A program made the translations under genes and the position numbers. The notes below the pieces were generated by a model, which saw only the letters and a list, made by a program, of their open reading frames with translations, searched no databases and was not told the origin of the DNA. Shown here one piece after another: positions 1 to 64,000 of a stretch of DNA of 64,000 nucleotides; the first letter of the stretch is position 1; every line of letters begins with the position of its first letter. This DNA is from Sulfolobales archaeon HS-7. GTDB lineage: Archaea; Thermoproteota; Thermoprotei_A; Sulfolobales; Sulfolobaceae. The stretch lies in assembly GCA_019704295.1 (NCBI GenBank), contig AP024596.1:1632001-1696000 (forward strand), in the 5' to 3' direction.

Positions 1-557
1 ACTATAGTACGTGGGAGTTAAGCTAGATTATACTCCTTTTCTGCCTTTCTAAACTTAAAAATACCTAGTTCTACCCTGTACAAACTTCGAACTCATTACA
101 TTTAAAACCTCTTTTTATTTTTCATTTTCTAGAAATAAGGTTACTTATGAATAAACTCAATAAATTTACTTTATATTATCTTTCCCCGTGATTAAGCGAA
201 TTTATTTTTGGAGAAAAGTGTTTTATAACTTTTTAGTTTATTTAGTTATTCTATGGTTACGTATTGTACACTACCCCATAAGAGAAATACAATCCTCCCC
301 TCCCTTTTAGCAACTACTTATGAAACATAGATTCTGGCTAAACGCTAGTGCTTTTAGAGGGTTTATAGCGTTAGACAAAGGATATAGCACTAAATCGTGG
401 TCTAAGAACTTTTCCAAAACACTAGTACTCTTGTTCCGTTTTCTGTTAGCTTAATCCTAATTTTTGGAGACAAGACACACTAATAATGTCTTACTGACAT
501 ACGATTCTCTGACAACGCATTGTAGAAAACATGATTCTCAGGCTAGTCTCTTTTTTT

Positions 558-1355
558 CTATGTCCTTACTAAAATCATGGACACTACTATTAATGCACAC
601 CCTATCAACTGCGTTAAGTTAAGCCTATCACCAAGAATAGGCCACGCTAAAACAATAGTGAATACCGGTTCAAGAGAACTAGCTATTGAGGCTACTAACG
701 GACCAGAGCGCTTCATACCCGCGAAAAACAATAAATAAGCAATCAACGACGATACAAGACCCAGATAAATACCTGCTGCAATTGCGCTAACTGAGAAGTC
801 TGGGTACAACACAGAAAGCGGAGCTGAACTGAGAGATGCCCATAAAAGGGATATTGCAATAATCTCTAAATCCTTAAATCCCTTTTTTTGTAGGGAATTA
901 GAGTGTACAATTAATAACGCATATGTTAATCCAGATAAGAGACCTAGTGCCACCCCCTCAACAGTTATGGCGGGAACGTCCATTACCAAATATGCTCCAA
1001 TCAAGACCATTACCGTAGGTATAATCATTGCTATTCTTTTCGTTTTAGCTAAAAAAAAGATCCAAATGGGCGCAGTATACAGCATTACCGCAGATAGTGA
1101 TGCGCCTATCACCGTTATAGAGTACATGTAAATCTCTTCAAAAATTGTCGTCGTAGCTATACCGAGTAGAATGAGATCTTTAGAGAAAATATTTCTCCTA
1201 TCCTTAAGAATTACAATCCCTACAATGCCTCCCGTTAGACTTCTTATAAACGCCTCTACAAATGGACTGTTAGTTTCCTGAACTACGATCCCTATAGTTC
1301 CCCATAATAAAGATGCTAGGATTAAATAGTGAATACCACTATTTCTATAGTCCAC
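558..1355 (-). CDS. EamA/DMT family transporter
   Basis: 265 aa, about 10 hydrophobic segments in two repeats, with the LEPVFTIVLAWPILGDRL EamA-type C-terminal motif; GTG start. Confidence 0.85.
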   Translation of the reverse strand: MDYRNSGIHYLILASLLWGTIGIVVQETNSPFVEAFIRSLTGGIVGIVILKDRRNIFSKDLILLGIATTTIFEEIYMYSITVIGASLSAVMLYTAPIWIFFLAKTKRIAMIIPTVMVLIGAYLVMDVPAITVEGVALGLLSGLTYALLIVHSNSLQKKGFKDLEIIAISLLWASLSSAPLSVLYPDFSVSAIAAGIYLGLVSSLIAYLLFFAGMKRSGPLVASIASSLEPVFTIVLAWPILGDRLNLTQLIGCALIVVSMILVRT

Positions 1356-1803
1356 TCTCTATGCTGTTTAATGTCAACATAATATCTTTAACTAGCAAAT
1401 ATAGTGAGAGGGCAATTCAGGTTTCTATTGCGAACTGGAATTATGGCAAATGGTAATTAAATATGGGAAATCGTTAAGTGCGAATCCCTACTAGTCCATA
1501 ATATAACATCTAATTAAATTCATCTGATTTTTCTAAATAAACTGAATTCGCAATGACGCGTGAACGGCCCTCCACTAGTATTAACTTGTAAAATATAACA
1601 GATTTTGACTAAACATATCATATCGTCACGCCTCTCGTGTTAACTTAATCCTATATTTCTATACACGGATTACCCTGAAAATGTCTTACGAACGAGATTT
1701 TACGGCGAAACAAGACAGAGATTTCCCTATTTTACACCTCAACATGTTGAATAATAGAAAAAGGTGTAATTAAAAAATCTCAATACTTATGCTCTTTAGT
1801 CGA

Positions 1804-4026
1804 TTATCTCCTACTAAAGATTAGGACTATGGCTACGATCACGAAGATGACGATAACTACGATGACTATTAACAGAGGATTGAAGGAACTTCTTGAAGTC
1901 GTTACAGGTGGTTTAGTGAAGGTAGTCGAGGGAGTGGTCGAAATGGTCTGAGACGGCTGGGTCTGCGATGTACTCTGGGTAGTAGTTTGCGTTGAACTCT
2001 GGGTTTGCTGAGATGTTGTCTGCGTTGAACTCTGGGTGGTAGTTTGCGTTATCTCTCGTGTGAGCGACAATAAGTTAAAGTAAGTTAGGGTTGGATATCC
2101 TACTAGTGAGGCAGAAGACGTCACTACAAGACATCCAGTTTGAGGGTTTATCGTCCACGCCTCTGGAGTTCCCTTTATCGTGATGGTGGAGACGAAGTAA
2201 GATCCGTAGGGGTAAAAGACCTTTATCTTACCGTTACCATTTACGCCTCCTATTAGGTAAATTAGCTTATTCACGGGGTTGTACAGGAGCATGATGGGGG
2301 TGAAACCCAGAGATACGTTGTACACTATCGTGTCGGTATTAGGGTTAATCGCGTAAAAACACGAGGGATTTTCTGTCGTCACGTAAATATAGCTCGTGTT
2401 GGGATCGTAAACTACATTCACAGGATAAAGGGCCTTAACGCTGATGTTACCAATCTTGTCTCCGTTTCTTGCGTTTATTACGCAAATTTGCGTAGTTGCC
2501 AAGTATAAATTGCCGTTGTTAGGATCGTAAGCCATTTCCGAGGGAGAAGTAGTCGTGTTTACATCGTAGATCACTGAGTTCGTGGTAGTGTTTATCCCCA
2601 CTACTCCAGAGGAGGTGCTCACTACTACCTCGTTCAGGGAGGGAATGTAGTCCACGCACTGAGAGTTAGCGTCGCTGGGGGAATAGGAGATGTTGGTAAC
2701 TACTGAGTCGGTTATGGGATTAAATACTACTATCTCGTTGTAGTAAAGTCCTATGTAGAGGTAGCCGTTCTCGGGATCACATGCTATTGACGTTACGTGA
2801 CCGTTAAAGGGCCCGATAAGTTTTACAATCCTCATGGGGGATAGCTGCTCCTCAAAGAGGTAGTTAGAATAAGGCATCCCTAAGTATAACATGGAATTCC
2901 TTATATCGAATACCACGGAGTCGGGGGTTACGGGATAGGGGTTCGCGAAACCGATTATGCTGTTAGTTACGGGGTTAACCTCAGCGATCAAGAAGAGGTT
3001 CTCGGCGTCAAGGAAAACTAGATTGGCTTGCGGATCGTAAGCCATACTGCTGGAAACAGTGGGAAGCACAGGAATTTTCGCTATTACACTCGTGGTATTT
3101 GCGTTTATCACCCAAGTGCCGTTATTCGTACGAGCGTATATTTCTCCATTAGGCAATGCCATCGCTAGTTCAGTGATGGGAACTTGCAAGTTAGTGGGAG
3201 TTACAGCCCCCGTTAAAGCGTTAACCACATCCACAGTGCAGTTCCCGTAAGTGTGATTCCCCAAGAAAACGTAAAGGTTATCCTTATAATACGTCATTGC
3301 AAATCCGGGTGAAGTATTGGCGACTAAGGTCAAGTTTAGATCGGATGGATTTACGGAGTAAATTTGTCCTAAAGTTTCATTCCGATCCATGAATACGAAC
3401 AGCTTATTTATGTAATTATCGTAAACTATGGAAGTTAGATAAGTGTGGAACCCAGAGGATGATATGTTCTCCATCGTGATTGAGTAATTGTTAGTATTTA
3501 CAGCAACTATCGCATTCGGAAAACCGACGAGAGATTTCTTCGCGAGAAAGTAAATTTCACCGTTTGAGGTGTCTGCAACTGCCCTAGATAATTGATAACC
3601 AAGTTTGAGATTGCTTAGCGAGTTTACTGCCTTTATTACCTTAGTACCGTTAAAGATGCAGAACGTAAAGGAAGTTTGGACGTAAAGTAGCGAATCCTGC
3701 TCATCGAAGAAAATGTATTTTATTGAAGCGTTTGTACTAATGAAATAGTTCGAATCGTTATTGAGATAAGTTATGGTAAAACCTTGCGAACCGTATCGAT
3801 AGGTTATAATTGCGTTAAGAACGGGGTCGTAAAGGATACTTGAGTATAAGAAGTTGAAACTCTGTTGACAGAACTCAGTTAACTTGTAGGAGACTAAATT
3901 ACTGTTATAAGTTGAATTCGTACTATTTTGGGCAACAGCGTAAACCGGTGTAATAGAAAGCACTATGAAAGTAATGGCAAGAAGGGCTTTAACCAAATTA
4001 TTACACTCTATTTTCTCCATTTTCAT
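1804..4026 (-). CDS. Membrane-anchored YncE/YVTN-like beta-propeller surface glycoprotein
   Basis: N-terminal signal peptide, repeated (M/V)AYDPxNxxLY blades, many N-x-S/T sequons, a Thr/Ser/Gln-rich stalk, and a C-terminal TM helix followed by RR. Confidence 0.85.
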   Translation of the reverse strand: MKMEKIECNNLVKALLAITFIVLSITPVYAVAQNSTNSTYNSNLVSYKLTEFCQQSFNFLYSSILYDPVLNAIITYRYGSQGFTITYLNNDSNYFISTNASIKYIFFDEQDSLLYVQTSFTFCIFNGTKVIKAVNSLSNLKLGYQLSRAVADTSNGEIYFLAKKSLVGFPNAIVAVNTNNYSITMENISSSGFHTYLTSIVYDNYINKLFVFMDRNETLGQIYSVNPSDLNLTLVANTSPGFAMTYYKDNLYVFLGNHTYGNCTVDVVNALTGAVTPTNLQVPITELAMALPNGEIYARTNNGTWVINANTTSVIAKIPVLPTVSSSMAYDPQANLVFLDAENLFLIAEVNPVTNSIIGFANPYPVTPDSVVFDIRNSMLYLGMPYSNYLFEEQLSPMRIVKLIGPFNGHVTSIACDPENGYLYIGLYYNEIVVFNPITDSVVTNISYSPSDANSQCVDYIPSLNEVVVSTSSGVVGINTTTNSVIYDVNTTTSPSEMAYDPNNGNLYLATTQICVINARNGDKIGNISVKALYPVNVVYDPNTSYIYVTTENPSCFYAINPNTDTIVYNVSLGFTPIMLLYNPVNKLIYLIGGVNGNGKIKVFYPYGSYFVSTITIKGTPEAWTINPQTGCLVVTSSASLVGYPTLTYFNLLSLTREITQTTTQSSTQTTSQQTQSSTQTTTQSTSQTQPSQTISTTPSTTFTKPPVTTSRSSFNPLLIVIVVIVIFVIVAIVLIFSRR
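1965..2050 (-). repeat. Coding low-complexity repeat (QTTTQSST-type stalk)
   Basis: tgcgttgaactctgggt occurs at about 1988-2004 and 2021-2037; encodes a T/S/Q linker. Confidence 0.75.
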
Positions 4027-4169
4027 AAGAGAAACACGAGGTACTTAGATATAAAGTTTGTCAAATTTCTGAGTCTGAGACAAATTAATTTAATGGGTTC
4101 CAAATTTACATATGATTTCAGGATTTTTAATCTAATGCTTTAGACCACAGTATGTCGTGAATTACGACC

Positions 4170-5000
4170 TTTGTTAGGAACGTCAAGTGGATCCTCTCTT
4201 ATCGACCCTGTTTATGATACGCCCTGTCCTCCTTAAAGGAGATCGGGGACTCTGTTCTCAGGCTTGACTCCTTTATTCCAATGGGCTAATGAACCTCAAT
4301 GTCATCTCGACATCTTCCCTCCATCGATCGTTAAGTTAGATTTAGGTTAAATAGACCTCGGAATTATAGAAGTCGTCAAGTGCAGACTTGCCGTAGTACT
4401 TGTCAACCCTCAAGGAGTCAACTTGCACGGTAAAATCCCTCAGAAACTAGAGGGCCTCGTAAGCCTCTCGCTCTTGAGCGAGTAACTAAGCGATTAAGTT
4501 ACTGCCTAGGTAATGAAGAGTACGCGAAGTGCTTTCCTTTTTTTCACCTCTTTCCCGGACTTCTCACCTTCTTCCAGTAATGCTCACTAGGGAATAGCCT
4601 GTCCATTGACGAAGTCCACTACGCTCTTTGAGAGCATGTTGTAAAGCACAAGGAAAAACATTAAACAAGTCTCTCTACCGTCTTGTAGCTTATCTCCTGC
4701 TTTGTTAGTCACGCTAGTCCTGTGCTTCCCTGTTGGCCTAGGTATTGATTATTGGTACGCCCTGGGGGTTAACTTGCTCTTCCTCCCTTGTTTTCCCATG
4801 TTTACATGAACTTCCCCTCATTGTGTGACGCCCTAACTCTTTACCGAGGCTTAACCTAGTTAACCTCTTCCCTTTCCTCAATCTCCACCTTACCTACCCT
4901 ACTCTCCTTTTGCGGTGATCAAGTCCTCTATTGACTCCTTGAAGTCCTCGAAGTCCTTCTGAGTCAACTTCTTGTTTACGTGTTCGAAATGGGAAGTAAG
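4170..5000 (-). pseudogene. Heavily decayed DDE transposase (ISNCY/IS5-like) remnant
   Basis: Broken minus-strand frames give GRKSKLTP, ISYKTVERL, LVLYNML, (T)GYSL, HFAYSSL and VDSLRVDKYYGKSALDDFYNSEVYL, matching archaeal IS transposase motifs as recalled; many stops and frameshifts. Confidence 0.6.
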
Positions 5001-5028
5001 GATTACTTAGAGTTTTTGCTACAGAGTC

Positions 5029-5088
5029 ATAAGGGGGCTATCCATCCCCTTACGGAATGGGACTTTCGTCCCCTTAACCTCCATAAAG
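5029..5088 (-). mobile_element. Solo left end of an IS200/IS605 element
   Basis: Closely matches 28828-28883 (ataagggggctat...gggactttcg.ccccttaacc.ccataaag) and is bordered by the same TTTAA target motif (ttaaa at 5089-5093). Confidence 0.8.
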
Positions 5089-5198
5089 TTAAATAGAGTA
5101 ATACCCCACACATTTAATATACTGTATTATAAAAACTTATAATTTAAATCAAACTAAACGTAAGTTATGAATAGTCGCCAGGACAAAATACATTCACT

Positions 5199-6239
5199 TT
5201 ATATTAACAAAGTCGAAAACTGGTTAGTAAGTATTGTAAGCGTCTCTGTACCTTCGTAAGCGGTTGGTACGCCATTTACTAGTGTATCGTGAACGTTATA
5301 CGAACTCTCCCCTGTATCAGAGCCAAAGGTGTAAAGTGAAGGCATTGGCGTTACCTTTCCAGTAGAATTAAGGTAATATAGCCCCAATGTGTCATTTAGA
5401 TATACGAATTGAGTCGGAGCCCCATTACCGCCACCACCCCACACGAGTTCCGCATCGTAGTAAAGACCGTCTGGTGTGTATGTATTGCCGTTAACCACTA
5501 TATCTGCTGACTTTACATCAGCCTGGGTAATAGTTACCTCATCGTAGTATTGGACCTGTCCTGTAGACTTAGTATTGCCATTCTGTAAAAGCTCGTACCC
5601 AAACCATATGTGTAAAGACGTAGCGGTATAAGACACGTTAATTACGTAGACGTAGACGAAGGGGAAGGTATATGTATAAGAAGGGCCTACATCGTAATAA
5701 AACGTAGTTCCTGAACCCGCAGATGCTACCTTTCCATTACCAGACACAGCAGAAGATGAAAGTACTGACGGATTACCAGTTAAGTTCCATATGTTATCTA
5801 TGAAGGTTAGCTGATCTTTATTTGTCTGAAAACTTCCCACGTCTTGTAACCAATAAGCAAAAGTTCCTGACGACGTGTTCACCTGTAAAACCACGTTCAT
5901 TTGAAGAGTTGCTGAGTACAGATTTACTCCGTATCTTCTAGCCTGCTTATAATAGGCTAGCAAATTGCTTATATTCGTATATCCGATAACTTCATTAGTG
6001 CTTATAATATAAGGCGTGATTTTTCCTGAATAATTAAATAAACCGAATGAGGCTATTCCTCCCGGTGCTGGGGGAGAGGAGTAGTAAAGATAGGGATTAA
6101 CATACTGAGTTACAGTGTGATGTTTTCCGTGAACGGGAGGAAACATTACAACAACTTGCGTTGAAGTTAATGAAAAAAAGTAAACTGGAGTTATGGCCAT
6201 TATGGCCAACATTATTAAACCTGATATCCTCATTGCCAT
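5199..6239 (-). CDS. Thermopsin-family (A5) secreted acid protease
   Basis: Signal peptide; YWLQDV, FIDNIWN, DAELVWGGGGNG and GSDTGE thermopsin motifs. Confidence 0.9.
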   Translation of the reverse strand: MAMRISGLIMLAIMAITPVYFFSLTSTQVVVMFPPVHGKHHTVTQYVNPYLYYSSPPAPGGIASFGLFNYSGKITPYIISTNEVIGYTNISNLLAYYKQARRYGVNLYSATLQMNVVLQVNTSSGTFAYWLQDVGSFQTNKDQLTFIDNIWNLTGNPSVLSSSAVSGNGKVASAGSGTTFYYDVGPSYTYTFPFVYVYVINVSYTATSLHIWFGYELLQNGNTKSTGQVQYYDEVTITQADVKSADIVVNGNTYTPDGLYYDAELVWGGGGNGAPTQFVYLNDTLGLYYLNSTGKVTPMPSLYTFGSDTGESSYNVHDTLVNGVPTAYEGTETLTILTNQFSTLLI

Positions 6240-6521
6240 TTCGTGCCTTTTTTACTATAAAAAATTTTCTATATCTAGCCTGGCCTATCTAGGAAACTTT
6301 ATCAATTTTCATAGATTGCCTCGGCATTTGTAGATACATTTCATCTTAACCGGGTTAAGGAGCGGAAGACCTGTAAGGTTAGTCCTCATTAGAAATGGAA
6401 AGCGCCTTTTTGAATTAGACGTAACTAACAGGTATTTAAATGATCTTGCTGGAATTGAAAATCTTCAATTACTTTCCGTTTATCTTCTAAAACCTTTTGC
6501 AACTCAGGAAAGGGGTGACGG

Positions 6522-7079
6522 CTATCGAAATTCCCTTACCGAAAGAGTTTTCTTAACCTCTCGTAAAGTAGGACACTTAGAGTCCTTTTCACTAACTATT
6601 GCATCATTAATAGGCCACTTAATATTAATCTCCTCATCTCTCCAATTTACACACGCCTCATCTGAAGGCGAGTACTCGTTATGAGTAACCATATATATTA
6701 CATAACTATCCTCTAGTGCTTGGAAGCCGTGGGCTAAACCTGGAGGAATATAGAACAATTTTCCATCTCCTTCGCTCAACTCGATTGAAGCGTATTTACC
6801 GAAATTGTCATCGGATGATAATCCCACTGCGACGTCAAAAATACGACCTTTTACTACCATTATCGTTTTCCCTTGAGCTTTACTCCCTCTTTGAAAATGA
6901 AGACCCCTTATTACCCCTCTCTTCGAAAAGCTCATATTAATCTGGACTGGAGGTTCTATTCCGTAATTTACTAATTCTCTACTCTTATATACCTCCTCAA
7001 AGTAACCGCGTATATCGGGGTAGATCGTCGAGTAGATTACCTTAGTTCCAAGAAGGTGATTCTCTACTTTGAAAGGCAT
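6522..7079 (-). CDS. rfbC: dTDP-4-dehydrorhamnose 3,5-epimerase
   Basis: DxRGYF, SxRGVIRGLHFQ, DVAV, AHGFQAL and WxD..I.WP motifs. Confidence 0.95.
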   Translation of the reverse strand: MPFKVENHLLGTKVIYSTIYPDIRGYFEEVYKSRELVNYGIEPPVQINMSFSKRGVIRGLHFQRGSKAQGKTIMVVKGRIFDVAVGLSSDDNFGKYASIELSEGDGKLFYIPPGLAHGFQALEDSYVIYMVTHNEYSPSDEACVNWRDEEINIKWPINDAIVSEKDSKCPTLREVKKTLSVREFR

Positions 7080-7090
7080 TTCACAAGACC

Positions 7091-8026
7091 CTAAATTTCC
7101 TGGAATCCCCTTATAGGTCTAACTCCTCTGACTTCTAAGAGGTACAATTTACTCTCCTCAATTGCCCACTCCAGGTTTACGGGCTTATTGAAGATCTTCT
7201 CTACCTCTAGCGACATCTCCGCAACGGAAAGAACTTGATTATGGGAAAGGCTAGGTTCCATTGATTTAGGATTCGGTACTCTCACAACTTTCTTACTTTC
7301 GAAATCGAGTTTAACCGCCATTCTCTTTTCAGATATGCGCGACACCACACTTTTAGTATATTTGCTAACTTCATACTGATCTGGTGTAACCAATCCTTCT
7401 GTAATCGCCTCGCCCATTCCGTGGGAACTCTCTATCAGAATTATTGACTCGTCCAAGGTGATCGGATGTTTTGTAAAGGAAGTTCCTGCGCTATCCGCGT
7501 TAACCATTTTCTGAATTAAGAGGGAAATAGGTTCGCTTCTACCGACACCTATTCTGTACGCAATTGCGCGCGGACTAAAGTAACTAGCAATAGAACGCTT
7601 AATTGCCTGAATTAATTCTCCCTCTGATACGAAGAGCATTGTCTGATATTCACCAGCGAAGCTTTCTCCACCCATCGGATATGATACGGTCGGTCTAACA
7701 GCTACGTAATTCAGGCCCATCTTTTTGTAAGTATCGAGTATCTCCGTTTGAATTTTTTCAGGGAACTCTAAGGACATTAACTTCTGATTTATTAAAAATG
7801 TCCGTCTCTCTAAGTCTCCCTGATCGTTTAAATTCACTCCTGAGAGTATATCCTCGATTTCTTGACTTAATGGTTTTATGATTTCCCTGAATGCCTCCGT
7901 AGTTACCACGAATCCGTCGGGAACAGTTAAGCCCACGTTTATCATTTCACCAAGGTATGCGCTTTTTCTCCCGACAAGGGAGATCATGTTTACTCCACAT
8001 TCCTTTAAGGGTACGATATAACTCAT
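7091..8026 (-). CDS. Stand-alone PEP synthase/PPDK N-terminal (ATP-grasp) domain protein
   Basis: VGxKxAxLGEM, VPDGFVVT, SFAGEY, G.GEAI..G..TPD and EWA motifs; no His-swivel or PEP-binding domain. Confidence 0.85.
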   Translation of the reverse strand: MSYIVPLKECGVNMISLVGRKSAYLGEMINVGLTVPDGFVVTTEAFREIIKPLSQEIEDILSGVNLNDQGDLERRTFLINQKLMSLEFPEKIQTEILDTYKKMGLNYVAVRPTVSYPMGGESFAGEYQTMLFVSEGELIQAIKRSIASYFSPRAIAYRIGVGRSEPISLLIQKMVNADSAGTSFTKHPITLDESIILIESSHGMGEAITEGLVTPDQYEVSKYTKSVVSRISEKRMAVKLDFESKKVVRVPNPKSMEPSLSHNQVLSVAEMSLEVEKIFNKPVNLEWAIEESKLYLLEVRGVRPIRGFQEI

Positions 8027-8280
8027 ATAATAATCTCCACTCGTAAGTAATTATGTATTTCCTATTTCACAACTTATCGAAATTTTTATCACTCTTAGAT
8101 AGCCGAAACACTCCGGGTCCTTAGCGAATTCAGTTTTCTTAAAGGATAGAGACGAATTTAATTGAATATTATTGCATCCGTAGGGGGTTTTTAGACTCGG
8201 TGGTTTACTTTATTATACTATCTTTTTTACGAATTGTAATTCGTAAAAGAACCCTGAATCATCCTACCCTTGAACTACTT

Positions 8281-9219
8281 CTACGGAACGGTAACACCAA
8301 AGAACCTAATCAGCAAACCTAAACCGTGTGTCAGTAAAGCAGCTCCTATGGCTAAAGACATCATTAAAATACCTTTCTTCGTGGGGTTCGCTCCACTTAA
8401 GAGTCCTATCATAAATCCAACGGAAAAAGTGACAATTGCTGTGAGCATATATGACGCGAGGAGTCCGAGGAGGCCTAAGAGTCCGATAGCAAAAGGAATT
8501 ATAGGTACTAACGCTCCTAAAATGTAAGAGACCGCAGTTATTTTAACGCTCTGGTTAACAGTGGAGACTTTGGTGTTCTCCTTGCCTACAAGCATTAGCT
8601 TTCGCATCGCGTTCTTCTTTATATCTTCCTCTGACTTAGCCGATAGGTAGTCCCCGATACTCATAGAGATCATCCCAGATATTCCCACAATAGTACCCCC
8701 AAGTGCGACCAGAAAAGGAGATAATATTATGCCAGAAAGACCGGAAACAGCAGCCAGAACCTCTATAAGGCCATCGCTCACCGCATATACCGCGTCCTTT
8801 ACGTTATCTTCATTTATTTGAGAATTGATCATTAGTTCTTCATGACTTAATTCGTCGTTCATTATCTTCCTTAACTGCTCTCTCTCCTCCACATCGAAAT
8901 CTTCCCTCTGAGATAACTCCTTGTATTTTTCCGCGTCGTCTATCTCTCCGTACTCAGCAAGCTTTAACGTGAGAACTAAACCTAATATTCGCCTCAATAC
9001 CTTAAATAGCACTAGCCTTCTCCTGTTTACTTTTTCCTCGAGATAAATTCCCCTCTTCTGTGCGACCTGTCTCCAGAAATCAGCGTGCGTACCCTCTCCT
9101 TTAGATAGAGTTTCAAGAACCTCTTTGACCTTAACATTCTTCTCCATTTTCGCTAATTCCTTATACAGTTCGCGATCGAAAAGCTCGTCACTGTAATTAT
9201 CCCTAATGAGATTATCCAT
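8281..9219 (-). CDS. Rubrerythrin-like/VIT1-CCC1 fusion (MbfA-like iron transporter)
   Basis: N-terminal ExxH di-iron motifs (EGTH, ELSH) followed by VIT1 motifs YAVSDGL and SMSIGDYLS. Confidence 0.85.
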   Translation of the reverse strand: MDNLIRDNYSDELFDRELYKELAKMEKNVKVKEVLETLSKGEGTHADFWRQVAQKRGIYLEEKVNRRRLVLFKVLRRILGLVLTLKLAEYGEIDDAEKYKELSQREDFDVEEREQLRKIMNDELSHEELMINSQINEDNVKDAVYAVSDGLIEVLAAVSGLSGIILSPFLVALGGTIVGISGMISMSIGDYLSAKSEEDIKKNAMRKLMLVGKENTKVSTVNQSVKITAVSYILGALVPIIPFAIGLLGLLGLLASYMLTAIVTFSVGFMIGLLSGANPTKKGILMMSLAIGAALLTHGLGLLIRFFGVTVP

Positions 9220-9299
9220 AGGGATTATTTGTAGTTACTACTATTTAAGAGTTACTATATAATAGACCAATGAAAAAAGGTCTAAAAAAGTTCACTTTT

Positions 9300-9956
9300 T
9301 TAAAAAATCAACTGGGGGGGAACCCATTTTGCAAAAGCTAGAGTATGTTCGAACGACGCTTCAACTCCGATTAAGAACGATAGCACTACTGCGATTACAA
9401 GCAATGCGATAGTTAGCGCGGCTAACCCCTTCCCAACTACGGTGTTCGTAAAGGCTAATGGCGAGAGGAATAAAGCTAACGCTATTGCCATGTAAAGCCC
9501 GAATGCGGCAAGAGGTTCTGCAGTTAATCCGTGAATCAACATATCTATCCCGTAAACGGCGACAGGAATTCCGAGGAATGCGAAAGGTATTGTCACGTAT
9601 TGTAGCTTCCAACCTAAAAACAGTGCAACACCTAGCATAAGGGATGCTATTCCAAACAGGGGCCACATATCAGAGAACATTAAGTTGTAAGAGCTGGGTA
9701 AAGGCCAAGTAATAGATGCCCATATACCTGTGGCCATAGAGTAAATGCCTGCAAATATGAGATACGCTCCCAGTGATCTATTAAGATCCGAGATGTTATA
9801 AACGGACGTACTGGATACAGAACTCTGTAGAGAACCTTTTCTCATAGACATTCTCTTGGGAGATAATGCGTTCGTGTAGACCACGATTGCTGACATCGCT
9901 AACGACGTACCTAATACGTATAACCATATGTCCATCTGATCTATGAATAGGGACAT
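9300..9956 (-). CDS. DUF981-family membrane protein
   Basis: MxLFID start and TWPLPSSYNLMFxD motif; 6 TM helices. Confidence 0.8.
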   Translation of the reverse strand: MSLFIDQMDIWLYVLGTSLAMSAIVVYTNALSPKRMSMRKGSLQSSVSSTSVYNISDLNRSLGAYLIFAGIYSMATGIWASITWPLPSSYNLMFSDMWPLFGIASLMLGVALFLGWKLQYVTIPFAFLGIPVAVYGIDMLIHGLTAEPLAAFGLYMAIALALFLSPLAFTNTVVGKGLAALTIALLVIAVVLSFLIGVEASFEHTLAFAKWVPPQLIF

Positions 9957-10578
9957 GAAATCACCAGATATATTATCGATAATTATAATTATTAATTCGT
10001 AGTGTACTGGTAAACATTGATATGCATTAAAGTAATTTAACCACTAAAGAGGGGAATTACCTGGATTACAGTGCTCTCTTAATATTGTGAAATAAATAAT
10101 GAATATTATAATAAGCCAGATAATCATAATATTCTACTAACGAACAGTCGGAAGATAAGCGAGACTTTAGCTTCACAAAAAATAAAAAAGATACATTCGT
10201 ACGTTATTTCATACGTTTGCATATCTCCTAACACTGAAACTAAGAGTGTTGTATCTATTAAAACACCTTTTTAACTTTTACTTAATCAACGTTAACAACT
10301 ATTTGAAGAGTTATTAGAATTGAAGAGCTTCTATCTTAGTACTGTAAAGTCTCCTGAAGTTCAGGAAAGTGCTGTACTCGTTTCCTGAATTTTTACGAAA
10401 GTCCATTTTAACGTGGATATCGCTTTACGACATTTTCGCAAGAATTGATATATTTAAGAAGAAATTGAAAACTACGTAAGTATCGTTCTAGTTAGTACCA
10501 ACATTATCTTCGCGAATCCTGGAAACTCTGACTTACCTATCGAAAGGCAGGTGCGTCAGAAGGCAATGTGTATAGAAC

Positions 10579-11868
10579 TCATATTATAATGACTCTCTTG
10601 GCCTTCCCTTCATATCGGGGTAATTCTCCAGGAGAAGCAAACTCCACTTGAGGTCTTGCAAATACTACGGACTGTATTTCCTCAATAAGTCTTTTTCTAA
10701 GTTCTTCTGAGGGAGTTTTGGTCTCAACCTTTATTAGGAAAAGACTTGCGTCTTTAGATATCGTTACTTGATATTCTATTACTTCCTTGTGAAAATGCAT
10801 TACGTGAGCTATTGCAGTAGGGTAGATTTTAACTCCACGGTAGAATACGACGTCATCGCTTCTCCCCTTAATAATGGAAATTTTCGGAAAGGGAAGCCTG
10901 TCACTGCTTTCCTCCATCCTAGTTAGATCGCGCGTTCTATATCTCAGGAGAGGCATCCCTTCTCTAGTTAGTGTGGTTAAAACAAGTTCGCCATCCTCAC
11001 CTTCTCCAACATGTTCCCCTGTCTCGGGATCAATTATCTCAACTAGAAAGTGATCTGTCCATATATGCATAAATTTGTGTTCATCCTCAGGACACTCCTG
11101 TGCAACTCCAGGACCTATGGCCTCAGTCATTCCGTAAATTTCCCTGGCTCCGCCTCCTTTCCCCTTTAAGCCGAATCCCTCTTCTATTCTATCCAGTGTA
11201 TCGGGAGACATAGCCTCAGCTCCAGGAATAGCTATCCTTAACTTAGTTTCAGTGGGGTCAAGACCCATCTCCCTCATTTTCTCAAGTATTACAAGTTCGT
11301 ATGATGGTGTCCCGGTTATAACTGTTGCTTGAAAGTCAATTACAGTATTTATTAAGGCCTCGGTTCGCCCAGTGCCCCAGGGGATGACCTTAGCACCTAG
11401 CTCTTGTGCTCCTATATGTAATCCTAAACCGCCAGTGAAAAGACCGTAGCCGTAAATGTTAGCTATTATATCGTCCTTCTTGACACCGGCAACGAGAAGA
11501 CACCTAGCTACTAGTTCTCGCCACAACTTCATATCAGCGGCAGTATAAGCCCCGATAGTGGGTTTACCCGTGGTACCGCTCGTCATATGCCATCCAACGA
11601 TCGTGGACAGCGGAACTGTTAGAAAATCCCCGCCATAAGGGTAACCACTCTTGCGTAGATCTTCCTTAGTAGTAAAGGGGATTTTGGTTATGTCCTTTGC
11701 CACGTCCTCAGGGGTTAGATTTCTATCCCTCATTAATCTATGGTAAAACGGTGAGTCTGCGTAAACCCTTTTTAATAATGCCCGCAATCTGAATTCTTGA
11801 ATGCTTGCTATCTGTTCCTTGTCTAGCGACATAGGTCTGATGTTGTCGTAATCAATCAACCACATCAC
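10579..11868 (-). CDS. paaK: Phenylacetate-CoA ligase family acyl-CoA ligase
   Basis: TSGTTGKP, YGLFTGGLG, YGMTE, RYRTRD and GRSDD motifs; start overlaps the upstream stop codon. Confidence 0.85.
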   Translation of the reverse strand: MMWLIDYDNIRPMSLDKEQIASIQEFRLRALLKRVYADSPFYHRLMRDRNLTPEDVAKDITKIPFTTKEDLRKSGYPYGGDFLTVPLSTIVGWHMTSGTTGKPTIGAYTAADMKLWRELVARCLLVAGVKKDDIIANIYGYGLFTGGLGLHIGAQELGAKVIPWGTGRTEALINTVIDFQATVITGTPSYELVILEKMREMGLDPTETKLRIAIPGAEAMSPDTLDRIEEGFGLKGKGGGAREIYGMTEAIGPGVAQECPEDEHKFMHIWTDHFLVEIIDPETGEHVGEGEDGELVLTTLTREGMPLLRYRTRDLTRMEESSDRLPFPKISIIKGRSDDVVFYRGVKIYPTAIAHVMHFHKEVIEYQVTISKDASLFLIKVETKTPSEELRKRLIEEIQSVVFARPQVEFASPGELPRYEGKAKRVIII

Positions 11869-12229
11869 CTATTACCCTTGTCCCGTCCGTCCTTAACATT
11901 ACTCTCGATCCTACCCTTGGTTTACCAACTAGCCAGCACATTAAATTCAGGTTACCCACATTCACTATCCCTACGATATAGCTAAAATCCTCGAATCCCT
12001 GAGGTTTCGAAAACACCTCAGAGAAGGTCTGCACAATTCCTTCCCTTTTGACCTCGAACCACTCCATGTCGCTCGAACCACAAGTACAATTTACTCTAGG
12101 TGGAAAGTATTCATTTCCGCATCTCTTACACCGCGTCGCCACTATCTCGCCTTTCTTTAAACCTTCCCAGAATCTCTCATATCCCTCTATAGGGATCTGG
12201 TATTTCATGTAAAGAGGTAATCCCTCCAT
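11852..12229 (-). CDS. DUF35 Zn-ribbon/OB-fold thiolase partner protein
   Basis: FWEGL..G.....CxxCG...FPPR..C motif; start moved to the ATG at 12229, just after the thiolase stop. Confidence 0.9.
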   Translation of the reverse strand: MEGLPLYMKYQIPIEGYERFWEGLKKGEIVATRCKRCGNEYFPPRVNCTCGSSDMEWFEVKREGIVQTFSEVFSKPQGFEDFSYIVGIVNVGNLNLMCWLVGKPRVGSRVMLRTDGTRVIGDVVD

Positions 12230-12233
12230 ACTA

Positions 12234-13394
12234 TCACCGAGAGTATACGAATACATATGCGTAATGTCCTGTTCCACCAACGTTATGAGACAGTGCGATA
12301 TACTTCTTAAACTGATGCTGAACAGATCCTGCCTCATCTCTCATCTGTTTTGTAATCTCATAAATCATTGAAAGTCCCGTAGCACCTAATGGATGTCCTT
12401 TTGCTTTAAGCCCTCCAAAGAGGTTAGTTCCCACTTTACCTCCCTTTTCCGTTTGTCCTTCCCTTAATAGTGATACCCCCTTACCTCTTTCAGCGAATCC
12501 GAGGTCCTCATACGCAATTATTTCCGCTATTGAAAAGCAGTCATGAACTGTTGCGTACTCAACGTCAGCAGGCACGATACCCGCCATGCTGTACGCGTTA
12601 TTAGCCGCTTCCCTCGCAGATCTTAGGGACGTCCACTCCCCTCTACTCGCTAAGGATGACGTATCGCTGGAGTAGCCTACGCCCTTAATCCAGACAGGGG
12701 CATCAGTTATCTTTTTAGCAACCTCTTCGGACGCAAATATTACCGCTGCAGCGCCGTCACTTATGGGAGAACAGTCAAGCAACTTAAGGGGAGAGGATAT
12801 CACTCTAGACTTAAGTACGTCGTCTACCGAAATCGATTTCCTGAGATGAGCCTTTTCGTTGCTTAACGCGTATTTGTGGGCTTTAACCGAAGCGAGAGCC
12901 ATGTCCTCTTCCGTTGTACCGTATAGGGCCATATGTCTCCTCGCATATAGCGCGTAATATGTAGGGAATGTTGTACCGTATAGGTGGAACTCGTATTGGT
13001 AGTTTCCACCTCTACCGCCAATAGCAAGGGAAGTAGCGGTACCTACCTCAGTCATCTTGTCCACTCCTATCGCTAACACAATCTTTGCCAAGCCTGACCT
13101 TATTGCCATATACGCATTTAGGGCAGCAGCCGAACCCGTTGCACAAGCAGCTTCAACCCTAATCGGAGCCTTGCCAACTAGTCCGTTGTACTCCGCAACT
13201 ACTGGTGCTGGGTAAATCTCGACTCCCCTATATGCAGTGCTTCCGATTATTGTCAAATCGATATCTTGAAGAGTTAATCCTGCGTCGTTTAAAGACTCTT
13301 GAACCGCTTCCCAGCTTAATTCCCTGATCGAAACGTCGTCCCTTTTTCCGAACTTGCTGTTTCCTACACCTATAACGGCTACTTTAGAACTCAT
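12234..13394 (-). CDS. Thiolase (SCP2-type acetyl-CoA acyltransferase)
   Basis: EAACATG, DCSPISDGAAA, HDCF and GHPLGATG motifs. Confidence 0.95.
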   Translation of the reverse strand: MSSKVAVIGVGNSKFGKRDDVSIRELSWEAVQESLNDAGLTLQDIDLTIIGSTAYRGVEIYPAPVVAEYNGLVGKAPIRVEAACATGSAAALNAYMAIRSGLAKIVLAIGVDKMTEVGTATSLAIGGRGGNYQYEFHLYGTTFPTYYALYARRHMALYGTTEEDMALASVKAHKYALSNEKAHLRKSISVDDVLKSRVISSPLKLLDCSPISDGAAAVIFASEEVAKKITDAPVWIKGVGYSSDTSSLASRGEWTSLRSAREAANNAYSMAGIVPADVEYATVHDCFSIAEIIAYEDLGFAERGKGVSLLREGQTEKGGKVGTNLFGGLKAKGHPLGATGLSMIYEITKQMRDEAGSVQHQFKKYIALSHNVGGTGHYAYVFVYSR

Positions 13395-13951
13395 AAAGTT
13401 TTTTAGAACTTCTTATTTTATAATTATCTTAGGAAAACATATCAATCAAACTGTACGTGCGAACCATTTCGAATTGTGCCTAGGAGGCTTCCAAGATGGT
13501 CGTAACCCCTCTACTACCTTCATAGTTTCTTGATTCTATTCACAGTATTCCAGTGAACTAACGATATTTACGTATATTGGTGTCCCTGTCATCTAAATAT
13601 CCTCTTCTCGAAGGGATCTCGTAAATGAGGTTCCATGAACCGTTGTGTAGTGCTCAATACGAAAAGTTTACAAAGAGGTTCTATTGGTTTAAGTTGCCCT
13701 ACTCAGTGGGTACGAGTTGGTCCCTTCAGTAAAAGTCTTCGATTTTTTATAAAGAACTTTTGGATCATCCCATGGTCTTCCCCTGACCTAATAAGGATGT
13801 AGGATTTCAAAATCTACCTTTCATTAACTACTTTAAAACTATTTTAGCAAGCGTACAACTTGCGAAAGAGATACGGAAATGTTCTCTCTCGGTGATCATA
13901 GCTTATAAAAATCTTGAGGGGAGGGTACTGCCTCATAGAAGCGTTATCCGA

Positions 13952-14884
13952 TTACGCGGTTACTAGAAGTCCTCTTCTCTCTAACTCCCTTAGGAACAGG
14001 GCGTTTTGCCTTAACTCTTCCTCCCTAAACTTCATTTCCCCAACTAAGTTTCTCATCTTATCGCATGAGAAAATTACTCCTGAGTATCTAAGTAATTGCC
14101 TTACCTCACCGGGTAAAAACGGATTTACGATCCATTTTGGCAGACTCACTTTACTCCACTTAGCTCGAAATACACTTACGAAAGGCGTCAGTAGATCCGT
14201 TATAGTCTTAGGTTCGCATTCCGTAGCGTATAGGTAACTCCTCTTAGGCTTCATCTCAGCCAAGGACTCAATTGCTTTAGATATATATGATACGGAGACA
14301 GGCATGTAACTTATTTTGATATCAGGAACAACGCCAAACTTGGAAATTAGTTTAGACATTGAGTACATCTTTACGAACTGGACGTGGGCAGAATTCGGAC
14401 CGTAAACTAGTGTGGGTCTTAGAATGATGGAATTTTCATTCTCCTTGAGTACCTCCCTCTCACCCTCTAATTTTGATATTTCAAATGGAGAAGTTGGATT
14501 AAGTCCATGACCGTGGGGACTTTCCTCTGAAACTACGCTTCCTTGTTGACCCAACGTAGCTCCGCTGAGATGTATGAAGGTTTTCCCTGAACTTAATTTT
14601 GCCAATAGTCCAGGTATTTCAACATTAGCAAATCTGAGGGTATTTTCATCACCCATAATCTCGCCTATAAAGTTAACTACTACATCAGATTCCTCTATCA
14701 ACTTCCTCATGTCCTCACTCCTCGGCTCTGCTTTGACCACTTCCACCTTATCCTTTAAATCCTCAGCGTAGATTGACGTTACTTGGTTTAATTTCCTGTA
14801 AGTTACTGTTACGTTATGATGTGCGGAGAGGTAAAGCGCAACATTGTTAGATATAAATCCTAGACCGGTAAGTAGAAAATTCAT
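13952..14884 (-). CDS. NAD-dependent epimerase/dehydratase (extended SDR, atypical)
   Basis: LLTGLGFI Rossmann start, FExSK in place of YxxxK, and LRPTLVYGP. Confidence 0.8.
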   Translation of the reverse strand: MNFLLTGLGFISNNVALYLSAHHNVTVTYRKLNQVTSIYAEDLKDKVEVVKAEPRSEDMRKLIEESDVVVNFIGEIMGDENTLRFANVEIPGLLAKLSSGKTFIHLSGATLGQQGSVVSEESPHGHGLNPTSPFEISKLEGEREVLKENENSIILRPTLVYGPNSAHVQFVKMYSMSKLISKFGVVPDIKISYMPVSVSYISKAIESLAEMKPKRSYLYATECEPKTITDLLTPFVSVFRAKWSKVSLPKWIVNPFLPGEVRQLLRYSGVIFSCDKMRNLVGEMKFREEELRQNALFLRELERRGLLVTA

Positions 14885-15309
14885 ACGCTATATTTCCCTA
14901 TAGTTTTTAAAAAGTGTTTTAAATTAATTCTTTACGAACGTCGCTGTGAACTCTAGGGAAGGAAGAATCACCCCATAGCAATTCTTTCCATTTTCTTACT
15001 TAGGAACTTAGCATTAGATGATTGTAAACGTGTAAATATGGCTATCTCGATATGCTTCGCCACCATCAAATCCCTCGCCGGATGTTACAAGGTTGTGATA
15101 GTCAAAATTAAGGTAGTTTCAATTCATTTTCACCTACATATTCCTCAAGTCATTACGTCATTAGGATAGGTTCATGCCTCCAGTGTGGGGTAATCCATTA
15201 AGATAGAAACACGGGCTTTAAGCAGTGAGCGGATTGAAGGGTTGCCCTCCTGAGGTGAAGGGAACGTACCGACAAAGGAGATAAATATTTCCTGCAAGAA
15301 TTGATCGTT

Positions 15310-16455
15310 ATGGATTTCAGTTTTTCTGAGGACGAAAACCTACTCAGAAGTTCAGTAAGGAATTTCTTGACAAGGGAATTAGAACCTATAGCAAGGAGAA
15401 TAGATGAGGAGGAAAGAATACCTCGAGAGTTTGTATTAAAGGCTGGAGAGCAGAAGCTCTGGGCACCAACTGTCCCAGAGGAGTACGGAGGAATTAACGC
15501 CGACTCCCTAAAAGCATGTATAATAGCCGAGGAATTTGCTAGAGCGGACATAAGCATGGCCACCGCTGTTATGTTTCTCCTTGAGGCTAGCTGGGGATAC
15601 GTTTTATCCAAGTACGGTTCTAAGGAATTGAGTAAGAAAGTACTTACCAAGGTGACTTCAGGAGAGTGGTTCTTAGGAATAGCGTCAACCGAACCTCAAG
15701 GTGGAAGCGATGTGGCTAACATAAGGACAAAAGCTGAGAGAATTAGAGGAGGTTGGCATATAAAGGGAGAGAAGATTTACATAAGCGGAGCCGTAGAGGC
15801 AAGGGAATGGGGCGGTGGGCATCTCTTACTAGCCAAAACTGATCCAGAAAAGGGACATAGAGGAATTACAATGTTTTTTGTCCCGGTTACTGAAGAAACG
15901 TCAATAACTAAGCTCAGGAATATGGGAAGAATGGGCATTTCAACCTCAATTGTCAGGTACGACGTGGATGTGGAAGAGGAAAACGTTGTGGGAGAAACGA
16001 ATAAGGGATTTTACTATGCAATGGATGGTTTCAATCATGCGCGTCCATTAGTTGCCGCTGCATCCCTTGGCAGTGCAGAGAAGGTCTTGGAAATTGGCGT
16101 AAATTACGTAAAGGGTAGAGAGGCTTTTGGGAAAAAGCTTTACGAACATCAGGGAATAGCGTTTGAGGCCTCTGAGTTGAAGACTAAACTCGAAATGGCC
16201 AAGCTTTTAACTTACAAAGCTGCTTGGGGTGTAGACACCGAAGAGGGTCCCACACTTGCAGCTATGGCTAAGCTAATAGCGCCTCAGACCAGCATGGAGA
16301 TAGTTAAATCCGTTATGATGTGGATGGGAGGATATAGTTACTCTAAGGATGCCGATGTTGAGAGGGCAATGCGAGGAATCTTCAGCTATCTGGTAGGTGC
16401 TGAGGGAGCTCTCAACGTAATGAAGATGATAATTTCAAAGCGAATCTTTTCGTAA
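15310..16455 (+). CDS. Acyl-CoA dehydrogenase
   Basis: MDFSFSE start, TEPQGGSDV, GEKIYIS, GGYSYS and GAEGA motifs. Confidence 0.95.
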   Translation: MDFSFSEDENLLRSSVRNFLTRELEPIARRIDEEERIPREFVLKAGEQKLWAPTVPEEYGGINADSLKACIIAEEFARADISMATAVMFLLEASWGYVLSKYGSKELSKKVLTKVTSGEWFLGIASTEPQGGSDVANIRTKAERIRGGWHIKGEKIYISGAVEAREWGGGHLLLAKTDPEKGHRGITMFFVPVTEETSITKLRNMGRMGISTSIVRYDVDVEEENVVGETNKGFYYAMDGFNHARPLVAAASLGSAEKVLEIGVNYVKGREAFGKKLYEHQGIAFEASELKTKLEMAKLLTYKAAWGVDTEEGPTLAAMAKLIAPQTSMEIVKSVMMWMGGYSYSKDADVERAMRGIFSYLVGAEGALNVMKMIISKRIFS

Positions 16456-16712
16456 CTTCTTTTCGCGATAACCTTCCCTACCACTGTTTATTGTCCAACC
16501 TAAACTTCATTATTGAGTTAAAGTAGAGCACTGCTCTTCTGAATTACAGACACTAGGTTTAGTGAAGTAATCAAGAACTTTTAATTTTAACAGATTCCTT
16601 CAAATACTATTCAACAACAGTAGAAAAAATTCAAGAAAACCTTTCATAGAAGGTTCCTCTAGGCAAATTACAGAAGTCGTACAATAGATCTTTCTTTACC
16701 CCTCCATCAAAA

Positions 16713-17291
16713 TCAAATTGCGCTCCTTATACCCAATAGGTGTAAATTCAGGAAGGTTAGCACAACTCCGATGATGCCCCCTATTAGCACTTGATCTATT
16801 GAGTGGTTTTTTTCCCTGATTCTCGCATATCCTACGACTGGAGGGATTACGAAAAAGGGAACGAAGAACCAGCCCAACACGTAAAATAGACCAGCTGCCA
16901 TTCCACCCGCTACTGCAGTGTGGATGCTTATTTTATATCTAAGGGTAATTGCCAGAATTATTGTGGTATTAATCGTGTAGGTTGCCTCTAAGGCCGAGAT
17001 TAATACATTCTTTAAGAGAAAAACCGTTAAAACAATAGCAATACCATATCCTAAAATTGAGGGTAAGATAACGAATACTCTCTGTTCCCTTTTCTTGATC
17101 ATTACGTCAGAGACAATTCCTTTTTTCATCATATACAGGGTTATGACAAATGGTAATACGGAGAAGAAAAATGTCGTTACCGCAAATGTTAAGAAACCCA
17201 TCCTTAGCCAAAACTCTATTATAGTAAAGGCGATTAGAGTGGGGACAGATGGATGAAATAAACTCGAAATAGCCCTCCAAACATTTACCAT
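16713..17291 (-). CDS. PAP2-like membrane phosphoesterase
   Basis: KISIHT and ARI...NHSIDQVLIG PAP2-type C-terminal motifs; multi-TM. Confidence 0.7.
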   Translation of the reverse strand: MVNVWRAISSLFHPSVPTLIAFTIIEFWLRMGFLTFAVTTFFFSVLPFVITLYMMKKGIVSDVMIKKREQRVFVILPSILGYGIAIVLTVFLLKNVLISALEATYTINTTIILAITLRYKISIHTAVAGGMAAGLFYVLGWFFVPFFVIPPVVGYARIREKNHSIDQVLIGGIIGVVLTFLNLHLLGIRSAI

Positions 17292-17908
17292 GTCATACGC
17301 GTTACTAAAACTCCTTTTTAAATATTAGGGGTATACGTCACTAAAAGTCTATGTTCTATGTAAAATAAATGTTAATTTAAAAATTAAATTTAGTATTTAG
17401 GAATAACACGCGTGCGTCATAGACCTTAATTAGGATGACAAACAATCGCGAATGTAAGAGATTGAGCACTTTACTAACCTCATAGACTTACAGTATCAAC
17501 AGGTTCGGAAGTCTCAGTAAAGGATAAACCCGTGTCAGAAAAGGTCGCTAAGGCTGATACTTCCACGGGGTAAACACGTAGCGCAGGGACTACAATAGCG
17601 ATCCATACTATGTTAATATAGTTAGCATTCTCCACTCACTGTTCCCATAGCCATGTTACAGGCAAAGCACTCAATGCCTGGAAAATTACGAAATTATTAT
17701 TACATTTGATAAATCGATTTCATGTTGTACATTACACAAGGAATTTAATTTTAGTATATCTTTTTTACAATTTTTTACTTTACCCGGTTATTCACCTTAT
17801 TTACACATTAGCCATTATCACTGGTCTTCCGCTACATCAAGATGAAACTGTCATTAAGTATGATGTCTTTTAAGCTAATTTTAATTTGATTCACGTAGAG
17901 TAAATGAC

Positions 17909-18631
17909 ATGACTCTGAACATACTGGTTGCATTCAAGATAGTGCCTGACGAAACGCTGATAAAGATCTCGGGCGATAAGGTAGACCTCAACGTGCCGGT
18001 TAAGATAAGTACATATGACAAGAATGCCATCGAAGAGGGGCTTGAATTAAGGGAAAAATATGGTGGAAAGGTTATAGGAATTTCAGTAGGGGTTAACGAT
18101 AGGAAGACTATAAGGGAAGCATTAGCGATGGGATTGGATGAGGTCATATCAATAACTCCTAAAACTTACGCTGACGCTCTAGCGACAGCGAAATTGATCT
18201 CTGAGGAAGCTAAAGGGTACGATTTGCTAATTTTCGGAGAGTCAAGTACTGATGGTGGCGATTCCGCGGTAGGGCCAATGGTGGGAGAGATCCTCGGCTA
18301 TCCAGTAATTACATATGTTAGGAGAGTGGAAATACAAGATGGTTTCCTCGTTGCGGAAAGAAACCTAACTCCAGAAGTAGAGGAAGTGAAGGCTAAGCTT
18401 CCCTGCGTTATCTCAGTAACAGGAGAGGCTAACACTCCGAGGATTCCGACGCTAAAGCAGATAATGGAGTCTGGAAAAAAGAAGGTGGTAGCTAAGGAGG
18501 TCGAAATTGCCTCGAGCTCCCGTCTTGTAAACCTTACTCCGTATTTTGTGCCTAGGAAGAAAGTGATAATAGAGGGTAAATTAGAGGAACAGGTACAAAA
18601 AGTAGTTGAGATACTAAGGGGGAACTTATGA
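17909..18631 (+). CDS. fixA: Electron transfer flavoprotein beta subunit (FixA)
   Basis: KIVPD, DKNAIEE, ALAMGLD, SSTDG and NTPRIP motifs. Confidence 0.92.
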   Translation: MTLNILVAFKIVPDETLIKISGDKVDLNVPVKISTYDKNAIEEGLELREKYGGKVIGISVGVNDRKTIREALAMGLDEVISITPKTYADALATAKLISEEAKGYDLLIFGESSTDGGDSAVGPMVGEILGYPVITYVRRVEIQDGFLVAERNLTPEVEEVKAKLPCVISVTGEANTPRIPTLKQIMESGKKKVVAKEVEIASSSRLVNLTPYFVPRKKVIIEGKLEEQVQKVVEILRGNL

Positions 18632-19473
18632 TAGTAGTTTACTCAACTGATCAGGAGAAATTTAAGAAACTTTCAGGATTTGCGCAGACGTTATCAGACG
18701 AAGTAATAGGAGTCGCTCCGTTTCGCGATAATCACGTCAAGAAGCTTATAGTAGCCAAAACGGAGGATTTAGCTGTTGAAACGATATCTGAACAGAGGCC
18801 CTCCCTAGTTCTGTTATCTGAGGGAAAAAGGGAGGTAACTGTAGGCGCTAGGGTTGCTGCCAGGCTTAACGCTCCGTTCTCATCCTCGTGTAATTCCCTA
18901 AAAGTAGAAGGAGGTAAGGTCGTAGTGGAGAGATTGGGATTTGGAGGAGTGGTAAAAGCTACGGTAGAGTTAAGTACTCCTGCGGTTGTTGTAATACAGC
19001 CTCCGGACTCGGAATCAAGGGAGTTCGAAACTGAAATTCACGAATACGAGGGAAAGGGAAAAATGGAGATTCTAAATACCAAGAGGCAAACGTCTACGGT
19101 TAACCTCCAATCGGCGAAGGTCATTGTGTCGGTAGGAAGAGGTATAGGGGGTAAAGAAAACGTTAAGTACGCTGAGGAATTGGCTCAGGTGTTAAACGCT
19201 GCATTGGCAGGGAGTAGACCAGTGACAGCTGAGTTAAAGTGGCTTCCCGAGGACAGACAAGTGGGTCTGTCCGGAACAAAGGTAAGACCCAAGGTTTACA
19301 TAGCTGTAGGAATATCTGGTCAACCTCAACATTTAGCAGGGATGAAGGATTCCGGATTAGTTATAGCGGTAAATAAGGATAAGAATGCACCGATAGTTGA
19401 GAACGCGGACTATACGGTAATTGCAGATGCTATTGAGTTTTGTAAAGCCATTACAGAGGCGCTAAAGAAGTGA
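18628..19473 (+). CDS. fixB: Electron transfer flavoprotein alpha subunit (FixB)
   Basis: VSVGRG, SRPV, QVGLSG, GISGQPQHLAGM and NKDKNAPI motifs. Confidence 0.95.
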   Translation: MIVVYSTDQEKFKKLSGFAQTLSDEVIGVAPFRDNHVKKLIVAKTEDLAVETISEQRPSLVLLSEGKREVTVGARVAARLNAPFSSSCNSLKVEGGKVVVERLGFGGVVKATVELSTPAVVVIQPPDSESREFETEIHEYEGKGKMEILNTKRQTSTVNLQSAKVIVSVGRGIGGKENVKYAEELAQVLNAALAGSRPVTAELKWLPEDRQVGLSGTKVRPKVYIAVGISGQPQHLAGMKDSGLVIAVNKDKNAPIVENADYTVIADAIEFCKAITEALKK

Positions 19474-20678
19474 ATTATGACGCAGACGTAGCTATTGTAG
19501 GAGCGGGATTAGGGGGAATATCCGCATCAATATCCGCCGTAAAGGAAGGTCTTAACCCAATTGTAATAGAGAGGGGGGAATACTCTGGCGCTAAGAACGT
19601 ATCAGGAGGAAGGATGTACATACATGCATTGAAGAGTTTAATTCCCGACGTAGAAGAGAGGGCTCCTCTCGAGAGGCCTATAACTAGGGAAACCTACAAG
19701 GTATTCTGCAATAAGGGAAGGGAGTTATCCTTTACCTTTAAGGAAAAAAGTAAGACGAGTTTCTCAGTTCTCAGGGCGAAGTTCGACAGGTGGTATGCAT
19801 CAGCAGCCGAGGAGATAGGAGTGACAATATCATATGGTACTTACTTAATGGGATTACAGGAGGAAGAAGACGGAATTACCCTAAATACCTCTCTCGGAGA
19901 CATAAGGGTTAAGTACGTTATTGACGCAGGAGGTGTGACTGCCCCTGTCGCGAGGTTGTTGGGAAGAAACCTGAAGCCTGAGCACTTGATGCTGGGCGTT
20001 AAAGAGGTGATTTCATATGTTCAGGACTTGCCAGAGGACGAGGGAGAAGCAACGACAGTTATAGGTCTCACTAGAGGATTGAAGGGAGGTGGTTTCGTCT
20101 ATACAAATAAGGACACTACATCGATAGGTGTTACATTGAAGGTTGATTCCCTTCAAAGTGGTTCGATCAAAGCTAGCGAGGTGGTAGAGAATTACAGGGC
20201 GGGATTGGGATTAAGAGGGGACGTGCTAGAGTACTCCGCACATCTCATACCCTATTACGGATGGGGGAACCTTCCGCCACTGTACTATAACAGAGTCCTG
20301 GCTGTAGGCGATGCAGCGGGTTTACTCATTTCTGACGGATTCGTGATTAGAGGAATGGACCTTGCAATAGGTTCTGGCGTAATTGCAGGAATTGCCGTTA
20401 AGAAAGTAATAGATGGAAGTCCGCTGTCGATTTATGAGGAGATGCTAAAGAGAAGTTTCGTCCTAAGCGATATGAGAAAGGCGTGGAAGGCTTTTCAAGC
20501 GCTTTCAAACCCCAATTTCTACGGGGAATATGAGGATGCGTTATGTGAGGCACTATCTAGAGAATTCTTGGTTAACGGGAAACAAAGACCTACCCTGATA
20601 GAGGCCCTCCTAAAATCATTTTACGATAACGGATTGAATTTCTCGGAAGCGGTGAAAGAAATATGGAAAATAGTGTAA
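19470..20678 (+). CDS. fixC: FixC-like FAD-dependent ETF:quinone oxidoreductase
   Basis: GAGLGG, ERGEYSGAKNVSGG, LRAKFDRW, EYSAHLIP, GDAAG and RGMDLAI motifs. Confidence 0.92.
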   Translation: MNYDADVAIVGAGLGGISASISAVKEGLNPIVIERGEYSGAKNVSGGRMYIHALKSLIPDVEERAPLERPITRETYKVFCNKGRELSFTFKEKSKTSFSVLRAKFDRWYASAAEEIGVTISYGTYLMGLQEEEDGITLNTSLGDIRVKYVIDAGGVTAPVARLLGRNLKPEHLMLGVKEVISYVQDLPEDEGEATTVIGLTRGLKGGGFVYTNKDTTSIGVTLKVDSLQSGSIKASEVVENYRAGLGLRGDVLEYSAHLIPYYGWGNLPPLYYNRVLAVGDAAGLLISDGFVIRGMDLAIGSGVIAGIAVKKVIDGSPLSIYEEMLKRSFVLSDMRKAWKAFQALSNPNFYGEYEDALCEALSREFLVNGKQRPTLIEALLKSFYDNGLNFSEAVKEIWKIV

Positions 20679-20944
20679 TACCCCTTTTGAAAAGACTTTC
20701 GCTGAATAAGTACGAGGTATCCCAGGAATCTCATATCTCAATAAACACAAATATCTGTAAAACATGCGTAGAAAAGCCGTGTATTAGGGTTTGTCCTGCA
20801 GGGACATATGAGGCTATGCCAGACGGAACGGTAACAGCCCACTATGAACGTTGTCTGGAATGTGGTGCCGCATTAGTGGCATGTCCCTTTGGGGCGATAT
20901 CGTTTAAATGGCCTGATAAAGGCATAACTTATAGGTATGGATAA
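20663..20944 (+). CDS. fixX: FixX ferredoxin-like protein
   Basis: CxxCxxxxCxxxCPA and CLECGA...CP motifs; ends YRYG. Confidence 0.92.
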   Translation: MENSVIPLLKRLSLNKYEVSQESHISINTNICKTCVEKPCIRVCPAGTYEAMPDGTVTAHYERCLECGAALVACPFGAISFKWPDKGITYRYG

Positions 20945-21188
20945 CAACGAACGTTGGTTTCAAAGTTTAGGCGACTCTGATGCATTCCTGCAAAGTGATT
21001 GACAAACTGTCAATTCCAAAGATGATGTCTTAAGATATTTTAGCGTCATTTATAAAAGATCGCAGCTTCGTTGCAAGAAAACATCAACTATCACAGCCTT
21101 ATCGTTACCTAAGCTTTTCCCTAGAAGGAGGAGAGCCTCCCTTTAATTCTTAAGAGTTTTTCAACGCGTTTTTCAACCCAGAAGTCTA

Positions 21189-21627
21189 GTGAACTACCAC
21201 GTCCTTACGGACAGGGCATCCCCACCTCTCGATCTCCTGCTTCTTCCAGGGAACTTACTGTACACTCCCTTAGAGAAGGGGATGTACAGCAGAGGTCTCC
21301 TGTCCACAGGCTCTAAGGGCAGTCCCGACCCCGTGTGAAGGATGTTTAGAGAAGCGTTGTAATCGCGATCTACGACCCAACCACAGGGACAGGAAAAGGT
21401 ACGGTTTTGTAAAGACAAATCCTTCTTTACATGCCCACATTTAGCACACCTCCTTTAGGTGTACGCTGGGTTTACTTTGAATACTCTCCTACCAGCTCTT
21501 TCAGCCTTCCTAGGTAGTTCATGAACTCAGAAAAACTGGAATGGAGTATATGCTTCCTCAGAGTTTTACTTTCACCCCCTTCTACTCTCTCCTTCACGTC
21601 TAGATCTTCCACGCAAATCTCATCATA
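21189..21627 (-). mobile_element. tnpB: Truncated IS200/IS605 copy: decayed tnpB 3' part with right end and omega-RNA region
   Basis: Aligns to 27164-27615; 21235-21333 is identical to 27216-27314; ends in GTTCAC like the full copy; coding part has indels. Confidence 0.9.
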
Positions 21628-21732
21628 GAATCCTTATTACGACACCCTGGGGATTAGATGAAATACAGTTAAACGCTTCCGATATCAATTCATTAGCAAG
21701 GGACTTGTCCACTATCAGTCGATAGTGTAATA

Positions 21733-22784
21733 TTACAGCAATTTCGAGGCATCCTTATACACCCTATCAAGGAACTCGTAATCCTTTATTATACTCATCT
21801 TCTCCAGACTTCGTATTATATTATCTATTACACTGGAAGAAATTGTTGAGTTTTCCTCCATTTCGATGCAACTTTGTAGCCTAGACCAGGAGTTTTCGCC
21901 TTTTGCTAAACATTTCAAAGCATTCTTATACCTACTAGCCGTTAAGGTGGAAACTCTTCTTTTTTCCTCTATTAAGTTAACTAATTCTTGCTTTGCTAAC
22001 AATACCGCCATCTCCTTAACTTCCCTAATCTGCTTACCTTCAACGTACTTATTACCAGCGAAAGTAAGCCAACCTGGTATTCCATCAAAGTAGTCCACGA
22101 TATCTTCTACTACCTTATCCTCTACCTTTATGGAAAGTTCCTCGAAACCAGCTCTTAAGAACTCTTCACTTCCATCTCTATTTAACCTATCTAAGGTTAT
22201 TTCGAAATAGTATCTTCCGAAAATGGGAGAGTCTTTATCTCTACATCAATTAATTCATGGAGTAATCCGACTTCGGAACCCGTTAAAATGAAAGTCAGGT
22301 TTCTGTCATAGTCGTAAGCGTGAGCTATGGCTTCCTTAACCTCCTTACTTATAGGTCCTCTTAATTTCTGCGCCTCGTCCATAGCTATTATTAGCCTTTT
22401 CTCGTTAAGTTTATCGAAAAGGTCGGTGAGTGAGAGATAGTTTCTTCCTCCCCACTTTATTTCTACGTAGTTACCCATAATCCCTATTCCCTTTACCTTC
22501 TTCAGCACATCCTGTAAATAACCCAGCTTAGACGACAACGCGGAAGAGAACAGAGAATAAAGGTCCTTCCTGCCGTAATTTTCCTTAAGTTTTCTGAAAT
22601 CTATGAGTATAAAATTTTCTTTAGCCTCGTTCAAGCCAACTAACAGGACTGAGGTCTTACCAATTCTTCTAACACCAGTGATAACTATTAATGGTCGCCT
22701 TATGTTTCTTACTAGCGCTGATACTTCCTTCTCACGGTCAAAGAGGTCCTCTTTTCTCTCCTTCGGTCTTTCATCAAATAACAT
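21733..22784 (-). pseudogene. Archaeal AAA+ ATPase (ATPase_2-type with wHTH), single frameshift
   Basis: MLFDERPK..DLFDRE, Walker A GVRRIGKT, Walker B MDEAQ and TGSEVG; near 22240 the frame shifts to DKDSPIFGRYYFEITL, which runs into DGIPGWL. Confidence 0.85.
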
Positions 22785-22817
22785 ATTCTGCCCCAGAATA
22801 CTAGTTCTGCCCCAGAA
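22785..22817. promoter_or_regulatory. Tandem palindromic operator-like sites TTCTG-CCC-CAGAA x2
   Basis: Copies at 22786-22798 and 22805-22817, abutting the ATPase start codon. Confidence 0.6.
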
Positions 22818-23327
22818 GTAATAAAAACGTCAGGGAAAACTAGGGAAGGAATTAATTGGATTAGGGATGCAAGAACAAGGATAACGTCTAATGTAAAATT
22901 TATGTTATTTTCTTTATAAACTAAACTCCAAAAGAAAAACAAGTATCGTGAAACATTGCCAGAAGGATAACACCTAAGGGTAATTATAAGTAGGTTATAT
23001 CAAAGGGACGACTAATTCGTACGCAATCACTAAGGGGGAATACCTAAAGGAAATCCTTAAGAAGTTGAGGGTTGTGATTGAGGGAGTTCAAGGGTTTCTA
23101 TCTCCCCAGATACGAATTGACCTACTTCAAGACGCTTCTTATGAAACTTTTCAAAGAGTTGGGAGCAGTGGGGCGATCATTCACTAACGTTATCAAGTGT
23201 TCCCTAGGTACTATGACGATAATTAAGGAGAAAAGGTAAAGCGAATATTCGAGTAAATTGTCGACCATTACTATGTCTATACGTACCTTATTCAGTTCCA
23301 AAACTCCGATACGCGTTATGTATCGTG

Positions 23328-24638
23328 TCAATTCGCCAGGTTACTTATTTCCTCACTTGTCATTTCAATCGGTACGTAATTGGTATCATAACCTTTGAAA
23401 AACCAGTAACCAACGGCAGCTAATCCCAACCCCCACAATCCTAAATTATAGATTGTCCATTGAGGCCAACTTAACGCAGTCGTTAAGTACCCCGATATCG
23501 TATAGGATATTATAGGAGCGCTTCTAACCACCCCTATTAGAAATGCCCTGGCGTTGGTCGGCATAAGAAGGGGTTCCATAATCGTTCTAGTGGCCCATGC
23601 GAACTCACTAAATGCCATATTTAAAGAGAGGAGTATATAGAAAGTGGATAAAGAGAACGGTAATACCCCTGTCGCTAGAAGAACTATCGGAATCATGGTG
23701 ATCGTACCTCCAAGAAACGATAAAATGCCGAATACTCTTGATGAGATCATCACAATAAACAGCCCTATTCCCAGTCCGGCAATTCCCGCGGCGAGATTAG
23801 CTATGAAAATGGAAAAAGACGCAACGCTCCCGGGTATTTGACTCTGGTAGAATTCTGGGGCAACGTATGCCATAAGACCATAGGTAAGGTACTGGGAAAT
23901 TCCAATTAACATGAGGAAGAGAATCCTCGTCTTTAATCCTACTCTCACTTTATTTTCCCTCACCCTTGTATTTTCCTCAGAAAGTGACGAAACCGTCTTC
24001 TTAGCCTCCTCTAACTTACCTTTATGTATATACCATCTAGCGGAGTCCGGAGAGAACTTCCTTATTATTAGCGTTATCCCTACAATAATTAGAGTAAATA
24101 TTCCTAGACTTGCCATCATTATGGTCTCAGAATTAGTGAACTGATAAATCAGGTAAGCTATTAACGATATTACAGCTGCGCCTATGTTATTGAAGTTTGG
24201 GATGAGAGTAAGAGCTTTTTCTCTGTGCTTTAACGGGAATGTTTCAGCAGCATATGCTAGCCCTACCGGAACCTCACCCTCTATGCCGAGAGTTCCAAGA
24301 AATATCCCTGCCATTATTGTTGTGAAAAGCCATGTTCCCTTAGCGAAAAAAGCTCCAGCTACAATTAAGGCTGCCCCTAGACCGTATAACGACATGGTTA
24401 TTACATAGGAGTTCTTCCTTCCCAATCTAATGTCGGAAATATATGGAATGATCAAAGTTCCCAAAAACGTAGCGATTGGAGGAATTATGAAAACCAGAAT
24501 AGTCTTAAATTGAAAATAGGATAGAGGTCCTATCGTAGCGTAAACTCCCCATATGAAAAACCCTAATGATAGTGATGTGAAGAGAAAAGAGTGAGCTTTA
24601 GACCATTTAGCTTTATCAATTTTCGCGGTAATGCTCAT
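23328..24638 (-). CDS. MFS transporter
   Basis: 12 TM; SDxxLGRK loop, YAAETFP..HR and PDSARW motifs. Confidence 0.9.
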   Translation of the reverse strand: MSITAKIDKAKWSKAHSFLFTSLSLGFFIWGVYATIGPLSYFQFKTILVFIIPPIATFLGTLIIPYISDIRLGRKNSYVITMSLYGLGAALIVAGAFFAKGTWLFTTIMAGIFLGTLGIEGEVPVGLAYAAETFPLKHREKALTLIPNFNNIGAAVISLIAYLIYQFTNSETIMMASLGIFTLIIVGITLIIRKFSPDSARWYIHKGKLEEAKKTVSSLSEENTRVRENKVRVGLKTRILFLMLIGISQYLTYGLMAYVAPEFYQSQIPGSVASFSIFIANLAAGIAGLGIGLFIVMISSRVFGILSFLGGTITMIPIVLLATGVLPFSLSTFYILLSLNMAFSEFAWATRTIMEPLLMPTNARAFLIGVVRSAPIISYTISGYLTTALSWPQWTIYNLGLWGLGLAAVGYWFFKGYDTNYVPIEMTSEEISNLAN

Positions 24639-24699
24639 AATCTAAAATACGTATAGTGAGTTATAAGTGTATTTATAACTAAGTTATAACGAAAAAAAT

Positions 24700-26259
24700 T
24701 CAAGTATATATGGTTCTCGCTTGCTCCCTCATGAACGAAAGCAGGTAATACTGACCGCCGGCGTTCTTCCCAGTATAGCCTGAGTGCTTCCAGCCTCCGA
24801 AAGGTTGTACGCCTGGCATTGCACCGGTTGTCGCTCCGACTTCCCTATTAGCGTAAGCTACGCCGGACTCTATATTGCTGAAGAAGTACTCGATCTCCTC
24901 CTTATCCTCACTGAAAATTCCCGCAGTAAGGCCGTAATCTACATCATTGGCAAGTCTTATCGCTCTTTCTAGTGTGTCGTACTTAGTTACAAGCAGGATT
25001 GGAACGAAAAGCTCGGTCTTCCACAGGCGGCTAGTTAACGGTAGATCGGTAACTACTGTAGGTTCAACGTAAAGATCGTGTAACGCTTTCCCTCCGTAAG
25101 CTATCTTCCCTCCATCTCTTTTAGCCTCTTCAATGAAATTCGTATACTTCTTAACTGCTTCTCTGTTTATAATAGGCCCTAAGAAAGTGTCTCTCTCGCG
25201 CGGATCTCCGACTTTGATTTTCTTTACCCTTTCAACCAGCTTCTCTATGAAAGTTTCATAGACCTTATCATAAACGTAAACCCTCGATGTAGCACTGCAT
25301 TTTTGCCCTCCAAAGCCAAAAGCTCCCCTAGTGACTCCCTCCACAGCCTTATCTAGATTAGCCTTTGAAGTTACTATAACTGGGTTCTTTCCACCGAGTT
25401 CCATCACGACAGGTCTAGGATTAATTGAGGTTAACTCCTTTAATAGGGAATGCCCTACATCCCTACTTCCGGTAAACGCTAAACCGGAAACGTCCTTGCT
25501 ACTTAGCGCGACCTTTGCTATTGTGCTTCCGCTACCTGTTACGTAATTTACAACGTTTTGAGGAAATCCCGCCCTTCTCATTATAGTGACTAGATTATAG
25601 GCGGAAAGAGGTGTGTCAGAGGAAGGCTTAACGATAGCGGTATTCCCAGTAATTACAGCCCCTAAGGTCATCGTAGAGGTTATAGCCAGCGGAAAGTTAA
25701 ATGGGGCTATTATAAGCCATACTCCGTAGGGTCTCATCACTGAAGTCGCGATCTCATTTTTATACATTCTTGCATCCATTTCCTTTACGTATCCTCTGTT
25801 TTCCTGAAGTAGTTTGGCATAATATCTGAAATAATCAATGGTTTCATCTACTTCTGCAACTGCTTCAGCACGCGTTTTACCGTTCTCATAAGCTATAGTC
25901 GCCGCCAATTCGAACTTTTCTCTCTGCATCAATTCCGCCGCTCTCATAGTAATTTCAACTCTAGTCTTCCAATCTATGTCCCTCCACTCGTAAAAACCCT
26001 CCTTTGCTATTTGAATTGCCTTTGACACAGTAGTCTCGCTCGCTAAGTTAAACTTACCTATAACCGTCTTCTCGTCAATAGGAGATTTTACTTCAAATTT
26101 AGAACTCTCATGTATTTCTTGATTTCCGATCAGTATCGGATACTCCCTATTTAATTTCTCTTCTACTTTTTTAAGTCCCTTTTCATACTCCTCGTTGAAT
26201 TCGTCTAACTTGTTTTCCTCTTGATACTTTAATTGGGTTCTCTCGTTTACGAATCCCAT
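24700..26259 (-). CDS. Aldehyde dehydrogenase, P5C/glutamate-semialdehyde dehydrogenase-like
   Basis: FVNE start, APFNFP, FTGS, MELGGKN, GQKCSA (catalytic Cys), ELFVP and QPFGGWKxSG motifs. Confidence 0.9.
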   Translation of the reverse strand: MGFVNERTQLKYQEENKLDEFNEEYEKGLKKVEEKLNREYPILIGNQEIHESSKFEVKSPIDEKTVIGKFNLASETTVSKAIQIAKEGFYEWRDIDWKTRVEITMRAAELMQREKFELAATIAYENGKTRAEAVAEVDETIDYFRYYAKLLQENRGYVKEMDARMYKNEIATSVMRPYGVWLIIAPFNFPLAITSTMTLGAVITGNTAIVKPSSDTPLSAYNLVTIMRRAGFPQNVVNYVTGSGSTIAKVALSSKDVSGLAFTGSRDVGHSLLKELTSINPRPVVMELGGKNPVIVTSKANLDKAVEGVTRGAFGFGGQKCSATSRVYVYDKVYETFIEKLVERVKKIKVGDPRERDTFLGPIINREAVKKYTNFIEEAKRDGGKIAYGGKALHDLYVEPTVVTDLPLTSRLWKTELFVPILLVTKYDTLERAIRLANDVDYGLTAGIFSEDKEEIEYFFSNIESGVAYANREVGATTGAMPGVQPFGGWKHSGYTGKNAGGQYYLLSFMREQARTIYT

Positions 26260-26443
26260 ATATATATTTTCTATCAATAGAATAAAAATTCTATTCTACC
26301 TTATCCAATTACCCACTTTATTTCGGAAAGAACAGTTTAACAGATAGTGATATTTTCAGGATATAATAACAATTACTACAATTGCTATTCTATATATAGG
26401 AAAAAATATAATCTATGAAAAGGATATATCTTTTTGAGACCTC

Positions 26444-27163
26444 ATGACGAGGGTAATATTAACCGCAGATAGAAGTGCATTCACGGATTACGCTGGAACC
26501 AGTGTACTCGGCTATGTCGCATGTATGCCTAGTAGATTAGTCCCTAGGTACTTTATGGACAAGTTCTTCACCCCTCCCATAAAGGCAGACAAAAACGGCA
26601 AGGCCTTGTATGCCCCCTATTCCCTAAGGAAGCTTGAGGCGTTGCTATCTAACGAGGGATTCGACACAATGGTTACCCCTCCTGAATACCTAAAAAAGGT
26701 AGCTAATGAGGGAGATATAGTGGGTATTACGGCTCATGACCCCTTAGGAATAGAACCCGTTTCCATGAAGCTTTCAATGCTTTTCGGAGGTGGAAAAACT
26801 TGGACTGCAGAGTTCTTTGAGGAATTGGGAGAGCAGGTTAGAAAGGTAAAGAAGGAAAAGGGAATAAAAGTCCTCGTGGGAGGACCTGGGGTGTGGCAAC
26901 TTGAAAGGGAGAGACCTGAATGGATCGATACCGTCTATATTGGTGATGGTGAAACGGACCTTCCCGAAGTATTAAAGAAAATAGAGGCAGGAGAGAAAAT
27001 ACCTGTGGTAAAGGCGAGAAAGGTACGAGATGTCACAAAAATCCCAACAATAAAAAATCCTGCGAGACTAGGAGAGGTTCAGGTGACAAGGGGGTGTCCC
27101 CGGGGGTGTCAATTTTGCTCAATAACTCCCGAGACATTCATGTCAATACCGTTAGATGACGTA
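26444..27163 (+). pseudogene. B12-binding/radical SAM protein, interrupted by IS insertion
   Basis: APYSLRK and TRGCPRGCQFC (CxxxCxxC); frame runs into the IS right end at 27164 and resumes only briefly (LKE) after 28883. Confidence 0.85.
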
Positions 27164-27330
27164 GTGAACTACCCCGCCCTCACGGACAGGGCATCCCCAC
27201 CTCGCGGTGAGGATTTCCTGCTTCTTCCAGGGAACTTACTGTACACTCCCTTAGAGAAGGGGATGTACAGCAGAGGTCTCCTGTCCACAGGCTCTAAGGG
27301 CAGTCCCGACCCCGCGTGAAGGATATTTAG
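27164..27330 (-). ncRNA. TnpB omega-RNA (reRNA) scaffold overlapping the tnpB 3' end
   Basis: Located at the right end; hairpins gccct-N7-agggc and ctgtaca...tgtacag; far better conserved between the two copies than the coding part. Confidence 0.7.
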
Positions 27331-28377
27331 AGAAGCGTTATAATCACGGTCTACAGCGCAACCACAATTAGGACAAACAAACACTCGGTCGGAAAGGGTT
27401 AGGTCTTTTTTCACGTATCCACACCTAGCACATGTCTTTGAAGTATTCCTCGGATCTACCTTCACTACCCTCCTACCAGCTCTTTCAGCCTTGTAGGATA
27501 GGTAGCTCATGAACTTAGAGAAGTTAGAGTGGAGGACATGCTTCCTCAGAGTTTTACTCTCGTTACTCTCCACCATTTCCCTTACGTCTAGGTCTTCCAC
27601 GCATATCTTATCATATTGTTCCACGAGCCACGAAGTCACCTTGTGGAGGTAATCGCTCATCAAGTTCTTCACATGTTCGTGAAGCTTGGCTAATTTTTCC
27701 CTGACCTTCTCGTAGTTTTTAGATCCCTTCCTCTTTCTTGATAGTGATCTCTGCAGGACCTTTATCCTCTTCTCGACATTGTCGAAAACCTTAGGGTTCC
27801 CTATCACTATACCGGTAGACGTAGTTACTAGCTTGTCAACTCCCAGGTCTATTCCGACCACTTTCCCAGTTTTCTCGCGAGGTCTCTTTTCGACCTCAAC
27901 CTGAAAGATAGCATGCCAACCAGTGGCACTCCTCTTTATGATAACTCCCTTTACCTCACCTTCCAAAGGTCTGTGGAAGAGGACTTCCATTTCGCCTACC
28001 TTAGATAGGACGAGTCTGTCTCCCTGAACTTTGAAACCTGACTGGTTATAATTGATCACCTTGAGGAACTTCTTGTACCTCAGTTTCCCCACTTTCCTCT
28101 CCTTCTTCCTAAGTTCGTGAAGGGCGTTGATGTTATACCATAGTAAGTTGTTGACCATCTGGAGGACTTTGGAGTAAACTAGTTCCTTTCCTTCTATTTT
28201 TAGGTCTTTCAACATGTTTTGAGTGTCCTTGGGTGTTATCTTTTTCCCTTCTTTCCTCGCGTTATTTACCGTGTCTAACAACGCATTGTAAACCCTAGCT
28301 TCGATTTGCATGACGCGGAGGAGTTTCTCCTCTACTTCTCTTGTTGGATAAACCCTGTACTTGAAGGAGAGTTGAAT
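27169..28377 (-). CDS. tnpB: RNA-guided endonuclease TnpB
   Basis: RuvC motifs GIDLG, VEDL and [10 protein letters not shown]; CxxC..CPNCG Zn finger; the N-terminal LSFKYRVYPT lies in frame upstream of the first ATG (28311). Confidence 0.92.
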   Translation of the reverse strand: MQLSFKYRVYPTREVEEKLLRVMQIEARVYNALLDTVNNARKEGKKITPKDTQNMLKDLKIEGKELVYSKVLQMVNNLLWYNINALHELRKKERKVGKLRYKKFLKVINYNQSGFKVQGDRLVLSKVGEMEVLFHRPLEGEVKGVIIKRSATGWHAIFQVEVEKRPREKTGKVVGIDLGVDKLVTTSTGIVIGNPKVFDNVEKRIKVLQRSLSRKRKGSKNYEKVREKLAKLHEHVKNLMSDYLHKVTSWLVEQYDKICVEDLDVREMVESNESKTLRKHVLHSNFSKFMSYLSYKAERAGRRVVKVDPRNTSKTCARCGYVKKDLTLSDRVFVCPNCGCAVDRDYNASLNILHAGSGLPLEPVDRRPLLYIPFSKGVYSKFPGRSRKSSPRGGDALSVRAG

Positions 28378-28381
28378 TTTG

Positions 28382-28789
28382 TTACTCTCTCTCCTGGCTC
28401 TCCACGTATTTCCTCAACACCTCTAGCGTTACCTGTCCACTTGTCGCTAGGAAATATGAGGGAGACCAGAAGTGTCCTTTCCACAGTTTCTCTTTCATTT
28501 GAGGGAATTTCCTCTGTATTTCCCTTGAGGTAATGGTCTTGACCGCGTTTATGTATCTAGGTATGTCCAAGGTCGGTTTTGCTTTGAATAACATGTGAAA
28601 GTGATCCTTATCCACACCAATGTCTATTACCTCGACTTCGAATGTTTTGCTTATCTCCAGGATTTGTTCTTTTAGAAAATTGATTATTTCCTCGTTGTTA
28701 AATACCTTCCTGCGGTACTTCACCACCTGGACGTAGTGGTAATAAAGAGCGTAAACCGAGTGCGACCCTCTCTCCAATCTGTACCGCAT
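28382..28789 (-). CDS. tnpA: Y1 HUH transposase TnpA
   Basis: YHxVxVVKYR, DHFHMLF (HUH), FWSPSYF and YVESQ catalytic Tyr motifs. Confidence 0.95.
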   Translation of the reverse strand: MRYRLERGSHSVYALYYHYVQVVKYRRKVFNNEEIINFLKEQILEISKTFEVEVIDIGVDKDHFHMLFKAKPTLDIPRYINAVKTITSREIQRKFPQMKEKLWKGHFWSPSYFLATSGQVTLEVLRKYVESQERE

Positions 28790-29487
28790 AGTTATGCTTA
28801 TTTTTTTATAACTATAAAAAGATTTCTATAAGGGGGCTATCCTCACGGAAGGGGACTTTCGCCCCCTTAACCCCCCCATAAAGTTAAAAGAGACAAAGGG
28901 ACATTCTGCAATGAAGTATAGCGGAATTCAACTTTCATCAACGCTGGATATGATAAACTCGATCTATAGGCTATTCAGAATATCGGTTTCTAATACCTAA
29001 GTTAGCTCAACTGACATACAAGATCTATACGAGATGATGTATCCCAGATAAAGATGATATCTTTACTATTCGGTGCTGACTCCTTGGATATGGGTAATAA
29101 ATATGTATGAATTTCCAACCTAGGCCGTTCACGTATTCATTGCGAATTCGGTTTGTTTAGAAATATAGAATGAATTTAATTGAGTTTAATCATATAAATT
29201 ATGTAGGAATTCGTACTTGTAATTTCCTTTATTTGTTGCTATTTCCAATGATTGTAATTCGCGATGAATACCTGAGACATCCTCCAACCCATTTTCTACA
29301 TCACTAGTTAGTTTCTACACGAAGTTCATAAGAATCTGAACTTTTTCTTCGCGTAGAGCGTATGTAACGTGACAAGAATATAAAGTAGCAAAAGATCCGC
29401 CTAGTAGGACTCTTATTATGTAGTGCTAGTTCATACTCTTCCCAAGGGGAAACAAAGTTTTTTCCTATTAACTTGTTAAGTATTATC

Positions 29488-30252
29488 ATGGAAACTATTG
29501 AACTAGAAGAAAGGGGAAAAATAACCATAATTTACTTGAACAGGCCTGAGAAAAGGAACGCAATAAACATTAAGATGGCTGAGGAGATCGCCTCTGTCTT
29601 AACGGAACTTAATGATAATAGTAACGTTAGAGTGGTAATAATCACGGGTAAAGGGGGATCCTTCTCCGCAGGTGCCGATGTGAAGGAAATGTATGAAACG
29701 CAAGTAGAGGAAATTGTGAGAAAAGGTCATATGCCACTATGGAACGCGTTAAGGAGGTTCCGAAAACCAGTGATAGCTGTAATTAATGGAGTTGCAGCTG
29801 GTGGCGGCCTTGAGTTGGCTATGGCTTGTGATATAATTATAGCAGAAAAGGGAACCAAATTAGGTCAACCAGAGATAAATCTCGGTATAATTCCGGGGGC
29901 TGGAGGAACTCAAAGACTGACCCGGACAATAGGCAAATACAAAGCAATGAAATTGGTTTTGACCGGTGAGTTAATAACCGCGGAGGAGGCCGAAAGAATG
30001 GGACTAATAACGGCTTTAACGGAACCGGGTAAAGGTTTAGAAGAAGCAATCAAGTTAGCCCAGGAAATTACAAAAAGACCCAGCTTCGCAGTAGAACTAG
30101 CTAAGGAAAGTGTATCTAAAGCTACTGAAACCAATCTGGAACAGGGACTGGATATAGAGAGAAGGAACTTCTACCTTACACTGACAACTGACGAAGGAAA
30201 GGAGGGAATGAAGGCATTCATAGAAAAGAGGAAGCCCTCATGGATGAAATAG
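29488..30252 (+). CDS. Enoyl-CoA hydratase/isomerase
   Basis: LNRPEKRNA, FSAGAD, GGGLELA and QPEINLGIIPGAGGTQRL motifs, with both catalytic Glu. Confidence 0.95.
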   Translation: METIELEERGKITIIYLNRPEKRNAINIKMAEEIASVLTELNDNSNVRVVIITGKGGSFSAGADVKEMYETQVEEIVRKGHMPLWNALRRFRKPVIAVINGVAAGGGLELAMACDIIIAEKGTKLGQPEINLGIIPGAGGTQRLTRTIGKYKAMKLVLTGELITAEEAERMGLITALTEPGKGLEEAIKLAQEITKRPSFAVELAKESVSKATETNLEQGLDIERRNFYLTLTTDEGKEGMKAFIEKRKPSWMK

Positions 30253-30452
30253 GGGGTCAACGTTTTCCATCTTACCTAAAATCACGTTTTTAACTTTACG
30301 GTATTATAATTCCTAAGACTTTAAAGGGCATCAACACCCTCTCATGTGGAAGATTTTCATTTAATTTCAGATATAAGGTGGCCCCAAGCTATAAGTAAGT
30401 GTGAATAACGTTATCGTCAGTTAGCTAAAGTTCAGAAATGCGCTGTTTCATG

Positions 30453-30998
30453 TTATTCCCTTCTAATGAATCTGAGGAGATAAATAACGCTGGTTATGGT
30501 ATATCCTACTAGAGCTGTGACAACCCCAATGAGATAGAAAAGAACGGTAGGAGCTATTTGGGAGTTAAATAGGACTATTATTTCGATTAACAGAGCAGGA
30601 AAAGCCAATACGAAAAAAAGGATCATGATACCTCTCAACCTCTCTTGAAGAACGTCGAGTTCGAATAGTCTCTTAGCTGTCTTTAGCAGACTTTCTATTT
30701 CTCCAACGATATCCTTTATTCTGTAAGAAAGGTTCTCCGATGCGAGCTCTACCTTTTTTTGTCCGGACTCCCCGCTAATCTTGTAATAAGTAATGATTTC
30801 CTCCAGGAAGCTCGCAGTCTCGCTATCCGTGAAAAAGTTAGAAGCCTCCCTGAGGAAAATGGCCATGCTCTGGGCTTTTTTCCTTAGTAAGCGTTCTCTA
30901 AATTGACTTTTTAATACAACGTAAATGAAGATTGTAAATACGACAAAGGATATGGTCGTAAGAACAGTTACGAATAGCAACACTAAATAAACTTGCAC
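30453..30998 (-). CDS. Hypothetical membrane protein (3 TM)
   Basis: 181 aa ORF with one N-terminal and two C-terminal TM helices; AT-rich TATA-like sequence upstream. Confidence 0.65.
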   Translation of the reverse strand: MQVYLVLLFVTVLTTISFVVFTIFIYVVLKSQFRERLLRKKAQSMAIFLREASNFFTDSETASFLEEIITYYKISGESGQKKVELASENLSYRIKDIVGEIESLLKTAKRLFELDVLQERLRGIMILFFVLAFPALLIEIIVLFNSQIAPTVLFYLIGVVTALVGYTITSVIYLLRFIRRE

Positions 30999-31078
30999 AA
31001 GAGTTAAGGAGCCTCGTTATTATTAAATAGTCAAGTATTGGCTGTGGTTCTTTCTCTATAATTGGAACCAACCAGCGT

Positions 31079-33100
31079 TTACTTACAAAGGTCGGTATTA
31101 GGAATAGGGATCCTATTGATCTTCCTTCCGATAAGCTTCTCGGCTAAGACGAATGCCGCTGCCATTGCTCCTATAGTTCCGCTTTCCCCTACCCCTCTAG
31201 CTCCATGTGGAAGCTTTGAAGGGTACTCTACTATCTGGGTAGTCACCCTGAAGTTAGCCATAACAGCATCGAACACTCCAGCGTCAGATATAGATGAGAA
31301 CAAAGGTATTCCTTCTTTACCGTATTTTGCCTCTTCTGAGATAACTTCCCCTATTCCCTGAACGACTCCCCCGTAGATTTGCGAAGATATGTCATCTGGG
31401 TTATAAGCCTTTCCCACATCGTCTACCGCATAAATCTCATCGATAACTAATCTACATTCCTCCTCGTTAAGTTTACCCGAAATCACATATGCGCCTGGGG
31501 CGAATATTGCGTCAGACTTAAAGAAAACATCCACCTCAATGGGACCCTCCCTTTTATATGCTTCAAATAAGTTATCTCCAGTTCTTTTCTTCAGCTCCAG
31601 CAGGGCCTGCATTAGTGAGGCCCCTCCAGCTGTAATACTCCTACTTCCAAATGTACCTATTGCTTCCTTCAGATCAGGAGTGTCGGCGAATTTCAATTTT
31701 ATTTCTCTCTTATCTATTCCAAGAACAGTTGAGGCTAAGTTAAGAAATGCCCCCTCATGGTCCTGACCGTGAGGCCTAGTACCCATAATGATCTCTACAC
31801 CTTCACTTGTTAACCTCACCTTGGCGGATTCGCCAGGGGGAGAGGCTATCAGAGCTGAAAAGGTGACTAAGGCAGCCTTTTTCCTATTCCTCTGCATCTC
31901 CCTATATTTCTTTTCCGCAAGTTCGAAGACCCTTTGATAGCCAGCTTCATCGATTCTAAGACCTAGTGGAGTTGTGTACTCCCCCTTTATTAGGTTCTTC
32001 TTCCTGATCTCGAGAGAGTCCATTCCTATGGTTTTGGAAAGTTCTTCGATTAACGTTTCATGTATTAATGCAGCCTCAGGCCTTCCTGCACCCCTATACG
32101 GACCTGTAGGTGGGAGATTTGTAAATACGGAAATGGCCTCTACTTCGGCAAATCGCATTTTATAAGGACCTGTAAGGAGTCTTGCTGGAAACGATGCCAT
32201 CATAGTATTAATGCTAAAGTTATACGCCCCTATATCGTGAATAACCCTACCCCTCAAACCAAGGATTGTGCCGTCCCATTTCGCAAAGAGCGTCGCGTTA
32301 ATTATCATCCCCTTTCCATGAACCGGGTTATTAAGATGTTCAGTCCTAGTTTCGATCCATTTCACAGGTCTGCCTAACTTGATCGAAGCTATGGAAGCTA
32401 TTACGTATTCTGCGTAGGTCTGAGATTTGTTCCCAAAGGCGCCTCCAACGTCAGGTGAGTACACCCTAATTTTCTCAGGAGCGAGCTGGAGGGTTTCGCT
32501 TAAACCGTTCCTTATACCAAAAGGTGATTGGGATGATACGAAAACGTCAAGGACGTCATCGTGATAGTTGGCTATTACTCCCTTAGTTTCCATGGGGTTT
32601 GCCACAACTCTAGACATCTCTATTTTTCTAGTTACCTCAACCTGAGATTCCCTAAATAACGCCAGTTCTCCTCCTTTAAAATTAACTACATTCGAGATAT
32701 TTTTCGGTACATCGTCATATATTTGCACCGTCGGTTCTTCTATTGATAATGAGGGTTCTAAAGGCTCATATTCAACCGAAACTTCCTCAGCCACGTCTTC
32801 CATATCATATCTGTTCTCAGTAATTACGGCAGCCACAGGTTGACCGTAAAAATTAACTACTCCGTCAGCGAGAACGGGCATTTTCTTTACTTTGGCACCA
32901 GGATATTGAGCGGCAGGAAGGAACAGTTCCAGATCTTTTCCAGTGAGGAACAAGAGAGCGTTTGAAGGTGAATTAATTCTCCTTATTCTCGCCCTAGCGT
33001 AAGGAGACCTAACTATGTAAAGGTACGTTTGGTTATCCAGGGAAATGTCATCTACGTATTTTCCTTGACCCTTTATCAAGAATATTGCTCGCTCACTCAT
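31079..33100 (-). CDS. Xanthine oxidase-family molybdopterin large subunit (CoxL/CutA-like aldehyde oxidoreductase)
   Basis: G.GKYVDD, DVGGAFG, PYRGAGRPE, HGQ, GTFGSRS and GARGVGE motifs. Confidence 0.92.
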   Translation of the reverse strand: MSERAIFLIKGQGKYVDDISLDNQTYLYIVRSPYARARIRRINSPSNALLFLTGKDLELFLPAAQYPGAKVKKMPVLADGVVNFYGQPVAAVITENRYDMEDVAEEVSVEYEPLEPSLSIEEPTVQIYDDVPKNISNVVNFKGGELALFRESQVEVTRKIEMSRVVANPMETKGVIANYHDDVLDVFVSSQSPFGIRNGLSETLQLAPEKIRVYSPDVGGAFGNKSQTYAEYVIASIASIKLGRPVKWIETRTEHLNNPVHGKGMIINATLFAKWDGTILGLRGRVIHDIGAYNFSINTMMASFPARLLTGPYKMRFAEVEAISVFTNLPPTGPYRGAGRPEAALIHETLIEELSKTIGMDSLEIRKKNLIKGEYTTPLGLRIDEAGYQRVFELAEKKYREMQRNRKKAALVTFSALIASPPGESAKVRLTSEGVEIIMGTRPHGQDHEGAFLNLASTVLGIDKREIKLKFADTPDLKEAIGTFGSRSITAGGASLMQALLELKKRTGDNLFEAYKREGPIEVDVFFKSDAIFAPGAYVISGKLNEEECRLVIDEIYAVDDVGKAYNPDDISSQIYGGVVQGIGEVISEEAKYGKEGIPLFSSISDAGVFDAVMANFRVTTQIVEYPSKLPHGARGVGESGTIGAMAAAFVLAEKLIGRKINRIPIPNTDLCK

Positions 33101-33553
33101 ATGAGAAATGAGGTTATCACTTATTTTTATCTTTACGGGGGTCCAGTAACATTTCGGTTAAACCCCAAGCATAGTTTCCACTGAGGCAATACATGCTTCG
33201 CCGCTAACACAGTAATGGAAATAGTAAGTCCAGAACGCTGCCTACATCAACATCGTAGTGGATTGCTATCCTCTTAGTGCTATGTGTTTTCCCCGTGGAA
33301 GCCTCATTCAATAACATTCGGCAACTAGTAACTCACCGTTTCAACAATGTTCAGTAAGGCACTGCTTAACCGCCCTCTAAGCTCATACCTCCTTACAAAA
33401 TTAGTTAACGAGGTTAATATCGTTTAAAGATAGCATACCTAATCAAGTAATAATTTTTATAACTTATCGAAAGGATAACTTAGTTAAACCATGCCATAAC
33501 AGCATAATAGACCCCAAGAGAAGTTTTTATTTTTGCTTAAGGATACACACTTT

Positions 33554-34045
33554 GTGGAAGATCCTTACAGGAGTGTGTTAGAGAAGCTTGTTAAACTACT
33601 GTCAGAGGAGTTTGGGGATAAGCTGATCTCCGTCGTAATTTACGGAAGTGTAGCAAGAGGTGATAACAGGAAGGATAGTGACGTTGATTTGCTATTGGTC
33701 ATAAAGGAGTTACCAAAAACATTAACCGAGAGAATAATGCTATTCGAAAAAGTAGAAAAGGGGATCGAAGACGATATAGAAAGGCTTAGGGATCAAGGAT
33801 ATTACGTAACCTTGTCTCCCATAATGAAAACTCCAGAGGAGGCAGTGAGGTTTTCTCCTCTTTATATGGACATGACTGAAGACGCAATAATTCTTTACGA
33901 CAAGGACCACTTCTTTAAGACAGTACTTGACGAGACCAAAGAAAGGTTACAGAAATTAGGTTTCGAGAGAGTCTGGGTGTCTAAAAAAGTATGGTATTGG
34001 AGGAAGAAGGATTACAAATTCGGCGAAGTAATCAACTTCGGGTGA
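33554..34045 (+). CDS. Minimal nucleotidyltransferase (MNT) antitoxin
   Basis: GSVARGDNRKDSDVDLL (GSx10DxD); GTG start about 25 bp after a TTTTTAT box. Confidence 0.9.
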   Translation: MEDPYRSVLEKLVKLLSEEFGDKLISVVIYGSVARGDNRKDSDVDLLLVIKELPKTLTERIMLFEKVEKGIEDDIERLRDQGYYVTLSPIMKTPEEAVRFSPLYMDMTEDAIILYDKDHFFKTVLDETKERLQKLGFERVWVSKKVWYWRKKDYKFGEVINFG

Positions 34046-34470
34046 GGCTTACGAATAACAACGACATCGCGAAATCCTACGTTACCCAGGCCGAAGAGAG
34101 GATAAAACATTCAAAAGAAGCGTTGAGTGAAGGCAGTTATCCTTATGTGGTGAGACAATGTCAAGAGGCCGTGGAATTACTCCTTAAAGCTTCCCTGAGA
34201 TATGTGGGCATAGAGCCGCCTAAACTTCACGATGTCGGATATCTCCTTAAGAAAGAAAAAGATAGGTTTCCCCAATGGTTTCAGGAGAGAATAGATGAAT
34301 TAGCATACTATTCTAAAGTCCTAAGAAGGGAAAGGGAACCGGCAATGTATGGAGACGAGGAAACTGGAGCCACACCCGAAGAGTTGTACTCTAAGTTTGA
34401 CGCTGAAAATGCCTCTAAGATGTGCGCGATTGTCTATGAACTAGTGAAAAAACTTATTAAAACTGATTAG
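34042..34470 (+). CDS. HEPN domain protein (toxin of the MNT-HEPN pair)
   Basis: CQEAVELLLKA, PPKLHDV and R...MYG motifs; GTGA overlap with the MNT stop. Confidence 0.9.
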   Translation: MRLTNNNDIAKSYVTQAEERIKHSKEALSEGSYPYVVRQCQEAVELLLKASLRYVGIEPPKLHDVGYLLKKEKDRFPQWFQERIDELAYYSKVLRREREPAMYGDEETGATPEELYSKFDAENASKMCAIVYELVKKLIKTD

Positions 34471-35295
34471 GCGTATTATCCTTTGTCAGACCTTAAAGGC
34501 CAAAGTGAATGGTTTATGCATAACCAAACATTTCGAAGTTATGATTCCTAGTGTCCCAAAGTTAGGCACTGCCGCATGAGATTTTTCCCTTGATCCTTAA
34601 AGTATAACTAAGTATGCTAAATAGATTAATAACCATACTAGTATTTGGTTCTTGTTTATCTTACAGATATCTCTTTAAATATTATATATGTTTAGTTTTC
34701 CGCCTGAGGTAGGGTAAGAAAGGAGGAAACGAATTAGCATTGCATAATTCTCTTCTTGCTGTACATTGTCTTGACCGAGTGGCGATCCTTGTGCCTGATA
34801 GTTCGACGTAGGGAGTCTGCAGATCTTTCTTCAGTCTTTGACCATGAACATAAAGCCCTTGAGGAAGCAGTACGTAGATTTCCTTTCCTCTTAACTACCA
34901 TTTCCTTACCTGGACTCCTCTCCTCGATGGCTTTGCTCTCCATCTACTCGACTGATTCGTTCAATAGTGAATATTACGCAATGTGATAAGAAGAAACCTA
35001 GTACCTCGTTCGGTGAAGGACGTTACTTTAAGCTGTTTCATGGTATTATCTTTCCCTCGAACGATATTTACCATTATCGAGTAGGTAATCAATTGGTTAA
35101 TTTCAAAATAATAAAATTGTGAATTAGTTATAGACACGTAAGCAGCCGTCCGGCCTGTTCCAGGCGTATTTCTCTCTCCTATGCAATTTTTGGACCACAG
35201 CTTAAATAGGTTAGGGAAAGCTTAACTACACACTGTCCCCCATTATAACAGACACGCAGAGAAGTTCTTATATAAATTGCTGAATTCTATTAATA

Positions 35296-35721
35296 ATGAA
35301 CAATATGGGTAAATATAATGGTATTGGGAGGAACCAATTAGTGGGAAACGCTGGCCTCTATTATGTGTGCTACGAGTTAAGCAAGAGGGGATGGAATGCA
35401 ATGCCGACCTCCCGCAATGCTAGGGGAGTTGACGTAGTTATATACAATCAGAAAGGATCTAATTCGCATACTATACAAGTTAAGGCTCTTTCGAAAAGAA
35501 GTCCTGTTCCATTCGGCAAAACTCTTAGTAACCTCATCGCAGAATACGTTGTTGTAGTTACCGACATCTTTAATCAACCTAAGCTATATATTGTAGATAC
35601 ACCAACAGTAAAATCCCTAATTCACGAGGGCTTAAAGGACGGTAGAAGGAGTTATTGGTTTCAGCCTAACGATTATGAGCAATTCAAGGACAACTGGTCC
35701 CTTCTTGGTAACCCATATTAG
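35296..35721 (+). CDS. Stand-alone PD-(D/E)xK nuclease-like protein
   Basis: Helix ELSKRGW, then GVDVV...IQVK, the restriction-endonuclease-fold core with a QxK variant. Confidence 0.7.
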   Translation: MNNMGKYNGIGRNQLVGNAGLYYVCYELSKRGWNAMPTSRNARGVDVVIYNQKGSNSHTIQVKALSKRSPVPFGKTLSNLIAEYVVVVTDIFNQPKLYIVDTPTVKSLIHEGLKDGRRSYWFQPNDYEQFKDNWSLLGNPY

Positions 35722-35821
35722 GGGATACGAGCGAATTAAGAAAGAGTTACTCGTTTACAACTCTAATCAAATGCTGTAAAACCCAAAAGTATCATTTGCC
35801 TTCTGATCTAAAACGACCCGT

Positions 35822-36238
35822 CTATAATTCAACTGTTAATTCCACATCGCTAATACGCGGGACTCCAAATAACCTTATGTAATTTTCGATCCCCCTTGTG
35901 TACCTCACATCCACGTATTCTACGCGCGTAAAATTGAAAATAATAGGTAAGGAGGTCTGTGTGAAAGGTCTTGTCCTCAACTCCCTTGATATATGTTCGA
36001 CGAACCTTGCTAATTCTGGGATCTTAGCGTAAGCGACGTAGCCTATAATCTTAAACCTATCCTTTAACTCCTCATACTGATCGTGGATTAGAGCGATCCT
36101 TAATGATCTACCTCCTGGAATTTCTTCAAAAAAGGAATAGGAAAGGAGAAAGTCCTTATCTCTGACCAATGGGAAGCCTTCGTACTCGACTTTTGTAGTT
36201 GATCGGAGATTAGGCGGTAAAGAAATCCTTAACTTCAC
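35822..36238 (-). CDS. Hypothetical protein co-transcribed with dpo4
   Basis: 138 aa ORF whose start overlaps the dpo4 stop by 4 bp. Confidence 0.7.
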   Translation of the reverse strand: MKLRISLPPNLRSTTKVEYEGFPLVRDKDFLLSYSFFEEIPGGRSLRIALIHDQYEELKDRFKIIGYVAYAKIPELARFVEHISRELRTRPFTQTSLPIIFNFTRVEYVDVRYTRGIENYIRLFGVPRISDVELTVEL

Positions 36239-37284
36239 TTCCTGTCTCCCAGGAAATCGTCAAGAGTTGTCACATTTGTAACTTTAGAGATCTTCACTCC
36301 TGCCCGCCTAACTTTTCTTTTATCCTCGTTAAGCAACTTCATGAGAAGGCCCCTGATAACGTTCCTCGCCTCCGTTTTCGGTATCCCCCTGTTTTTCGTA
36401 ATACTCCTCGTAACGAGGTCTAGGTCCTCCATTATAAGAATTATCCCCACCTCTTTCGGTAGTCCGTTTGCTTTGAGATATACCTCATCAATAGCTATTG
36501 ATATTGCCTCGAAAATATCGTCTAGGTCCCGGGAGTTCTTTTTCAGTGTAAGTATTCTATTATAGCTCTTCCTTTCCCTTTGTCTAACAGGTTCGTTGTA
36601 GGTGTTGGTGGCTAGCCTGAACAAGTACCTCGCTTTCGAACTACCGATTAATTTTCTTAACTGAGTATATTCAAAATTAGTTATATCCCTTAAGTATACC
36701 ACTCCGGCCTCTTCGAGCTTCCTCGCTAAGGTGTCTCCTATTCCTGGTACTTCGGATATGGCGACTGTCTGCAGGAATTCAGCGGTGTTCTTCACCACCA
36801 TTAGACCGTCCGGTTTTGAACGATCAGCAGCGATCTTCGCTATCACCTTATTCTGTCCAATTCCAACGGTAACCCTTATCCCGGTAGAGCCAAGTATTGC
36901 CTCTTTGAGTTTCCTCCCTATTTCCTCAGCTTCACGATCGCTTACGTTTCCAATATCCAAGTAGGCCTCATCTATGCTGGCAACCTCCATCGCTCTCCCG
37001 TATTTCGCGATAATGTTCATTATCCTGGAAGAGTATTGCCTGTAAAGGTCCTTTCTCATCGGAAGGAGAGTAATTGAATCTCCTCCAAGTTCTATTGCCC
37101 TAGATATAGGTATCCCGGACTTTACTCCTAGTTTTCTCGCCTCATAATTAGCCGTAGCTACGGCTCCACTTATCTCATTTCTTCCTGAAAACACGCATAC
37201 TGCTACGGGTTTTCCCCTCAGGCTGGGATTCTCAACCTCCTCCACCTGAACGTAAAAGTAGTCGAAATCCACAAAAAGGATCAT
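36235..37284 (-). CDS. dbh: Y-family DNA polymerase IV (Dpo4/Dbh)
   Basis: FVDFDYFY, ATANYEARKLGV, SIDEAYLD and KPDG motifs; PIP-like TLDDFL C-terminus. Confidence 0.96.
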   Translation of the reverse strand: MILFVDFDYFYVQVEEVENPSLRGKPVAVCVFSGRNEISGAVATANYEARKLGVKSGIPISRAIELGGDSITLLPMRKDLYRQYSSRIMNIIAKYGRAMEVASIDEAYLDIGNVSDREAEEIGRKLKEAILGSTGIRVTVGIGQNKVIAKIAADRSKPDGLMVVKNTAEFLQTVAISEVPGIGDTLARKLEEAGVVYLRDITNFEYTQLRKLIGSSKARYLFRLATNTYNEPVRQRERKSYNRILTLKKNSRDLDDIFEAISIAIDEVYLKANGLPKEVGIILIMEDLDLVTRSITKNRGIPKTEARNVIRGLLMKLLNEDKRKVRRAGVKISKVTNVTTLDDFLGDRK

Positions 37285-38126
37285 TTACATCTTACCCTAG
37301 GGGTAAAGTCCCTAAGTTTGGCTTCAATCTCCTCTCTGGATATGGGGAAGATCCCCCCTATTTTACCGAGTTTCATCGACGCAGCGGTAACTGCGTATCT
37401 TAGCGACAAGTTTACTTTTTTCGTTTCGTAATATAGTACATTGAAGGTAGCGTCAAATACGTCACCTGCACCAGTAGTATCGTTTATCTTCTCCGCGGGA
37501 TAAGCCTCTACCTCACAATTTTCTAATCCCTCTGTCCTTGCCCCCTTTTTCCCCATCTTGATCACCGTTAGCCTCGCATCATAGGAACTGACTTTCTCGT
37601 ATTCCCTTTCATTACAAAATAGAACGTCTACTGTAGTTCCCAGTTTCCCCGCATATTGACCTGGGTCATAGGTTAGTAGGCCTTTTTCCGGTTTAATCAC
37701 GTAATTCGGGGAGATCGATGCGAAGTGAACTACGTCAAATAAATTGACTGCATCCCTTAACTTACCTAACATCTCCTGGCTGAGGGACGTAGCTGTCCTC
37801 CTGATGATCGAGATACTTCCGTCCCTCCTAAGAAATATCAGAGTGACGTTAGGCTTTTCGTTAACCTCCATTACGTACTCCAGACCCACTCCATATGACG
37901 CCAGTGTATTTAGCAGTGTTCGAGTAATATCGTCCTTAGCAACCGGGGCTACCAGAACTGAGGAATGTCCCAGCGTGGTAGCAGTAACTGCGTAATTAGT
38001 GGCAGAACCCCCTGGTACTATCTCTAAAACGTCGGTTGTTTCTGACGAGTCAACTTCAGGTATACGATTCACTGTAGTGATCACATCAATGTTGAACTTT
38101 CCGATCGAAATGTGATTAGCCTTCAT
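37281..38126 (-). CDS. PfkB family carbohydrate kinase
   Basis: PGGSATN, YDPG, NEREY and DTTGAGDVF motifs. Confidence 0.92.
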   Translation of the reverse strand: MKANHISIGKFNIDVITTVNRIPEVDSSETTDVLEIVPGGSATNYAVTATTLGHSSVLVAPVAKDDITRTLLNTLASYGVGLEYVMEVNEKPNVTLIFLRRDGSISIIRRTATSLSQEMLGKLRDAVNLFDVVHFASISPNYVIKPEKGLLTYDPGQYAGKLGTTVDVLFCNEREYEKVSSYDARLTVIKMGKKGARTEGLENCEVEAYPAEKINDTTGAGDVFDATFNVLYYETKKVNLSLRYAVTAASMKLGKIGGIFPISREEIEAKLRDFTPRVRCK

Positions 38127-38175
38127 CAGACAGCCGCCGTCACATCATTTTTCAGGATAAAAAACTCTTCATCGT
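38124..38175 (-). ncRNA. Box C/D methylation-guide sRNA
   Basis: C box ATGAAGA (38172-66), 10 nt, D' CTGA (38155-52), C' ATGATGT (38148-42), 12 nt guide GACGGCGGCTGT, D CTGA (38129-26) overlapping the kinase ATG; TATA-like TCTAAATA about 25 bp upstream. Confidence 0.8.
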
Positions 38176-38404
38176 GATACTTGGTCAAATCTCGTATTTA
38201 GATTTTTGTATTATGACACACCGACAGAGGAAGATAGAGACCTGCGGGAGCATTAATGAATGATTCGCGTAGAGAGTACTTTACAAGTTTTATGTATCAT
38301 TAACAGTTGTTCAAATGCTCTAACTGGTTCTGAAGCATTAAATTACATCTTATTCATTAATGTAAAAATCTCATAAAACTTAGGAAACTGCAGATTCCAT
38401 TTTG

Positions 38405-40126
38405 CTATACTACTACGGCCTTAACTAGACCTGGAGGAGTATCTATAGGAAGTCCTAGTCTAACTCCTAATTTGTACGCGACAAGTTGGATGGGTATCGC
38501 ATTGACCACAGGGGAAAGGTCCCATCCAAAAGTTTTCTCCACTTTAATAACGAACACCTTTCCCTCCCTATCTGTAACCGTTTTTATCACCTTGTTGAAC
38601 AAGTCTTCTGCAGCTGTCTCAGCGGGTTTTATCGCAATAACCGGATGTCCCCTTAGGGTTAACGTTATGGGACCGTGTAGAAGCTCTCCAAGCTGAATCC
38701 CCTCTGCATGAGTTCCAGCAGCTTCCTTCAATTTTAGGGCGCCCTCAAGCGCTAATGGGTAATTAATCCCACTGCTTGTTACGTAAAGGCTTGCCGACTC
38801 TATCTTACTAGCTGCCGTCTCAGCCTCTTCTTCGAACGCGTTAAGAGAATCTTTAATAAATGAAGAGAGAGCTCTTATCCTAGACTCAAAGTCCGCTATA
38901 TCTCTATTTCCCGCCTTGCCGGAGTTTAACCCAACGTAAAGTGAGAGCGTTCTGAGAGCTATTAACGTAGAAGTAAAGGTCTTTGTCGCTGGAACAGCCA
39001 TTTCCGGTCCAGCGGTTATCGGTAAGTAAACGTTAGATTCCAAAGCTAATCTGGAACCCACTGAGTTTGTCACCCCTATTATTACCGCTCCTCTTATCTT
39101 AGCAAGCTTGACGCTCTTTATTACGTCCGACGTTTCTCCGCTCTGGCTAATCGCTATAATGACGGAACCCGTGGTTACATTCTCCAACGAATAATAGGGG
39201 AATTCCGCTGCGCTTACGACATGAGATTGAATTCCCATTTCGCCTAAGTAGTATGACGCTATTAAACCTGCGTGGAGGCTTGTACCATTACCTACTATGA
39301 AGACGTTTTTACCCCCGTAAACGATCATGCCGGCGAGGGTTAGATACTTCTGCATCAGAGAGTAGTAGGAGTTTATTACTGCTTCGGGTATATCGTATAT
39401 TTCCTTTAACATAAAGTGAGGAAATCCCGCCTTTTCGGAAATTTCCGGCTGATATTTAACCCTCTTAATTGAGGGTTTGGTTCCATCTGCGAAAATCTCA
39501 TAACTGGTTGGCAATACATATAAAACCGAATTGTCGGGGATTATGACCGCCTCCTCAGCAAAGCCGCTTAAGCTGGGAAGATCGCTCGAAAGGAAATAGC
39601 ACTCCTTTCCTAATCCTAACAATATAGGCTGACCTTTGTTTATTGCGTAAACCCCTTTCTCCCCCTTTTTTAATACTACAGCCGAGAATATTCCCTTCAC
39701 AGCATCCATAACCTCCTTTAAATCCTTTAACTCCAAAAGGTGAGCAAGAATCTCCGTATCCGTGGTTGAAACGAATTTGTGACCGGATTTGGTTAACTCG
39801 TCCCTTATTTTCTCATAATCGTCAATGATCCCATCCATGAAAACATAGATGTTTTTATGACAATCCATAAGGGGATGAGTGTTCTCCAGGGTGGGCCACC
39901 CCCTACTCGCGTACCTTGTGTGTCCCACAGCTAAGTAGCTTCTTTCATTTATACTGGTGGGGGAAGAGGAGACACTTCCCAACTGCTTTATCACAATGGG
40001 TTCCTCACCCCTAAAGTAAGTCAATCCCCACCCGTCGTACCCCCTGTAAATTAATCGCTGGAGGCCAATAATTACGTCCCGAACCTCCCTTTCCTTTGAA
40101 CAGATAAAACCAAATATTCCGCCCAT
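38405..40126 (-). CDS. glmS: GlmS-like glucosamine-6-phosphate synthase (glutaminase site degenerate)
   Basis: [39 protein letters not shown] and HGP motifs; begins MGGIFG rather than MCGI. Confidence 0.9.
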
Positions 40127-40268
40127 TCGATATTCATGTATACAATTAACTATACGTTTTTAAAATAGTATTGTTTTCCATAATTTCAAGTTCAATAATC
40201 CAATCGCGTTGGACTTAAGCCAGGGTAGATAAATTCAGTTTATGAAAAAAATAAGTCGAATTTGGTCC

Positions 40269-40754
40269 TTAACTTGAAGTAGATGTCTCCGTATCGTTAT
40301 CCTCCGGGGTTACTCTCAACAGAACTCTGTCATTAACTACCCTATTATGTCCCAGATGATCTCTAACATGATATGAGACGCTTATTGTAACTCTATACGT
40401 TCCTTTGTTTAGGTATACGTGAGCTTCAGGGTGGTGCAACGAGAGCGTAACAGTAAGATTTCCTATTACTATCGTCACATTGAATTGCGAGAACGTTGGT
40501 CTGACGACTCCCTCTATTAAATGTATAGTATAGTTACCGCTAGTAGGAATGGTTAATGTAGCGTTCTCAGTCTGATTACCTGTCTCACCAGCAGTAAGGT
40601 TTCCCAGGTTGAAGTATGCAGGGGTAATTTGCGGTCCATTGGAGTGGGCTGAGAAAGAGATATATGCCAAATTCCCAAGAATTCCGGAATCAGCTATCCC
40701 AACACCCGCTAATATTACTGCTCCTACTATTCCTAATATGAGTGGTTTATACAT
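40269..40754 (-). CDS. Secreted beta-rich protein, putative CanA/TasA-like filament subunit
   Basis: Signal peptide, alternating beta-strand pattern, NLTAGETG, RPTFSQFNVTI and LSLHHPEAHVYLNKGTY segments, many sequons. The ORF is solid; the family call is inference. Confidence 0.6.
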   Translation of the reverse strand: MYKPLILGIVGAVILAGVGIADSGILGNLAYISFSAHSNGPQITPAYFNLGNLTAGETGNQTENATLTIPTSGNYTIHLIEGVVRPTFSQFNVTIVIGNLTVTLSLHHPEAHVYLNKGTYRVTISVSYHVRDHLGHNRVVNDRVLLRVTPEDNDTETSTSS

Positions 40755-40812
40755 ATTTCATCTAATTTATGTTCTCTTAACATTCTTTATAAGGCACTCG
40801 TTTCATTTGAGG

Positions 40813-40828
40813 ATGGAACGATGGAACG
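40813..40828 (-). promoter_or_regulatory. Direct-repeat operator CGTTCCAT-CGTTCCAT upstream of the 40754 gene
   Basis: atggaacg x2 on the + strand, about 20 bp upstream of TTATAAAG (40792-40785). Confidence 0.75.
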
Positions 40829-41590
40829 TTATTGCTTATTGACGACTTCGTACCAGATTTTACCGTTTTCTCTTACCTCCTTTACGTAACCCAGTTTAAC
40901 TAATTTCTTAATTCTCCTATATGCGGTTGATTTCGGTAGACCTGTTGATCTAACAACGTCAGCTAACGTCTTCGAACCGTTCCTTATCGATTCAAGTACA
41001 ACTAGATCCCTATCGTTTAGCTGTTCATTGTTTAATTCCGGCTCATCCTCGCGTTGAGCCTTACGTTGTCTTAACTGGGCTATAACGGCATAGGAGAGTG
41101 TACCATTAATTATCACAAGACCTACTATAATTAAAAGGAGCTGAACATTATTTTCACGAGTCGTAGGAATGGTTTGGGAGTACAGTATTTCGAAGCTTTC
41201 CCCATAGAACGAAATGTTATAATATCCGTGAGATGAGTAAAGACCGCATGGTGACGGATTTACATACAGTATATTATACTCTTCGGGGATTAAAACGAAA
41301 TAAGTTACGTTATACGGTTCCTCTCCAACTAAAACTCCTGCTTTAAACTTGGCTACGTAAGTGATTGTTGCGTTAGAGTAAATATGGATTACCGAATCGT
41401 TAATTTGATAGGATGAACCGAGAACCTTAATGTTACTAGCGTTCTCACCTATCAGGTAGAATACCCTCTCATTTGTAATATGAGCGACTACTGTACCATT
41501 ATATAATACAGTTATAGTACTAGCTTTGACCGTAAAGACTAAGGGAAACAGCAATATTAACGATATCAGCACTAGCTTCCAAGAATTCAT
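40829..41590 (-). CDS. Membrane-anchored winged-HTH transcription regulator with extracellular domain (COG2512-like)
   Basis: Signal peptide, sequon-rich beta domain, one TM, then the C-terminal wHTH LADVVRSTGLPKSTAYRRIKKLVKLGYV. Confidence 0.85.
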   Translation of the reverse strand: MNSWKLVLISLILLFPLVFTVKASTITVLYNGTVVAHITNERVFYLIGENASNIKVLGSSYQINDSVIHIYSNATITYVAKFKAGVLVGEEPYNVTYFVLIPEEYNILYVNPSPCGLYSSHGYYNISFYGESFEILYSQTIPTTRENNVQLLLIIVGLVIINGTLSYAVIAQLRQRKAQREDEPELNNEQLNDRDLVVLESIRNGSKTLADVVRSTGLPKSTAYRRIKKLVKLGYVKEVRENGKIWYEVVNKQ

Positions 41591-41636
41591 CCTTGTACAA
41601 TTAATTGTTATCGCTTTTAATTCTATTTCTTACAAC

Positions 41637-41652
41637 TGTTCCACCGTTCCAT
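41637..41652 (+). promoter_or_regulatory. Direct-repeat operator TGTTCCAC-CGTTCCAT upstream of the 41705 gene
   Basis: Same motif, orientation and about 21 bp spacing to the TATA-like TTTTTAGA (41674-81) as the site at 40813. Confidence 0.75.
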
Positions 41653-41704
41653 GAAATGGTTAGGAAATAATGCTTTTTAGAGACGTTGACTAAAAGAGAC
41701 TAAA

Positions 41705-42244
41705 ATGAAACCTGCTATACTCACCGCAATACTAATAATTGCAATAGCGGGTAATATGATACTAGGGTATCAACTTTACGGATATATACATCCCGAAACT
41801 ATCTCGTCTTCGGGAGCCTTGAACTACTCAGAACTGAACGGAACACAAGCGATTAACGTGACGTCAAGTAGTAACTCGTCCTTTTACTTTAGGTATGAGT
41901 TTACAGTTAAACTCCACCTTCCCCATGAGGGAAAATACTGTATAGTAATAAATCCGACGAATTTCTCCTCACTCGTCCTATTAATCTATTTCCAAAATGG
42001 GAATACTGTTTCGTTATCACTTAACGTAACAAAGGCCCAAATAAGCGTCGATCATAAGGAGAATAAGATAAAGGTTTACATTTACGGAAGGATTAATCAA
42101 CTGCCATCCCTTAAAAAAATAATAAGCTCGCTACACTTGAAATTTGTATACTTAGGTCATGACGATCATAATTCAGATCGGAACAATTCAAAGCTTTCGC
42201 CCCCGAGCCTTACAACAGGTAAACGCGAGAAAAAAAGACCTTAG
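41705..42244 (+). CDS. Secreted/anchored beta-rich protein, paralog of 40269-40754
   Basis: MKP-hydrophobic N-terminus; LHLPHEGKYCI resembles LTIPTSGNYTI, and TVSLSLNVTKAQISV resembles TVTLSLHHPEAHVYL. Confidence 0.6.
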   Translation: MKPAILTAILIIAIAGNMILGYQLYGYIHPETISSSGALNYSELNGTQAINVTSSSNSSFYFRYEFTVKLHLPHEGKYCIVINPTNFSSLVLLIYFQNGNTVSLSLNVTKAQISVDHKENKIKVYIYGRINQLPSLKKIISSLHLKFVYLGHDDHNSDRNNSKLSPPSLTTGKREKKRP

Positions 42245-42257
42245 GTAATCGCTACGT

Positions 42258-43448
42258 TTACTCTCTCCTTATTGCCTCTATTGCGGTTAACTTCGCGGCC
42301 CTCCAAGCGGGGTAGATCCCTGCGATAATGCTCAAAACTAGGGCAACTAAGAACGCTAAAATAATTGACTCTACAGAAATAACGGGATGTATACTGAAGC
42401 CTACCCCTGTACTCCTCCTAGCTGCATGTGCACTACCCCCCAAAAATAAGGGGAATGAATCCGAAAGTGCTATTCCTCCGAGAATTCCTAGAACGCCCCC
42501 AATTAATCCTATCATTATAGCCTCTGCTAGAAAAATACCCAACACGTCATGCGTTTTCATTCCTATCGTTTTCATTATCCCTATTTCCCTGATTCTCTGG
42601 TAGACCTTTGTAAGTTGTGTTGCAGCTATTCCTACACCTCCTACTACAAGAGAGATTGAAGCCGTTCCCGTAAGCAAGATGCCGAGACCTGAGGTTATTG
42701 AGGATACAGTTTGAACTATTTGTTGGACAGTGGTAACGGAAACACTGTTTCCGAGTACCGCAGTAATTACAGATGCTGTCTTATTGACGTCATTCACGGA
42801 ATTCACCTTTACGAATATGGCAGAATACGTGTTTCTATCTAACATGTCCATAGCTGCCTGGAGTGACATAAACACGGATGTTCCAGCATTAGTCAAGGGA
42901 CTGAAACCGGACGGAGAGAGGACGCCCACTACCCTTATAGGTACGGAGTCTGTTGCAGACAGTGAGATTATTACCTCCTCTCCTGGCGATATACTTATTC
43001 CAGGCAAGGGATTCGCCACTTGATAGCCTATAACAGCTACGGGCGCCGATGTTACTGGATAAATGCTCCCTGACGATAGGATGACCTGGCCTAGAAATGC
43101 CGTAAGGTTATTAATACCGATTATCGTAACGGTAGTAAGCTGACCCCCGATCTCCACACTGCCTACCCCTAACACCAGTGGATATACCTGAGTTACATAA
43201 GGAAATGAAAGGATCTCGTCAACTGTTGCTTGAGTTAAAACATGTCCCTCAGTGGGTTGAATAAGAATGGTGCTTGGACCTAACGAATCTATATCAGATA
43301 AAATACTTTTGCTTATTCCCTGAGTGAGGGAAACAAGTCCTACTACTCCACCGATTCCAATTGCTACGGCTAATATAGCAAGGATGGCCACTCCCTTTTT
43401 CGAAGTTAGTCCTCTGAATCCGACCCAGAACATGTCCCCTACGTTCAC
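42258..43448 (-). CDS. MacB/FtsX-type ABC transporter permease
   Basis: TM1, large external domain and 3 TM; QRIREIGIMKTIG and IYPAWRAAKL..IEAIR motifs. Confidence 0.93.
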   Translation of the reverse strand: MNVGDMFWVGFRGLTSKKGVAILAILAVAIGIGGVVGLVSLTQGISKSILSDIDSLGPSTILIQPTEGHVLTQATVDEILSFPYVTQVYPLVLGVGSVEIGGQLTTVTIIGINNLTAFLGQVILSSGSIYPVTSAPVAVIGYQVANPLPGISISPGEEVIISLSATDSVPIRVVGVLSPSGFSPLTNAGTSVFMSLQAAMDMLDRNTYSAIFVKVNSVNDVNKTASVITAVLGNSVSVTTVQQIVQTVSSITSGLGILLTGTASISLVVGGVGIAATQLTKVYQRIREIGIMKTIGMKTHDVLGIFLAEAIMIGLIGGVLGILGGIALSDSFPLFLGGSAHAARRSTGVGFSIHPVISVESIILAFLVALVLSIIAGIYPAWRAAKLTAIEAIRRE

Positions 43449-45649
43449 TTTCTACGCCTCATAAGGAAAACGGCTACCGCAATTATCGCTATTATAACTA
43501 TCAGTAAGATAAGGAGGAAGAAATAATGGTAGTGGCTGTGGGGCTGATTTGCGTGTACGTTTGAGCTAACTGCGGGTGAATACACTGTAAATGGTATATA
43601 TATCTCCTCTTCCTTTACCTGATCCAAACTGTTAGTAAACTTTAGAATTACGGGAATTCTATAAGTTCCTGGTTGCGTGGAATTAAGGAGGGTAAAAGCG
43701 AAGGTGAACGTTGATGGAGAGTCAGGACCTAAATTCCCTACATAATAGGTATTTCCACCAACTATAGGGAACTGTGTTGAGTTGTATGTGGCTAGAAGAC
43801 CTTGAGCTACCCCCGTACCGTAGTTTACAATTGTAGCCGTTAATGAGACAAGGGAACCCGGTGTCGGCGTACTGGGTAGAACTGACACTGAGGAGATTGA
43901 GATATTGATTAGCCCTGCTGAGAGCAGACTTAGGGTTCCGCTCTCTTGCTGTATTTGATCATAAATATTGTAAAACGAGATAGCGTATTGAATTATTACC
44001 GATCCCTCAATTGAGGTATAGACTGTTAGCGGAATTACGACTTTCTGACCTGGATTCAAAACGTCAAGTGAGAACACTGTTGAGTTGAACGACGTTTCCT
44101 GTGAGGAGAGTTGTATGGAGACCGATTTGAGAACCTGGGAACCGTTATTCTCAACAGTAACATATGCACTAGAGATAACGCCAGAAGTTATTTGGAATGG
44201 CGAAAGCGATATTACTACGGGATTCGTCTGGACAATTATTGGTTCTACGTAATATCCTAGGGAGAACTCGCTTTCCCCTTGTCCCGTTAATGTATTGTAC
44301 GTTATTACGATCGGAATTTCTACAGGTTGTTGAGATAGTTCCGATGAGACGTATACGCTAAGGTTTTCCAACACGGACTTTCCTGGAGGTATCTCTGATA
44401 TTTCAGGAAGCTGGGTTATGAATGAAATGCCCTGCACGGGCTGGGGAGTAATAGTGACGTTATAAACCGGGGAGTCTCCCCTGTTGTTTACGTAAAAGGT
44501 GATCTGATTAACCGTCAGAGGTTCAAGGGGTTGTGGATCTCCAGAGATGTTAAGAGTGGCCGTCCCAGTAACAAAAAGGGAAAAGTAAGAGGACTGTGTA
44601 ATGGATTGTACTTCTCCCTCGCCTTCGATTACGTACCAGTTTAAAGAAACTGGAAAGGTAAAATAACCTGGCGTCACGTTCCCCGTATTTACGAAGAACT
44701 CGGCCTGAAGGGGTACTCCCTGCCCCTGACTTGTTAATGTTAACGTTATCGTATCTCCTCCTGAGACATTGGTAAATCCTTCAGGTAGAAACACGTTCAC
44801 ATTAACATAACTCAATGTTGGACCTCCGAGGTAATCTATGACTAGCGATACTGGAATGTGATCTTCGTATGGGCCTACGGAACTCTGTTCGAAATTAGCG
44901 TTCACTATCTTACCAAAAACCGTCAAGTTGTTAGATATTAACACTTCATACGTTGTTGAGTAATTATTTCCCGAATAGCTTAACGTAATAGGCATTTGAT
45001 AGTATCCAAGTGTAGTGTTACTGTAAACGGAAGCTAGAACAGTGAATTGAGACGTACCAAAGGGTGGAATGTTGGTTACGTTGAACTCGTTCTTATAGAA
45101 ACGTATGGGATACGTAGACGTTAGGTATACCGTTAAGTTATTTACCTCATCGCCCTCCAGATTGCTTATCAACATGGTAATAGGCACGTCCTTTTCCCCA
45201 GGATAGAGGGGGGTCTGGGACTCTGCGGATACGGAAAAGGAAATGGTTGAAACTTTGACGGCTATTTGCACCGTTTCGACATAGCCAATGCTATCGTTAA
45301 CAAAATACGTGTAGACCTTAAGGTCGTAAGTACCGCCGGAGATACCTTTACTCACCTCCATTTGAAGGGTAAACGAGAAGTTCTCCCCAGGTGTCATTTC
45401 TGCAGTTTTGAACTCCGGTTGTGTACTGTAGTTGTATAGGAATAGCGGTGATGAGTTAACTGGAACGAAAGTGACGTTATAGATAGGATTAGTACCGATA
45501 TAGGTTATTACAATGGTCAGAGGTATGTTCTTCTGACCAGGATAGGCAACCTGACTTTGAGTATCCCAATAACTGTAACCAGAGAACTTAACTATTCCAG
45601 GAGTTAAACTGAGAAACACAGGACTGACAATTATTAGAATAAGAAACAA
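43445..45649 (-). CDS. COG1361 (S-layer domain-like) multi-Ig membrane-anchored protein
   Basis: Repeated PG..V...I.N.G and PG.Y..P..L.Y Ig-like units; C-terminal TM plus RRRK; lies between the ABC ATPase and permease genes. Confidence 0.85.
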   Translation of the reverse strand: MFLILIIVSPVFLSLTPGIVKFSGYSYWDTQSQVAYPGQKNIPLTIVITYIGTNPIYNVTFVPVNSSPLFLYNYSTQPEFKTAEMTPGENFSFTLQMEVSKGISGGTYDLKVYTYFVNDSIGYVETVQIAVKVSTISFSVSAESQTPLYPGEKDVPITMLISNLEGDEVNNLTVYLTSTYPIRFYKNEFNVTNIPPFGTSQFTVLASVYSNTTLGYYQMPITLSYSGNNYSTTYEVLISNNLTVFGKIVNANFEQSSVGPYEDHIPVSLVIDYLGGPTLSYVNVNVFLPEGFTNVSGGDTITLTLTSQGQGVPLQAEFFVNTGNVTPGYFTFPVSLNWYVIEGEGEVQSITQSSYFSLFVTGTATLNISGDPQPLEPLTVNQITFYVNNRGDSPVYNVTITPQPVQGISFITQLPEISEIPPGKSVLENLSVYVSSELSQQPVEIPIVITYNTLTGQGESEFSLGYYVEPIIVQTNPVVISLSPFQITSGVISSAYVTVENNGSQVLKSVSIQLSSQETSFNSTVFSLDVLNPGQKVVIPLTVYTSIEGSVIIQYAISFYNIYDQIQQESGTLSLLSAGLINISISSVSVLPSTPTPGSLVSLTATIVNYGTGVAQGLLATYNSTQFPIVGGNTYYVGNLGPDSPSTFTFAFTLLNSTQPGTYRIPVILKFTNSLDQVKEEEIYIPFTVYSPAVSSNVHANQPHSHYHYFFLLILLIVIIAIIAVAVFLMRRRK

Positions 45650-45654
45650 GCTAG

Positions 45655-46353
45655 CTATTGCCCACTTCGTGTCTCAACACCCTCTATTTTCCCATCCCTT
45701 ATATGTATTATCCTATCACATTTCTTTATCATGTCGGGATCATGAGTTGCCATTACTACAGTAACGTTCCTTTCAACTGAGAGTTGCTTTAGTAGGTTAA
45801 CTATTGCCATTCCAGTTACCGTATCGAGGTTAGCGGTAGGTTCGTCGGCTATTATTATATCTGGATCGTTTACTAACGCCCTAGCTATCGCAACTCTCTG
45901 TTGTTGACCACCAGAGAGCTCGTTAGGTCTCTTATCCTTAAAGTCGAGCATTCCAGGAATGAGGGAGAGAACTTGTATTGCCTTTTCTCTACGTTTCCAG
46001 AACGGAACTCCTGCAGCCGCTAATGGTAGTTCTACATTCTCTAGAGTAGAAAGATAAGATATTAGATTATACGATTGAAACACGAAACCTATTTTCTTGT
46101 TCCTCATGTCGGCCCTTTCGTTTTCGCCCAATTTCGAAACGTCCTTACCGTCAATAATCAGTCTACCGTCAGTAGGATTGTCAAGGAGACCTATTATATC
46201 CAAGAGCGTGGTCTTTCCTGAACCTGAAGGTCCAACTAAGGCCACGAATTCTCCCTTTTCAATTGAGAACGAAACACCTCTTAATGCCTCGTACTCCACC
46301 TTCCTAGTCTTGTACACTTTTCTGATATCTATTCCATTAATTATCGCTGACAT
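45655..46353 (-). CDS. ABC transporter ATP-binding protein (LolD/MacB-type)
   Basis: GPSGSGKT, GFVFQ, LSGGQQQRVAIARAL, ADEPT and THD motifs. Confidence 0.96.
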   Translation of the reverse strand: MSAIINGIDIRKVYKTRKVEYEALRGVSFSIEKGEFVALVGPSGSGKTTLLDIIGLLDNPTDGRLIIDGKDVSKLGENERADMRNKKIGFVFQSYNLISYLSTLENVELPLAAAGVPFWKRREKAIQVLSLIPGMLDFKDKRPNELSGGQQQRVAIARALVNDPDIIIADEPTANLDTVTGMAIVNLLKQLSVERNVTVVMATHDPDMIKKCDRIIHIRDGKIEGVETRSGQ

Positions 46354-46511
46354 ATTTCTTCCTCCTCTACATATCTAGTAATAAACTTGTTCATAGATAT
46401 ATCTTTTAGCAAGCCAAGATCCAAGACGATTACGTCGATGAGATTTTGGTTTCTGGCTGTATTGTACATATGTATAATGAAAAAATCACATTTTAATGAA
46501 TCTATTCTTTC

Positions 46512-47312
46512 TTAGGTTCTGGCTAATATCCCTTTGGCTATTCTGTAGTGAACTGCGTCTACTAGCTGATCATCTACTCTGATTGCACCTTTACCCATAC
46601 TTCTTGCCTTTTCATACGCCTCAATTACCTTATTCGCCCATTCAACTTCCTGTTTTGATGGTGAAAACACCTGATTTGCTATTTCGACCTGAGATGGATG
46701 AATAACCTGCTTACCAATATACCCTAGGCCCTTAGCGATAAGACACTCTGCTCTGAATCCCTCAGCGTCTTTTAAATCAAAGAAGACTCTATCGTAAGGC
46801 TCTATCCCATATGCATGGGCCTTCACCGCAATAACCGTTCTTAAGTAATCGTTTTTCTGATATTGGGATATATCTCCGAAAACTGAAGAGGAGAAGTCGG
46901 CAACGCCGTAGCTAATCATGGTTACACCTTCCGAGGTTATGACCTCATCAATTCTATTCAAGCCCCTAGCCGTCTCTATAAGAACCTCAACCTCCTTAGC
47001 CGTTATTCTGTAAATGAAATCGACTCTTTGTTCCGTTTTAGGTATTACAACGAAGTCAACTCTGTCCAGAGTTCTCACCAGCATAAGATCAATAAGCGAC
47101 TCAGGACTGTCTAGGGAATTGATTCGAATTCCTACCCTCTTTCCATGAAAAGGTAACTCCTTAAGTAGATTTGATACGAGATTCCTCGCATTGCTTTTCT
47201 CCTCAGGAGGAACTGCGTCCTCTAGATCGAATATTATTCCCTGAGATGGTATTAAATCTGCTTTCCTTAGCATTTTCTCGTTATTTCCAGGAACGTAAAG
47301 TTGCGATTTCAT
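46512..47312 (-). CDS. CitE/HpcH family CoA-ester lyase (citryl-/malyl-CoA lyase-like)
   Basis: SQLYVPG, DLEDAV, RIN, IETA and GKQVIHPSQV motifs; start moved to the ATG at 47312. Confidence 0.9.
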   Translation of the reverse strand: MKSQLYVPGNNEKMLRKADLIPSQGIIFDLEDAVPPEEKSNARNLVSNLLKELPFHGKRVGIRINSLDSPESLIDLMLVRTLDRVDFVVIPKTEQRVDFIYRITAKEVEVLIETARGLNRIDEVITSEGVTMISYGVADFSSSVFGDISQYQKNDYLRTVIAVKAHAYGIEPYDRVFFDLKDAEGFRAECLIAKGLGYIGKQVIHPSQVEIANQVFSPSKQEVEWANKVIEAYEKARSMGKGAIRVDDQLVDAVHYRIAKGILART

Positions 47313-47559
47313 AGTATGTAGTATGAATTGCTGCAATTTAGTTATTTCCGGCTACTCATTAAAGCGTCGCAAAAATGATAACGAGATATAATTCAGTAAA
47401 AGCAATAGTAAAAGCAATAGAGGGAAATAGAGGATTTCAACCTGTAATAAGGTTGTTCTATTAACGTAAGTTATGTAAAGTATGGAAAGTACTGATTAAA
47501 TTACTTCTGCGACTTACGTAAAGTTAAAAAGGGGGTAATTTACGATATGATAGAAGTAC

Positions 47560-48654
47560 TTGAGAGGATATCAAATTCTTATTTCCAGGCTAGTATACAG
47601 TATAAGCTGGTTTTTCTTAGCACCAGAGATACCGCAATTACTGGAGAAATTTAAGGCACCTCCAAGCATCGCGGGAATAATCCCCTTAAGCTTTTTCGCA
47701 GCCACAGCCGTAATGCAACTACCGTCCGCTCTACTGTCAAGTAAACTAGGCATGAAAAGATCTTACGCATTAGGATTGTCATTCATGGGTCTAGGTGATG
47801 TCCTCATAGGATTTTCGTCATCTACATGGGAACTCCTCCTCTTTTACGTAATAGTAGGAATTGGGGCGTCGTTGTTTTTCTCCTCTGCTGGCGGGACTTT
47901 AGCCCTTCTTAACAAAAGTAACGTAACCCCCATACTAGGTCTTTACAATACCCTTTTTTCGATTGGAGGAGTGGTTGGGGTTTCATGGGGGGTAGTCAGT
48001 TCGGTTCTGGGATTCTCCACGTCCGCCATAGCATTAGGAGTGGTAACATTTCTGTGCGGGTTTTCAACGATGTTAACGGATTATCCGAACGCGATGCCAA
48101 ACATAAGCATAATAAAGAACAGAAATACGATAATTCTAGCGATAGGGACATCAGGCGTGTGGGGAAGTTACTTCACAATTTCCGAGTTGTTCCCCTTTTT
48201 TGAAAACCAAGTATTTATGAGGTCTCCTATAACTGAGGGACTGCTCTCTTCCATCCTTCTCATTTCCTCCTCAATTGGAGGACTATCAACTTTCATAATA
48301 CATAAATGGAGGGTAAGCACTATGACCAAAATAGTAGTTACCGCTATTCTATCAATTTCCCCAACTTTGATGTTATACAGTCAGGTGTATTTGGCCGGTT
48401 TCGTACTAATAGGATTCTTCAACGAACTCTGCCTTTCCCTAATATACGGTTACGTGGTGAGTTTTTCCCCATTAACGAATTCCTCAATTCCTTTAGCCGA
48501 GGTTAACTCAATTCAAATAGGATTGGGTATGATGCTACTTTTATCGTCTTTCTTACCGTTGTCACTTATATGGATAACGGTTGTCGTAATTTCCTTAGCC
48601 GAATTAGCTGTTCTCCTAGCAATAGGCGGAAGTCGTTCTACTTCTTCCTTATAG
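47560..48654 (+). CDS. MFS transporter
   Basis: About 12 hydrophobic segments and a QLPSALLSSKLGMKR motif-A-like loop. Confidence 0.85.
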   Translation: MRGYQILISRLVYSISWFFLAPEIPQLLEKFKAPPSIAGIIPLSFFAATAVMQLPSALLSSKLGMKRSYALGLSFMGLGDVLIGFSSSTWELLLFYVIVGIGASLFFSSAGGTLALLNKSNVTPILGLYNTLFSIGGVVGVSWGVVSSVLGFSTSAIALGVVTFLCGFSTMLTDYPNAMPNISIIKNRNTIILAIGTSGVWGSYFTISELFPFFENQVFMRSPITEGLLSSILLISSSIGGLSTFIIHKWRVSTMTKIVVTAILSISPTLMLYSQVYLAGFVLIGFFNELCLSLIYGYVVSFSPLTNSSIPLAEVNSIQIGLGMMLLLSSFLPLSLIWITVVVISLAELAVLLAIGGSRSTSSL

Positions 48655-49924
48655 AGTAAACCGAACGGTTTTGAGCAAGCATACTTGCCTCCATTAACGC
48701 CTCATTAAGAGTGGGATGACTGTGTAAAGTTTCAGATAGGTCCTCAAGCTGAGCACCCATCTCAATAAGCAGTGACGCCTCTCCAGCTAGTTCGGAGGCT
48801 CCCCGACCAGCTGTCTCCACTCCCTTGATAACTCCGTCCTTGTGAAACAGCTTCACTATGGCATTACTTTGGGTTGCTAATGACCATCCTAACGTATTCG
48901 TTCTGAATACGACTTTATCCCCGACAGTACTTCCAACAATAACTATTTCTGGTTCTGTGAAGATCGAAACTGGAATGGCCTTCTGGTCGAAGGCTACCTT
49001 TTGACCGGCTATTATCTCTGCAGCTATAACTCCTTGCTTCATTGCCTTAGATGCGACCATGGGATTTCCGACGACGTCGCCTATCGCATATAAGTGTTCC
49101 GATACTCTAAGCAATTCATCGACTGGCAACTCGTTTATTCCTTGCGGTAAATTAGGTTTCTGTCCTGTCGTAACAATGATCTTCTCCCCCTCTATCTTCT
49201 CCTGTTCAACGATTAACTTATCTCCATCGAAACCATTCGCCCGTTTTGGTACTATTTTTACTCCCATATCCGTCAGAGATTTCTTGGCGAGGGCCGACAG
49301 GTCTGGGTCAACCCCTGGCAGGAAGTCTGGAGACACTATAGTCGTCTGAACTCCAGCCTTTCCTAAAATGGTGGCTATTTCCACACCACTTTGTCCGCCG
49401 CCTACAATTATCGCAGATCCAGGGATTTTCTTTAAAGAGTAAAACCCCCTATAATCCAATAGTTTTTCGCTCTTACCAAAAGTCGGTGGGATGTTCGTTA
49501 CGGACCCAGTTGCTATTATCGCGTCCTTATACCTTATTTCCTCTCCTCCCGCTACTATCTTACCTTGTGATAAAACCCCTTCCCCTTTTATTACCTCAAT
49601 TCCCAAAGTCTTGAACGCAGATTCTATGTTCCCTCTTATCCTATTTGTTACCTCATCCCTTCTTTTGATTACTTCTTCCCAATCAAGTTCTAGTTCTCCC
49701 CTTATCGACTTATTTGATTTTGCCAAAAAAAAGGAATATACGGATTCCCTTATTGCCCTGGCGGGAATACAGGCGAAATTTACGCAGTTTCCGCCTATTA
49801 AATCCTTTTCAATGACAGCAACGGATAGTCCCAAAGACGATGCTCTTATTGCGGCAGAGTATCCCGCTGCACCTCCTCCCATAATAGCTACATCGAATTC
49901 TTCTGGTAGAGAACCCATTACCAT
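48638..49924 (-). CDS. lpdA: Dihydrolipoamide dehydrogenase (E3)
   Basis: GGGAAG, GGNCVNFACIP, AIGD and HPTLNE motifs; last gene of the operon. Confidence 0.9.
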   Translation of the reverse strand: MVMGSLPEEFDVAIMGGGAAGYSAAIRASSLGLSVAVIEKDLIGGNCVNFACIPARAIRESVYSFFLAKSNKSIRGELELDWEEVIKRRDEVTNRIRGNIESAFKTLGIEVIKGEGVLSQGKIVAGGEEIRYKDAIIATGSVTNIPPTFGKSEKLLDYRGFYSLKKIPGSAIIVGGGQSGVEIATILGKAGVQTTIVSPDFLPGVDPDLSALAKKSLTDMGVKIVPKRANGFDGDKLIVEQEKIEGEKIIVTTGQKPNLPQGINELPVDELLRVSEHLYAIGDVVGNPMVASKAMKQGVIAAEIIAGQKVAFDQKAIPVSIFTEPEIVIVGSTVGDKVVFRTNTLGWSLATQSNAIVKLFHKDGVIKGVETAGRGASELAGEASLLIEMGAQLEDLSETLHSHPTLNEALMEASMLAQNRSVYSIRKK

Positions 49925-51147
49925 TAGAAAAGCACCATTAACTCCGGTTCATTAAGGTACTTCACAAAGGATTCGCCTAACTTGATAGCATCGGCACCAT
50001 CAACAGCCCTGTGATCAAAGCTTATAGAGTAGGGGAGAACTTTGGCGATCTTTATTTCTCCGTTAATGACCCACGGCATATCCCTTATTGGACCCGTGGC
50101 CAGGATTGCTACATTGGGGTAGTTTATCATAGGCACGGAGAGAAGTCCTGAACCAAACGAACCAGGATTGGAGAGAGTGAAAGTGGCTCCCCTCATGTCA
50201 TCTACCGATATTTTCCTCTCCTTAACTTTAGTCACGAGGGCCTTTAATTCCCTGTCAATTGTAACTACTGACTTCTTATCAGAGTCCTTTATTACTACTA
50301 CCCTTAACCCATCTTCAGATTGAACTGCGACTCCCATATTGACGTATGGATACCTAATCACCTCCCCATTGTCGAAATCGTACATGGCGTTAAATTGCGG
50401 GTTCTCCTTCAGTGCAACGCTTAATGCCTTTATCATGAGGGACGTTACAGATATTTTATCACCGGTTAATTTTTCAACCTTATTCCTCACAATTTGATAA
50501 AATTCCCAGAACTTAGTAACATCAACGATGTCCATATGTACGGCTCTTGGGATGCTCCAGGACTTCTGCATATTCTTCGCTATCGTTAACCTTATCTCTG
50601 GGAGTTTCTGAGCACCTGGTTGAACCTCCCTTCTCTGCTCCTTAGTTGTCTCAGGTTTGGTGGTTTCCACCTTTTCTTCCTTTATTACCTCAATAGGCGG
50701 TTTCTTTTTAGATTCGTAGAATCTTCTGACGTCCTCTTCAAGTATTTTTCCGCCCGGTCCGGTGCCCTCGACCTTCGTTAAATCAACTCCAAGTTCTCTG
50801 GCTAACCTTCTTACGGCAGGTGTAGCTATTACTTCCTTTTCCTTTGCAACTTCCTGCTGTGGAGATTGAGTAACCCTTGTCTCCACCTTTCTTTCGGGTT
50901 CTTGTCCTCCTTTAGGAAGTTCGTCTCCTATTACACCTAAAATCTCTCCTACTTTAACCTCAGCGCCCTCTTGTAAGGCAATCTTTATTTTTCCCCTTCC
51001 AGGGGACGGTAACGTAACTACAGCCTTATCCGTTTCAACTTCTACCAATGGCTGATCCTCTTTAACCTCGTCTCCATCCTTGACTAACCACTTAACTATC
51101 CTCCCCTCAGTTATTCCCTCCCCGACATCGGGAAACTTAAACTCCAT
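49924..51147 (-). CDS. pdhC: Dihydrolipoamide acyltransferase (E2)
   Basis: Lipoyl domain VETDKAVV, E3-binding ATPAVRRLARE..G.GPGG.I, catalytic DHRAVDG. Confidence 0.93.
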   Translation of the reverse strand: MEFKFPDVGEGITEGRIVKWLVKDGDEVKEDQPLVEVETDKAVVTLPSPGRGKIKIALQEGAEVKVGEILGVIGDELPKGGQEPERKVETRVTQSPQQEVAKEKEVIATPAVRRLARELGVDLTKVEGTGPGGKILEEDVRRFYESKKKPPIEVIKEEKVETTKPETTKEQRREVQPGAQKLPEIRLTIAKNMQKSWSIPRAVHMDIVDVTKFWEFYQIVRNKVEKLTGDKISVTSLMIKALSVALKENPQFNAMYDFDNGEVIRYPYVNMGVAVQSEDGLRVVVIKDSDKKSVVTIDRELKALVTKVKERKISVDDMRGATFTLSNPGSFGSGLLSVPMINYPNVAILATGPIRDMPWVINGEIKIAKVLPYSISFDHRAVDGADAIKLGESFVKYLNEPELMVLF

Positions 51148-51153
51148 AGTGAT

Positions 51154-52119
51154 TCACGCAGACATAAGTTTGTCTAGTCCTTTTTCAATTCTCCTCTCAT
51201 CCGGTATGTAATAGTCTTCGTAACCAGGGAACGGGTAAGGAATACTGGGTGACGCAATTCTCACGATAGGAGCCTCGAGGCTGTATATAGCTTTCTCTGA
51301 GATCCTAGCAGCGATTTCCGCCCCTACGCCGAAACTTAAAGGTGCTTGATGTACGATCATAACCCTGCCAGTTTTCTTAACACTATCAAGGATAGTCTTT
51401 TCGTCGAGGGGAACTATGCTTCTTAGGTCAATAACCTCTGCATCAACTTTCTTCTTATCAACCACTTTCAGGACATCAGGAACAGTGGGACCATATGTCA
51501 CTATCGTAACCTCATTTCCTTTTCTAAGAATGTTGGCCCTTCCAATCGGGACTTCGTAGGGTTCTTCGGGTATTTCCTCTCTAAATAACCTGTAAAGCTT
51601 TAAGGGTTCGAGAAATATAACCGGATCATTTAACCTTGACGCGGATATCAAAAGCCCCTTCGCATCATAAGGAGTGGAGGGTTCGAGTATTATTAACCCC
51701 TGAGAATAGGCGTAGTAAGTCTCAGGGTTTTCTGAATGTATCTCAAGCGCTTTTACACCCCCTCCTGAGGGCATTCTCACCACCATGGGTAGGAAAAAGG
51801 AGGATCTGCTCCTCGATCTGTACCTAGCTGCGTGGGAAACAAGTTGATTGAAACTGACGTAACTAAACCCGGCGAACTGGATCTCTGGAAACGGATGTAA
51901 TCCCATTAATGCCAGACCTATGCTCATTCCAATAATTGTTGATTCCGCGAGAGGAGTGTCAATTACCCTATGTTCTCCGTACTTCTGTTTAAGTCCTGTA
52001 GTAACTCTGAAAACCCCTCCTTCTGTACCAACGTCCTCTCCAAGAATTACAGCCCTTTCGTCCCTGTCCATGATTATGTTCAAAGCGTTATTAAGGGCTT
52101 CAACCATGTTAGCCTTCAT
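51154..52119 (-). CDS. pdhB: 2-oxoacid dehydrogenase E1 beta
   Basis: GEDVG.EGGVFR, DTPLAE, EIQF and HSENPE motifs; GGTGA SD before the ATG at 52119. Confidence 0.93.
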   Translation of the reverse strand: MKANMVEALNNALNIIMDRDERAVILGEDVGTEGGVFRVTTGLKQKYGEHRVIDTPLAESTIIGMSIGLALMGLHPFPEIQFAGFSYVSFNQLVSHAARYRSRSRSSFFLPMVVRMPSGGGVKALEIHSENPETYYAYSQGLIILEPSTPYDAKGLLISASRLNDPVIFLEPLKLYRLFREEIPEEPYEVPIGRANILRKGNEVTIVTYGPTVPDVLKVVDKKKVDAEVIDLRSIVPLDEKTILDSVKKTGRVMIVHQAPLSFGVGAEIAARISEKAIYSLEAPIVRIASPSIPYPFPGYEDYYIPDERRIEKGLDKLMSA

Positions 52120-53173
52120 TCCCATCACCAAAATACTCCTCCATTTCCTCCTTGAGTGTTTCTGGTAAAAATGAGAACACGTTAAACATCGACTTCGGAT
52201 CTGGAACGAATTTATCCGCAGTTTCTACGGCTTTGTTTAAAGCCTCCTGATGTTTTTCCCATAATTCCTTCTCCTTCTCGCTATCCCATAATCCCTTTTT
52301 CTCCAGGAACTTCCTCATTCTATCTATTGGATCTCTTCTCTTCCACTCCTTTTCCTCCTCCTTAGTTCTATATAAAGCAGGATTATCAGATGTAGTATGA
52401 AATGCCATCCTGTAGGTGATCGCCTCAATTAACATAGGTCCTTCACCTATTGTATCTATGGCGTCCTTCACTGCCTTGTAAACGCCAATTACGTCATTCC
52501 CGTCGACCTGTATTGCCCTTATACCCGCCGCTACTGCTTTCTGAGCTAGAGTTTTTGCAGCTGTTTGTTTACTCCTTGGGGTAGATATAGCGTATTGATT
52601 GTTTTCTATTATTGTAATAAGAGGAACCTTAAGAACGCCGGCGAAGTTCATTCCCTCGTAAAAGTCACCTTCTGATGTTGCTCCATCTCCTACAAATGTC
52701 AAAACGACCTGTCCGTCATTTCTAAGTTTTAATGCGTAAGCCACGCCAACAGCATGAGGTATCTGGGAACCTACGGGGACAACCACTGGAAAACCATGGA
52801 CTTCTGGAGGGATTTCTAACCCCTCCTCGAACCCCCTCCAAGATAGCATGTATTTCTCGATAGGTAATCCCCTCATGAAGTAGATAACGTGTTGCCTATA
52901 ATTAGGTACGAAGTAGTCCTTATCTCTGAGTGCAGAAGCAGCACCGACCTGCACGGCTTCTTCGCCCATAGCCGGGGCATAAGTTACAGCCCTCCCCTGT
53001 CTCTGTAACGATATAAGCTTATTGTCAAATGCCCTAGATAGCGTCATGTAATAATACATTTTCAATAACTTATCGTCGGATAGATCATGAGGATAAAGTT
53101 TCTCATCAATATTTCCGTTTTCATCAAGAACCTGTTGATACATTATTTCTGTCTGGAATATTTTCTCAATCAA
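52109..53173 (-). CDS. pdhA: 2-oxoacid dehydrogenase E1 alpha
   Basis: LQRQGR, GDGATSEGDF...ENNQYAIS ThDP motif and YRMxxHTTSD; TTG start. Confidence 0.93.
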   Translation of the reverse strand: MIEKIFQTEIMYQQVLDENGNIDEKLYPHDLSDDKLLKMYYYMTLSRAFDNKLISLQRQGRAVTYAPAMGEEAVQVGAASALRDKDYFVPNYRQHVIYFMRGLPIEKYMLSWRGFEEGLEIPPEVHGFPVVVPVGSQIPHAVGVAYALKLRNDGQVVLTFVGDGATSEGDFYEGMNFAGVLKVPLITIIENNQYAISTPRSKQTAAKTLAQKAVAAGIRAIQVDGNDVIGVYKAVKDAIDTIGEGPMLIEAITYRMAFHTTSDNPALYRTKEEEKEWKRRDPIDRMRKFLEKKGLWDSEKEKELWEKHQEALNKAVETADKFVPDPKSMFNVFSFLPETLKEEMEEYFGDGNEG

Positions 53174-53320
53174 ACCGACTCAAGTACTTATTCACGAACT
53201 AGTATTTTATGTTTAATGCGTCCCATTATCTATATTATTAATGTAGTAGTTACAGATGAATAAAAACGATTATATTAATAATATAATTTCTACCACATTC
53301 AATAGTTCTAGTTGTCTCAA

Positions 53321-53461
53321 TTATTTCTTGGTATATCTTTCAGGACTTTTTTTGAACTCGGCCATACACAGGGGGCTACAGAATACGTATTCCTTTCCAG
53401 CGTAATTAAGTTTATATTTATTAGTAAATACTTCTTCTCCACATACGGGATCTCGTGCCAT
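53321..53461 (-). CDS. YHS/TRASH-domain small metallochaperone (46 aa, absent from the ORF track)
   Basis: Translated by hand: MARDPVCGEEVFTNKYKLNYAGKEYVFCSPLCMAEFKKSPERYTKK*, with DPVCG...Y.FCS..C...F..P..Y signature. Confidence 0.9.
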   Translation of the reverse strand: MARDPVCGEEVFTNKYKLNYAGKEYVFCSPLCMAEFKKSPERYTKK

Positions 53462-53706
53462 ATCTACTGTTTTGCTAAACGGTTTATTAGTATTACGTAA
53501 ACTGCCCTATAGATAGAGATTTCTAATTCCAAGCTTCACTATAGGTAAAGAAATTCGTAGATATTAAGGTTATCATGGAGATCTCCTCAAAATGTCAAGG
53601 AAAGAGGTTACAGTTCTAATCCAAAATATTTGTAAAGAGAAATAGAGGTGTCTGTTCGTCTTAACTAAGCTTCGGCATCCCCAACCCCAATCAAGATAAA
53701 GAAAAT

Positions 53707-54432
53707 TCAAGATAGTTTCCAAAGCTTATCTCTCATCTTCACTACATCACCTACTACTATAACTGCTGGTGATTTGACGTTATTTTGAGAAATTACCTTA
53801 TCCATATCGTTCAGTGAACAGATGAAAACCCTTTGAGATTCCAGTGTTGCATTTTCGATCACAGCTACGGGTTCATTGGCACTCCTAACCTTAAGGAGGA
53901 CGCCTCTGAGTTGTGTGAATTTATGTATTCCCATTAATATAACGAGAGTTCCCTTACTGGGAATATAGTCAGGTTCTATAACCTCGTCTCCCTTCCTGGT
54001 GGCGGAAATTATTGATACCGCAGGCGAGTACTGTCTTCCAGTTATCGGAATTCCCGCGTACGTTGGACCTGCTATAGCACTGGTAACTCCTGGAATTACT
54101 TCACATGGTATTCCCTCATTAATCACTCTCTCACACTCCTCTTCTCCTCTACCAAATACGTAGGGATCTCCTCCCTTAAGCCTGACGACAATTTTGCCTT
54201 CCTTCGCGTGCTTTATTATGAGCGAAGTTATTGTCTCTTGTTTTTCTGCCTCACCTATGTTTTTCCCGGCGTAAATTAGGAGAGCATCACCCCTAACGTT
54301 AGACAGTATCTTCTTATCTATTAATCTGTCGTAAATGACTACTTCTGCCTTACGTAAAGTTGACAATCCCTTTACTGTTATAAGTTCGGGATCTCCAGGA
54401 CCAGCTCCCACTAGGTAAACAATTCCACCCAT
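53707..54432 (-). CDS. cobA: Uroporphyrinogen-III C-methyltransferase
   Basis: LVGAGPGDPELIT, RLKGGDPYVFGRGEEE and PGVTSA motifs. Confidence 0.95.
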   Translation of the reverse strand: MGGIVYLVGAGPGDPELITVKGLSTLRKAEVVIYDRLIDKKILSNVRGDALLIYAGKNIGEAEKQETITSLIIKHAKEGKIVVRLKGGDPYVFGRGEEECERVINEGIPCEVIPGVTSAIAGPTYAGIPITGRQYSPAVSIISATRKGDEVIEPDYIPSKGTLVILMGIHKFTQLRGVLLKVRSANEPVAVIENATLESQRVFICSLNDMDKVISQNNVKSPAVIVVGDVVKMRDKLWKLS

Positions 54433-54982
54433 TACTTTAATGAGAGGATTACGAACGACAATAAAATTACTTCATCTCAATAACTGGATGGTAAGAGTTA
54501 ACAACGTGTGTCATCAGTTAACTATTCGCATGTGGACGTAGCCCTCTATTTACCTTGAAGGGAACAACAGTTCCTAGGAGTCGTCCGAATTTCGTTCTCC
54601 TAAGGATATTAAGGAAGACTTGTAGCCCATAACTACAGTTGAACCACCGTTAGGGAGAAAACATAAGTTTGGCCGACGTCAAATCTTCCCTGATGTGACC
54701 GCACCTAGCCGCGTAGTTCGAGTATATGCCAGATTCGTGATGATGAGTCCCTTACAATTTTCTAAGTTGATACTCCGTCATATTCCTTTTGTTCTGACAT
54801 CTCTAGTAAGGTCGCATGTTAGGTACTTACCATTTTATCTGACGATATTTCTTTACATCAATATCCTAGAAAGAATATTAACAATTCGAATAGAGTAAAT
54901 GAGTTATGCTCACCAAACTAATCTTCAGCTCCCTTAACCCTCATCAAGATAACCTTTTATACAATAATAACCCCTTCACAAT

Positions 54983-56323
54983 ATGAAATACGAAGTTCTG
55001 GTAATTGGTGGTGGAGGCGCCTCCTATCCAGGGGCATTTAGACTTTCAAAAGCAGGTAAAACGGTAATAATGGCAGACCCTAAGGGAGTACTTGGTGGAA
55101 ACTGTCTCTATCAGGGTTGTATTCCTTCGAAGACAATTAGGGAGATGGCCGAATTGCACCTAAGATCGAAAAGGTTTTTCGCTAACATCTCGCCCAATTT
55201 CGAACTCATACAAGATCATAAAGATAAAGTTCAGGAGAAGAGATTTAAGCAACACGATGAGGAAATAAAGGAGAATAACGTCGAGTTCGTAAAAGGAGAG
55301 GTTCAAGTTACTGGGGATAAAACCGCTAAGATAATAGGAGAGAAAGAAGTTGATGTTGAGTTCAATTACTTAATTTTAGGCACGGGAAGCGAACCGTTTG
55401 TCCCAAGAATACCTGGAAGTGAGCACTGTATAACCAGCGACGATTTATACAAGTATAAAACCGAAATAAGGAAATTGCCATCATCGATGGTAATAATAGG
55501 AGGTGGATACATTGCTCTTGAAACCGCAACCATATTCAAGGCCTTAGGTACGGAAGTGCACGTTTTGGTGAGGAGCGATAAAATCCTACGAAGTATAGAT
55601 CAACGCCTAGTCGAGATTCTGAAAAAGATGATTGATCCTGAAATTGACATCAAGTTTAACTCCCCAGTGCTAGAAGTAGAGAAAAATGGAAATGAGTTAA
55701 AGGTAACATTTTCTCAGAAAGGAGAAAAAAAGGAGATAATTACAGAAAAGGTTGTCATGGCTACGGGAAGAAAACCTGTGCTCCCAAAGGGATTTGAAAA
55801 ATTAGGCGTTAAAGTATCTCAAAAAGGAGTTGAGGTGGATGAGAGTATCAGGACCAACATACCTTACGTTTTCGCACCCGGTGATGTTAATGGAATATCG
55901 CCGTATTTCCACTCAGCTGTAAGGCAATCACTTGTTGCATCGCGAAATATACTTACTGGACGAAATACCGATTTCGTTAACTTCTCCTCAATTCCGGTCA
56001 CTGTTTTCACAATTCCTCCCATCGCATATGTGGGTATTATTACAAACAGAGATAGTTCGGTTATAGAGGCCTCTTATAAATTTGAGAGGGATTCGAGAGC
56101 TCAAATCTACGACGAACTCGAAGGTGAAGTTAGGCTATTCTTCGAAAAGGGAAGCCTAAGAGCCCTGGGAGGATGGGTGGCGGGAATTGACGCTCCGTCA
56201 TTAATAAACGAGATAGGATATGCAGTCCATAACGGGCTAACAGCCAAGCAAATGGCGGAATTTGCAGATCAGCACCCCATGTCGAATGAGTCTATAACGA
56301 ATGCGGTAAGGAGCATTATCTAA
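54983..56323 (+). CDS. Class-I pyridine nucleotide-disulfide oxidoreductase (second Lpd-like)
   Basis: GGNCLYQGCIPSK, GGGYIALE, APGD and HPMSNE motifs; no MerA C-terminal CC. Confidence 0.88.
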   Translation: MKYEVLVIGGGGASYPGAFRLSKAGKTVIMADPKGVLGGNCLYQGCIPSKTIREMAELHLRSKRFFANISPNFELIQDHKDKVQEKRFKQHDEEIKENNVEFVKGEVQVTGDKTAKIIGEKEVDVEFNYLILGTGSEPFVPRIPGSEHCITSDDLYKYKTEIRKLPSSMVIIGGGYIALETATIFKALGTEVHVLVRSDKILRSIDQRLVEILKKMIDPEIDIKFNSPVLEVEKNGNELKVTFSQKGEKKEIITEKVVMATGRKPVLPKGFEKLGVKVSQKGVEVDESIRTNIPYVFAPGDVNGISPYFHSAVRQSLVASRNILTGRNTDFVNFSSIPVTVFTIPPIAYVGIITNRDSSVIEASYKFERDSRAQIYDELEGEVRLFFEKGSLRALGGWVAGIDAPSLINEIGYAVHNGLTAKQMAEFADQHPMSNESITNAVRSII

Positions 56324-56351
56324 TTTTTTTAAAAAATTTTTTAAAAAAAAA
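56324..56351. terminator. Bidirectional T-tract terminator between convergent genes
   Basis: T7-A6-T6-A9 (a 26 bp perfect palindrome) directly after the 56323 stop and 15 bp from the 56367 stop. Confidence 0.7.
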
Positions 56352-56366
56352 TTGGTTTTTAAAATA

Positions 56367-59300
56367 CTACTTCCTTCTTAACGCAAACACAATACCCACA
56401 ACGGCTATTATTAACGCGATCACTGAAAGCCCTAGCGTTATGTAGAAATCCTGACGCGCTTGATTAGCGAGTTGAGTTTTGGCGGAGTTCAACGAATTCG
56501 TTAACTGTGTCACATTTGCCGATAACTGACCTTCTATAGAGGTGATCCTGGAGTTTTCCGAGGCTAATTGATCCTCCACGTTTACCTCAACCACCTTATG
56601 AACAGTTATACCGTCTGCCTGAGTTACGTACACTACAAGTTGATAAGTACCGTCGGGTAACCCATCAGTGCTTATCTGCAAACTGTAACTACCGTTAGTC
56701 GGATAAGATGTAATTAATTTACCATCGAAGTATACAGAGACGTTACTAACGTCGGTACCGAGAATCGTTATGTTTACTGGTAGCTGATAGGTTACGTTAT
56801 TAGGATAGGTTATGGTTATGTTAGGTTTACTTGGAGATAGTTCCTTAACATGGGAATTTACCATCTCAATTTTAGAGTTTATGAGGACAACGTTATTTAG
56901 AATTGTGTTGGAGAGGTCCAAGGTCGAATTATAGGCCACTATTAAGTTTCCTGACCCTCCTGTTATAGATACATCGGAATTCCTTATAACGAGGGAACTC
57001 ACATTACTATTCTCTATGACCAATCTACTAGCGTTGACAGTGGTATTTAAGAACACATCGTTGGTGAGAGTACCATTAAATTGTATAGTGTCATTGAGGA
57101 AGAAGATTCCTGACGTTACTGGAATCTCCCCTATTCTCTCGGATGAGATTATCGAGTATGGCTGTACGTCAAAAGTCATCGAATTTCTCAGGGATGTAGG
57201 CGTTGAGTAACCTAGAGCACTTATTCCACTTATCAATACTTTATAAGGTCCTGCAAACTCATACGGTTTAGCATAAATGGATAGACTACTAGCCGAAAAA
57301 GGTGACGGCGTGGTAAAGTTGCCAACCCACTCGTTTAATGATTGGTTGAACCATAGGGGAACTTCAACGTATTGAGATATCCCAGAGTAGTTAAACAAGT
57401 CAACTTTAGGCAAAATTGTAGCTGAAAAGATTCCATACTTTACCTCTGTTCCGTTAGGATAAGTGATGTTCGCCATTATGAGAACTTTTTCTCCTTGATA
57501 TGGATAGAAGGTTGAAAGTGACGATTGAACTGATAATGGTCCGGAACTGACGTATATCTGACCGTAGAAGAATCCATTTATCTCCATACCTAGTGTAGAT
57601 GAATTATAGGAGGAGAACAAAAGAACGTCGTAGAGCCCTGGTGACGCACTAATTGGAACCTCTAATTGCCCGTAATACTCACCTGAACTCAATACATTAA
57701 TCACATTTTTAGCAACGACCTTTCCGTTTGATGATACTAATTCGGCAGTGAGGTTACTTCCCATCTGCACAGCGGACGCTAAAGGCAGACCCGTTGATAG
57801 CGAAAGTTGTGTAAGGGATGGCGGGGGCGTTAACGTTCCTACTATTGTTATATTCCCCCCGGGGTAAACTGAGCCCGGTTCTGCTACTACCTGAGGAAGT
57901 ATAAAGAGACTCTGCAAATCTACTCCGTTTACGAGATTTTCGTAACCGAAAATCGAATTTCCCATCAACATTATGTCACCAACGGGGATATTTGTGGGGA
58001 TTTCTCCCACCCATAGCAATCCAGGCGTTCCAGGTATAATTGTTGACGCAGGCACTGCTGTTAGAGGTATAGTAGTTATTTGTGTATAAGTATTTGTGGT
58101 AATATTATATGAAAATACACCAATAGACGGAGAGAACGTAGGGAGAGGCTGAACGCCAGTAACAGTGGATATGTTGACTATAACCACTTGGTTCCCAAGC
58201 TGGCTAACTATCTCAGTTAATGGAGTAGGATTGATGAATTGTGAGTAATATCCTGAGAAAGTTTCGAACATGCCTATGCCGCTTTCACCAGACGACGAAC
58301 CGTATACAAGCACGTCCGTAATCCCCGTATCATTTAAAGGCACTATGATATTCGCGACCCATTCGTGCAGGGAAGGCACGTATTCCATAGCAACAGTCGT
58401 TAGGTTCCCCTCAGTGGATTCCAACGTTGCGTAAAACTTTCCCGATATGACAGGAATTCCGTTTACAGATATATTCGCCTGAACGTACATAGTTTCTCCT
58501 GGAAGGAATTGGAATGGAATTTGTCCTGTTGAGTTCGTGGCTGCTACTTCTATCGTTAGGGAGTGAGACTGTGTCGTCAAAACATACGACGCTAGCTCTC
58601 CCGCATTTATAGCCCCCCATCCATTTACCAAATTATAACCGTAACTATCAGTCCAAGGAATGTTATATCCGAAGGTTATTGGTTCAAATACGTGAGGATA
58701 TAGCGATGCGTTATCACCTATCTGATATAGAAGGGGATTTAGCATTCCGAATGACGTGTTTACATAACTCATTATAGTCACTAAGAGTCCAGCAGTTAGA
58801 GGTGAGGCTTCACTCGTCCCCCCTGATACGCTCGTAATATTACCAGGACATACTATAAATATGCCAGGGAAAATATCAGCATTAGCCGAAATATCAGGAT
58901 CCGACCTACCATAAGGATAAGATGGAGGGGTAGTGATCGCGAACTGGTAATAGGGTTTAGGTTCAATAACACTAACACCCCCCGTTGAACCACCGTAGTT
59001 TACAAAGTTTGGGACAAAACCGTAATTAGACCAGGCTGTTTGATAGAAACTGCCGTTAGGGAACTGTATGTAGGTAGTGGTACCCCCAACAGATGTAACG
59101 AAAGGCGAGGTATCGGGGTATCCCACTGTGCCTAGGGGACCGAAACTGTATCCGGAACCTCCAGCATCCCCTGAAGCTGCTAGAAAGGTAATGCCCTCAG
59201 CACTTCCTAATGCGTAATAAATATCCGAGAAGTAAACACACTGATAGAAAAGTTGAGAGGGGAGTTCAGGATAGATCGATTCGTCAGTGGAGAAGCTCTG

Positions 59301-60290
59301 AGATAATACCTGAACGTAATCCTGCTGATCTACTGTAGCTATGGCTAATGGAAGAGGTGTAGAACCACTTGCTATATAAAGGTTGATAGAGGCCTTGGGG
59401 GCCATCGTATGAGATATTTCCACATCAAGGCTAATTTCTCCAGCCCAACCTTCCACCACACCCAATTCAGGATTGTAAACTCCTATAGGAGTAATGTTGA
59501 ATACCCGAGGATTGGGCAATCCAGTTAATTTGTCATAATAATGAAGTTGTTGAACTATATAAGGATCTCCGAAGAAATCCAAAATCCCTATACCTTTACC
59601 TTGGCCCATGAATCCCTTGTTGAAAAGGTAGGTTAAGTTGTATACTTTCGTTAGCGCTGTCCCCCAGTATGCAGAAGCTGGAAATGTCTGATTTTGCAGA
59701 ACGGTCTTCTCAAAGTTGAGAATTTCCTTTTCCGTTATCAGCGTTGTAGGATGTTTAAATAGTATGCCGGATACATTACTCGCTATTACGAAAACATCAG
59801 GAAATTCTGTTCTACCAATTCCGAAGTAATACGTTGCAGACCCGTTAGAGTAAAGGTAAACCGAGCCGTGAAAATACTCCTTAAAGGAGCTAACCTTTCC
59901 CGATACCATTATTACCGAGTCCGCTGCAGTTGAGATAACATTTAAGTGTTCTGACGAGATAATTGATAGGATTTGCTCATACCTCTGAGTTGGATAGAAT
60001 ATAGCCTGTTCCTGGGATTTGGTTAGAAACTTATGATAAAGAGGTGATGAGGGGTTTGAGACCTGTTCGGCGTAATAATACAGGAGGTTAAGATTTCTTG
60101 GTTGAATGTATATAGTAAAAGTTATATATGAATTATAAGGGAGCGAACCAATTTGTTTAAATCCAGGCAAGGCTCCATTAACGTTTTCAGAAGGTAGGGG
60201 GTATGAATTAACTTGATATATTGAAAATGTTCCTAAAAGGGATATTATTAGTAGAGATGTTATTAATAATACGCCGTAACGTGACAACAT
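56367..60290 (-). CDS. Membrane-anchored sedolisin (peptidase S53) with pro-domain
   Basis: Signal peptide, VSNPSSPLYHKFLT pro-domain, EISLDVE, ASGDAG, GGTSEASP and YNLVNGWG motifs; C-terminal coiled coil plus TM. Confidence 0.93.
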   Translation of the reverse strand: MLSRYGVLLITSLLIISLLGTFSIYQVNSYPLPSENVNGALPGFKQIGSLPYNSYITFTIYIQPRNLNLLYYYAEQVSNPSSPLYHKFLTKSQEQAIFYPTQRYEQILSIISSEHLNVISTAADSVIMVSGKVSSFKEYFHGSVYLYSNGSATYYFGIGRTEFPDVFVIASNVSGILFKHPTTLITEKEILNFEKTVLQNQTFPASAYWGTALTKVYNLTYLFNKGFMGQGKGIGILDFFGDPYIVQQLHYYDKLTGLPNPRVFNITPIGVYNPELGVVEGWAGEISLDVEISHTMAPKASINLYIASGSTPLPLAIATVDQQDYVQVLSQSFSTDESIYPELPSQLFYQCVYFSDIYYALGSAEGITFLAASGDAGGSGYSFGPLGTVGYPDTSPFVTSVGGTTTYIQFPNGSFYQTAWSNYGFVPNFVNYGGSTGGVSVIEPKPYYQFAITTPPSYPYGRSDPDISANADIFPGIFIVCPGNITSVSGGTSEASPLTAGLLVTIMSYVNTSFGMLNPLLYQIGDNASLYPHVFEPITFGYNIPWTDSYGYNLVNGWGAINAGELASYVLTTQSHSLTIEVAATNSTGQIPFQFLPGETMYVQANISVNGIPVISGKFYATLESTEGNLTTVAMEYVPSLHEWVANIIVPLNDTGITDVLVYGSSSGESGIGMFETFSGYYSQFINPTPLTEIVSQLGNQVVIVNISTVTGVQPLPTFSPSIGVFSYNITTNTYTQITTIPLTAVPASTIIPGTPGLLWVGEIPTNIPVGDIMLMGNSIFGYENLVNGVDLQSLFILPQVVAEPGSVYPGGNITIVGTLTPPPSLTQLSLSTGLPLASAVQMGSNLTAELVSSNGKVVAKNVINVLSSGEYYGQLEVPISASPGLYDVLLFSSYNSSTLGMEINGFFYGQIYVSSGPLSVQSSLSTFYPYQGEKVLIMANITYPNGTEVKYGIFSATILPKVDLFNYSGISQYVEVPLWFNQSLNEWVGNFTTPSPFSASSLSIYAKPYEFAGPYKVLISGISALGYSTPTSLRNSMTFDVQPYSIISSERIGEIPVTSGIFFLNDTIQFNGTLTNDVFLNTTVNASRLVIENSNVSSLVIRNSDVSITGGSGNLIVAYNSTLDLSNTILNNVVLINSKIEMVNSHVKELSPSKPNITITYPNNVTYQLPVNITILGTDVSNVSVYFDGKLITSYPTNGSYSLQISTDGLPDGTYQLVVYVTQADGITVHKVVEVNVEDQLASENSRITSIEGQLSANVTQLTNSLNSAKTQLANQARQDFYITLGLSVIALIIAVVGIVFALRRK

Positions 60291-60499
60291 ATTTCGTCCT
60301 GTGTTGTTAAGATAACCTTTTATAAATACTTAATGGTATTATACTCTTTTATACCCATTCTATCATATCCCGCGGCTTTCTCTGAATATAAACAATACTT
60401 CCCTGAATTTCACGTTAGCTGTTGTTAACAGTTTCCGATGAAACATGAAGTTTATGTACTTTATATATAAAAAATATTTTATAAATTTTCTCATCAGAT

Positions 60500-60637
60500 T
60501 TGGATGGGCTTTCCCAAAAGGTGACAGGGCACAAGATGTGCGGGTTTTCCCACATCTATGAGCGGGTGTGGGTTATCCCGCTAAAGAGATAAACAATAAA
60601 CTGGGCAAAGCTCCGTAACTTTGCTGAAGTCCAAAGC
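60500..60637 (+). mobile_element. Degenerate structured remnant resembling the 3' end/omega-RNA of a different tnpB element
   Basis: GC-rich island with hairpins agatgtg/cacatct and agcggg/cccgct; aagatgtgcgggtt resembles Sulfolobales tnpB tails as recalled. Confidence 0.4.
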
Positions 60638-61903
60638 TTACCATCCAGTCCTAAGGTAGTTCTTAAGTTCCCAATCAGTAACATAGGAGGAAAAGTCCTT
60701 AAGTTCCCTTTCTTTTAGAGTTAAATATGTAGCTATCGTAGCATTACCGATAGCGTTAATTACTAAATCAGTCCTGAGCTCCTCCAGTGCACCGTCAAGA
60801 CTCTTGGGGTAAGAGTTAAGGGGTATACCCGGTGTAACCTTGTGATCCGGCTTCCCATTAAATCCAGCATGCAATATTGAGGCTAACGCTATGTACACAT
60901 TGAAGAGGGGATCGGCTGCTCTAAATACCAAGCTAAGCCCATGCCTATATTCGTAAGACGTTGACAGTATAAAGTTTTTACCCTTTCCTATTCCCGCTAT
61001 CATCTTGTTTTCGACGAGTCTCTTATAGGAATTTATCGTAGGCATTGAAAAGGCCATTATTGCAGGTAAATGATGTATAATTCCCCCAACGAAATCATAC
61101 GCTGCTTCCGACAATCCCACACCATTCGGATCAGACCTGTTCTCCAAGAGATTTTTTCCTTGCGAGAGTAATGAGAGAGAGACCTCTGCGTAATTACATG
61201 GATAATTATGAAACGGCTTCGGCATAAAGGTAACTGCCATACCGTGCATATTCGCAATTTCTGTAATTACCTCCTTAGCCTTTACTACGTAGTCCGCCCC
61301 TGTCATAATATCAACGGGAAGAAGTTTAACCTCGTATTGTCCAGGACCTAAGCTTTTCGTAACCCGCTGAACTGGTACCCCAAGAAGTTCAAGATTTTTC
61401 ATCATGTTCTTCAACACTTCCTGTTCTATCAATAAACCTTCTGGGGAGTACGCTTTTGCAAAATCTGCAGGAATAACCTTTCCCTTACTTTCCTTAAGTA
61501 AATAGAATGAAAGGGTAAACGATGCTACAATGTTGATTCCCTCATCATCGGCTTTATTGACTACCCTTTTAAGTATTCCTCGAGAACAATTCGGATGAGG
61601 CGTACCGTCTTCGGATGTAATGTACGATAAAACGCGTGAAGTTCTTTCTAGATAGGGAATTATAGTAAAGCTAGACGCATCGGGCAGTGCTACTATGTCC
61701 GAATCACTTTCCTTTATCGGCCTATCGGCGTAATCCCTCGTCAGCACATCGTCTGGAAAGACGAAACCCACGTCAAGGTTTTCCTCAAAATCTACCCTTC
61801 TTAGGGATTTGCCTCTTACGTTGCCTAAAAGATCTACTAATTCTAATCTCACGTAGTCAACTTTAGCCGTTTTTAATATCTCTAGCATTTCTTCCTTTGA
61901 CAT
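60638..61903 (-). CDS. Glutamine synthetase-like protein (active site degenerate)
   Basis: VDLLGNVRGK, LPD, GPGQYE, TFMPKPF, PTINSYKRL, D...N.Y.A and VTDWE motifs; most metal ligands absent. Confidence 0.85.
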   Translation of the reverse strand: MSKEEMLEILKTAKVDYVRLELVDLLGNVRGKSLRRVDFEENLDVGFVFPDDVLTRDYADRPIKESDSDIVALPDASSFTIIPYLERTSRVLSYITSEDGTPHPNCSRGILKRVVNKADDEGINIVASFTLSFYLLKESKGKVIPADFAKAYSPEGLLIEQEVLKNMMKNLELLGVPVQRVTKSLGPGQYEVKLLPVDIMTGADYVVKAKEVITEIANMHGMAVTFMPKPFHNYPCNYAEVSLSLLSQGKNLLENRSDPNGVGLSEAAYDFVGGIIHHLPAIMAFSMPTINSYKRLVENKMIAGIGKGKNFILSTSYEYRHGLSLVFRAADPLFNVYIALASILHAGFNGKPDHKVTPGIPLNSYPKSLDGALEELRTDLVINAIGNATIATYLTLKERELKDFSSYVTDWELKNYLRTGW

Positions 61904-61979
61904 AAATCCTACAAAATAAAATATAACATATATTATATAACTTTATCATTATGTGACGGTGCTATTCGATAATCAACCT

Positions 61980-62225
61980 TTACCTAAATCCGATCCCGTA
62001 TAATAAGGAACCTGCGTATTTTACTGCAAGCCCGTATTCCGTGAAGAGCCCAATCTTCGCATTGCTACCATTCTGCTTTAGGGTCACTATGTAGAGGTAA
62101 ACTCCTTTTCTTCGCCTTCTTGAAAACGTTACCACATATGTACCATACTGTATTTTCTTCTTCTGGGAAGCATAATATCCAATCTGCTCTATTAGTATTT
62201 TATTATATTCGGAAGGATCTATCAA
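61980..62225 (-). CDS. Small basic hypothetical protein
   Basis: 81 aa ORF at the end of the phosphatase-nfi gene run. Confidence 0.6.
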   Translation of the reverse strand: MIDPSEYNKILIEQIGYYASQKKKIQYGTYVVTFSRRRRKGVYLYIVTLKQNGSNAKIGLFTEYGLAVKYAGSLLYGIGFR

Positions 62226-62240
62226 TATTAGGATAATTAC

Positions 62241-62855
62241 TTATTTAGATATAAAAAGATCTCCCCTCCTCTTGAAATCCTTACTTAACCTATCAGCCTC
62301 CTTGAGGCATTCAGGATAACCTCTTCTTCCGAAATCCAAAACGGATTCGAAATCGACTAGGTTACCTATAGAGTAATAATATTTTCCAAACTTTACACCT
62401 ACTCTTTCTCCTTCAACTAAAATTACCTCCACACCGTTCTCCTTTACAACTTCCCCGTATAATTTCGACTTGGCTACTCCTATTACTGGTTTTTTCAAGA
62501 TAACTCCTAGAGTCGTCGCTAATCCCGCCTTACGAGGATGTGTAAGACCGTGACCATCTACAAGTATTACATCACAGTCCTTTTCCCTAAGTGACTCAAA
62601 AAGCAACGGCCCCTCTCTAAAGGAAAGGAGGCCAGTCCTATAGGGAAACTTCACCTCCCTCTTAGAACCGAACACTGTTCTCTTTCCCTCCTTTTCTACC
62701 ACCGTAACGACAAAGGCTTGATCACCATTATACGCTACGTCACAACAACAAATCGTAGACATTTCTGAGAGGTTTAAGTGCCTTTTCTCCACGCTTTTGC
62801 CTATTATTTTTTGAATTTCAATTAGGAAAGAAATGAATTCACTTCCTAAATACAT
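62241..62855 (-). CDS. nfi: Endonuclease V
   Basis: DVAY, FPYxxGLLSFREGP, LVDGHG..HPR.AGLA and IGVAKS motifs. Confidence 0.93.
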   Translation of the reverse strand: MYLGSEFISFLIEIQKIIGKSVEKRHLNLSEMSTICCCDVAYNGDQAFVVTVVEKEGKRTVFGSKREVKFPYRTGLLSFREGPLLFESLREKDCDVILVDGHGLTHPRKAGLATTLGVILKKPVIGVAKSKLYGEVVKENGVEVILVEGERVGVKFGKYYYSIGNLVDFESVLDFGRRGYPECLKEADRLSKDFKRRGDLFISK

Positions 62856-63309
62856 TGCGTACTATCCTCTCTAGATTAATGAGGAAGTACTCCTGTGTTA
62901 CTGTTTGTATTGCCCCAGGTCTGATTAGTCGTATTCTCTCTATTGCAGTTTGAGCGTTAATTCCCTTGAATATCAGGTAGGCCGCTAGAACGGTACCGGT
63001 TCTGCCCATCCCCCCTAGGCAGTGAATTAAAGTTCTCTTACCCTGTTCAAGATATTGAACGATCTCGAGGGACTGTTCTACAGAGGGAGCTCCTCCATCC
63101 GCGATCGGAAATCTCAAAAGTTCGATTCCCCTTTTATTAAGTTCCCTCCTATAATTGAATACGCTCCCCCAAACTTCCTCTAATTCCTCGTCGGTTACGA
63201 GAGACACCACTCTGTCTATCCTTTTCCTTTTAATGTAGTTTAGATCGTTAGGGTTAGCCGGAACATCAGATCCTGCTATTCTATCATTAAGCCAAAATAA
63301 GTTCATCAT
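62839..63309 (-). CDS. Dual-specificity/protein-tyrosine phosphatase
   Basis: PIADG general-acid loop, HCLGGMGRTG (HCx5R) and RPGAIQT..Q motifs. Confidence 0.93.
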   Translation of the reverse strand: MMNLFWLNDRIAGSDVPANPNDLNYIKRKRIDRVVSLVTDEELEEVWGSVFNYRRELNKRGIELLRFPIADGGAPSVEQSLEIVQYLEQGKRTLIHCLGGMGRTGTVLAAYLIFKGINAQTAIERIRLIRPGAIQTVTQEYFLINLERIVRNVFRK

Positions 63310-63348
63310 CGAACATCTCAGTAGATCCGCTGTTCTTCACCGACTCAG
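63284..63348 (-). ncRNA. Candidate box C/D sRNA overlapping the phosphatase start
   Basis: GTGAAGA (63340-34), 12 nt ACAGCGGATCTA, CTGA (63321-18), ATGATGA (63309-03); terminal D box degenerate; extra CTGA at 63348-45. Confidence 0.5.
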
Positions 63349-63377
63349 CAAAAACGTATACCCCTATTAGGTTAAAT

Positions 63378-63767
63378 TCATGCAGTTATACATTGCATTA
63401 TCTGTTCAGATATCTCCTTTACTTTTTCCTCTGCCATACTTCTTGCCATATTAGCCATAGGACCTGATATGTCGACTTCCGCACTCCACTTTACAGGTGT
63501 GGAAAATTCCAACGTCGTATTAACCTTTATCACTAACCCTGGAGCATTAATCAGTACTTTTGAGACACACCGCTCATCGGAACATGAGAACTCTTCCACA
63601 TTACCGTTTAGCTCTACTTTCAGGAAACCCATGTTGGCCTCGGCATAAAACTTGTCCCCATTAACGCTTTTGATTCCAGGAATGCATTGTATAAATGCGT
63701 TTTTGTTTGTAGCCTTCTGCTTTGTAGAATTCAAGTCCTTTACGTTTAGAACTCCAGAGTACTTCAT
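63378..63767 (-). CDS. CoxG/SRPBCC family protein
   Basis: CIPG motif, W.A.V...G..A and C-terminal helix ending CI; start overlaps the upstream stop. Confidence 0.8.
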   Translation of the reverse strand: MKYSGVLNVKDLNSTKQKATNKNAFIQCIPGIKSVNGDKFYAEANMGFLKVELNGNVEEFSCSDERCVSKVLINAPGLVIKVNTTLEFSTPVKWSAEVDISGPMANMARSMAEEKVKEISEQIMQCITA

Positions 63768-64000
63768 GATTCCTGCACCTTTTGGGCAATACAATTAAAA
63801 AGGTCTTCTATTATTGAACCGGCAGCGCTGTTCATAACTCTAGCTCCCAAAGAAGCTAAAGTTCCTCCAATCCTTAAGTCGGCCTTCCAACTCACGATTA
63901 CTGGGTTATTTCCAGACAGCTCTAAGACCGCGTTAAGATCAATCGTACCTCCCATTCCGTTCCCTCTGGCAACAAGTGAAAGCCTTTGCAATGGCGTTAC
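63764..64000 (-). CDS. CoxG/SRPBCC family protein (5' end outside window)
   Basis: VSWKADLRIGGTLASLGARVM...FNCI is the typical CoxG C-terminus. Confidence 0.85.
   Translation of the reverse strand, partial: VTPLQRLSLVARGNGMGGTIDLNAVLELSGNNPVIVSWKADLRIGGTLASLGARVMNSAAGSIIEDLFNCIAQKVQES

Follow-up and report, generated by a model that had tools for sequence, protein, structure and literature searches.

Six genes at positions 40269-46353 of a 64-kb stretch of the Sulfolobales archaeon HS-7 genome (the window, the whole stretch that was analyzed) raise the question of whether this heat- and acid-loving archaeon, a member of the acidophile family Sulfolobaceae, encodes a regulated extracellular filament and, if so, which of the six genes belong to it. 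A preliminary description had assigned all of them to one such system, and all six ORFs are indeed present where it had placed them. We find that three of these, encoding p1, a regulator, and p3 (40269-42244), form a conserved set that at least 10 Sulfolobaceae genomes share. In our comparison of related loci, the three genes are adjacent in the window and at 9 other loci, and 2 more have them in looser linkage (10-13 kb); these 11 related loci represent 7 genera, and S. acidocaldarius has a reshuffled gene order. We favor, with some reserve, the reading in which p1, p3, and the regulator constitute a Sulfolobaceae module for a putative regulated donor-strand extracellular filament, with the neighboring ABC operon being independent. 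The triad would then probably both make and control a surface filament unseen so far in Sulfolobaceae, the existence of which we infer here from genes and models. Since the regulator reading frame contains a stop codon in S. tokodaii 7 and is split by ~8 kb in Acidianus brierleyi, the module is dispensable in culture.

p1 resembles cannula proteins and is modeled with an exchanged strand

p1 (161 aa; 40269..40754, minus strand) is a CanX-like, cannula-type jelly-roll protein according to AF2, Foldseek, and VIA, and a putative polymerizing subunit. Residues 1-21 (40692..40754, minus) form a probable Sec signal peptide, with MYK, a hydrophobic stretch, and GIA, after which cleavage is presumed before DS; residues 41-150 (40305..40634, minus) form the jelly-roll body with an acceptor groove (AF2, VIA, and trimer model). 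The AF2 model, computed with weights that presumably predate the CanA structures, has a pLDDT of 84.6 (>93 for core residues 41-150). In Foldseek, CanA, CanX, and Hyper2 account for all five top PDB matches (E 6.8e-7 to 3.6e-4), and VIA gave a Z of 13.3 to CanA (rmsd 2.8 Å, 115 residues) and of 12.0, 11.6, 11.1, and 8.7 to CanA relatives, compared to 7.5 for pilins, the next unrelated match, and ~6 for CBMs, AbpA, and the 0406 thread. Thus, the CanA-type fold suspected in the preliminary description is borne out, and p1, whose family has 58 representatives, can be placed on these models, with more confidence than doubt, in the ‘CanX-like’ branch of the TasA superfamily. A sequence match of p1 to CanA or TasA was found neither by phmmer nor by the family HMM against PDB sequences, and a Pfam search did not match Peptidase_M73 at the locus. 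The p1 family alignment is without a conserved acidic residue in any column, and thus the Ca2+ sites of CanA assembly are not evident. As had been noted earlier, no SipW-like peptidase accompanies these genes: a dedicated signal peptidase is absent near the locus, and the genome's single match to archaeal SPase I lies ~305 kb away.

The predicted donor strand comprises residues 25-40, including LAYISFSA (40635..40682, minus; trimer model and conservation), which have low pLDDT in the monomer model and overlie a G-x-L-A-Y-I-S-Y motif conserved in the p1 family. The modeled homo-trimer is head-to-tail, scoring 0.74 compared to 0.01 for the best control, in accord with the earlier proposal that this post-signal strand could be donated. 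The only contacts are between residues 25-39/40 of one copy and residues 45-55, 63-67, 122-124, and 133-150 of the next, in chain order 1 to 3 to 2, with contact agreement between runs of at least 78% and pLDDT of at least 83. Among solved pairs, 20 of 30 attained the mark set for this score, as did 1 of 23 single chains; these rates apply only approximately here, since p1 was modeled from a custom alignment and in three copies. The trimer may reproduce solved CanA filaments that the model has memorized, and we therefore read it as likeness, not binding.

p3 is a remote paralog with a conserved membrane helix

p3 (179 aa; 41705..42244, plus strand) appears to be a remote paralog of p1 that is anchored in the membrane and has a CanA-like body (hhalign and VIA). 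Support for this paralogy is at the profile level only: BLASTP found no match between p1 and p3 at E≤100, while their profiles aligned at 95.9% in hhalign (E 6e-9, 72 columns) and reciprocal HMM cross-matches were 1e-4 to 5e-6. In a wide VIA search of 48,161 chains, CanX and Hyper2 ranked first and second (Z 8.7; next match 6.8), and the Z to CanA was 9.2 (8.6-9.2 over CanA, CanX, and Hyper2), values that are only ~2 above those for generic CBM6 jelly rolls; with Foldseek alone, CanA was absent from the first 50 matches. The description of p1 and p3 as small secreted paralogs was therefore partly right: both carry 7 N-X-S/T sequons (the regulator has 8), both are modeled as all-beta past the N-terminal hydrophobic segment, and they are related as profiles, but p3 looks membrane-anchored rather than secreted.

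The TM helix of p3 (residues 3-28; 41711..41788, plus; pLDDT 84-92) is its best-conserved segment (identity 0.55, compared to 0.37 for the core), with N17, L20, G21, Y25, and H29 invariant. The structural alignment begins at p3 residue 37, which corresponds to CanA residue 23, and thus the helix sits in the place of the CanA donor strand. p3 orthologues were present in 14 of the 18 Sulfolobaceae genomes searched. The terms major and minor subunit, proposed earlier for p1 and p3, may fit this arrangement.

The regulator gene lies between operator-like repeats

The regulator (253 aa; 40829..41590, minus) is a type I membrane protein by Pfam and conservation. A signal-like hydrophobic segment is followed by an ectodomain of ~125 aa, a putative sensor delimited by conserved columns (residues 24-146; 41153..41521, minus), a TM helix assigned by hydrophobicity (residues ~147-173; 41072..41152, minus), and a cytoplasmic wHTH (residues ~190-250; 40841..41023, minus) that matches Pfam HTH_IclR (7.7e-9, residues 196-238), TrmB (1.3e-6, 203-251), and MarR_2 (7.9e-6, 191-241). 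Pfam and topology thus agree with its earlier description as a one-component protein. Its 42 homologues across Sulfolobales, which include SSO3103 in S. solfataricus P2, share two invariant motifs, an ectodomain YNGT and, in the wHTH, LPK-T-YRR; by hhalign, the ectodomain is unrelated to p1 or p3.

We also noted the predicted fold of this ectodomain in clusters of archaeal TM-wHTH proteins, which we regard as a lead only. In favor of a link between the regulator family and surface filaments, TM-wHTH paralogs that lack the ectodomain lie directly 3' of a third class of p1 paralogs (loci L077 and L079), and another adjoins a class-III-signal pilin gene in the HS-7 genome.

Pattern searches detected an operator-like direct repeat upstream of each small gene. 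The first, GTTCCATCGTTCCAT (40813..40827, minus), begins 2 nt past the regulator stop codon and precedes a TTATAAA box by ~20 nt and the p1 ATG by 59 nt; the second, GTTCCACCGTTCCAT (41638..41652, plus), lies between the divergent regulator and p3 genes and precedes the p3 ATG by 53 nt. GTTCCAyCGTTCCAT has 2 matches in 64 kb compared to 0.12 expected, and across the 2.15-Mb genome GTTCCANNGTTCCA is matched perfectly at just two sites, those upstream of p1 and of p3. Among orthologues in related genomes, GTTYCA/TGRAAC hexamers occur at an average of 1.8 (p1) and 2.0 (p3) per 120 nt upstream, compared to 0.15 over all windows and 0.37 in the regions preceding other ORFs; two or more are found upstream of 47% of p1 and 85% of p3 genes, compared to 8.6% of controls. 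The enrichment extends to p1 paralogs far from the triad. A conserved repeat common to p1 and p3 suggests that the small genes have their own regulator, as had been proposed.

A proposed mechanism

These observations can be accommodated as follows. p1 would be exported through the Sec pathway, presumably with removal of the signal peptide, whereupon the freed strand (residues 25-40) would insert into the jelly-roll groove of the next subunit, yielding a chaperone-free, donor-strand-complemented extracellular filament. p3, as a diverged paralog that kept the jelly-roll body and has a conserved, apparently uncleaved TM helix in the donor-strand place, is most likely a membrane-tethered terminal subunit that would take a p1 strand and so anchor or nucleate the filament; the alternative is that p3 is an accessory partner of the regulator. 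The regulator ectodomain would sense an external cue, and its wHTH would bind the GTTYCA repeats upstream of the p1 and p3 TATA boxes and within its own divergent promoter region, probably as an activator, as the repeat position is typical of archaeal activators.

We considered that the regulator and p3, possibly with p1, might form a ToxR/ToxS-like envelope sensor and no polymer. Specifically, p3 would bind the regulator in the membrane through its conserved polar helix face, and the jelly rolls would be lectin-like or ligand-binding sensors or monomeric surface glycoproteins. ToxR/ToxS and CadC are membrane-bound one-component regulators, and ToxS- and TcpH-type proteins act as accessory partners. 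The HS-7 regulator likewise joins a putative extracytoplasmic sensor, one TM, and a winged helix in one polypeptide, and its gene is beside that of a small single-pass protein with a beta-rich ectodomain (p3); however, its topology is reversed, the ectodomain being N-terminal and the wHTH C-terminal, and its wHTH is of the IclR/TrmB/MarR type rather than the OmpR type. Consistent with a sensor, the p3 helix is conserved more than the ectodomain, invariant N17, G21, Y25, and H29 lie on one helical face, polar residues also occur in the regulator TM consensus, p3 and the regulator are encoded as a divergent pair in most genomes, and sugar-binding modules of the CBM6/CBM35 type also match the jelly rolls (Z ~6-7). 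Nevertheless, p1 is far closer to CanA-family filament subunits than to such modules, its free N-terminal strand is conserved and modeled in a neighbor's groove, and lone p1 paralogs keep the upstream motif and thus look like regulated products, not sensor parts. We consider this sensor explanation unlikely.

Less likely still, p1 might be a non-polymerizing surface glycoprotein that remains tethered by an uncleaved signal anchor, sharing only ancestry with CanA. p1 is without a canonical AXA site, and its cleavage is presumed; moreover, its family has no conserved Ca2+-binding acidic columns, and the literature has no report of such a filament in well-studied Sulfolobus species. Against this, the hydrophobic segment is the least conserved part of p1 (0.35, compared to 0.42 for the core in the same genomes), unlike the p3 helix, whereas the strand that follows it is conserved and modeled as exchanged.

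Relationship to known filament systems

The statement that cannula-like fibers are undescribed in Sulfolobales does not hold, as CanX-like proteins have been predicted in Sulfolobaceae and Thermocladiaceae, with AlphaFold oligomers that suggest donor-strand complementation and with CanX proper confined to Pyrodictiaceae (Sleutel et al. 2025, PMC12518558). Their examples include three proteins in S. solfataricus and WP_011279025.1 and WP_011279026.1 in S. acidocaldarius (PMC12518558). In S. acidocaldarius, p1 and p3 have exactly one orthologue each, encoded by adjacent genes (AAY81523.1 and AAY81524.1), a pair that matches these consecutive accessions by count and adjacency, not by sequence mapping. 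The p1 profile was found in 13 of 15 genomes in one family (f1) and 9 of 12 in a second (f31), in which p1 occurs without regulator or p3; with the same fold and this two-family distribution, p1 almost certainly belongs to the published set. The words ‘regulator’ and ‘helix-turn-helix’ are absent from that paper, which has no analysis of CanX-like gene neighborhoods in Sulfolobaceae or Thermocladiaceae (Sleutel et al. 2025, PMC12518558). Thus, our additions are the triad with its dedicated regulator, the common operator, and the TM-anchored p3.

The jelly roll of CanA and CanX (Pyrodictium abyssi) and Hyper2 (Hyperthermus) (7UII, 9H8B, and 9BAB) is common to p1 (Z 11-13) and p3 (8.6-9.2), and p1 shares with them a Sec-type N-terminus followed by a strand modeled in the neighbor's groove. 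As with CanA and CanX, no chaperone, usher, or dedicated signal peptidase is nearby; identity, however, is ~13-17%, with no HMMER-level match. CanA has three Ca2+ sites, whereas the p1 family lacks conserved acidic columns, and carboxylate-Ca2+ bridges seem unlikely in an acidophile host. Pyrodictium loci are clusters of CanX paralogs with no regulator mentioned (PMC12518558), whereas the HS-7 triad has one.

Similarly, the tapA-sipW-tasA biofilm fiber operon of B. subtilis (TasA superfamily) places a major donor-strand subunit beside a minor paralog-like protein. This minor protein is proposed to anchor or nucleate the fiber, and the small locus is under dedicated transcriptional control. The HS-7 locus differs in having no Peptidase_M73 match or SipW-like peptidase and in its membrane-spanning one-component wHTH protein, in place of cytoplasmic SinR/SlrR; the anchoring role of p3 is putative. 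Finally, the S. acidocaldarius thread (Saci_0406, 7PNB) and the Pyrobaculum AbpA bundling pili (7UEG) are archaeal donor-strand TasA-superfamily filaments of related organisms, but they belong to another family (p1 match Z 6.0 and 6.4, compared to 13.3 for CanA).

The adjacent ABC operon is independent of the triad

The operon next to p3 (42258..46353, minus; Pfam and synteny) encodes, as annotated earlier and matched by Pfam, an ABC ATPase (45655-46353, minus; ABC_tran 1.1e-35), a 734-aa multi-Ig COG1361-CARDB protein (43445-45649, minus), and a MacB-FtsX permease (42258-43448, minus; MacB_PCD 4.1e-21, FtsX 2.7e-22). It seems very improbable that these form an export or anchoring platform for a p1/p3 fiber within one regulated six-gene locus: COG1361/CARDB proteins are surface proteins and the p3 and MacB stop codons are only 13 nt apart in HS-7, but p3 is convergent with the operon and therefore not co-transcribed, neither the window nor the genome pattern search found the operator repeat upstream of the operon, CanX loci do not need an export platform (Sleutel et al. 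2025, PMC12518558), and MacB/COG1361 genes are within ~9 kb of a p1 or p3 homologue at 0 of 20 related loci. Judged by synteny, including the co-occurrence check put forward in the preliminary description, the six-gene system is largely refuted, and with it the earlier platform proposal. The ABC operon is an independent conserved operon and a mere neighbor of the triad in HS-7: in three other genomes (G143, G090, and G055), the orthologous ABC-COG1361-MacB operon is intact, with identities of 67-73% for the ATPase and 46-53% for the permease, yet lies ~171, ~161, and ~771 kb from the triad.

p1, the regulator and p3 form a conserved unit

All six open reading frames of the preliminary description were confirmed. 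Two of them lie on the minus strand, namely p1, for a predicted secreted protein of 161 aa (40269-40754), and the regulator gene, for a membrane protein of 253 aa (40829-41590), while p3, for a protein of 179 aa, lies on the plus strand (41705-42244). Hydropathy showed a single N-terminal hydrophobic segment in p1, and likewise in p3, and N-X-S/T sequons are frequent in all three proteins (7 in p1, 7 in p3 and 8 in the regulator). Pfam and NCBIfam gave only sub-threshold PKD, LapA and Ig-like matches for p1 and p3, and PF12389 (TasA/Peptidase_M73) was absent from both at E ≤ 1. The sole match in the genome to the archaeal signal peptidase I (TIGR02228) is at 1,978,446, ~305 kb away, in agreement with the earlier remark that no SipW-like peptidase was visible. 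Thus, unlike TasA, which belongs to the Peptidase_M73 family and is encoded beside a SipW-type peptidase, the triad (p1, regulator and p3) has neither; no chaperone or dedicated peptidase is found nearby, as is also the case at loci of CanX, a cannula protein of Pyrodictium.

When 151 genomes of the order were searched in six frames, 16 of the 18 that belong to the window's family had p1 and 14 had p3. The three genes are adjacent in 9 of 20 fetched loci and more loosely linked, over 10-13 kb, in 2 more, and the linked loci come from seven genera other than that of the window; named carriers include Sulfolobus acidocaldarius, Sulfurisphaera tokodaii, Sulfolobus sp. A20, Ca. Aramenus and Acidianus brierleyi. 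In S. acidocaldarius, p1 and p3 each have a single orthologue, and these are encoded by adjoining genes (AAY81523.1, AAY81524.1); the regulator is AAY81522.1. The triad remains together in this species despite a rearranged gene order. We conclude that p1, the regulator and p3 are a real, conserved unit. In one genus (g3), p1 and p3 are either unlinked or 13 kb apart.

The preliminary description had also assigned to this system the neighboring operon, which is convergent with p3 and consists, by Pfam and NCBIfam, of minus-strand genes for a MacB_PCD/FtsX permease (42258-43448), a 734-aa CARDB/COG1361 protein (43445-45649) and an ABC ATPase (45655-46353). However, we found no MacB or COG1361 match near p1 or p3 in any of the 20 related loci (0/20). 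The orthologous operon is intact elsewhere (67-73% identity for the ATPase and 46-53% for the permease), and is separated from the triad by ~171, 161 and 771 kb in the three genomes in which both were located. This lack of co-occurrence argues strongly against a single system of p1, p3 and the transporter, and the operon is removed as a false lead. Separately, we note that the COG1361/CARDB protein of 734 aa has orthologues in open frames of ~850-880 aa in related genomes; tblastn splits these orthologues into two overlapping pieces, which suggests variation in repeat number.

p1 is a predicted cannula-type subunit with a donor strand

An exhaustive HMMER search yielded a p1 family of 58 representatives, 51 of which were used for the family alignment. 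Neither phmmer with p1 nor the family HMM found the known cannula-type proteins (CanA and CanX of Pyrodictium, and Hyper2) among all PDB sequences at E ≤ 10; more generally, p1 and p3, singly and as family HMMs, gave only chance matches to PDB sequences, with neither CanA nor TasA among them. The AlphaFold2 model of p1 was confident across residues 41-150 (pLDDT 93-98), with a poorly placed N-terminus, and its top five Foldseek matches in the PDB were all cannula proteins (9H8B, 7UII, K1-CanA, Hyper2 and monomeric CanA), of which ex vivo CanX (9H8B) was best (E = 6.8e-7). VIA-align superposed p1 onto CanA (7UII) with Z = 13.3 and an rmsd of 2.8 Å over 115 residues, and gave Z = 12.0, 11.6, 11.1 and 8.7 for the other four; all matches with Z > 8 belong to the CanA family, followed by CFA/I pilins (7.5), and by carbohydrate-binding modules, AbpA and the Saci_0406 thread (~6). 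These comparisons bear out the earlier proposal that p1 is CanA-like.

A strand of the form G-x-L-A-Y-I-S-Y is conserved in the p1 family directly after a poorly conserved hydrophobic leader (pairwise identity 0.35 for the leader and 0.42 for the body, in the same genomes as were used for p3), and this strand had been proposed as a donor strand. A model of three copies of p1 residues 24-157 scored 0.74, compared to 0.01 for the best of three controls, a result that may reflect model memory since cannula filaments have already been solved. The runs shared at least 78% of contacts with pLDDT of at least 83. In calibration, the mark was reached by 20 of 30 solved pairs and by 1 of 23 single chains, but this calibration is only rough because p1 was modeled with its own alignment and in three copies. 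The sole confident interface joins residues 25-39/40 of one copy to residues 43-55, 63-67, 77-95, 122-130 and 133-150 of the next, such that the copies form a head-to-tail chain. The modeled geometry is that of donor-strand complementation, which we take as a likeness rather than as a measure of binding; to this extent, the proposed role of the strand is upheld in silico.

p3 is probably an anchored remote paralog

BLASTP gave no alignment between p1 and p3 at E ≤ 100, and a word-indexed homologue search with p3 returned p3 alone; the p3 orthologues were instead obtained by a six-frame genome search, from which an alignment of 13, read from related genomes, was built. Compared by hhalign, the p1 and p3 family alignments matched across the core strands with 95.9% probability (E = 6e-9), and the HMM of each family matched members of the other at 1e-4 to 5e-6. 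In the p3 model (pLDDT 76), residues 3-28 form a helix predicted with confidence, and the body is all beta. Against 48,161 chains, CanX and Hyper2 ranked first (Z = 8.7 over 105 residues; next, 6.8), and a second structural comparison put CanA on top (Z = 9.2), with a further cannula match at 8.6; in the first 50 matches by Foldseek alone we found CBM6, lectin and Cry-toxin jelly rolls, and CanA was absent. The likeness of the p3 model to cannula proteins is modest but consistent. Since structure and profile comparisons agree, we consider p1 and p3 to be remote paralogs with a cannula-type fold, as had been suggested.

The structural alignment of p3 to CanA begins at p3 residue 37, which corresponds to CanA residue 23; therefore, the TM helix and a short linker fill the place of the donor strand. 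The TM helix is also the best-conserved segment of p3 (pairwise identity 0.55, compared to 0.37 for the body), with invariant residues N17, L20, G21, Y25 and H29. We read p3 as an uncleaved, membrane-anchored paralog that would bear the groove and in which a conserved membrane helix has replaced the donor strand. The role that we prefer for it, and that fits these features, is that of a terminal anchor or nucleator that accepts the p1 strand; a role as an intramembrane partner of the regulator also fits. Two p3 orthologues of genus g3 (L036:4060-5016, L038:9225-10124) carry C-terminal low-complexity repeat tails of ~150 aa rich in S, G, D and N, a tail that is lacking in the p3 of the window.

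A membrane regulator and a putative operator shared by p1 and p3

The regulator has a C-terminal winged helix-turn-helix (wHTH) at residues 190-251 (Pfam and NCBIfam: HTH_IclR, 7.7e-9; TrmB; MarR_2), a signal-like hydrophobic segment at residues 1-30 and a single TM segment at 147-173. This architecture is kept in 42 homologues across Sulfolobales, SSO3103 among them, with the invariants YNGT in the ectodomain and LPK-T-YRR in the recognition helix. By hydropathy and Pfam, then, the protein corresponds to a membrane-bound one-component regulator, with a signal peptide and, as first described, an ectodomain, one TM and a cytoplasmic wHTH. The Atlas suggests, as a lead only, that this build is common across archaea. 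We considered the ectodomain as a third CanX-like domain and rejected this, because hhalign found the regulator family unrelated to p1 (8.5%) and to p3 (1%).

A direct repeat, GTTCCAyCGTTCCAT, occurs exactly twice in the window, compared to 0.12 expected: upstream of p1 (40813-40827, minus strand) and upstream of p3 (41638-41652, plus strand), where it also falls in the divergent promoter region of the regulator. No other perfect GTTCCANNGTTCCA site is present in the 2.15-Mb genome. The ATG of p1 or p3 follows its repeat at a distance of 53-59 nt, and a TATA-like box is found ~20 nt downstream of each copy. The same hexamer recurs in orthologous promoters, as direct or inverted pairs. GTTYCA/TGRAAC averaged 1.8 per 120 nt upstream of p1 and 2.0 upstream of p3, compared to 0.15 in all windows and 0.37 upstream of other ORFs, and at least two hexamers were present in 47% (p1) and 85% (p3) of upstream regions compared to 8.6% of controls, counts that are not independent because the genomes are related. 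The motif is also found at p1 paralogs distant from the triad. Thus p1 and p3 appear to share a recognizable operator. In archaeal promoters, a site upstream of the TATA box points to activation, and the position of the repeat suggests that it may act in this way. The position and conservation of the motif are consistent with the regulator as the binder of the GTTYCA repeats that would control p1 and p3.

A third, more divergent class of p1 paralogs (L077:7768-8600, L079:8280-9133) directly precedes a gene for a protein of 107-110 aa with a TM and the same wHTH, in which the ectodomain is absent; here CanX-like genes are paired with the regulator family for a second, independent time. In the source genome, a 161-aa TM-wHTH paralog of the regulator (C1:1708629-1708895; L086:1309-1794; E = 1.7e-17) lies 12.6 kb past the end of the window, beside a gene with a class III (KRG|LS) prepilin-like signal. 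The recurrent pairing of this family with filament genes supports a regulatory role.

Relation to cannulae and CanX-like proteins

To our knowledge, cannulae are known experimentally only from Pyrodictiaceae, which lack genetic tools, and cannula function is obscure; CanX-like genes of Sulfolobaceae have been predicted, but we know of no case in which they were seen to make anything. Cannulae were solved by Sleutel et al. (Nat Commun 2025; PMC12518558), who stated that CanX homologues at HMMER level occur only in Pyrodictiaceae, found three distant CanX homologues in S. solfataricus by HHsearch and AlphaFold, and listed >100 "CanX-like" proteins, mostly from Sulfolobaceae and Thermocladiaceae, including two from S. 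acidocaldarius (WP_011279025.1 and WP_011279026.1). Their oligomer models of CanX-like proteins suggest donor-strand complementation, for which the authors call for experimental validation (PMC12518558). Within its own family, our p1 profile matched 13 of 15 genomes; a second family of the phylum, which we infer to be Thermocladiaceae, gave matches in 9 of 12 genomes, and there were few elsewhere; named members come from Saccharolobus, Sulfolobus, Sulfurisphaera, Stygiolobus and Ca. Aramenus, and the A. brierleyi p1 was assigned through its genome and p3 record rather than through a p1 sequence. Because of the same two-family distribution and the adjacent pair in S. acidocaldarius, p1 and p3 almost certainly belong to the published CanX-like set.

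In the paper by Sleutel et al., neither a regulator nor an HTH comes up, and the neighborhood of CanX-like genes is not discussed either (PMC12518558). Literature searches by gene name (SSO3103, Q4J6Q8/Q4J6Q7/Q4J6R0, STK_10590) and by the inferred tags Saci_2236-2239 gave nothing beyond their accession list, and the triad neighborhood is not described in two Makarova surveys, of "dark matter" and of membrane proteins. Saci_2227-2232 were rejected as triad tags, since they are thiolase-operon genes. What is new here is the logic of the locus, that is, the triad, the operator and the anchored paralog.

Cannulae proper are set apart by sequence (~13-17% identity, with no HMMER-level link) and possibly by Ca2+ binding. 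CanA and CanX proper have three Ca2+-binding sites; in the alignment of the 51 p1-family members, no column holds an invariant or nearly invariant D/E, and p1 has 7 acidic residues between residues 22 and 150. Since Sulfolobaceae are acidophiles, Ca2+-carboxylate bridging is probably unlikely in them.

The observations of the preliminary description were thus confirmed and its interpretation partly supported: the reading of p1 and p3 as CanA-like paralogs stood, as did the membrane regulator and, in silico, the donor strand, the ABC/COG1361 platform did not stand, and the claim that cannula-like fibers were undescribed in Sulfolobales is dated, as CanX-like proteins had been predicted there (PMC12518558). 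A filament at this locus is a prediction from genes and models. A fuller reading, which we regard as tentative and on balance rather doubtful, is that Sulfolobaceae, including S. acidocaldarius, carry a self-contained, switchable cannula-type filament system, in which the TM wHTH sensor would act through GTTYCA repeats to switch on a secreted donor-strand subunit together with a TM-anchored paralog that has the groove alone. On this reading, the paralog would hold the chaperone-free polymer to the membrane below the S-layer, and the filament would have gone undetected because laboratory cultures keep the switch off. If true, the cannula lineage would gain its first member that is both regulated and anchored, one that assembles at acid pH without Ca2+ bridges. 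It would bear on how a chaperone-free donor-strand polymer is anchored in a cell with only a membrane and an S-layer, and on filament assembly at pH 2-3, where Ca2+-carboxylate bridges should fail. S. acidocaldarius is genetically tractable, and its regulator AAY81522.1 and GTTYCA boxes offer a handle for switching the system on; with the locus logic described here, the question of a cannula-type filament becomes directly testable in this species.

Several smaller features of the operators and regulator genes were also observed. An inverted or near-palindromic element follows each operator (TGAAAC at 40801-40806; CCATGAAATGG at 41652-41662, overlapping the end of the p3 repeat), and these elements may be a third half-site. 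The regulator gene of S. tokodaii str. 7 (L029:9663-10451) has an in-frame stop in the ectodomain (...YVTP*PYSF...), at a nearly invariant P-x-P site, possibly a pseudogene or a sequencing error; the orthologue of Sulfolobus sp. S-194 (L026) is intact. In A. brierleyi, the regulator is split (L035:9682-10428, 18468-18686) into ectodomain/TM and wHTH pieces ~8 kb apart, with p1 after the wHTH piece, which looks like an insertion into the gene.
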